In this document: positions 1 through 34,899 of the stretch, one piece after another | How the letters are laid out: every line of letters starts with the position of its first letter | How positions within the stretch are numbered: the first letter of the stretch is position 1 | NCBI GenBank assembly: GCA_964434885.1 | Contig: CAYSWQ010000007.1 | Coordinates: 1-34,899, forward strand | DNA length: 34,899 nt | Origin: an uncultured Methanosarcinales archaeon | GTDB lineage: Archaea > Nanobdellota > Nanobdellia > Woesearchaeales > GW2011-AR9 | Direction: 5' to 3' | The notes under the pieces: generated by a model | Told to the model about the DNA's origin: nothing | Database searches by the model: none | The model's input: only the letters and a program-made list of their open reading frames with translations | Made by a program: the position numbers and the translations under genes

Positions 1-204
1 AGGCAAAGGATCAGATAAAACAAAAGACTTCATTTCTAATAAAATCATTGATGGATATTCACAAACCACTACTGCAGCCACTAATTTATTCTTAAGTTGA
101 GCACAATCAACTCCCCCAATAGTCTTAATTTTAGAAAAATTATCTTGCAACTCTACTCGCTTTGCAAACTTACTCTGTTCTCTTTTTAATTCAAATAAAT
201 CCAT
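1..204 (-). CDS. nfi: Endonuclease V, N-terminal part (runs off window start)
   Basis: Manual translation from ATG at 204: MDLFELKREQSKFAKRVELQDNFSKIKTIGGVDCAQ...LVAAVVVCEYPSM...DPLP. This matches the EndoV N-terminus (Q..L..V, IxGVD catalytic Asp, AAVVV..YP, leading to xPYIPG). Not in the ORF track because it is truncated. Confidence 0.8.
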   Translation of the reverse strand, partial: MDLFELKREQSKFAKRVELQDNFSKIKTIGGVDCAQLKNKLVAAVVVCEYPSMILLEMKSFVLSDPLP

Positions 205-383
205 TTTAACATCTCTTTAATATATACTCTAGAACATACTTTTATTTAAAAAACTTTCGATTATTTTAACTTAAAAGTAGTAAATACCAAAAAATTTATA
301 AACTGCGAATTCTTGAGCCAGAGTGTCTCTTTCTCATAAATTTTGGACTTTCAGAGATATAGAAAAAAGGAGGTTCATAAAAA

Positions 384-770
384 ATGACCAGAATTCGTAA
401 AAATATCTTTGAAGAGTTAAACAAAGTACGAAAATTAGTGGAAGTTCGCTTTCCCGAGATAGAACTTCGTGATTTGTGTAAATTATTGGGCAGATTAGGA
501 ACGTATCATTACAACAAAAAGAAAAATATGTTGTTGGGAAAAGAAAGAGATTTGTACAACACATTAATCAAAAACTCTTACAATCCGTTTACAGCTTATC
601 GCTGGGCTTTGCTAGAGAAAGTACCTGAAGACATTAAGTTTCAGCTACGCAACCATTACTTGAGCCAGAAGAAAGCCAGTAAGCTCTTCTTTCAAAGAAG
701 ACAGGAAACAGACACTAGCTTACAAGTTGATATTAGACAACTAGGCTTAAGATTAATCAAGGAGATGTAG
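384..770 (+). CDS. Basic helical hypothetical protein, upstream partner of tyrosine recombinase
   Basis: 128-aa ORF with AGGAGG Shine-Dalgarno at ~368-373 and TTTATAAA box at ~296-303; ends 3 nt before the recombinase start. Confidence 0.75.
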   Translation: MTRIRKNIFEELNKVRKLVEVRFPEIELRDLCKLLGRLGTYHYNKKKNMLLGKERDLYNTLIKNSYNPFTAYRWALLEKVPEDIKFQLRNHYLSQKKASKLFFQRRQETDTSLQVDIRQLGLRLIKEM

Positions 771-773
771 AAA

Positions 774-1499
774 ATGGCAAACTTTAGAAAAATAAAAGAA
801 AAAGGAAGAAAACTTCCTAATGTTCTTAACAAGAAACAATTACTTGGATTGTTTAGCTTAATCAAAGAAACAGATGTTTTTATTGGTTGTCTCTTAGCTT
901 TATGTTGTGGTCTCAGAATCAGTGAAGTCTGCAACCTTAAAAAACAAAATATTGATTTTGAAAATGAGAAAATCAAAATCACCTGTGGAAAAGGAGATAA
1001 AGATAGATATGTAATGCTTCCCGAAAAGCTTAAACCAATTCTAGAAAAATGGTTTAGAATTAATGAAGCAGAATATGTTATTCCTGCTATGCATGGTGCA
1101 GTAATGAACAAAGGTTCATTATCACTTAAATTTAGAAGATACTTGAAAAAAGCTAATCTGCGGATAGAAACTAATAAAACCATAACAGGACAACAAAGAT
1201 ATGCTTACAGCTTTCACACCTTGAGGCATACTTATGCTACTTTCTTATTAGAGAAAGGAGTCGATCTTTATTATGTGCAAAGAGCATTAGGTCATTCTGA
1301 TATTCATACTACCCAGATATATGCTTACATCAGCCAGAAAGACCTGCAGAACAAAATTAATACTGCTTTTGGGAAAAAACATCAGAAAATTAATCCATTA
1401 GTTACTGATCCTTTCCAATTACTACAATTAAAGTTTGCTGGTGGCGATATCAATTTAGATGAATACAATGAGAAATTAGAGATTTTGAAAAGAGAATGA
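774..1499 (+). CDS. Tyrosine recombinase/integrase (XerC/D-like catalytic domain) with SHOCT-like C-terminal tail
   Basis: Motifs GLRISE (R), GKGDKDR (K), HTLRH (HxxR), LGHSDIHTTQIY (H, catalytic Y). Tail DPFQLLQLKFAGGDINLDEYNEKLEILK resembles SHOCT. AAGGAG SD upstream. Confidence 0.93.
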   Translation: MANFRKIKEKGRKLPNVLNKKQLLGLFSLIKETDVFIGCLLALCCGLRISEVCNLKKQNIDFENEKIKITCGKGDKDRYVMLPEKLKPILEKWFRINEAEYVIPAMHGAVMNKGSLSLKFRRYLKKANLRIETNKTITGQQRYAYSFHTLRHTYATFLLEKGVDLYYVQRALGHSDIHTTQIYAYISQKDLQNKINTAFGKKHQKINPLVTDPFQLLQLKFAGGDINLDEYNEKLEILKRE

Positions 1500-1533
1500 A
1501 TGTCATTGGGGGGAAATAAAAAAAATAAAAAAT

Positions 1534-1749
1534 TTACCCTTTCACAGCACGGGTTATTGGAATACACATAGCAACAATAATTCCTGTTGCTGAGATACCC
1601 ATCAAACCAATTATGCCTAATGCAGCCCAAAGTACTACTCCAGAAAAAACTGCAGGTTGGTTGCCAATGGCAGTGAATAAAAGGACAATACCTACTGCCA
1701 ATACCATTAGCAAAATAAAACCAATCAAATAATGGTCTTCTGTGTTCAT
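1534..1749 (-). CDS. Small 2-TM membrane protein
   Basis: 71 aa with two hydrophobic segments; GGAGGT SD (acctcc on + at ~1758-1763) upstream of the ATG. Confidence 0.7.
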   Translation of the reverse strand: MNTEDHYLIGFILLMVLAVGIVLLFTAIGNQPAVFSGVVLWAALGIIGLMGISATGIIVAMCIPITRAVKG

Positions 1750-1818
1750 TTTGTTTTACCTCCATATATTTTATTACCTCTATCCGCAATGACCATTTCT
1801 TGCCCACACGAAAAATAA

Positions 1819-1962
1819 AAAAAGAGTTCTAAAAAGTATTAATATCCATATTAATAAGTGGGTGGCGATTTAGCGGATTTTTCCTTTGGCTTCACGTGGA
1901 AAAAATCCGCTTACACCACCCCCAATCTTAGGTGGAAATTAGGTTACTTTTGAACTCTTTTT
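1819..1962. repeat. Long imperfect inverted repeat (~145-nt hairpin)
   Basis: Paired arms: aaaaagagttc/gaactcttttt, aaaagta/tactttt, taatatcca/tggaaatta, gggtggcg/caccaccc, agcggatttttcc/ggaaaaaatccgct; loop ~1885-1897. Confidence 0.85.
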
Positions 1963-1975
1963 AACACACCCCTGT

Positions 1976-3052
1976 CTAAGGGGTGGTGTCTCCTCTTCCT
2001 TCAGGATAAATTATTCCTTCCAGCTTATCCAACACATTATTTCTATCCACTGTATCACCAAATTGCCGATACTTAGCAATTAAGTTTTTGTTGGTTACTA
2101 CAAAGAACCAACCATCTTTCCCATATTTCTTATTGTTGTTTTGAACCTTCTCTTTCAATGCTTTGGGATTTTTCTTGTATTGGGTTCCAGTTTCTACTTC
2201 AATCGCCCAGTCAAAGCCATTAACACTAAAAACCAAGTCAGGAAGTTTAGTTTCATAGATTTTAACTTCATCCCAGCTAAGTTCATCTCGTAAATGTTTA
2301 AGAAGTGCCCCCACTAAATATGCATGAGAATGGCTTTCGTTATGTCTTTTTTTAATCATCATTTCTTTGCTTTCCTTGGATTCAATATCCCATTGGTGAG
2401 TTTTTTCATAGCCTGCTTCTGCTAACCATTTTTCTTCATCCCCCAATAAAATTTCAGTATGAATATAGAGGTCATCCTGATGTTCTTCTAAGAATTTTTC
2501 TCTTTCAGTCTTTGATTTCTCGGCTTCAGAAAGTTGTTCTTTTTCTTTTTCCTGCTCTAACTCTTTTATTTCTTGTTTTAACTCTTCCTTCTGTTCTTTA
2601 AGATCTTCTAGTTCTTCCTCTCGGTCATCTTCCCGAATAAGTTTATGGATATGACTTACATGGCTAAACCATTTTGCGGCGTATGGTGCTAAGGCATCTT
2701 TTGAGAAATGGGTTTCTTTCAAACCATAACTATGGTTTCTTATTCTGTCAATTGATTGTCCTTCTGGATCAAAGCTAAGAAACTTTTTAATTTCTTTTCT
2801 CTCTTGACTGATACTTTCTTTAATTTTCTTTAATTTCTTTCTGGGAGTCATGAAATTCTCATTGGCATACTTATGGAAGAGATCAAACAGTTCTAAGAAA
2901 ACTAATAACCCCACCGTTCCTGCCCCAACCCAAAAAGTCCAATATGCCAAATGTTTAGACAAAAAAGAAATTTTATTGGCTAGAAATTCTGATAAAAAAC
3001 CAAAAGCAATAATTACTGCTGGAATCCAATATAATTTTTTGTTTATTATCAT
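1976..3052 (-). CDS. Membrane-anchored coiled-coil protein with C-terminal PD-(D/E)XK nuclease-like domain
   Basis: Two N-terminal TM helices, an E/K-rich coiled coil, then HAYLV...LPDLVF...WAIEVETGT. Likely start is ATG 3052 (ATGA overlap with the recombinase stop, GGAGGT SD at 3059-3064) rather than 3067. Confidence 0.75.
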   Translation of the reverse strand: MIINKKLYWIPAVIIAFGFLSEFLANKISFLSKHLAYWTFWVGAGTVGLLVFLELFDLFHKYANENFMTPRKKLKKIKESISQERKEIKKFLSFDPEGQSIDRIRNHSYGLKETHFSKDALAPYAAKWFSHVSHIHKLIREDDREEELEDLKEQKEELKQEIKELEQEKEKEQLSEAEKSKTEREKFLEEHQDDLYIHTEILLGDEEKWLAEAGYEKTHQWDIESKESKEMMIKKRHNESHSHAYLVGALLKHLRDELSWDEVKIYETKLPDLVFSVNGFDWAIEVETGTQYKKNPKALKEKVQNNNKKYGKDGWFFVVTNKNLIAKYRQFGDTVDRNNVLDKLEGIIYPEGRGDTTP

Positions 3053-3564
3053 TTTTGTACCTCCCAAATACGATTAAAATCTTCTAATACTCTGGTGCCA
3101 GAGTAATTTAAATAGACATCAGTAGTCTGGATATGACTATGTCCCAGAATTCCTTGCAAGGCTCTAACGTTTCCACCCTTATGCAAATAACAAACTGCGA
3201 AAGTGTGCCTGAGAACATGAGGTGATACTTTCTTCATGATCTGGGCTTTTTCAGCAATTCGTTTGACTATTTTCTGTATCCATCTTGAGCCGAAACTGAG
3301 TTTATGGTGGTCTTTGAAATATTCGCTCAAGTAAAACATTGTTTTACTGCTCATCGGAATCACTCTTCTCTTGTTACCTTTGCCGATGGTAGTAATGCAG
3401 TTTCTCTGCCAAGAAATATCTTCTTTCCTGAGTTTAGCTAACTCAGAAACCCGCATTCCTGTTTCTAGCAAGACATTGATGATTAAAGACTCTTCAAATG
3501 TCTTGCAGGCTCTTCGTAAAGCATCCATCTCCTCTTCTTCCAGTGGTTCACGTTTGTATACCAT
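3049..3564 (-). CDS. Minimal tyrosine recombinase (catalytic domain only, ~171 aa; frame stays open upstream to 3885)
   Basis: Motifs TGMRVSE, GKGNKRR, PHVLRH, LGHSHIQTTDVY. GGAGGT SD at ~3572-3577 ahead of MVYKREPL. Confidence 0.9.
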   Translation of the reverse strand: MVYKREPLEEEEMDALRRACKTFEESLIINVLLETGMRVSELAKLRKEDISWQRNCITTIGKGNKRRVIPMSSKTMFYLSEYFKDHHKLSFGSRWIQKIVKRIAEKAQIMKKVSPHVLRHTFAVCYLHKGGNVRALQGILGHSHIQTTDVYLNYSGTRVLEDFNRIWEVQK

Positions 3565-3906
3565 ATTATTTACCTCCTTGGTTTTTTTAAGTTTGTTAGG
3601 TTGATTTAGAGAGTTGTGATACTTAACCGAACCAATTTTGGTACTCTCTTGTTGCCTTGAAAGTTGATGGTTAGGTTTTGCTCTTCTGGAATCCGGCGGT
3701 ACCCAATTAATCCTGTCTTTAGCAGGTAAGAAATAAGGAAGCTGGAGATAAGATAGATTTACTTTCACTTTCATTGGTTTCTTGGTTTTCTTCCAAAATT
3801 TATTAATCCCGTCTGAGCTTGATCTCAACTGAGATAGTATTTCGGTATCTTCCTGAGTGAAAATTTGTTCGCTTTGATTTACCATACTATCTAATAACAG
3901 TATCTC

Positions 3907-3988
3907 TATTTAAGCTTTTCTCTTTTCAAAGTACTTTGCGAACATTATTGTAGTACGATTCGTACTACCGAATAGAAATGTTTATATA
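3907..3988. promoter_or_regulatory. Divergent archaeal promoters with two palindromic operator-like sites
   Basis: Minus-strand BRE/TATA (AAAAGCTTAAATA, ~3907-3919) ~22 nt from ATG 3885; plus-strand TTTATATA 3981-3988, 24 nt before ATG 4013. Palindromes CAAAGTACTTTG (3927-3938) and GTAGTACGA-T-TCGTACTAC (3950-3968). Confidence 0.7.
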
Positions 3989-4012
3989 CTAGTAAGTTCT
4001 TCTAACAAAAAG

Positions 4013-4678
4013 ATGACAAAATTAGAAAAATATACTAAAGTAGTACTTCTTTCTACCTTAGCAGAAAGAAAAACATTAGTGGATATGAGTACCACTTGGT
4101 TTAATAATAAAGGTAGATTATATCAGCCAATCATAATTAAAGAGATTAAAAAAGCAGTAACTTCTGATTTATTAAAACAAAAAGATAAAAAGTTTTATCG
4201 TGCCAATATACCCTTATTTCTTAACTTTATCACCGATGTGATGAAGTTAGAAGGAAGTTCTGGAATAGCCAAGAAATACAAAAAAGAGCTAAAATATTTT
4301 TATGATGATTTGGGTGAATACACCCAAAAAGTTTATTTCAATTTTGAAGTTATTAAAGTCTTAACTAAATTGGATTTAAAAAAAACAGAAGAATTCGACC
4401 CAGCTTTATTAGTTCAATTACCTTTCATTCTTCGCTATTTGGAGTATAACGACAAACCTTTTGTTAACATTTTGGTTCAGCTAATGGGTTTAGAAGAATA
4501 TGTGGAACTGATTCACAAATTAGAGAGAAGATATATTTATATTTTGGAGGAGAAAAAATTAGTAGATCGATGGGTTGAAAGTTTCGAAACGCTTATTAAG
4601 TTATTACCTAAACTACAAAAGAAGGGATTACCTTTGTTCCTAAAAAACACAGAAAAAATTAAGGCTTTTGGAGAATGA
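4013..4678 (+). CDS. Hypothetical protein, possible N-terminal winged-helix regulator
   Basis: 221-aa ORF with TATA 24 nt upstream; N-terminal helix-helix-wing pattern (...IKKAVTSDLLKQKDKKFYRAN). Confidence 0.65.
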   Translation: MTKLEKYTKVVLLSTLAERKTLVDMSTTWFNNKGRLYQPIIIKEIKKAVTSDLLKQKDKKFYRANIPLFLNFITDVMKLEGSSGIAKKYKKELKYFYDDLGEYTQKVYFNFEVIKVLTKLDLKKTEEFDPALLVQLPFILRYLEYNDKPFVNILVQLMGLEEYVELIHKLERRYIYILEEKKLVDRWVESFETLIKLLPKLQKKGLPLFLKNTEKIKAFGE

Positions 4679-4899
4679 ATAAAACAGTATTCGAGGAGAA
4701 GAGAAAAGATTACAGCAGAAGGAAATCTCGTTGGGAATCTCCAGGCTGGATATTAAGTGGTATTAGTTTGTGTGTTTTGGTTGGTGGACTAGTATTGGGG
4801 ATAAAATCTTTGGTTGTTATTGGAATTCTATTTTTATCTATTGGTGGCTATTTAATTGTAATGGGTAGAATGGCCAGAAAAACATTGTTCAATAAGTAA
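4675..4899 (+). CDS. Small 2-TM membrane protein
   Basis: 74 aa, ATGA overlap with the upstream gene, two hydrophobic helices. Confidence 0.65.
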   Translation: MNKTVFEEKRKDYSRRKSRWESPGWILSGISLCVLVGGLVLGIKSLVVIGILFLSIGGYLIVMGRMARKTLFNK

Positions 4900-5030
4900 A
4901 AAACTATCTGTAATTAATTTTTTAATATGGGAAAATAATGCCTCTTTTTTGTAGGTAAAAAGTCAATCTTTAGTTTATTCAGAAAAAAGACCTTTAATTT
5001 ACTTCTGACTAAACAATGTTTTTTATTAGA

Positions 5031-5630
5031 TTATTCTAACTTTTTTCTATTCTTAAAATAAAGAATGACACTTGAAAGTAAGTACCACCAACCTGTGGAA
5101 AGGATAAAAACATGAACTTTGGTTGAGAGATATGTCCATCCTATACCATGATATAAACGGTGGATTATGGTTTGGTCATCCAATCCTAGTAGAAGAGATA
5201 AAATTCCAAAGGTTATCCCGAGGAATCCAAACCTAAAAGCAGCAGATAATAAAGAGAAAATAACAAACAAAACAAAGAGAATTCCAATTAGTTTGTATTT
5301 TTCAGTGGTTAGTTCAAAGAAAGTTTTTATTTTTGGATATTTTGATCTGAATACATTATAACCAAACATAATTGCGCAGGTGAACAAATAATACACCAAG
5401 ATATTAAATAACCAATTAATAACCCCATAAACTATTTTGAGTAGTAAAACAAAACTAGTATTCATTTTGTAAACATTCCAAGTTGCTAAGCCAATTATGT
5501 CCCTGGCAATTATTTGGTGTAAATGAATAGAAATCTCAAAAAAAGAATTTGAAAAATAGAAATACAATACTAAAAACAGACTGATAATAATCTTCTCTTT
5601 TGTGATTCTAAAAAATTCTTTAACATCCAT
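5031..5630 (-). CDS. Multi-pass membrane protein with internal duplication
   Basis: Hydrophobic helices; repeated motif KEFFRITKEK / KTFFELTTEK; TATA ~5654-5661 upstream; ATG 5630. Confidence 0.7.
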   Translation of the reverse strand: MDVKEFFRITKEKIIISLFLVLYFYFSNSFFEISIHLHQIIARDIIGLATWNVYKMNTSFVLLLKIVYGVINWLFNILVYYLFTCAIMFGYNVFRSKYPKIKTFFELTTEKYKLIGILFVLFVIFSLLSAAFRFGFLGITFGILSLLLGLDDQTIIHRLYHGIGWTYLSTKVHVFILSTGWWYLLSSVILYFKNRKKLE

Positions 5631-5697
5631 CAATTAAAAGAAAACAAGCAAATTATATAAATGTTTAGAAATTCTCTTGGTTCATAGGGTTGATACG

Positions 5698-8130
5698 ATG
5701 TATTTGAATAAAAAGTTAGGTCTTTTAATTATCATTTTGTCAGTTACTTTTTTTTTAATTAGTTGTTCCACTACAACAGGTAAAAACAAAGCTTTGTTCG
5801 GAAAAGCAGTTGAACCTGCAGATTGGGAGAAATGTTTTGGAGGAAAATCGGTTTGTGGAGAGAAATTTGTTAAATGTATGGAAAAAGATAAATGTGAAGA
5901 GTATGAAAAAGGTAGTAAGGAACTGGAAATTTGTGCTAATGATTGTTTGGAATGGGCATTAGGTAGATATACTAAATGCGCAGAGGGGAATTTTGCTACT
6001 GGAATAAGTGGATTGCATAATAAAGCAATAGTAACTAAAGTAAGATTAAAATGTGGAAGTGGTTATTCTAACTTTATAGGAACCGAAGACAAGATCAAAA
6101 AAAGATTTGATGTTCCTTGTCCTAATGAAGGTAAGTTAACTGGATTGAAGATGTTTTACAATAGCCAGAAACAGATGACTAGGTTTATCAATATTTGTGA
6201 TCATAAACCAACAGATTATGTGGCAGGGAAAGAAAATGTTTTGAGTTGTAAAGCTGATGAACTTTTGAAAGGAATTAAAATCAAGTTGGATAAAAATGGA
6301 TTTATTGCTGACATTGTAGATAAGAAGTGTATGAAGAAGCCAGCTGTTTGTGGCAATAACAAGAAAGAAGGGAAGGAAGTTTGTGATGGTACAGATCTAG
6401 CTAGTAAATCCCTTTGTAAAGATTTTGATTCTGCAAAATATACTAGTGGGAAACTAAAATGTAAAGCAGATTGTTCTGGTTTTGATGTTGGTGAATGTAT
6501 AGAAAAACAAAAAACAAAAAAACAATGTTCTACAGACCAAGATTGTGATGATGGAAATAAAGATACTATTGAATATTGTCATGGTCTTCTTCTGAGTAAG
6601 ATTACCAATCCTAGTTGCAAATCTTTTGATTTAAAAAGTATAGATGCCACTTGTAAAAAAGTGTATTCAGGAACTAATCCAAAGAAAATTAAACTTGTTT
6701 TCGTTTCCAGTGGATTATCTAAGAATAACAAGAACCATTTAACCTTGAAATACCCAACGAATTTTCCTTATTTGTATAATTCACCACTAAACTTACATTG
6801 GGATTTGTTTGATCAGAGTATTCAAGAAGAACTAAATCCCAATGGAAGGGGTTTTTTCGGTTTTGAACCATATAAATCACACAAAGAGTGGTTTGATGTA
6901 TACCAAGTTAAATCAAATGCCCAATTTGATTGTGGTTATAAACCAAGAGAATGCAATATAGATCTTGAGTTAGTTAGGTTAGCAGTAGCTAAATATTGTT
7001 CTTTTTCTAAGGTTGACGAGCCATTCATAAATATTATGGAGGCTTCCCGTTTTACTGGGCAGGCTCGACTTGGTAAAAAAGGAAAAATGTCTTACTCTTC
7101 TTTTTTTCATAAAACCAATACTCTTCATGAAATGGGCGGACATGTTATTGGTGAATTAGCTGATGAATATTTATCTCCTAATTTTTATGTTCCCAGTATT
7201 CAGTTTGGAAATAAGAATCGTTGTGAAGAATGGTGTAATAATTTAAAAAACCCAATTAAAGGAGGTAAACTTAATCAAAGCAAGGAATGTTATCCATATT
7301 ATATAAACTGGAAAAAATGTATTGATCTTGTTTCCAATAACCCTTCTTTAAATACCAACCAAAAGAAAAATGGTTTTAAATCATGTTGGCAAAATGCACG
7401 GAAGAAATTCTTTCAAGAAAAAAATAAAATTTTGGAGAGTGATTGTAAATTGGGGTGGAGTTGTATTTCTGATACCAGCTGTATTTGGACAGTAGGTGTT
7501 TATTCTGGAGTAGATTTTTTCCGTCCTTATAAGGATAGTATCATGAGATGGGCAGATTATAGTGCTGGCTATAAAAAAGTCAATCCAGCGGAAGGAATAT
7601 ATTATTCTGTTGTTCGTTTACCGACCTTGACTGAGAGAAAAAATTTCATATACAATCATAGTTTGGGCAAAGGCACAGATACTACACTACAAAAACCAGA
7701 AGTTCCCTTAGATGAATTTAATTGGTGGATTTTGTTATGGGATCATTTAGATACAGGAAGTTGTCCAAAATGGTGTTCTGGGTTTGATAAATCCTCTAAA
7801 TGTTATTCTTATTATGATGAATTCAAGACTTGTGCAGATAAAATACATTCCAATCCATTGAATAGGAAAAAAGGGTTGTTTCCTTATATTGATGCTCAAT
7901 CTTGCTGGGATAAAGTAGCTAAAAAATATAAACAAGCCACAGGAAAGAATCTAGCTGAAGGTTGTGCTTTGGGATTAAATTGTAAAGATCAAGCAGAATG
8001 CATCTGGCCTGGAGGTGGAATGTATGATCCATTCGGCACTTTTAGAAAAAATAAAGAATTTCCTTATTTCGGATTTGGTTTGATGTTTGATAAATTTGTT
8101 GAATCAAGATTGAAAAGCAAGGCTAAATAA
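5698..8130 (+). CDS. Secreted/lipoprotein Cys-rich metallopeptidase, M64 (IgA peptidase)-like
   Basis: Signal/lipobox ...FFLISC; myxobacterial-type Cys repeat CGNNKKEGKEVCDG; FEPYKSH..FDVY; zinc motif TLHEMGGHVIGELADEY; SIMR Met-turn; two C-terminal Cys-rich repeats. Confidence 0.78.
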   Translation: MYLNKKLGLLIIILSVTFFLISCSTTTGKNKALFGKAVEPADWEKCFGGKSVCGEKFVKCMEKDKCEEYEKGSKELEICANDCLEWALGRYTKCAEGNFATGISGLHNKAIVTKVRLKCGSGYSNFIGTEDKIKKRFDVPCPNEGKLTGLKMFYNSQKQMTRFINICDHKPTDYVAGKENVLSCKADELLKGIKIKLDKNGFIADIVDKKCMKKPAVCGNNKKEGKEVCDGTDLASKSLCKDFDSAKYTSGKLKCKADCSGFDVGECIEKQKTKKQCSTDQDCDDGNKDTIEYCHGLLLSKITNPSCKSFDLKSIDATCKKVYSGTNPKKIKLVFVSSGLSKNNKNHLTLKYPTNFPYLYNSPLNLHWDLFDQSIQEELNPNGRGFFGFEPYKSHKEWFDVYQVKSNAQFDCGYKPRECNIDLELVRLAVAKYCSFSKVDEPFINIMEASRFTGQARLGKKGKMSYSSFFHKTNTLHEMGGHVIGELADEYLSPNFYVPSIQFGNKNRCEEWCNNLKNPIKGGKLNQSKECYPYYINWKKCIDLVSNNPSLNTNQKKNGFKSCWQNARKKFFQEKNKILESDCKLGWSCISDTSCIWTVGVYSGVDFFRPYKDSIMRWADYSAGYKKVNPAEGIYYSVVRLPTLTERKNFIYNHSLGKGTDTTLQKPEVPLDEFNWWILLWDHLDTGSCPKWCSGFDKSSKCYSYYDEFKTCADKIHSNPLNRKKGLFPYIDAQSCWDKVAKKYKQATGKNLAEGCALGLNCKDQAECIWPGGGMYDPFGTFRKNKEFPYFGFGLMFDKFVESRLKSKAK

Positions 8131-8220
8131 CCTCCATTTGTTGTCAAATTCAAACAAGTATGAAAAACCTCTCCCCCAATAAATGTGGGTTAATTTACTA
8201 GAAAAAGGTTAGGATTATTT

Positions 8221-8727
8221 CTAATTTCTTTTAAAAAAGAGACTTGGTTCATTTGGATCACGTTCAAACCCCACATCTTGTAAAGAATGGCCATAATTCT
8301 CAGTTAATCCCAAATGAATTGACACCCCATTGACTGGTGTTACCCTGTATATCTCTGCACATAACTTCTTTTGATACTGTTTTCTTAATTGATGGTCACG
8401 AGAACTTGGATCTTTACTAAGATTTGCTCCAATTACTTCATCACATAAAACCATCGAACTTACAACAGTTGCAGATCCCTTGGGTTGAGAACATAAATAA
8501 GTTAATCCGTCGTCTTTAACTGTTGTTAAACTTCCTTGAAATCCTGGATTTTCTCTTAGAAATAATTGAATGGCTTGTTTAGTTAATTGGGGTACAAAAG
8601 GCTCAACACCAACATATAAATTTGTTCCTCTTAATCTGAGAGCAGAGAAAATCTCAGTTTCACTTGGTCCTAATTCCATTATATTGTGGCTAAGACTTGA
8701 AGTTGGACATTCATAACTCAAAATCAT
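8221..8727 (-). CDS. Hypothetical protein, possibly 5'-truncated; weak SAM-methyltransferase-like pattern
   Basis: 168-aa ORF with ELGP...YVGVEP...DDGL...VSSMVL pattern. The frame stays open without an ATG to ~8809, and there is no clear TATA upstream. Confidence 0.5.
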   Translation of the reverse strand: MILSYECPTSSLSHNIMELGPSETEIFSALRLRGTNLYVGVEPFVPQLTKQAIQLFLRENPGFQGSLTTVKDDGLTYLCSQPKGSATVVSSMVLCDEVIGANLSKDPSSRDHQLRKQYQKKLCAEIYRVTPVNGVSIHLGLTENYGHSLQDVGFERDPNEPSLFFKRN

Positions 8728-8801
8728 GCCAAGTTCTCTAGAAGCAACCCGGTCATTCGTACAAGGTAAAGGATTAGTTCTCTTGTGGAGATAAAGGGGC
8801 G

Positions 8802-9641
8802 ATGGATACTAATTTTCCTCCAGCATTCATAAATTCAAGAAAATTTAATATTCCCCAGAAACCAATGACTGGTTTTCAAGCCCAATTACAAAATGAAGAA
8901 ACTGGACAAGTAATACCTCTTATACCGCATAATAAGGCTAAAAGCTATTTTGTTACATTTCAAAATATACTTACTGATTTGGGTCTTAATAATAAAGATT
9001 TTATTCATCTTAAATCAATAAAATTAAATGATGTTGGGAAAAATATATTGAGTGAAAATATAAAAAATACAAAGAGATATCGTGATTACATCACTGGAAA
9101 TACATTTTATCGAGATTATATTCTAAAAAATTTTAATATTTCACTAGTGAATTCGGGAGTGGTTGGAGCACCAATGATGGTTGATTCATTACATAATGAT
9201 TTATTAAGAAAACTTAGTGAAGATTTTATTTCAATTGCAGATATTAAACTTGAAGTTTTAAGGAAAGTCAATAATTTGCTTAAATTTGAGTTACCTGATT
9301 TCTCTTCATTAGAAATCGATGAAATATTATCTTTAAGAAAGGATAAATTATTTGTCCGTTTTAGAAATAAATTAGCAGAAATAGACAAAAAAATTATTCA
9401 AAATTTGTCTCAGTATTCTCCAAGAGATATTAATGCCCTGTTTATGCAAGAATTGACAAAAGAAATGAAAGAACTTTCACCTAAAGGAAAAGATCTTGCT
9501 GTTAGCGGAGTTTTAGGGTTGGCTGGACTTATTCCTGTTTATGGATCTGTTGCATCTGGGGCGAGTCTTTTAAAAGAAGGTAAACAATTATATAATCATA
9601 AGAAAAGCTGGATTAGTTTCATAATGAAACATAGTGTGTAA
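8802..9641 (+). CDS. Hypothetical protein (possibly 5'-truncated)
   Basis: 279-aa ORF; LPDFSSLEIDEILSLRKDKLFVRFR followed by a Gly-rich hydrophobic segment. Family not confirmed. Confidence 0.6.
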   Translation: MDTNFPPAFINSRKFNIPQKPMTGFQAQLQNEETGQVIPLIPHNKAKSYFVTFQNILTDLGLNNKDFIHLKSIKLNDVGKNILSENIKNTKRYRDYITGNTFYRDYILKNFNISLVNSGVVGAPMMVDSLHNDLLRKLSEDFISIADIKLEVLRKVNNLLKFELPDFSSLEIDEILSLRKDKLFVRFRNKLAEIDKKIIQNLSQYSPRDINALFMQELTKEMKELSPKGKDLAVSGVLGLAGLIPVYGSVASGASLLKEGKQLYNHKKSWISFIMKHSV

Positions 9642-9929
9642 TACATAAGCCTAGTTTAAATCAAAATCACTGTCTCAAAAATTCAGAAAAGAAGGGAATG
9701 TTTTAAATATCAGTGAGTAATATTTATTATAGATTACTTCAAAATTGGAGTAATAGATTAGTATCTTTGATTGAGCCAAGACATGAGAAAATGAATTCGC
9801 AAAAATTTAGCACAATGAAAAGCGAATTAGAGCCTCTAAACCAAGAATTCTGCGGTTTCAGGGTGGTCATTACTGAAAAGTAATAACTGTTCCGAAACAT
9901 TTATAAAAAACACAAATCAACTAACAAAT

Positions 9930-10361
9930 ATGTCACTTACACGAATTGAAGTTGAACAATTGGATATGAAAAAAGCATTTTATCCAGATATATTAGAAGC
10001 TCACTTTGGACCCTGCACCGTCATTGGATTATTTGACCCACTAACAAGAAGTGGCTATATGATTCACGAACCTGATATTCGCCATACAAATTTAGATAAA
10101 AAGTTAGAACCAATCAGACAAGATTATGAAAATTTGTCTCAATTGCAAGTTGTTCTCACGGGAGATTCATTCTTTTTAACAGGATATGCACTTGATGAAA
10201 AAGAGCATTTATCTACAAGATTTCCTGTAGAAGAATATCTTCATAAACACTTTTCTCATGTTCAAATCCACTGGCTCCCACCAGCCCATAGTGGTTCCCT
10301 TTACCTCTACACTCACTCTGGAAGATTCGAATTACAAACAAGTAGAATAAATATTAATTAA
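9930..10361 (+). CDS. CheD-like (protein-glutamine deamidase fold) protein
   Basis: FGPCTVIGLFDPLTRSGYMIH resembles CheD LGSC..v.l.D....G.m.H; L.VVLTG in the GG-motif position; TATA at ~9900-9907. Confidence 0.6.
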   Translation: MSLTRIEVEQLDMKKAFYPDILEAHFGPCTVIGLFDPLTRSGYMIHEPDIRHTNLDKKLEPIRQDYENLSQLQVVLTGDSFFLTGYALDEKEHLSTRFPVEEYLHKHFSHVQIHWLPPAHSGSLYLYTHSGRFELQTSRININ

Positions 10362-10380
10362 GAGTATTTATAATTTAAAT

Positions 10381-10938
10381 TCATACTTTCTCAATCCCTC
10401 CCCTCAACTTCTCAATCTCATTATGCAATTTCATTAATCTTTGTTTAGCCGAAGCAGGTAATTTCTTTCGTTCAAACTTAGCAACCACTTCTTTTAATGT
10501 TCCCAATCGATCTTGAAACACCAACTTATCAACATAACAAATGATCTTCTCTTCAATCGTTTTAGGTAAATAATCTTTCTTCGGCAATCTAAATCCATGT
10601 AACTCAATATCTTCTTTTGTTAATCCTGGCCCAATATGATTTTCAGCAATTTTAGCTTCTTTCAACAACCCTTCTTTTCGAAGTATCTTTCCCCCTTCTA
10701 TTCCATGTCTAATAAAATCGGGACCTTTCCAATGAGCTTTAAAATATCCAATATCATGCAAAAGAGCCCCACTCTTAATCAAATCTAAATCAACCTTATG
10801 TCCATTTTTAATAATCGCTTTAGCTAAAATAACTGCAGCCTTCTTCACCGCCACTCCATGTTCTAAAATATTCTTATAATCTTCTTCACTAGTAGAATAC
10901 TTCTTCAACAATTCCTTCGCCTCTTTTTCTGTAATCAT
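10381..10938 (-). CDS. HD-domain (HDIG) phosphohydrolase
   Basis: H...GALLHDIG...HGIEG...ENHIG...YVDK motifs. Confidence 0.9.
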   Translation of the reverse strand: MITEKEAKELLKKYSTSEEDYKNILEHGVAVKKAAVILAKAIIKNGHKVDLDLIKSGALLHDIGYFKAHWKGPDFIRHGIEGGKILRKEGLLKEAKIAENHIGPGLTKEDIELHGFRLPKKDYLPKTIEEKIICYVDKLVFQDRLGTLKEVVAKFERKKLPASAKQRLMKLHNEIEKLRGGIEKV

Positions 10939-10973
10939 ATAATAAGAAAATTAAATCAGTATTTATAATTTAC

Positions 10974-12113
10974 TCAAATCAAACCAGAACTATATCCTTC
11001 TTCTTTAGCTGCTCGATGAATATATTTAATCTCATCTTCAACTACTTCTTCAAAATTCAAAACTTCTCTTTTTGGAAGAACATCAACTAATCTATATTCA
11101 ACTTCTTCTCCAATTTTAATCTGTACATATCTTTTCGCTTGAGGAATCAATTTACGAGATTTCTTATCTAACTCATATTCATCTCTCCAACTTCCCGGAT
11201 GAATAATTACTCTGTTCTTCTTATCTTGCACAAATTTTTCATGAACATGACCCAAAACAAAAATTTTGTGTTTACCTAATCTTTCTTTCCGACCTTCAAA
11301 AGAACTAATTACATTATCAACATCCCAATTCACTTTTCTCCACCTAAAATAAAAACTTCTAATTAATTCTTTTGGAATGTTATAAGTTGGATCAGAATAA
11401 TATCTAAATGGATAATACAAAATTGTTTTCAAAGCATAACCAAAACTTTTTTTAGTTAATTTTTCTTTAATTGGTTGATGAAAGGAAAATAAAGTAGGTC
11501 TAGGAAAAATTCTTTCTAAAAAAGGATGTCTTTCTTTCATTCTCAAAAAAGCTGCAATCACACTTAATGAAACAAAACTTAAATTTAGAATATTTTGTCC
11601 CTTGTAATGTAAAAATAATTTATCCATGTTCATTCTATTTAACAAATCGTATTGGTGTCCATGTTCAATATACACACCATGTTGTTTGTATTTCATCTGA
11701 AAGAAAACATTATCTTGATTTTCTATTAGTTTTTTAATTTTCTCTTGTACTTGAGTGTAAACTAAATCCATGTCATGATTACCAATAATAAAATATAATC
11801 TATTTTTCTCATTGTCAACAAATTCTTTTAACGCTCGAAATACTTTTTTGTGGGCATGATAAATTAAATTTAATTTTCCCAAAGAAATTTCCGCAGAAAT
11901 ATGTCTTGGATATCTAAATCTATTCCGATCAAAGTAAGGACATTTCAAAAAATCAAAAGTATCTCCATTCAACACCAAATCAATTGGATGTTCTCTTTCA
12001 CCAACTTCCAAAATCAACTTAGAAAGAGCGTTATCACTAATAAAATCGTCCGTTAGATTGCCTGCTCCCATTTCAATATCTCCGAGAACAATTATCTCTC
12101 TCTTTAGTGTCAT
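10974..12113 (-). CDS. Calcineurin-like metallophosphoesterase
   Basis: GDIEMG (DxH replaced by DxE), NGDTFD, GNHD, EHGH, GHVH, PGSW motifs. Confidence 0.85.
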   Translation of the reverse strand: MTLKREIIVLGDIEMGAGNLTDDFISDNALSKLILEVGEREHPIDLVLNGDTFDFLKCPYFDRNRFRYPRHISAEISLGKLNLIYHAHKKVFRALKEFVDNEKNRLYFIIGNHDMDLVYTQVQEKIKKLIENQDNVFFQMKYKQHGVYIEHGHQYDLLNRMNMDKLFLHYKGQNILNLSFVSLSVIAAFLRMKERHPFLERIFPRPTLFSFHQPIKEKLTKKSFGYALKTILYYPFRYYSDPTYNIPKELIRSFYFRWRKVNWDVDNVISSFEGRKERLGKHKIFVLGHVHEKFVQDKKNRVIIHPGSWRDEYELDKKSRKLIPQAKRYVQIKIGEEVEYRLVDVLPKREVLNFEEVVEDEIKYIHRAAKEEGYSSGLI

Positions 12114-12212
12114 TTTTTTTATTCCTTACTTACTAGTAACTACAAAGTAGTTATTTTATATAAATGTTTTGTTTATAAATAATGCATTTTTAGAATAAAT
12201 AATTCAAAAAAA

Positions 12213-13670
12213 TCAATAACTCTTCCCAAAGTAAAATCCATACTGCGCTTTCTTAGCACAATTAAAACATTTTCCTTCTGGTGCTTTCTGTTTAAACGGA
12301 GAATTCAATGATTTAGCTCCAGCCATCTTATCCTTAAAATCTTCTTCGCAACTAGGTAATCCACACCAAGGAGCAAAAACAATTTTCTTATCCAAAATCG
12401 CTTTCTTTGCTTCTGAAAACTTATCAACCTTAACAATACTATTCTTCAAAATCTTCTCAGCATTTTTTAACATATTACTTTGAATTTCATCTAACAACCC
12501 ACTCACTTCACTAGAAACTTTATTCAAAGCAACAGCCTTTTTCTCACCAGTATCTCTTCGAACCAAAGTAACTTGTTTTTTCTCCAAATCCCGAGGTCCA
12601 ACTTCAATTCTAATCGGAACTCCTTTCACTTCCCATTCATTAAACTTCCACCCGGGTGAATAATCATCACGATCATCTAAATGTACTAAAACATCTTCTT
12701 TCAATAAATCTTCATAAACTTTCTGCACTGCACCCAATACTTTCTCTCTAGTCTTATCAAACAATATCGGGACCACAACTACTTGCATTGGAGCCAACTT
12801 AGGAGGCAATACCAATCCTTTATCATCTCCATGGATTGCAATCAAAACTCCAATCATCCTAGTAGTTATTGCCCAAGTATTCTGCCAAACATGATCTTTT
12901 CCACCCTTCTTATCAGAAAAAGTAATATCATATGCTTTAGCAAAATTCTGTCCATCATGATGAGCATCAGGTCCTTGAATTGCCTTTCCATTCGGCATTA
13001 CTAATTCCAAACTAGTTGTATAATCTGCCCCAGCAAACTTTTCTTTCTCAGATTTACGCCCAGCCAATGCCGGCAAAGCAAAATAATCTTTCAAAACTTC
13101 TTGATACATAGATAGAATTTCCATAACTTCTTTTTCTGCTTCTCTTTTAGTAGCAAAACAAGTATGTCCTTCATTCCATAAAAATTCTCGAGATCTCAAG
13201 AAAGGAGTTGGATGTTTAAATTCCCAACGAACTACAGAATTCCATTGATTATATCTTAAAGGTAAATCATTATGAGAACGAATCCATTTCGCATAAGAAT
13301 CATACATTATCGCTTCAGAAGTAGGTCTCACTGCCAAACGTTCCTTCAACTTACTATCTCCCGCATGAGTAACCCAAGCTACTTCTGGAGTAAATCCTTC
13401 TACATGGGTTGCTTCTTTTTGTAATAATTTCTCTGGAATAAATAATGGAAAATAAGCATTCTGTACACCCATCTTCTTTAACCGAGCATCAACAATATCT
13501 TTAATCTTTTCCCAAATAGCATAAGAATTAGGTTTATATACAACACAACCAGAAACTTCAGTATAATCTGCCAAATCGGCTTTCTGAATTACTTGAGTGT
13601 ACCACTCACTAAAATCTTCTTCCTTTTTAACTGTAATTCCTTTGATATCTTTAAGTTTGTTATTTCCCAT
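12213..13670 (-). CDS. proS: Proline--tRNA ligase (archaeal/eukaryotic type)
   Basis: FSEWY, RPTSE, RWEFK..PFLRSREF, QGPDAH, W..TTR, anticodon-binding domain, C-terminal Cys motif ending in KSY. Confidence 0.97.
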   Translation of the reverse strand: MGNNKLKDIKGITVKKEEDFSEWYTQVIQKADLADYTEVSGCVVYKPNSYAIWEKIKDIVDARLKKMGVQNAYFPLFIPEKLLQKEATHVEGFTPEVAWVTHAGDSKLKERLAVRPTSEAIMYDSYAKWIRSHNDLPLRYNQWNSVVRWEFKHPTPFLRSREFLWNEGHTCFATKREAEKEVMEILSMYQEVLKDYFALPALAGRKSEKEKFAGADYTTSLELVMPNGKAIQGPDAHHDGQNFAKAYDITFSDKKGGKDHVWQNTWAITTRMIGVLIAIHGDDKGLVLPPKLAPMQVVVVPILFDKTREKVLGAVQKVYEDLLKEDVLVHLDDRDDYSPGWKFNEWEVKGVPIRIEVGPRDLEKKQVTLVRRDTGEKKAVALNKVSSEVSGLLDEIQSNMLKNAEKILKNSIVKVDKFSEAKKAILDKKIVFAPWCGLPSCEEDFKDKMAGAKSLNSPFKQKAPEGKCFNCAKKAQYGFYFGKSY

Positions 13671-13749
13671 AAGAGAAGAATTCTAGTCTGTTTTATAAAA
13701 TTTACTGGAAAAAAAATTAATAGAAAATAAATAAAAAAATTAAGAAAAA

Positions 13750-14094
13750 TTATCTTTTCTTTTTCTTAGCTGGTTTCTTTTTAGCTGCTTTTTTCTTAAC
13801 TACTTTTTTCTTCACTGCTTTCTTTTTAACAGCCTTCTTCTTAACAGCTTTCTTTTTGCCTTTCTTTCGGCCTCTAGCCATTTTAGCGCAGCTTACATTA
13901 CCTTTTTTATCAATAAAGTACAGGTAACCAGATTCTTTCTCTACACCACACTTAGCTACTTTTTCTACTTTAGACTTGCCTTTTTTTCGGCCAGCTCTTG
14001 CCATCTTAGCTCTACTAACATCTCCTTTTTTGTCAACAAAGTAAAGATAGCCTTTTTCTTTCTTCACACCTACTTTTGCTACAACTTTTGCCAT
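13750..14094 (-). CDS. Lys-rich putative nucleic-acid-binding protein, duplicated domain plus histone H1-like tail
   Basis: Two copies of KVAKxGVxKExGYLYF(V/I)DKKGxVSxAKMAR, then (KKAVK)n repeats; GGAGGT SD at ~14104-14109. Confidence 0.8.
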   Translation of the reverse strand: MAKVVAKVGVKKEKGYLYFVDKKGDVSRAKMARAGRKKGKSKVEKVAKCGVEKESGYLYFIDKKGNVSCAKMARGRKKGKKKAVKKKAVKKKAVKKKVVKKKAAKKKPAKKKKR

Positions 14095-14214
14095 ATTTTA
14101 TGACCTCCTTTTTAATCAATTTTTATTGTGAAACCACCCCTCGGTTCCTAACTCCCAGTAAATATTTTAAGTATATAAACCTTTCTATTTTCTCGTCGGG
14201 TAATCGTCGGAAAC

Positions 14215-14865
14215 TCAAACAATATCTCTAAAATTAACCACACCTACTATATCATCACTAATTCTTGGACAAGCAGTATTAACCCAACAATCTATAAAAG
14301 GGAAATTACTCAAATTATATTCGTTTAATTCATTTCCTAAGAAAACATAAACTTCTTTCCCTTTTCCTTCTAAATCTTCTTTCAGTTTCCCAACCGGACC
14401 TTGTAAAAATCTTTGTTTATCTTTAACAGAAACCAAAATCCCAATCTTGGAAGCAGAATGAAACTTCATCAAACCAACTTTCTTTTTTAACTTTGCTTCT
14501 TCCCATTCCTTTTTTCCCAATTTCTTCCAACTATCGGTTAATGGATTATAACAAAAAATGGGTAATTCATTAGCCAATAAAGCAGTCGGATGAAATTCTC
14601 CATCTCCCACATACAAAAAAGCTTCAATTCCTGGTTTAATCTTAAAATTATCACATCCCAAAATCTGACCTAAAGTTCTACAATGCATACTTTGGAAAAA
14701 ATAAACTTCTTTACCAAAAGAAGCCAACTTACTTTTCATCTCTCTTAAATAATCTACAAACTGAATCGTAGTAGCTACCATTACTTTTTTTGGCAATTGC
14801 TCAATCATCTCTTTAGGCAATTCCCATTTTCCAGTATACTTGGTTTCAACGAATATTTTCTTCAT
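14215..14865 (-). CDS. dph2: Diphthamide synthesis protein Dph2-like (short form)
   Basis: TTIQF, GQILGC, YVGDGEFH, NTACPRI motifs; lacks the N-terminal domain. Confidence 0.85.
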   Translation of the reverse strand: MKKIFVETKYTGKWELPKEMIEQLPKKVMVATTIQFVDYLREMKSKLASFGKEVYFFQSMHCRTLGQILGCDNFKIKPGIEAFLYVGDGEFHPTALLANELPIFCYNPLTDSWKKLGKKEWEEAKLKKKVGLMKFHSASKIGILVSVKDKQRFLQGPVGKLKEDLEGKGKEVYVFLGNELNEYNLSNFPFIDCWVNTACPRISDDIVGVVNFRDIV

Positions 14866-14939
14866 ATTTTTCTACATTTCTCGCTATTTTATAATATTTT
14901 TCAAAACTTATTTAAAAAAACAACTAAATATTCATCAAT

Positions 14940-15497
14940 ATGACATTTCAAGAATTTATGGAATATTCCAGGGAGTTTAGATCTCGGCATTTAAAACCAA
15001 TTGGCTTATTTCTTTTAAAAATGAAATTAAAAGCAAACCATCTTACTACAATTTCTTTTATTTTTGGTCTACTCGCTGCTTATTACTTATTTCAAGATAA
15101 CTTATTATTTACAATATTCCTAATTTCTCATTTAGTAGTTGATGGTCTTGATGGGGTTGTAGCTAGATTATCTCAACAAACCACTCTAGGAAAATACTAT
15201 GATCACATCTCCGACCAATTAATTGTAATTTTATTCTTATTCAAAATCTATCTTCTTTTGAATGATTATTATGTTCTTGTTATGATATTCTTAACACTTA
15301 TAACATACTTAATCCATTTTGCAACAAAAATGAAATATCCTGTTATTTATGTTAGGTCTGGTACTTCCATAGCCTTATTATTCTACCCTTTATTACCAAA
15401 TTTAATTCCTCCAGGAACATTTTTAGTAGTAGGAAGTTTTATTATATATAGTTTAATTCAACAGTTAATATATTTCTTAAATACCAAAAAATTATAA
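14940..15497 (+). CDS. CDP-alcohol phosphatidyltransferase family protein
   Basis: ANHLT...DGLDGVVAR...LGKYYDHISD signature (DxxDGxxAR..GxxxDxxxD). Confidence 0.93.
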   Translation: MTFQEFMEYSREFRSRHLKPIGLFLLKMKLKANHLTTISFIFGLLAAYYLFQDNLLFTIFLISHLVVDGLDGVVARLSQQTTLGKYYDHISDQLIVILFLFKIYLLLNDYYVLVMIFLTLITYLIHFATKMKYPVIYVRSGTSIALLFYPLLPNLIPPGTFLVVGSFIIYSLIQQLIYFLNTKKL

Positions 15498-15507
15498 CAA
15501 CAAATAA

Positions 15508-16029
15508 TCAAAACTTAGTCTTTTTAATTCCCAACCAAAAACCAATTCTAGAAATTAACATATGTAAAAAGAAACTAGATACTATAATTATCAAAACTAC
15601 ACTTGCTTTCGGAACATAAACAAACCAACCTAACACCAAACCACCAATCGCAAAATCAATCTGATCATATGGCATCCATGATTCTCCGGGTTTGATCCCT
15701 TCACGACGTTTAAAAAAACTTTCCACGGCATCCCCTAAAATTGCCCCCAGTCCCAAAAAAACACCTAAACCAATACTAAAATCAACATAATTAATTAAAG
15801 AAATACTTTTAAAAAAACTATATTGAAACAACCACTTCTGCAACCAAAAGACAAATCCTCCAGCAATTGTTGCTACAATTAATCCTCTCCAAGTTTTGTT
15901 TTTCCCCAATCTTTTTTCCCAAATTGGTCTTTCAAAAGGTAAACACTTAACTAACTCGGGAGCCATATTCGCAACAAAAGCTGGTAAAAAGAAATACAAG
16001 CTTGAAACAATCAATACCAATAAAGACAT
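15508..16029 (-). CDS. carS: CDP-archaeol synthase
   Basis: PAFVANMAP, LGKNKTWRG, GDAVESFFKRR, DQIDF motifs. Confidence 0.92.
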   Translation of the reverse strand: MSLLVLIVSSLYFFLPAFVANMAPELVKCLPFERPIWEKRLGKNKTWRGLIVATIAGGFVFWLQKWLFQYSFFKSISLINYVDFSIGLGVFLGLGAILGDAVESFFKRREGIKPGESWMPYDQIDFAIGGLVLGWFVYVPKASVVLIIIVSSFFLHMLISRIGFWLGIKKTKF

Positions 16030-16176
16030 AAGTAGAAGTAAAACAGAATTGGTTAAAAACCTTTCCCTATTTAATAATTATAAACTTAATCTCAAAAAAT
16101 AATCTTCTTATATCCCAAAAACCATATACCCAAGTATATAAAAAGTTATTAAGGGAAACAAAACCTAAATTAGACT

Positions 16177-18303
16177 ATGATTTCACAAATAAAGAAGAGG
16201 GATGGCCGGGTTGTTGATTTCGATCCGGAAAAGATTTTTCATGCTATTTGGAAGGCAGCTCAGTCCATTGGTGGAGAAGATGAAACAAGAGCTAGATTTC
16301 TGCAAAGTCAAGTAATTACAGAATTAGAACAACAATACCAAAATGAAATTCCAACTGTCGAAAATATTCAAGATCTATTAGAAAAAGTTCTTAGTAATAA
16401 TGGACATTTCAAAACAGTCAAAGCATTTATTCTATACAGACAAAAAAGAAAAGAACTTCGTCAAGCCAAATCAATGATTGGTGTAGAAGATGACTGTAAA
16501 CTTTCTCTTAACGCCCTCAAGGTATTAGAAGGAAGGTACTTACAAAAAGATCAAAATGGTAAATTAATGGAATCTCCAAGACAATTATTTGAAAGAGTTG
16601 CCAAAAATGTTTCTCAAGCAGATATTAACTACAATCTTGATCCAAAACAATCAGAAGAAAAATTCCTAGAACTAATGCTTAATCGAGATTTCCTTCCTAA
16701 TTCTCCGACCTTAATGAATGCAGGAACTCAAATCCAACAATTATCTGCTTGTTTTGTTTTGCCTGTTGAAGATTCAATGGAAAGTATATTCCAATCAGTC
16801 AAAGATGCCGCCCTCATCCACAAATCTGGCGGAGGAACAGGATTCTCTTTTTCCAGATTAAGACAAAAAGGTTCTCCTGTTGGTACTACTGGAGGAGTAG
16901 CTTCTGGACCAATTTCATTTATGAGAGTCTTTGATTCTGCTACTAATGTTATCAAACAAGGTGGAAAAAGAAGAGGAGCAAATATGGGTGTCCTAAGAGT
17001 GGATCATCCAGATATTTTGGACTTTATCACTTGTAAAGAAAAAGATGATACCATTAATAATTTCAATATTTCTGTGGGAATTACCGATGTTTTCATGAAA
17101 GCAGTAGAAGAAAACACCAAATATAATTTAATTGACCCTAAAACCAAAGAAGTATACAATGAATTAGATGCCCAAAGGGTTTTTGATTTAATTTGTACTA
17201 TGGCGTGGAAAAATGGAGATCCTGGAATTATTTTTATTGATCGGATGAATTGGCCAAGAAGTAATCCTACTCCAAAAATAGGAGAAATTGAATCCACTAA
17301 TCCTTGTGGGGAACAACCTTTACTCCCTTACGAATCTTGCAATCTAGGTTCAATAAATTTAGCCAACCATGTTAAAGACAAACAAATTGATTGGCAAAAA
17401 CTAAAAAACACTACTCAAAATTTAGTTCATTTCTTAGATAATGTTATTGATATGAATACCTTCCCAGTTGAAAAAATTACTGAGAATGTTAAAGCTAATC
17501 GAAAAATTGGGCTAGGAGTTATGGGTTTTGCTGATATGTTAATTAAACTAAGAGTCCCATATAATTCTGAACATGCATTACAGATAGCAGAAGGAGTAAT
17601 GGGTTTTATTGATAAAGAAGCCAAAGATGCTTCTGTTGAATTGGCAAAAACTAGAGGAGTATTCCCTAATTTTGAAAATAGTGTTTACAATGATGGAAAT
17701 CCTGAAAACCGAGTAAGAAATGCTACTCGAACAACTATTGCTCCCACTGGTACTATTTCTGTTATCGGTGGTGCCTCTTCAGGAATTGAACCATTATTTG
17801 CCATTTCTTATGTTAGAAAAACACCTCAATTCGAACTTTTAGAAGTTAATCCTGTCTTTGAAGAAGTAGCTAGAGAAGAAGGTTTTTATTCTGAAGAATT
17901 GATGAAAAAAATAGCTAAACAAGGAAGTATTCAAGAAGTTGAAGAAATTCCAGAAACTATTAGAAAAATTTTTGTTACTGCCATGGATCTATCTCCAGAA
18001 GATCATGTTCGTATGCAAGGAGTTTTCCAAAACCATGTTGATAATGCAGTCTCCAAAACTGTTAACTTTCCTTTTACTGCCACAGTAGAAGAAATTGCCA
18101 AAGTATATAAGATGGCTTTTGAAGTAGGCTGTAAAGGAATTACTATTTATCGAGATGGAAGCAGAGACATACAAGTTCTAAACGTTAATCGAGAAGAAAA
18201 ACCAAAACAACCAACTCAAGAAGAAACACCTCCTGAAAAAAAAGCAGAGATGTTAACTGTTGGAGCTGAATTTTCAGGTGGTTGTGCTACTTGTGATGTT
18301 TGA
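16177..18303 (+). CDS. nrdJ: Class II (adenosylcobalamin-dependent) ribonucleotide reductase with ATP-cone
   Basis: IKKRDGR ATP-cone; PNSPTLMN, LSACFV, GGGTG, RRGANMG, TNPCGEQ, ESCNLGS, TIAPTG, KGITIYRDGS; C-terminal CATC. Confidence 0.95.
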   Translation: MISQIKKRDGRVVDFDPEKIFHAIWKAAQSIGGEDETRARFLQSQVITELEQQYQNEIPTVENIQDLLEKVLSNNGHFKTVKAFILYRQKRKELRQAKSMIGVEDDCKLSLNALKVLEGRYLQKDQNGKLMESPRQLFERVAKNVSQADINYNLDPKQSEEKFLELMLNRDFLPNSPTLMNAGTQIQQLSACFVLPVEDSMESIFQSVKDAALIHKSGGGTGFSFSRLRQKGSPVGTTGGVASGPISFMRVFDSATNVIKQGGKRRGANMGVLRVDHPDILDFITCKEKDDTINNFNISVGITDVFMKAVEENTKYNLIDPKTKEVYNELDAQRVFDLICTMAWKNGDPGIIFIDRMNWPRSNPTPKIGEIESTNPCGEQPLLPYESCNLGSINLANHVKDKQIDWQKLKNTTQNLVHFLDNVIDMNTFPVEKITENVKANRKIGLGVMGFADMLIKLRVPYNSEHALQIAEGVMGFIDKEAKDASVELAKTRGVFPNFENSVYNDGNPENRVRNATRTTIAPTGTISVIGGASSGIEPLFAISYVRKTPQFELLEVNPVFEEVAREEGFYSEELMKKIAKQGSIQEVEEIPETIRKIFVTAMDLSPEDHVRMQGVFQNHVDNAVSKTVNFPFTATVEEIAKVYKMAFEVGCKGITIYRDGSRDIQVLNVNREEKPKQPTQEETPPEKKAEMLTVGAEFSGGCATCDV

Positions 18304-18311
18304 ATCTTAAA

Positions 18312-18926
18312 ATGGGTGAAGAGGTTTATAGGATTTGTCTAATGGGTACCCAAGGTACTGGAAAGTCCGCCCTAGCTGGCTCTATTGCTGGTTTACTTAA
18401 AGAAAGAGATGTTGAAACAATTGCTCTAGGTGAAAAATCTCAAGCTGCCAGAAAAATCGGCCTTAATATCAATGAAAACACAGATCCCCATACTCAACTT
18501 TGGCTTCTACATCAAACTTTTGCCGATGTAATTGATCATTCTGTAAGAAGACCTGGTTGCGATTATGATTGTTCAGTTAGTGATCGTGGACCAGACAATT
18601 ATGCTTATCTTAAACGAGCCCATGGAGAAAATTTTTATGCCTTGGGTATGGTAATTGGACATTTACAACAATTTCCTTATCATCAATCTTATTTATTACC
18701 TATTGTCGACGAAGAAGTTAATGAAAATAATACTCGCTCTGCAGATAAAGAATTTCAATTAACTATGGATAAAGAAATTCGTCGTTTTTTGCACGATCTC
18801 CGCTTAACTTATATCGAACTACCTAAACCTCAAGAAGACGACACATTTCGAAATGAATGGAAAAAAATAATAATCAATCAAACTTTAAAAGATTTGAAAA
18901 GACCTGAAGAATACTTCATTAAATAA
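18312..18926 (+). CDS. P-loop NTPase / nucleotide kinase-like (NadR/AAA_28-like)
   Basis: GTQGTGKS Walker A; SDRG..DN.AY motif; R...F..D lid segment; ATG 18312 preferred over TTG 18300. Confidence 0.75.
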   Translation: MGEEVYRICLMGTQGTGKSALAGSIAGLLKERDVETIALGEKSQAARKIGLNINENTDPHTQLWLLHQTFADVIDHSVRRPGCDYDCSVSDRGPDNYAYLKRAHGENFYALGMVIGHLQQFPYHQSYLLPIVDEEVNENNTRSADKEFQLTMDKEIRRFLHDLRLTYIELPKPQEDDTFRNEWKKIIINQTLKDLKRPEEYFIK

Positions 18927-18927
18927 A

Positions 18928-19545
18928 ATGTCAAAAAAAGGACAAATCCATGTTTACACTGGTGATGGAAAAGGTAAAACTACTGCTTCATTAGGTTTAG
19001 CATTAAGAGCAGTCGGACAAGGTTTCAAAGTTTTTATTGTTCAATTTATGAAAGGTGGAGCGTATACTGGAGAATTCATTTCTGCTAAAAATTTTTTACC
19101 CAATTTAAATTTGATTCAATTTGGTCGTCCTTGTTTAAAACAACAAAAACAATTAAAACTTAGCAATATTGATTTAGAAAACCCTCACTTTGATTTTATC
19201 CGTGATGAAATTGATTGTGGAAGCTGCCGTTATTGTTTTTTAAATGACGATATTCAAAGAGATTATATTGAAGAAGCTTTCAAAAAAGCCCTAGAAGTAG
19301 TTATGAATGGTCACCATGATTTAGTAATTTTAGATGAAATTTGTGGGGCCATGAGTTTAGGTTTCTTAAATTCAGAACTAGTTCTAGGAATGATGGCCAA
19401 CAAACCAAAACACGTAGAATTAGTTTTAACTGGTAGAAATGTACCAGATGAAATAATCCATGAAGCTGACCTAGTTACAGAGATGAAACTCCACAAACAC
19501 TATTATGATAAAGGAGTTTTAGCTAGAAAAGGAATTGAATACTAA
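18928..19545 (+). CDS. btuR: ATP:corrinoid adenosyltransferase (CobA/CobO/BtuR family)
   Basis: YTGDGKGKTTA, QFMKG, LVILDE, LVLTGR, ADLVTEM, KH.Y..G..ARKGIEY. Confidence 0.93.
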   Translation: MSKKGQIHVYTGDGKGKTTASLGLALRAVGQGFKVFIVQFMKGGAYTGEFISAKNFLPNLNLIQFGRPCLKQQKQLKLSNIDLENPHFDFIRDEIDCGSCRYCFLNDDIQRDYIEEAFKKALEVVMNGHHDLVILDEICGAMSLGFLNSELVLGMMANKPKHVELVLTGRNVPDEIIHEADLVTEMKLHKHYYDKGVLARKGIEY

Positions 19546-19620
19546 ATTTATACTTTTTAATTATAGAAAACCATATAAATTAAATTCATTTTCTAACTAA
19601 TATCAAATGAGGTGATTATT

Positions 19621-20178
19621 ATGAAAGAATTAGAATTATTAAAAGAAAAACTTAATGTTGCCATTTCTAGAATAGGGGCCCAATATCATTATTTGACTGA
19701 AGTTATTAGATTATTAGAAAAAACCGAAAGTGAACCTGCTTCAGAAGCTATAAAAGACGTCAAAGAAGCTCTAATCGATCTTCGTAATGTTGGTCGAGAT
19801 GAAACCAAAGTTTTTCGAGCAGAAGAAAAAATTGTCAGTGTTCTAAAAGAATTAAAAAAAATATTACCTAAAATTGAACAAGAAAAGGCACAGGAATTAA
19901 TTGACCACTTAGAACCAATCGAAAGAAAAATATTGAAAGCCGTTTCTATATTTACTGGTCAAATCAAAAAAGAATTAGAAGATATTCAAGTAGATGAGAG
20001 GATGTTAGAACATTTTACTGATCCTAATAAAAAAGAAAAAATAACTAGAAGACTAAAAGATGAAATCAAAACTGCTGAACAAAATGTCCAAAAAATAATA
20101 ACTTGGTTACAAGGAGAAGGGGCAGTATTAAAACACATTCAAGGCTTTGAAGAAAGTCTAGAAAAAATGGCTGCTTGA
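19621..20178 (+). CDS. Helical/coiled-coil hypothetical protein
   Basis: E/K-rich helical ORF; GAGGTG SD at 19609-19614 favours ATG 19621. Confidence 0.7.
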   Translation: MKELELLKEKLNVAISRIGAQYHYLTEVIRLLEKTESEPASEAIKDVKEALIDLRNVGRDETKVFRAEEKIVSVLKELKKILPKIEQEKAQELIDHLEPIERKILKAVSIFTGQIKKELEDIQVDERMLEHFTDPNKKEKITRRLKDEIKTAEQNVQKIITWLQGEGAVLKHIQGFEESLEKMAA

Positions 20179-20211
20179 TTTTATTTATTTTTTTTAATTT
20201 GGTGATAGACA

Positions 20212-20838
20212 ATGAATCTTAGATGCTTAGAACCTGGAACTTTACATCTCATTACTGGAGGGATGAAAGGTAAAAAAACCCCTAAGTTTTTGTATTATTT
20301 TGATCAATTACAATACACAGATAAACCAAACCAACTATTCAAACCAAAATGCGATCAAAGATCAGAATTACATGATCAGTTCAATTTTCCTAGCCACTAC
20401 ATCGTTTCTAGAACTGGAATGGGTTTACCCTCCACTGAAATTGATGATACAAAACCCCAAGAAATTTGGGAAAAACTAGATTATAATGCTGCCATAATTG
20501 GAATTGAAGAAGTAACTCTTTTTGATCAAAGAGAAGAATTAGCCCAAATAATTCTAACTCTTATGAAAGAAGGAAAATGTGTAGTAGCTAGTGGTTTAGA
20601 TAAAGATTTTCGAGGAGAGCCTTTCGATCCAATGCCTTTATTGATGACTTACGCCACAACCATAGATAAAAACTATGGAATTTGTGATATTCCAGAATGT
20701 AATAATTTAGGAGAATATTCACAAAGAATTATTGATGGCAAACCTGCACCCTATGATTCTCCAATTAAATTAGTTGGTGCTTCTGAAGCTTATGAAATTC
20801 GCTGCTTAAAACATCATGAAGTACCTGGAAAACCATAA
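20212..20838 (+). CDS. tdk: Thymidine kinase (type II), divergent motifs
   Basis: FKP..D.R, IVSRTG, SGLDKDFRGEPF, C..EC, SQR, VGASEAYE.RC..H; P-loop atypical (TGGMKGKKT). Confidence 0.85.
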   Translation: MNLRCLEPGTLHLITGGMKGKKTPKFLYYFDQLQYTDKPNQLFKPKCDQRSELHDQFNFPSHYIVSRTGMGLPSTEIDDTKPQEIWEKLDYNAAIIGIEEVTLFDQREELAQIILTLMKEGKCVVASGLDKDFRGEPFDPMPLLMTYATTIDKNYGICDIPECNNLGEYSQRIIDGKPAPYDSPIKLVGASEAYEIRCLKHHEVPGKP

Positions 20839-20904
20839 ATCAAGTTTCTAATATCTAAATTCCAGACGATATAAAACTATAAACAAAAAGATAGTCTAAA
20901 TCTC

Positions 20905-23304
20905 ATGCTCCTTAAATCATTAAAGTTAAAAAATATTCGTTCTTACACTAAACAAGAGATAACTTTCCCAGAAAATTCTACTCTTCTTTCTGGGGATATT
21001 GGTTCTGGTAAATCAACCCTCTTACTAGCTATTGAATTTGCATTATTTGGAATCTGCAAACCAGATTTAACAGGAGAAACTTTACTTAGAAAAGGAACTA
21101 CTTCCGGAACAGTTGAATTAACTTTCAATTTAGAAGGTAAAGAAATAACTATCCAAAGAAATTTAAAAAAAGGGAAAGATCGCATTTCCCAAGGAGCTGG
21201 ATACTTAATTATTAACAATCTTCGTAAAGATCTAACCCCAATTGAATTAAAAACTGAAATTATCAATCATCTTAATTACCCAGAAGAACTAATCACTAAA
21301 AATAAAAATTATATTTTTCGCTACACTCTTTATTGTCCACAAGAAGAAATGAAACAAATTCTACAAGAAAATCCAGATAATCGTTTAGATATTTTAAGAA
21401 AAATTTTCAACTTAGATAAATATAAAAAAATAAGAGAAAATCTCTTTCATTATTTAAAAAAAATAAGAATCCAAACCACTATTCTAAAAACCAGAATCGA
21501 ACCATTAGATCAAAAAAACACAACTTTAATTGAATTAGAAAAACAACAACTAATTCATCAAAATAATTTAGATCAATTATCTCCCAAAATAGAAAAAATA
21601 AACACTAATATCTCTATCAACAAAAAACAGCTTCTTGAAATTGAACAAAAAAACCAAACTCATCTTCAAATAAAAAACAAAATAGAAAACAACAATAACT
21701 TACTAAAAGAAAAACAAAATTTACAAATCACTTTCTTAGAAAAACAAAAAGAGTTAAATACAAAGCTAAATGAAATACAAATCTCTGATTCTCAAGAAAA
21801 AATAACCCAAGATATTAACATTTTACAAAAACAAAAACAAGAATATATTACTACAGAATCGAAATTAAAAACCAAAATAAATCATTGCCAAGAAAAAGTT
21901 ACTATCTTACAACAAGAAATATCTGCCTTAAGTGAACAAACTAAAGATCAAGAACAAAAAGAAAAAACAATCCATCAGCTAAAACAAGATCTTCTTGAAA
22001 AAGAACAAATCAAAATAAAAAAAGAAAAACAAGAAATTGAATTAAATGAAATAAATCAAAAAATAACTCAATTAAAAATATTGTTATCTCAAGCTCAAGA
22101 AATCAATAAAAAAATCTCTCATTTAGATGAATGTCCTACTTGTTTACAAGATGTTCCCGATAATTACAAAAACCAAGTATTAGCTAAACAAAAAAACCTA
22201 GAACTACAAACTCAAGAAAAAATCAATCAATTAACCACTGAACTAAATCAAAAACAAGAAAATAGGAAGAGATTAACCCAACAATATGAATCCATTTTAC
22301 AAAAAGAAAATTTATTAATCAAAAATCAAACTGAATATGAAAACACTAAAGAAAAGCAAACAACTTTAAAATTAAAAAAATCACAACTACAAAATTTAGT
22401 TATTGAAAATAATCAACTAATTCAAGAATTAGAAAAATTGAAACCAGAAGAGTGGGAAAAAATATCTCTTTCTTTAGATGAGAAACAAAAGCTCTTGCAA
22501 AAAGTAATTCAAAAACAAGAAGCTCAAAAAAACCTCAACTCTATTTTCAACCAAATAGTAGAAAACGAAGAGAAAATTGAAAGTCTAATAAGAGAAAAAG
22601 AAGAACTAAAAAAACAACTCCTTTCTTATCCTGAATTAACCAATCAAATCCAAGAACAAAAACAAATTCTTGAAAAAATGTTACAAGAAGAAAAGATTCT
22701 CCTGGCAGAAAAAACTAAACTAACTACCCAAAATCAAACTTTTTTCAATCAAATAAACGAATTGAAAAAAGAAATTGACCTCTTAAACACACATCAAAAC
22801 AACCTAAATAAATTGAAAAAAATCAATCATTGGCTTGATGAATACTTAGTTAAACTTACATATACCATAGAAAAACAAGTTTTAATCAAAATTCATCATT
22901 TATTCGATAGTATCTTCAAAGAATGGTTTTCAATTTTAATGGAAGACGAGAACTTCTCAGCCAGATTAGATGATTCTTTTACCCCAATTATCGAACAAAA
23001 TGGCTACGAAATATCATTTAATAATCTATCTGGTGGCGAAAGAACTGCTGCTTCTCTTTCTTATCGTTTAGCATTAAACAAAGTCATCAACGATGTAATC
23101 TATGAAATCAAAACCAAAAACCTACTTATTTTGGATGAACCTACGGATGGTTTTTCTTCCGAACAATTAGATAAAGTCAGAGATGTGTTAGAAAGATTAA
23201 ACCTTCAACAAACTTTAGTTGTTTCTCATGAAAACAAAATTGAAAGCTTTGTAGAAAACGTAATTAGAATTAATAAACAAGAAGGTGTTAGTGTTATTAT
23301 TTGA
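20905..23304 (+). CDS. rad50: Rad50/SbcC-type SMC ATPase
   Basis: GDIGSGKS Walker A, PQEE Q-loop, coiled coils with CPTC zinc hook, LSGGE signature, LDEPT Walker B, VSH. Confidence 0.92.
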   Translation: MLLKSLKLKNIRSYTKQEITFPENSTLLSGDIGSGKSTLLLAIEFALFGICKPDLTGETLLRKGTTSGTVELTFNLEGKEITIQRNLKKGKDRISQGAGYLIINNLRKDLTPIELKTEIINHLNYPEELITKNKNYIFRYTLYCPQEEMKQILQENPDNRLDILRKIFNLDKYKKIRENLFHYLKKIRIQTTILKTRIEPLDQKNTTLIELEKQQLIHQNNLDQLSPKIEKINTNISINKKQLLEIEQKNQTHLQIKNKIENNNNLLKEKQNLQITFLEKQKELNTKLNEIQISDSQEKITQDINILQKQKQEYITTESKLKTKINHCQEKVTILQQEISALSEQTKDQEQKEKTIHQLKQDLLEKEQIKIKKEKQEIELNEINQKITQLKILLSQAQEINKKISHLDECPTCLQDVPDNYKNQVLAKQKNLELQTQEKINQLTTELNQKQENRKRLTQQYESILQKENLLIKNQTEYENTKEKQTTLKLKKSQLQNLVIENNQLIQELEKLKPEEWEKISLSLDEKQKLLQKVIQKQEAQKNLNSIFNQIVENEEKIESLIREKEELKKQLLSYPELTNQIQEQKQILEKMLQEEKILLAEKTKLTTQNQTFFNQINELKKEIDLLNTHQNNLNKLKKINHWLDEYLVKLTYTIEKQVLIKIHHLFDSIFKEWFSILMEDENFSARLDDSFTPIIEQNGYEISFNNLSGGERTAASLSYRLALNKVINDVIYEIKTKNLLILDEPTDGFSSEQLDKVRDVLERLNLQQTLVVSHENKIESFVENVIRINKQEGVSVII

Positions 23305-23372
23305 TTAATGTTGCACAATATATATTTTAGTCAAGAGAAATCTTTTAAAACCATTTGCCAGCAATTCATTAC

Positions 23373-23699
23373 ATGAGAGACGGTCATACTTCAACAGAAA
23401 ATCAAATACCTCCAACTCCCACCCAAATTATTAAACTTGAAAAATCAGTTAAAATTTTAGCCGAGATATATTTTCGACCTCCAGGAGCTAAATCTACTCA
23501 AGCTTATTTAATTGGAGAAGACGGATTACTTTACAATTATGTCGGAGGTCATAATCACACTGTCCGCCCATTTAGCCAAAATAGTAATTTGAGATACGAT
23601 TGTAGTGCAGAAGAGGTCAATTCCATGATTTATTATAGTAAAATAAAATATCGTGGAGATAAAAAACACACTACCAATCCAGGTTATGATAAAAAATAA
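23373..23699 (+). CDS. Hypothetical protein
   Basis: ORF with TATA-like TTTTAAAA (23343-23350) 22 nt before ATG 23373; stop abuts the convergent gene. Confidence 0.55.
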   Translation: MRDGHTSTENQIPPTPTQIIKLEKSVKILAEIYFRPPGAKSTQAYLIGEDGLLYNYVGGHNHTVRPFSQNSNLRYDCSAEEVNSMIYYSKIKYRGDKKHTTNPGYDKK

Positions 23700-24521
23700 T
23701 CACACCACTTTCTCAAAAGCTTTCATCGCTACTTCTATCTGCTTATTATCTGGTTCTTTGGTGGTGATTCTTTGTAATGTCATTCCTGGCCAAATTAAAA
23801 AACTAATCCAAAATCTACCTTTAAAACGATTTTCCAACTTCAAAATTTCATAACTAACTCCTGCAATTACTGGAATTAATACAAGTTTCCAAGCAATTCT
23901 CCACCAACCAACTGTCACAAAAGAAAAAACAATAATTGAAATAATCAGTACAATAAAAATAAAAGATGTTCCACAACGCACATGTTGAGTAGAAAATTTT
24001 TTCACATTTTCCAAAGTAACTTTCTTACCCATTTCATAACAATTAACTACCTTATGTTCTGCTCCATGATATTGGAATAATCTTTTGACATCTTTAGAAA
24101 AACTAATTACTAACAAATAACCTAAAAATAAACCTACTCTAAACAAACCTTCAATCAAACTAAATAAAATTCCTTTTCCCACAATAAATTTAGTTGCTAA
24201 AAAAGGTAATCCCAAAAACAAAACCAATCCAAAAAGTAAAGAAATAATCAAAGTAATAGTCATCTCTCCTTTCTTAATCTTTTCTTCTTTCTCTAAATTC
24301 TGATTAGAACTCCACATCAAAGCTCCCATCCCAGTAATTAAACTATCAATTAATGAGTAAGTTCCTCTCAAAAAAGGTAATTTAAAAAATTTAGAAACCT
24401 TCTTATTTTTCTTAACTTTAACTTTAATCTCATTAGTCTTCAGAATTCTTACTGCAGTAGCGGTTCTTTTCTCTGATTTAAACATCACTCCTTCCATTAC
24501 TGCTTGTCCACCAACATTCAT
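23700..24521 (-). CDS. DUF1385 (YqhQ-like) membrane protein
   Basis: VGGQAVMEGVM, PFLRG, FQYHGAEHK, H.RCGTSF, LQRITTKEP. Confidence 0.92.
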   Translation of the reverse strand: MNVGGQAVMEGVMFKSEKRTATAVRILKTNEIKVKVKKNKKVSKFFKLPFLRGTYSLIDSLITGMGALMWSSNQNLEKEEKIKKGEMTITLIISLLFGLVLFLGLPFLATKFIVGKGILFSLIEGLFRVGLFLGYLLVISFSKDVKRLFQYHGAEHKVVNCYEMGKKVTLENVKKFSTQHVRCGTSFIFIVLIISIIVFSFVTVGWWRIAWKLVLIPVIAGVSYEILKLENRFKGRFWISFLIWPGMTLQRITTKEPDNKQIEVAMKAFEKVV

Positions 24522-24569
24522 AGCAGTAAGAAAAACAAATTAGTTTATAATACTTTTTAGAAAATACAG

Positions 24570-27050
24570 TTAAAACCACTCTCCTAATCCCTTCTGTTCC
24601 CTTTCTTTCAATATATCTTCTTCTTTATATCCCAAAACCAAAAAGATAGAATTAACTGCTGGAATTATTTGATTCTTAACATAATAATCTACATCATAAT
24701 CTTTTTCTCCTAATTCTTCCACCAGTTTAGCCCTTTCTCGAACTAAACCAGAACCTTTTCCCACGACAAAAGAAATTAATGTACCTGGAACAACTTCATA
24801 ACCTTTTTGTATCATCCTCTTAGCTACTGCTACATGTGGACCAATACTTTCATAAGCTTCAATCGGCCTAGTTAATTGTGTTTTAATTACTAATTTATCA
24901 ACTTCCACTTCCCCTTTCTTCAATTTACTAACTATTTCTCGAACATATTCCAACGCCTTCTGAACATCATTCTGCATTAAAACTATCTTCAAAACTTTAT
25001 CTTGTGTCTCTTTAGCAATTTTACTCCAATTACGGCGAATCGATTCAAAACCAATCACTTTCATCTTTTCTCCATCATACAAAGCGTATTTCTTCTTCGC
25101 CCCATAAGCTCCCCCTTTCGCTGCTACAAAAATACCTCTTTCATTTAGTCCTTCAAATTCTAATTCCATGAATTCAGGTAAAGTTTGATTTACTTCGTCC
25201 ATAAAAGTAAAAGCTTCTTCTTTCGATTTATCACCTAATAAAATCATCAAACTATCTGTATCTCCATAAATAATCTGAAAACCCTTTTCCTCTGCTTTTG
25301 CCATTGTCTTCTTAATATAATCTCGAGCATAAGCTGTAATCGACCTAACACATTCTAAACAATACCATCGCGCTCCAAAAAAACCCATATATCCATAAAA
25401 AGAATTAGCTACGGTCTTTAACCCATAACTTCTTGCTTCCAACAAAGCAGTATCTTCTTTTTTCTGTCTCTTCACTTTAATCATTTCTTTGATTCTCATT
25501 CTTCGAGAAATCAAATCTTCAACTATTCGAGAGAAAAAACTTTTTTTCTTCCGACAGAACCAATAATCTTTTCCAGGAACTTTTTCCATCTCTTCACAAC
25601 AACTACAATTCAATGTATCTGGTCCAATATTATGGGCAGCAATAATTGTTGGATATAGAGAACGAAAATCAAAAACAGCTAAATTTTCATAAACCCCTGG
25701 TTTTGGCTCGTAAACAAAAGCCCCCATGTAAGATTGACCACGACGCCATTCTATCTCACTATGGCCAGGTTTATTAGTAGCTAATAAATTACTTTCCTTA
25801 CTCCTCTTCAAAATATAATTCTCAACCAATCGCCCAAAACTCATTCTATTAACATCAAAAAGAGGCAGCCCCACTAATTTAACTAATTCCAACATATTTG
25901 GCATTAACTTAACACACAATTCATAAGTCATGTAAGCATCATGTAAATTATATTTGCAAAATTCTTCTAATTCTTCTGGACGAGAATCCCAAACTTTAGC
26001 TAAATTATCTAAATTAACGTCATGTTTCCGATGTCCTAATAATTCATTAGCCACTGCATCTAAAGAATAACTTTCAGTTTCCATTCCCCTACCAGCTATA
26101 CGCCGAACAAACTTAAAAACATCAACATGAACCATTCCCACAATTTTACCTACTGCTTGGTTTCCTTTCTTTGTCATCAAATTAGAATAATCTGCCCCCA
26201 AATCTAATTTTAATTTGTATACTTCTGCTCTTTTCTGCAAATATGGCAAATCAAACCCATCAGAAAAATATCCAGTTAAAATATCTGGTTTATATTTTTC
26301 TAACATTTCTTTAAAACGACGTATCAATTTCTCTTCACTATCTACAAATTCAATGTAATCTACATCAGTCTTAAATCGCTTCCAAGTAATCACTTTTTTG
26401 AAAGGTGTTTCTTCAATTTCTCCAGTTTCTTTGTTTTTTACTTTTTGTAAGCCATAAAATGCCAACATTAAAACTGGATTCTTTTCTGGAACAATCGCCC
26501 TGCTTTTCGCATAAGTTTCAATGTCAAAAGCCATAATCCTCAAATCTTGAAACATCTCTCCACTTTTTGCTTCAACTTTATTAGCTAAAAAAACAGGAAC
26601 TCGATTTTTCTCTTTAATAAAATCTCCTTCACTTGTACTCAATGCCAAAGGGGTAATCTCCAAATCTCTCAAATATTGATAAATATACAAAATATCATAT
26701 TCAAAACATTTTAATCCAGATTCGTAAATCTTTTTTGCCAATTGTCTTTTAGCAGCCGGATTATTAACATAAACTTTAATCAACTTAATTTTTTTATTGT
26801 CAATTTCTCTTTCCACTTCTTCTGTTTTAATTACTTTCAGAATTTTTTTTCTAAATTCAATTTCTAATCTTTCAATCTCTTCTCTCAATAATCTAACTTC
26901 TCCCCTGGCTTCAACATAAAAATAAGGTAAAAATGAATTAACTACACAAATCTGCTTACCTTCTGTAGTAATCCCATAAAGATACACTGAACTACCTTCC
27001 GTCGTAGTTTTATAACTAATATCTAATGGATAAAAATCAACACTTGCCAT
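24570..27050 (-). CDS. polB: Family B DNA polymerase with 3'-5' exonuclease
   Basis: FDIET, FDLPYL, YNLHD, DFRSLYP, K..ANSFYG, YGDTDS, KKKYA, C-terminal PIP box QKGLGEWF. Confidence 0.97.
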   Translation of the reverse strand: MASVDFYPLDISYKTTTEGSSVYLYGITTEGKQICVVNSFLPYFYVEARGEVRLLREEIERLEIEFRKKILKVIKTEEVEREIDNKKIKLIKVYVNNPAAKRQLAKKIYESGLKCFEYDILYIYQYLRDLEITPLALSTSEGDFIKEKNRVPVFLANKVEAKSGEMFQDLRIMAFDIETYAKSRAIVPEKNPVLMLAFYGLQKVKNKETGEIEETPFKKVITWKRFKTDVDYIEFVDSEEKLIRRFKEMLEKYKPDILTGYFSDGFDLPYLQKRAEVYKLKLDLGADYSNLMTKKGNQAVGKIVGMVHVDVFKFVRRIAGRGMETESYSLDAVANELLGHRKHDVNLDNLAKVWDSRPEELEEFCKYNLHDAYMTYELCVKLMPNMLELVKLVGLPLFDVNRMSFGRLVENYILKRSKESNLLATNKPGHSEIEWRRGQSYMGAFVYEPKPGVYENLAVFDFRSLYPTIIAAHNIGPDTLNCSCCEEMEKVPGKDYWFCRKKKSFFSRIVEDLISRRMRIKEMIKVKRQKKEDTALLEARSYGLKTVANSFYGYMGFFGARWYCLECVRSITAYARDYIKKTMAKAEEKGFQIIYGDTDSLMILLGDKSKEEAFTFMDEVNQTLPEFMELEFEGLNERGIFVAAKGGAYGAKKKYALYDGEKMKVIGFESIRRNWSKIAKETQDKVLKIVLMQNDVQKALEYVREIVSKLKKGEVEVDKLVIKTQLTRPIEAYESIGPHVAVAKRMIQKGYEVVPGTLISFVVGKGSGLVRERAKLVEELGEKDYDVDYYVKNQIIPAVNSIFLVLGYKEEDILKEREQKGLGEWF

Positions 27051-27115
27051 AGATTACTCTTAGAATCGATATTATTTAAAGATTTATGGTTTTAAGTTGT
27101 TTTATTCCACAAATA

Positions 27116-27655
27116 TCAAGGTACTCTCTTCAACTGCTTAACCATGTAGTTCTCTTCGCCATCTGCAGTCTTCTCTTTTTCCAAAACCACTTCTGTTTTC
27201 CCAGACTTAACTACTTTCTTCTTTTCATCTGCTCCTAAAACCAAATTACCTAAATCATCTTTCAAAGCAGAAAACGCTTTATCTGCTTCTCCTTCCATTA
27301 ATTGTAAAGGTTTCCATTGTAAATCTAAACCATCATTCTCTTTACGAGGGATAATATCAACTGAAAAATGAGGTACTTTTTGTCCTCCTGCCGTTCCATT
27401 CTGAACTATAATGTTTGTTCCTTGTACGCCTAAACTTTCAAATAACGCAATACTTAATTTATTCGCAATCTTAAATAAATGTCCAGTTAATGATTCTGAA
27501 GCTAATTCCAAAATAGTTAAATGTTCTTTTGGAAAAATAGAAACTGTTCCAGGTAATGGAGCCAAATCTTTGATTACAGCAATAACTTGATCATCTTCAT
27601 AAACTACATCGTCCCGGATTTCCTTTTTCGCAATCTCACAATAGTCGCATTTCAT
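27116..27655 (-). CDS. HIT-fold protein, degenerate triad
   Basis: CDYC, VYEDD, PKEH, NG..GGQKVPHFSVDIIPR (HxHxH replaced by HxSxD). Confidence 0.85.
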   Translation of the reverse strand: MKCDYCEIAKKEIRDDVVYEDDQVIAVIKDLAPLPGTVSIFPKEHLTILELASESLTGHLFKIANKLSIALFESLGVQGTNIIVQNGTAGGQKVPHFSVDIIPRKENDGLDLQWKPLQLMEGEADKAFSALKDDLGNLVLGADEKKKVVKSGKTEVVLEKEKTADGEENYMVKQLKRVP

Positions 27656-27658
27656 CTT

Positions 27659-28573
27659 TTATTTGAACAAATTAGCAATATCATCTAAATCTGAATTGCC
27701 TGCATCTTCTTTTTTGTCTTCTTCTGTTTCAGATTCTTCAGCTTCCTCTTCTTTCTCTTCTTCGGATTCCTCTTCCTTTTCATCCGAATTTTCTTCTACA
27801 TCTTTCTCATCTTCCCCAACACCATCTTCTGGCTCATCAGAATCTTCTTTCACTTCTTCTACATCATCCCCACTTTTTTTCTCATCTTCTTCAACATCAT
27901 CTTCTTTCCCATCAGAATCGCCTTCTCCACCCAACTCTTCTTCAAGTTTTTTTTCTTCTTCAAACTCTGCTTCAACTATTTCTGATTCTGCTGGCTTTTC
28001 ATCAGAATCTTCTTTCTTTTCTTCAACATCACTTAATTTTTTCTGAACCAAAACTTTTTCTTTCTTAATTCCCATTAATTCATTCATTCTATTACCAACC
28101 AACTCCCCTGCTTTCTCTCTTTTTTCTAAAGGCACTAAATGTTCTGGTAACTTCAAAACTTCATCTCCTTCTTTTCGTGGAATAATATGGATCATAAAAT
28201 GTTGAGCTTTCTGACCAGCAGCCAAACCATTAGCTACAAAAAGATTTGTACCTTCTACTTTTAACGCCCTTAACATTGATTGTGAAATATGCTTTGCCAA
28301 AGTAAAAAGATAACTTAATTCAGAATCTGGAATCTGTGGCATAATTGCATAATGTTCTTTCGGCAACAACAAAACATGACCTATCGCTGCCGGATTAACA
28401 TCTAACACTGCAATTACTTTGTCATCTTCATAAACTTTCTTAGAAGGGATTTTCCCAGAAATAATCTGACAAAAAATACATTGTTGTTTCTGGAACTCTT
28501 TTAACTCCTCAGGAGACATGTTTTTAATCTTCTCCTCTAATTCTTTCCTTTGCTCTGGAGTCATCTGTTCCAT
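27659..28573 (-). CDS. HIT-fold protein with long acidic C-terminal tail, degenerate triad
   Basis: CIFC, VYEDD, LDVNP..GH.L.PKEH, NG.AAGQKAQHFMIHIIPR (HxMxH); ~120-aa D/E-rich tail. Confidence 0.88.
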   Translation of the reverse strand: MEQMTPEQRKELEEKIKNMSPEELKEFQKQQCIFCQIISGKIPSKKVYEDDKVIAVLDVNPAAIGHVLLLPKEHYAIMPQIPDSELSYLFTLAKHISQSMLRALKVEGTNLFVANGLAAGQKAQHFMIHIIPRKEGDEVLKLPEHLVPLEKREKAGELVGNRMNELMGIKKEKVLVQKKLSDVEEKKEDSDEKPAESEIVEAEFEEEKKLEEELGGEGDSDGKEDDVEEDEKKSGDDVEEVKEDSDEPEDGVGEDEKDVEENSDEKEEESEEEKEEEAEESETEEDKKEDAGNSDLDDIANLFK

Positions 28574-28631
28574 AAAACTAGTAATCCATCAGCTTTTATA
28601 AATTTAGTGCTTACCCAACATAACAAATTAA

Positions 28632-29021
28632 TCAAGAATGAGAAAAATCCAGAACCTTATCTAAATGGCCATCAAGAAACCGAACTAACTCATGTCGAGA
28701 TAATTGTCCCACATGACGATTAATTTCTACCCCTTGTGTATATATTCCTAAGGTTGGAACCATAATTATGTCCATTTCTCTTGCTAAATCATTCAAATCA
28801 GGAATGGCTGTATCAAAATAATGAAGTTTTAAATTATTATCTCTTAAATAATCTTTCACAAAATCAGTAGAAGTATAATCTTTGAGTGCTTCATGACAAG
28901 GATGAGCCCCATAAGAAACATATAAAACTGCCGTTTTTTCTAACCAAACTAAGCCATTTAATTTAGCAGGACTATCAATTATAGTACATAATTCTTCTGC
29001 TCCTTCAATAATATCAACCAT
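28632..29021 (-). CDS. Thioredoxin-fold protein (no CxxC; AHPC)
   Basis: YGAHPC at the WCxxC position, D....LA..M.I..VPTL (cis-Pro loop), G.E..RHVG. Confidence 0.7.
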   Translation of the reverse strand: MVDIIEGAEELCTIIDSPAKLNGLVWLEKTAVLYVSYGAHPCHEALKDYTSTDFVKDYLRDNNLKLHYFDTAIPDLNDLAREMDIIMVPTLGIYTQGVEINRHVGQLSRHELVRFLDGHLDKVLDFSHS

Positions 29022-29072
29022 TCAACAAAAAAACAGCACCTTACTTAAAAAACTTATTAAAATAAATACCAA

Positions 29073-29870
29073 TCATAAAAACTCCCTAACATTCCTAAAA
29101 TCAACTTTAACAAATTCATTAAAATTTAATCCTCTTTCTTTTAATTCATGTAGTGCCAATTTAACATGAGAACTACCTTTCGGCAAATGAAAACCAGCTC
29201 TCAAACTCAAAGTATCTAATTGTTTTAAAGCTGCTGCCCTTGCCAATACAGAAGCTGCTGCCACTTCTAAATATTTATCTTCAGCTTTCTCTTCCCGAAT
29301 TTCTCCCACTCGACATCCAGGATATTTATCTACAACATGCTTCCCTGGTTTTAGAAAATCACCACATTCTTTATGTAATTTATTTAACAACATGGTCTGT
29401 TTCTGTCCATTATATTCAATCGGAAAAATACTCTTTACTTCACATTCTGTCATTTGTCTAATTCTACTCGCCATCACAATAATTTCCTTGTCACTTAGTT
29501 TTTTACTATCTGCCACCCCAATTTCACGTAATTTCTCCCGTACAACTTCATCTGCCTTTACTCCAGCAACAACTAACCCACCAAAAGTATCTCCTTTTAA
29601 TGATTCGTCAGAACCAATAATTATTCCTTCTTCTTTTCGAAAAGTTACTTTTTCTACTTCTTTTCCAACACCTTTTTTTCGCAACTCTTCAACAACTTTT
29701 TCTATTCTCTCATTCTTCCCTTGTAACAACAATTTCCCAGAAGTATAAAGAATTAAAATAACTCCTTTTCCAACTAAACGAATTTCTTCATAAACACTTT
29801 TAATCTCTTCTTCTTTAAATCCTTTTAACCTATCCAAATCCTCTTTTTTTACTTCTTTAAACACTACCAT
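29073..29870 (-). CDS. rnhC: Ribonuclease HIII-like (TBP-like N-domain plus type 2 RNase H domain)
   Basis: LYTSGKLLLQG N-domain, IGSDESLKGDTFGGLVV, DSKKL, KAE, VAAASVLAR, LPKGS. Confidence 0.82.
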   Translation of the reverse strand: MVVFKEVKKEDLDRLKGFKEEEIKSVYEEIRLVGKGVILILYTSGKLLLQGKNERIEKVVEELRKKGVGKEVEKVTFRKEEGIIIGSDESLKGDTFGGLVVAGVKADEVVREKLREIGVADSKKLSDKEIIVMASRIRQMTECEVKSIFPIEYNGQKQTMLLNKLHKECGDFLKPGKHVVDKYPGCRVGEIREEKAEDKYLEVAAASVLARAAALKQLDTLSLRAGFHLPKGSSHVKLALHELKERGLNFNEFVKVDFRNVREFL

Positions 29871-29871
29871 T

Positions 29872-30270
29872 TTATTTTTTAGTAATAATTTCTCTCAACT
29901 TTTTAATAATTCCGATAATACGAGTTTTATTGAGCTCTAAAAAATCTGCTTTAACAAAAAAACCATCATAAGCAATTTTATTTCTAATAACTCGCAATTC
30001 TTTAATTAAATGGGTTTCTTGAAGAGAAAAAACAGTATGTTCTTTTATCAAATAATCCAATAACTCTTTATGTGATCCTTCCCCTACAGTTTTATATCCT
30101 TCTTGTAATAGTAAAACTGTTGTTAATTCACGAATTACTTCATAATAATCCTTAACAATTAAGGACGCAAATTTTTGGGAATCTAACGTTTGAATCATTT
30201 CCAAAGTAACATCCACCATCTTAAGAAGAGAAGAAATTTTATTTTGATCAGGAGTAGTTTTAATTAACAT
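29872..30270 (-). CDS. HEPN-domain protein (partner of MNT)
   Basis: YY...R......L...GYK......H and LRVIRNKIAYDG (Rx4Y variant); overlaps the MNT gene. Confidence 0.75.
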   Translation of the reverse strand: MLIKTTPDQNKISSLLKMVDVTLEMIQTLDSQKFASLIVKDYYEVIRELTTVLLLQEGYKTVGEGSHKELLDYLIKEHTVFSLQETHLIKELRVIRNKIAYDGFFVKADFLELNKTRIIGIIKKLREIITKK

Positions 30271-30806
30271 TTACTTACCTCCAAATAACCTTTTAAAATA
30301 ACTCCATTAAGAATATTATTTTTTAATTCTAAACTTAATTTAGTAAATTTGGGTTCAAAAAATAAATTAATTTTTCTTTTCAATGAGTTTTCATAATTAT
30401 TTAAATTAATTTCAACTTCTTTAGCTCCAATGTATAAATCAATATCACTATTCTCAGTATCTTCTCCTCGAGCAGCAGAACCAAATAAAACAATTACTTG
30501 GGGCAAACATTTATCATAAATCGTATTCACCAAACCTGAATCATTAAGTCTAATCAAGATATCTAATTTTTTATAAAACATAAAAATTTCATTATCTCGG
30601 TTAGCTAAATAAATAGGATAATTTTGTACTCTGTTTTTCTTTTCTAAAACAAAACATTCTTTAACTAATTCTTTCAAATAATTTTTAACAGAAGTAGGTG
30701 CTAATTTAATCTCTCTACTAATTTCTCTTAATTGCAAACCACCTTCAGCTAAAGGTTTATCAAAAAATAATTGCAAAACTTTCCATTTGTTATTATTTTG
30801 TAACAT
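30264..30806 (-). CDS. wHTH plus minimal nucleotidyltransferase (MNT) antitoxin-like protein
   Basis: LREISREIKLAPTSVKNYLKEL (HTH) and LFGSAARGEDTENSDIDL; ATG 30806 lies ~25 nt from TATA 30831-30838. Confidence 0.88.
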   Translation of the reverse strand: MLQNNNKWKVLQLFFDKPLAEGGLQLREISREIKLAPTSVKNYLKELVKECFVLEKKNRVQNYPIYLANRDNEIFMFYKKLDILIRLNDSGLVNTIYDKCLPQVIVLFGSAARGEDTENSDIDLYIGAKEVEINLNNYENSLKRKINLFFEPKFTKLSLELKNNILNGVILKGYLEVSKC

Positions 30807-30838
30807 TTGTAATATAATTATTACAACTGATATATAAA
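30807..30838 (-). promoter_or_regulatory. MNT-HEPN promoter with palindromic operator
   Basis: TTGTAAT-N6-ATTACAA (30807-30826) between the TATA box (30831-30838) and the start codon. Confidence 0.65.
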
Positions 30839-30846
30839 TGTTACGG

Positions 30847-31542
30847 TCAAAACTCACCTAAACTCGTCTGATTCTTAGCATTAATCAAATTTTGAAATGG
30901 CTTCCAAGTTTTCCTAAACAAAAAACCAAATTCTGGTTTGTCAAAATTTTCTTTCAGAAAAATCTGTGTTTTTTCATCACTTAAATACCCAGATCCAAAA
31001 TCCACTTGTAATGCTTGTTTCAAATCTTCAATCTCTCGGTCCCTAGTAACTTTTGCCAAAATTGAAGCTGCCCCAACTACAATATAATTCATATCAGCTT
31101 TATGTTCTACAATCAATTCCGCTTTTCTACTTACTTTCTGACTTAACTTATTAAAAAAATAATCTCTATAAGCAGTCACATTAGTACTCGGACAATCCAC
31201 AATTATCTGATCTACTTTAAACTTATTTACAATTCGAGAAGAAGTATCTGCTTCCAACCAATTCAAATTAGAATTTGGATTCTTTAGATTTTCATCAACC
31301 TCTTCTGCCGAAACCACTTCAATCTTAAAATCAACAGCTAAATCTTTAACCTGCTCAAATAAATCTTCTCTTTTATCCTTACTCAACAACTTACTATCTT
31401 TTACTCCCAATTCTTTTAATTTCGGAATATCTTCCTCTTTGATTACAATTCCTGCCATCACTAGGGGACCGATGAGTGGACCTCACGGCTTTAACAATTA
31501 ATTATTAAATCTACCGGCTTCATCAACCCCACAGATAAGCAT
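30847..31542 (-). CDS. rnhB: Ribonuclease HII, split: exon 1 31542-31511, exon 2 31483-30847 (222 aa if spliced)
   Basis: Joined exons read MLICGVDEAGRGPLIGPLVMAG...DSKLL...LNWLE...VDC...EHKAD...VGAASILAKVTRD...FGSGY.SD...PIP box QTSLGEF. Confidence 0.93.
31484..31510 (-). other. 27-nt BHB-type (tRNA-splicing endonuclease) intron in rnhB mRNA
   Basis: Minus strand GC-CGGU-AG^A-UUUAAUAA-UUAA-UUGUUAAA-GCCG-UG^A-GG: 4-bp helix CGGU/GCCG, 3-nt bulges AGA and UGA, 8-bp intron stem. Contains in-frame TAA and TGA. Excision restores GGT AGA GGT (GRG). Confidence 0.88.
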
Positions 31543-32564
31543 TACTTCACCATTATTTTCTTGTTTGTTTTTAATTTGACCCATGTTTTATCCTCTTCTC
31601 TTTTTATTAGACCAAGATTGACTAATTCTGTTAATCTGTTGTGAACTGTCCCACAACAAACACTCACTTCTTCAGACAATTCTTTTGTTGTTTTTAAAAT
31701 ATTTAATAGATTTAAGTATTTCTGTTTTACAGAAGATATGACTATTAAATTTTGATCTTTTCTAACCCAATAAACTAAACTTCTAACTCTAAACCATTTA
31801 ACTTTATTTTCTTTTTTCAAATCAATCAAAACATCACTAACTCTAGCAGGAGAACGACTGAATATTTCAGCAAGTTCTTGTCTATTTTTTGGTTCAATCA
31901 GTTTTTTATAAATAAACTTCTTCAAAAAATTAGCACTATAATGATACTCTTTAAATTGTTGGTATATTAATTGAAATTTTTCATTTTTCTCGGGATGAAG
32001 TTCTGCTATCTTTATTTTAGCCAATTTATCCCAACTTTCTCTTCCCCAAATTTCATAAGATCTATTTCTTTCTTTAAATGAAAAATTAATATTTAAATTA
32101 ATTAAAATGTCCTCTATCCATTTAACTGGCTGTTTTTGAGCAATTCTCACTATCCTGTGACATTTATTCCCGGATTTAATATTTCCTTCACCAGCAAAAA
32201 AACCACGCAAAATATCTGTGTGGTTACTTTTATCTTGTAAAACAACATCCACTAATTCTTTCCAATTTTTGTTCAATTTAACAGAAGCAAAACGATAAAT
32301 GTAATAAGGTTTATTTGCCCTTAAATCCATATAATCTTTGAATTTAATATTTTCAATTCTTTGTAAATTATTGTTATATTTAGAATAAGAATAGATACGT
32401 GGCCTAAATTCGACGCTTTTGTAAAGATAACTCATCACTTTGTGAAAAAATTTAATCAATTCAAAACAATTATTTGTAAATGTAACTTCTGCTGTCGTCT
32501 TATTATCCCCTTCTGCCAACCAAAGACCAACACATTCAGCTATCTCTTTTTTATTTATTTTCAT
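31542..32564 (-). CDS. Free-standing double-motif LAGLIDADG homing endonuclease with two C-terminal wHTH domains
   Basis: VGLWLAEGD and LRGFFAGEGN motifs, FTNN; HTHs RQELAEIFSRSPARVSDVLIDL and TKELSEEVSVCCGTVHNRLTEL; GAGGT SD 32573-32577; TAATG overlap with the rnhB start. Confidence 0.88.
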   Translation of the reverse strand: MKINKKEIAECVGLWLAEGDNKTTAEVTFTNNCFELIKFFHKVMSYLYKSVEFRPRIYSYSKYNNNLQRIENIKFKDYMDLRANKPYYIYRFASVKLNKNWKELVDVVLQDKSNHTDILRGFFAGEGNIKSGNKCHRIVRIAQKQPVKWIEDILINLNINFSFKERNRSYEIWGRESWDKLAKIKIAELHPEKNEKFQLIYQQFKEYHYSANFLKKFIYKKLIEPKNRQELAEIFSRSPARVSDVLIDLKKENKVKWFRVRSLVYWVRKDQNLIVISSVKQKYLNLLNILKTTKELSEEVSVCCGTVHNRLTELVNLGLIKREEDKTWVKLKTNKKIMVK

Positions 32565-32574
32565 TTTTAATTAC

Positions 32575-32780
32575 CTCAAAACTTCTATTTGTTTCAAAGT
32601 TTGGAGTTTCCTAAAAAAGATGTAAGTGAGTGAAACTGTCTAAAAGATTTCTCTTATTTTTGAGAGAAAATCTTAATTTAACAGTTTTGTGTCGCCTCTT
32701 TTTCACAACATCTTAAAGACAGTAAAATATATGACTTCTACCTGCACTTGTCCAGTTGTCCACTAACTAATTTATAAAAG
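32575..32780 (-). promoter_or_regulatory. TATA box and structured ~185-nt 5' leader of the LAGLIDADG gene
   Basis: TTTATAAA at 32771-32778; stems aagatgt/acatctt, aaactgt/acagttt, aagattt/aaatctt, ctct/agag; hairpin 32575-32606 overlapping the SD. Confidence 0.6.
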
Positions 32781-32830
32781 AAACCACCATCAAATAACGA
32801 TAACTTATCTATTTGTAGTCTAAAAAAAGT

Positions 32831-33478
32831 TCACAACAATTCCTCTTCAACCATCTTAACTATCAACCCAAACCTTTCCTTCAAATTATCAGGCCATACT
32901 AATCCTTTCTCTTTCAACAACTTCTGAAAATAATCACTATCGAAATCATAACAAATATCTCTAAATTTCTGATTAAATTCACCCAAATCAGAAATATTGG
33001 AATTAATAATTTTCACTTTTAATCTAACCCATTCTTCTTGTAAATCTAACAATTCTGAAACTCCTTGTTCTTTCTTAAAATCACCTACAGAAATCTTCTT
33101 CTTACAATTAAATCCTGAACAATTCTCAACCACATAATTTTTACTCTCAGCCCTACCTTCAGAATCAAAAAAATGACTCACCATCAATGGAAAAACTCGG
33201 CAACCAAATGGTCTTTCAGAATAAACTTGACAACCCTCGGAACTCAAATAAGAACATTCGGGTTCTGTTTTTAACATACAAGTTAACAAATTCTGATTTT
33301 CTGCATCTAAAACAAAATAACTATGCTTCTGATGAAAATCACTTGTAGAAACCCCATGAAACTTACATAATTTCAAAATATCATAAGGTGATAATCTAAT
33401 CGAAGAACTTTGACAACAACTTAAACATTTTTGACATTTAAACTTTATCTTATGAAAATCCTCTTTATAATTCACCAT
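32831..33478 (-). CDS. YkgJ-family (CxxCxxCC) cysteine-cluster protein
   Basis: FKCQKCLSCC, LSPYDI, C.YL...C.VYSERPFGCRVFP, C.G. Confidence 0.92.
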   Translation of the reverse strand: MVNYKEDFHKIKFKCQKCLSCCQSSSIRLSPYDILKLCKFHGVSTSDFHQKHSYFVLDAENQNLLTCMLKTEPECSYLSSEGCQVYSERPFGCRVFPLMVSHFFDSEGRAESKNYVVENCSGFNCKKKISVGDFKKEQGVSELLDLQEEWVRLKVKIINSNISDLGEFNQKFRDICYDFDSDYFQKLLKEKGLVWPDNLKERFGLIVKMVEEELL

Positions 33479-33581
33479 TTTAAATTAAGAAAACCCAATT
33501 AAATTTAAAGATTTCCATAATAAACAACAACAAAATAAAAAATAAAAAAAAATAATTTCAACATCTCCCCACCTAAAAAAA

Positions 33582-33695
33582 TTAGGTTTTCCTAACTTTA
33601 CGACTATGTTTATTTAGCCTTGCTTCTGCTTGTTCTAACTTTTTTTGTAACTCACTCTCATTTGAATTATCTAACATTTTTATTAAATCTATCAT
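33582..33695 (-). CDS. Small 37-aa helical peptide ORF
   Basis: MIDLIKMLDNSNESELQKKLEQAEARLNKHSRKVRKT with GAGGTG SD at 33701-33706; below the ORF-track size cutoff. Confidence 0.5.
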   Translation of the reverse strand: MIDLIKMLDNSNESELQKKLEQAEARLNKHSRKVRKT

Positions 33696-33739
33696 TTATT
33701 CACCTCAATTTTTATTTTATATTGTGTTTGTTTCATTCA

Positions 33740-33829
33740 AAAAAACACTACTGCCAAAAGAGGCCCATTTTTTATCCGATAACAAAGCTGCAAGGGTAAA
33801 AAATCCCTAGGCCGTGCGTAGTGTTTTTT
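33740..33829. ncRNA. Candidate structured RNA element (multi-stem)
   Basis: Perfect 12-bp closing IR aaaaaacactac/gtagtgtttttt, inner ggcc/ggcc and aggg/ccct stems, locally GC-rich in an AT-rich spacer. Confidence 0.4.
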
Positions 33830-34039
33830 ATTAAGTTCGAAACAACCCATTTAAAGAACAAAGCCAAATTTCACTTCCCTCCAATTTTGAAGTTTAGCCC
33901 CAAAACCAAGCAGAAATTTATATTGGCGGATGGATTTAAATCCATTTGTGATAAGTAAATCTAGAAATAAATGTACAACTCAACTTACCACTTCTTTTCA
34001 TAGAGTTAAGTAAATAAGATTAATATAAAAAACTTTCCT

Positions 34040-34417
34040 TTATTTTTGACAATATTTTTCAGCATATGTCAACAAAGAAATTCTTGATACTGGTTTAAAA
34101 TCAAAAGCAACAACCCATTCATTTTCGAGAAATTTTGCTCTTTTCAATGGATTGTATTTAAAACCCACACCAATTCCCACAACAGGAATATCTGCATGCT
34201 GCATATAAGATTCATCTGTTTTCAAAGTTTCAATAAAATCCCAACCATTCATTCTTGGCATCATACAATCAGAAAAAATTAAATCAATTCCTCCCTGAGA
34301 AACTTTTTCCAAAGCCTCAATTCCATCTGTGGATTGTTCTAAAGAATACGCGCAAAGAATATCCGAAAAACTTTTTAAAATTCTAGGTACATCATCAACA
34401 ACAAGAATTTTTCCCAT
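34040..34417 (-). CDS. Single-domain response regulator (CheY-like receiver)
   Basis: KILVVDD, DGIEAL, DLIFSDCMMPRMNG, FKP; ATG 34417. Confidence 0.9.
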   Translation of the reverse strand: MGKILVVDDVPRILKSFSDILCAYSLEQSTDGIEALEKVSQGGIDLIFSDCMMPRMNGWDFIETLKTDESYMQHADIPVVGIGVGFKYNPLKRAKFLENEWVVAFDFKPVSRISLLTYAEKYCQK

Positions 34418-34418
34418 T

Positions 34419-34709
34419 TTATAACCCAAAAGCTTCAGTAAACTCCCGAATCCGTCTAAATTCTGCTAAAAAACCTGAACCTTTCTCAGTTAAAGCCACC
34501 ATTTTAGAAATCTTCTTTTTCTTCCCTTGAATTTCTTGAATTTCAATCATTTCTTTATTGATTAATTCCTGTAAATAACTATTCAATAACTTATGAGATA
34601 AATTTGACTTATACATTAAATGGGTTGGTTTAATTTGACCTCCTTTATTTTGAATAGCTTGCAAAATATCAAAAACCAATTCCAATCTACTTCTTCTTGA
34701 ACTGCTCAT
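34419..34709 (-). CDS. Archaeal winged-helix transcriptional regulator (ArnR1/HTH_45-like)
   Basis: RRSRLE.V.DIL, KPTHLMYKSNLS...YL.EL, LTEKG..FL. Confidence 0.88.
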   Translation of the reverse strand: MSSSRRSRLELVFDILQAIQNKGGQIKPTHLMYKSNLSHKLLNSYLQELINKEMIEIQEIQGKKKKISKMVALTEKGSGFLAEFRRIREFTEAFGL

Positions 34710-34710
34710 T

Positions 34711-34899
34711 TTAATATGTAACTTTAGTAATTTTTCTATATGTGTACAATAATATCAAAAACCCACCCAACATAAATATCTCTCCTAAAACATAAAGTTG
34801 ATTCCACAAAAATACAAACACAAACAGGAAATAGCTAACTAAAATCATCAAAAAACTCATCATCACCAATAAAGCATTACTGCTTTTATTAGCATTCTT
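34711..34899 (-). CDS. Membrane protein, C-terminal part (runs off window end)
   Basis: Open frame KNANKSSNALLVMMSFLMILVSYFLFVFVFLWNQLYVLGEIFMLVGFLILLYTYRKITKVTY* ending just before the wHTH gene. Confidence 0.7.
   Translation of the reverse strand, partial: KNANKSSNALLVMMSFLMILVSYFLFVFVFLWNQLYVLGEIFMLGGFLILLYTYRKITKVTY

Follow-up and report, generated by a model that had tools for sequence, protein, structure and literature searches.

A probable rnhB-specific homing cassette in archaea, combining a free-standing LAGLIDADG nuclease gene with a BHB mini-intron

Closest described systems and the archaeal rnhB locus

In phage collaborative homing, as at the locus studied here, a nuclease gene lies outside but adjoining a small intron without an ORF, the intron interrupts the most conserved codons of a protein-coding gene, and the two are inherited jointly, or at rnhB apparently so. 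The rnhB locus differs in its intron, which is a 20-46-nt EndA-type BHB intron and not a ribozyme, in its host, a cellular archaeon, in its enzyme, a LAGLIDADG protein with two wHTH domains, and in the new 5' end that its cassette brings for the gene it targets. Moreover, cleavage at the insertion site has been demonstrated in the phage systems, whereas at rnhB it is predicted by comparison.

Another likeness concerns T4 MobA and the 50-nt insert of gene 60, for which the accessible part of the preprint (bioRxiv 10.1101/2022.08.31.505936) describes a nuclease inside its target gene, a short insert guarding the site, repeated insertion at one place, and decay or replacement of the nuclease while the insert stays. 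According to the same part of this source, the gene 60 insert is skipped by ribosomes, whereas the rnhB insert has BHB splicing geometry and shows matched codons in 8 of 70 cases; similarly, MobA leaves a split two-chain protein, whereas the rnhB cassette appears to leave a short stub, with rnhB restarting. The archaeal mRNA intron that the literature search did retrieve is the BHB intron in the cbf5 pre-mRNA of Crenarchaeota, whose origin has been called unclear because it is too short for a nuclease (PMC2738675); this is a different gene in other phyla, and the accessible part of that article mentions no adjacent nuclease. I-DmoI and I-Tsp061I share the fold of the rnhB nuclease (Foldseek E values of 4e-6 and 4e-5, respectively) and an association with EndA-type introns, but their ORFs lie inside the introns, in rRNA genes, and they do not have the two wHTH domains. 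With its thin coverage of subscription journals, this search retrieved no report of an rnhB intron, nor any of an archaeal mRNA intron accompanied by a free-standing nuclease.

From the sequence comparisons below, we consider it probable that the locus is an rnhB-specific homing cassette composed of a promoter, a free-standing LAGLIDADG nuclease with two wHTH domains, a substitute 5' end for rnhB, and a BHB mini-intron that the host would splice out.

The insert in rnhB

The window, the whole 34,899-nt stretch of DNA that was analysed, carries rnhB on its minus strand in two exons. Exon 1 (31511..31542) begins at a TAATG start and encodes M-L-I-C-G-V-D-E-A-G plus the AG of an Arg codon, and exon 2 (30847..31483) encodes the RNase HII body (Pfam RNase_HII, E 1.7e-33; TIGR00729 above cut-off). 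The 27-nt mini-intron between them (31484..31510, minus strand), which holds two in-frame stops, splits the D-E-A-G-R-G-P codons two bases into Arg, past D-E-A-G. It can fold into a central helix (CGGT/GCCG), two bulges of 3 nt each, AGA and TGA (31512-31510 and 31485-31483), and an 8-bp hairpin closed by a tetraloop (arms 31509-31502 and 31497-31490). In the central helix, the 3' strand (31489-31486) is matched by exon bases 31516-31513 (minus-strand features throughout). The exon-exon pairing on the outer side (31464..31530, minus strand) consists of a single C-G pair (C31517-G31482), then an internal loop and then an 11-bp helix (31530-31520 with 31475-31464), and the motif is therefore a relaxed BHB. 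In the window, the minimum-energy fold is more stable than this conformer by 0.5 kcal/mol, and the pairs of the central helix have probabilities of 0.26-0.56; the single sequence is suggestive of a BHB and not decisive alone.

The relatives carry the structural argument. At least 70 distinct rnhB inserts of 20-46 nt occur in three registers, and all of them restore the same protein motif. If a BHB is taken to be a 4-bp central helix with a 3-nt bulge on either side, cleaved behind the second bulge nucleotide, excision on these terms restores both frame and motif in all three registers. The central helix has its four pairs in 63 of the 70 distinct inserts and, in the main register, in 55 of 61, whereas 10,000 reshufflings of the partners gave 16 on average and never more than 28; the comparison indicates that this helix covaries with the exon codons and is not due to chance. 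The inner helix has at least four of five pairs in 67 of the 70 and the outer C-G pair is present in 60, together with a distal exon-exon helix, as in the relaxed form, and both 3-nt bulges are kept across the three registers. Counted from where the Arg codon begins, these registers are +1, +2 and +4 and so fit inside a single 4-nt overhang; each rnhB intron, moreover, forms a quasi-palindrome with the end of exon 1. In addition, the exon-exon duplex energy is -14.3 kcal/mol in 14 intron alleles of the host family versus -8.8 in 27 intact ones (Mann-Whitney p 1.2e-5, among kin that are not independent).

Regarding the machinery, EndA has a single match in the host genome (PF01974 at G000:C6:9645-9905, E 1.2e-28), and 13 of the 19 ARAGORN tRNA calls there carry introns. 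The covarying helix and the presence of EndA uphold the preliminary description, which had taken the insert for a BHB-type intron. A self-splicing group I intron was ruled out by the length of 27 nt and by Rfam, which gave no match for the insert at E<=1. Frameshifts are caused by 49 of the 70 inserts, and the 21 in-frame ones all hold a stop. Specific selection of in-frame introns for stops found no support, as an exon-1-frame stop occurs in 46/49 frameshifting versus 21/21 in-frame inserts (p 0.55), the stop frequency of both classes being above that of shuffles (0.54).

Wider scans were less informative. The BHB scan of the host genome returned 2071 motifs, 84 of them joining ORFs, and was too noisy; by eye, only rnhB restored a recognisable motif. 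A pattern for the insert run over the whole collection mostly retrieved intact rnhB and chance matches (real among the matches listed: L035, L053 and L136). An order-wide pattern, found in 3/401 genomes, gives no estimate of intron frequency, since it detects the TGA-bulge type only.

That the insert stays in the mRNA, as a T4 gene 60-type bypass or a pseudogenising insertion backed by an RNase HIII-like gene, or that it is an assembly artefact, seems extremely improbable to us. The hairpin with a stop codon directly past the break would suit a bypass, and an intact rnhC-like (RNase HIII-like) gene is indeed found nearby at 29870-29073, but matching take-off and landing triplets occur in 8/70 inserts only, and covariation of the 4-bp helix, with both bulges kept in three registers, points to splicing. 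In addition, the exons remain intact and 70 different versions of the insert occur.

The nuclease gene and its linkage to the intron

Upstream of rnhB, on the same strand, lies an intact, free-standing, double-motif LAGLIDADG-like endonuclease gene (31542..32564, minus strand; 340 aa) with the motifs GLWLAEG and GFFAGEG, whose E18 and E126 are the putative catalytic residues. In the AlphaFold model (pLDDT 92.8), helices 5-18 and 112-126 end at these two residues, in agreement with the earlier statement that a double-LAGLIDADG gene with both acidic residues lies outside the intron. The C-terminal part (residues ~215-340) holds two winged helices, a wHTH pair absent from that description. Foldseek searches with the model matched WhiA, E-DreI, the bI3 maturase and I-DmoI (probability 1.00 for the last three), the top match being full-length WhiA (E 1.1e-6). 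At the sequence level, the Pfam LAGLIDADG_3 match is weak (E 0.0026, below cut-off), and a PDB sequence search gave weak wHTH matches and no LAGLIDADG match. By its modelled fold, the protein belongs with the monomeric double-motif LAGLIDADG endonucleases, and cleavage is predicted. Of 2016 candidate proteins, 377 belong to the family at E<=1e-8; 87/87 nuclease ORFs retain both Glu, a count biased by the seeding of the metagenome search with peptides adjoining or including them.

WhiA/DUF199 is a domesticated LAGLIDADG protein that has lost the catalytic acidic residues and shows a stable vertical presence. The rnhB-linked protein could likewise be a domesticated WhiA-like DNA-binding regulator of rnhB, with the intron as an unrelated feature, as its top structural match, its two wHTH domains and its fixed place before rnhB would suggest. 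Against this, the gene is found in only 8/114 family genomes, with strong matches in 13/401 phylum genomes, it is often decayed, its acidic residues are kept, and both the insertion scars and the intron linkage would go unexplained; we regard such a regulator as very improbable.

The junction of the two genes is compact. The nuclease TAA (31544-31542) overlaps the rnhB ATG at 31542, confirming the TAATG overlap reported before, and 31 nt separate this stop from the insert, so that the earlier figure of ~32 nt was correct. A second in-frame rnhB ATG, at 31584, falls within the codon of the conserved nuclease Trp328, and this -43 position is the most frequent ATG start among the relatives (18 loci). 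In one nuclease lineage, that of G014/G084/G596, the nuclease's stop codon lies within the intron, and splicing would thus switch a free nuclease to a nuclease-RNase HII fusion.

The promoter signal assigned to the cassette (32724..32764, minus strand) comprises the tandem GTGGACAA/CTGGACAA, GTGCAGGTAGA and then a TATA-like box (32724-32733, minus strand; by eye and motif search). Another TATA-like box, recognised by eye 5' of this regulated motif (32770..32779, minus strand), may be a constitutive promoter or the one that first served rnhB. By eye and motif search, TATA-like boxes were seen only 5' of the nuclease (32779-32770 and 32733-32724), consistent with the earlier remark that no separate TATA is evident for rnhB. 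The core motif (<=2 mismatches) precedes 18/76 nuclease loci versus 0/35 nuclease-less rnhB genes, and the promoter signal is also found before a 92-aa gene and several other genes of the host genome, which, named by eye, we take to be a Hef-like helicase, three other LAGLIDADG-like ORFs, an integrase-like and a Bro-N-like gene. Tentatively, the cassette may thus use a DNA-repair-type signal.

Among metagenome relatives, the 77 readable loci of the best 80 among 165 all have the nuclease directly before rnhB; the insert is present in 62, where the free-standing nuclease adjoins an ORF-less intron, and absent from 15. Likewise, the 102 resolved genomes of the host family have the nuclease at 7/14 intron alleles versus 0/88 intact ones (Fisher p 1.9e-7, kin treated as independent), which is the co-occurrence that the preliminary description had predicted, with no sign of independent distribution. 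The same position directly before rnhB is observed at 9/9 phylum loci outside the host family (eight with the intron), at 5/5 loci in a class of Thermoplasmatota and for 2/2 strong matches in Micrarchaeota, and the distance from nuclease stop to intron is 22-39 nt in 60/61 loci. More distant LAGLIDADG relatives do not share this target, as ten weak loci in 9 genomes and L308 lie beside other genes. An apparent rnhB split in G067 was discarded as an assembly gap. The idea of a bipartite pair spreading together is therefore supported as to linkage and not as to obligate pairing, given the 15/77 intronless loci and the 7/14 family introns without a nuclease; the proposed unit of gene plus intron does contain both, but is larger, including also the promoter and the replacement rnhB 5' end.

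Target site, mobility and significance

Met-led rnhB stubs ending in G-I/L-D, D-D/E or D-E-A lie upstream of 8/87 nuclease genes, compared with 0/66 control windows and at most two in shuffles. As these orphan rnhB starts are broken just before the intron site, the cassette appears to have been inserted into rnhB and to supply a new 5' end, with its entry placed at the D-E-A-G region, in line with the conserved codons first suggested as the target. The uninterrupted GCN-GGN-AGA-GG site occurs at 0/15 intronless nuclease loci versus 18/61 baseline alleles, and Ala>Ser or Gly>Ala changes at 9/15 versus 4/61 (baselines by eye); Ser variants are also found with introns (5/70). The comparison indicates that intronless nuclease loci bear altered codons in place of the intron. 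When the insert is removed in silico, most intron alleles yield the site that is common in nuclease-free genomes (18/61).

The nuclease could instead home to rnhB independently of the intron, with immunity arising from exon codons or the cut lying distant from the insert, the BHB intron being co-converted merely because it is ~30 nt away. Such hitch-hiking would account for the 15/77 readable loci (best 80 of 165) that lack an intron, all of which fall within one 25-row nuclease clade mixing intron-plus and intronless loci, and for the distinctive exon codons of intron alleles, whose Arg is AGA in 60/61. However, the site that most intron alleles give once the insert is removed is absent from 15/15 intronless nuclease loci, and the three registers within 4 nt and the stub breakpoints just upstream mark the same few codons. 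We consider this account unlikely, though it retains some weight.

Mobility is suggested by the trees. In a 40-row rnhB tree, 12 state changes were needed for 13 intron alleles and intron monophyly was rejected (AU p 1e-4, from quick trees), and similar intron sequences are found on unrelated rnhB bodies. The host-family nucleases do not group together in a single clade (AU p 5e-6, in a test set up after the first tree had been seen and concerning a long branch), that of G014/G084 being sister to one from another order (support 99). Several loci keep the intron beside a decayed nuclease (G014, G083, G279, G650, G689 and G698), and in G083, flanks and intron of the G084 type accompany what is left of a nuclease from the other lineage; the comparison indicates that nuclease lineages were exchanged at a resident intron. 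G002 retains only the intron, and its rnhB begins with M-T-E-K-G-K, the residues that end the nucleases of the G014/G084 lineage, which suggests that the intron arrived with a nuclease. The identity between G083 and G084, from distant hosts, is 0.96 around the site versus 0.74 distally, which could reflect RNA-structure constraint rather than co-conversion. A phylogenetically independent-pairs test (4 pairs, p 0.25) was underpowered. Viewed broadly, the branching of the nuclease tree mirrors the groups of hosts, and much transmission may therefore be vertical or within lineages.

These histories also bear on the idea that the mini-intron is immobile, either a remnant of an older nuclease-containing BHB intron or ancestral and often lost, with the nuclease arriving later at a site already occupied. 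Half of the family introns lack a nuclease, and the mixed composition of G083 would fit such turnover, which the accessible part of PMC10055350 puts forward as another way to explain the collaborative-homing loci of phages; ORF-less rRNA introns can arise by deletion, as stated in the accessible part of PMC2738675. But no large or ORF-containing rnhB intron was found among the 102 resolved family genomes, nor a large ORF-containing one in the unresolved ones, precise loss would be required in 88/102, similar introns occur on unrelated rnhB bodies, and the start of G002 suggests arrival with a nuclease. Although improbable as a general explanation, it is partly compatible with the homing cassette as the history of individual loci.

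In the homing cassette that we favour, the nuclease would recognise ~20 bp across the D-E-A-G-R-G-P codons of an intron-less rnhB and cut at or beside Gly-Arg-Gly. The break would be repaired from cassette-bearing DNA, and the scars suggest that homologous recombination joins the right end to the rnhB copy of the cassette while the left end is resolved by upstream recombination or by illegitimate joining that leaves the old rnhB start as a stub. By restoring a full rnhB start, the cassette would recreate its own target; across the loci compared, the site is never intact beside the nuclease, being split by a 20-46-nt BHB insert (~80% of loci) or changed by codon substitutions. The tRNA-splicing endonuclease and ligase of the host would excise the insert from the mRNA, as covariation, host EndA and the cbf5 precedent suggest, so that RNase HII is made. 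As the compared loci show, the nuclease later decays or disappears while the intron stays, and another nuclease lineage can re-associate with a resident intron. A further, tentative possibility is that free-standing LAGLIDADG-wHTH cassettes are the general vehicle, possibly the birthplace, of EndA-spliced archaeal mRNA introns. The quasi-palindromic introns would then be as expected from fold-back repair of the break that the nuclease itself makes, and a core genome-maintenance enzyme would come to depend on tRNA splicing.

At least 70 distinct BHB mini-introns thus interrupt one rnhB motif in three phyla, Nanobdellota, Micrarchaeota and Thermoplasmatota. Plain ORF calls strip the catalytic D-E-A-G N-terminus from the affected rnhB genes, including that of this window. 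The insertion scar, the intact cassette, the decayed nuclease and the lone intron are visible as stages of a life cycle, and the nuclease family supplies natural variants of a LAGLIDADG enzyme by the several hundred, for a single predictable target. The candidate mobilising enzyme, ~30 nt from the intron, offers a directly testable way in which tiny protein-spliced introns could spread.

Nuclease gene and probable rnhB intron

In the genome of the window (G000; 1.07 Mb, 92% complete, the window being its contig C7), a 340-aa ORF (32564-31542, minus strand) shares its stop with the start of rnhB in TAATG. The nearest named relatives of the encoded nuclease are from Woesearchaeota/Nanoarchaeota, and its predicted fold (pLDDT 92.8) places two winged helices C-terminal to a double-motif LAGLIDADG domain, whose motif helices terminate at E18 and E126. 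Top Foldseek matches of this model are WhiA, E-DreI, the bI3 maturase and I-DmoI. The double-motif LAGLIDADG gene meeting rnhB at TAATG, as the preliminary description had read it, is real. The new rnhB start takes other forms elsewhere: ATGA at 15 loci, and an ATG within the nuclease's invariant Trp codon at 18. In one nuclease lineage (loci L156/L167 in genome G014, L155/L170 in G084 and L265 in G596), the ORF reads in frame across rnhB exon 1 and stops within the intron; barring use of an internal start, splicing would fuse the nuclease to RNase HII.

The window's rnhB reads M-L-I-C-G-V-D-E-A-G-R, then 27 extra nucleotides holding two stops, then G-P-L-I-G-P. The insert has a bulge-helix-bulge (BHB) geometry: AGA and TGA bulges on either side of a CGGT/GCCG central helix, an 8-bp hairpin within, and on the outer side a single C-G pair and an exon-exon helix of 11 bp. 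BHB cleavage follows the second base of each bulge, a rule that predicts an intron at 31510-31484 (minus strand) whose removal brings rnhB back in frame. We compared 70 distinct inserts (56 metagenome and 15 genome loci, one common to both; the metagenome part from the best 80 of 165 relatives). Their length is 20-46 nt with a median of 31; the reading frame changes in 49, and each of the remaining 21 contains a stop. Counted from where the Arg codon begins, the registers are +2 (n=61), +4 (n=7) and +1 (n=2), each with a separate helix. The central helix has 4/4 pairs in 63 inserts and 3/4 in seven, the register at each locus being the best-pairing one, which biases toward pairing, while the frame-restoring register is set by the protein motif. 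This helix covaries with synonymous exon-1 codons (AGGA/TCCT, TGGA/TCCA, CGGG/CCCG, GGGC/GCCC and others), and full pairing in the main register (55/61) compares with a mean of 16 and a maximum of 28 in 10,000 partner reshuffles, a control that does not preserve relatedness. Among alleles of the host family, exon-exon pairing beyond the bulges reaches -14.3 kcal/mol in 14 intron alleles vs -8.8 in 27 others. Reading the insert as a bypass element, a pseudogene or an artefact leaves the covariation, the registers and the exon-exon pairing unexplained. The BHB intron first proposed from the window is supported by the 70 inserts, their covarying central helix and the restored frame, and these sequence comparisons make it highly probable that the insert is spliced. 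Separately, a stop in the exon-1 frame lies inside the intron in 67/70 inserts (~54% expected from shuffles of in-frame inserts), and translation of unspliced mRNA would end there immediately.

G000 has one EndA gene, and 13 of its 19 predicted tRNAs have introns. According to PMC5829648, alpha4-type EndAs carrying an L3 loop occur in a number of DPANN lineages in which many tRNAs are disrupted, which by analogy makes relaxed-BHB processing plausible in this host. The predicted rnhB intron is of the same kind as the cbf5 intron (PMC2738675; for background on archaeal introns, see also PMC6125680 and PMC11291895).

Association of nuclease and intron

In keeping with the proposal that nuclease and insert form a unit, the two are linked in related genomes. 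Among the 114 genomes of the host family, the rnhB site carries an insert in 14, is intact in 88 and received neither call in 12. The nuclease was found in eight, in seven of them directly before an intron-bearing rnhB, the eighth (G130) ending at a contig edge; it therefore lies beside 7/14 intron alleles vs 0/88 intact ones (p 1.9e-7, assuming kin to be independent). When a subset of 40 rows was put to an independent-pairs test, only four pairs were supported, none of them in the opposite direction (p 0.25). In the metagenome set (the best 80 of 165 relative-encoding stretches, three cut off and some duplicating each other or family genomes), an rnhB N-terminal motif directly follows the nuclease at 77/77 readable loci, with an intron at 62 (61 parsed, one at a contig end) and an intact site at 15. 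Strong nuclease matches numbered 13 in a 401-genome sample of the phylum; nine of them lie outside the family, all nine before rnhB and eight with an intron. The nuclease occurs in 5/197 genomes of the class that includes a record titled Thermoplasmata, with the intron in 5/5, and the two strong matches among 201 genomes of the phylum that includes a record titled Micrarchaeota both have the intron (read by eye).

Weaker nuclease relatives have neighbours other than rnhB. The neighbours of distant LAGLIDADG relatives (loci L269 in G595 and L271 in G330; L274 in G157 and L276 in G331; L308 in G1066), as identified by eye, are a PEP synthase-like gene in tail-to-tail arrangement, a topoisomerase VI A-like gene lying upstream and an intein-bearing RtcB-like gene lying downstream, candidates for other targets.

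An HTH_45 winged-helix gene (34419-34709, minus strand) is the family's usual neighbour upstream of rnhB; in the window, a response regulator, a CxxCxxCC gene and the nuclease intervene. About 1 kb downstream of rnhB lies an intact RNase HIII-like (rnhC-like) gene (29073-29870, minus strand), also near downstream in G002, G014 and others. The wHTH-nucleotidyltransferase and HEPN-like genes between them (29872-30857, minus strand; an MNT-HEPN type pair) are missing from that position in G002 and G014.

Insertion scars, altered sites and exchange

A Met-led rnhB N-terminal stub lies within 200 nt upstream of 8/87 nuclease genes, compared with 0/66 controls and at most two in shuffles. The stubs end at G-I/L-D, D-D/E or D-E-A, a few bases short of the intron site, and therefore indicate that a cassette (promoter, nuclease, replacement rnhB 5' end and intron) inserted in rnhB at these codons, supplying a new start. 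An inserted cassette would recreate its target if the site stayed unaltered. The uninterrupted GCN-GGN-AGA-GG is absent from 15/15 intronless nuclease loci and present in 18/61 comparison-order alleles (p 0.016), while Ala>Ser or Gly>Ala occurs in 9/15 vs 4/61, the 61-allele baseline being a by-eye count matched by gene context alone, with nuclease status not verified per genome. All 15 intronless loci belong to a single nuclease clade, which includes intron-bearing loci too. Judged from such sequence patterns, the nuclease very probably targets these rnhB codons. In the order of G596, the intact rnhB pattern is unmatched in 50/111 genomes, part of which may hold additional introns.

The rnhB-body tree needs 12 state changes for 13 family intron alleles and rejects a single clade (G119 was lost from the protein set), and intron-plus genomes are outnumbered in eight multi-genome genera. 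A single clade of family nucleases is likewise rejected (AU p 5e-6, for a group defined after the first tree was seen), and the G014/G084 nuclease has a sister from a different order. G083 and G084 share 96% identity over 48 nt at the site and 74% farther downstream, and the nuclease remnant of G083 resembles the other lineage, not that of G084. G002 is without the nuclease, but its rnhB N-terminus is the tail of the G014/G084 nuclease lineage. G110 has an intron without a nuclease, and its N-terminus resembles the stub found upstream in its congener G112; excision between duplicated rnhB starts would give this state. The intron is retained with a broken or truncated nuclease in G014, G083, G279, G650, G689 and G698. 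Nuclease and rnhB trees (quick trees) are concordant across large host groups, which, at the level of these trees, counts against strong mobility.

Relation to phage systems and shared promoter signal

The gene-plus-insert feature at rnhB is real. The preliminary description had proposed a candidate collaborative-homing unit; the cassette, with its putative cleavage, would operate like phage collaborative homing (PMC3984707, PMC10055350) and also like the MobA/gene 60 cassette (bioRxiv 2022.08.31.505936). However, the phage-type group I intron and the gene 60 bypass element are both unlike the rnhB insert, and since the insert is neither and cleavage is only predicted, the cassette belongs strictly to neither phage class. 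The main texts of openly available papers gave no description of this arrangement of a nuclease with an rnhB mini-intron. The whole cassette model, including intron-based immunity, is likely.

Upstream of the nuclease (32764-32724, minus strand) lie a tandem GTGGACAA, a GTSCAGGTAGA-like motif and a TATA. The core motif precedes 18/76 nuclease loci vs 0/35 rnhB genes without the nuclease. Other copies of the signal in G000 are at C3:11328, C3:21485, C3:19690, C19:11913, C20:8504, C33:431, C39:4433, C39:3136 and C50:4971, before what are presumably, by eye, a Hef-like helicase gene, a 92-aa gene, three LAGLIDADG-like genes, an integrase-like gene and a Bro-N-like gene. Four LAGLIDADG-like ORFs, the window's included, stand behind a shared signal alongside repair-type and mobile genes; a regulon for DNA damage may be what such selfish nucleases tap into.
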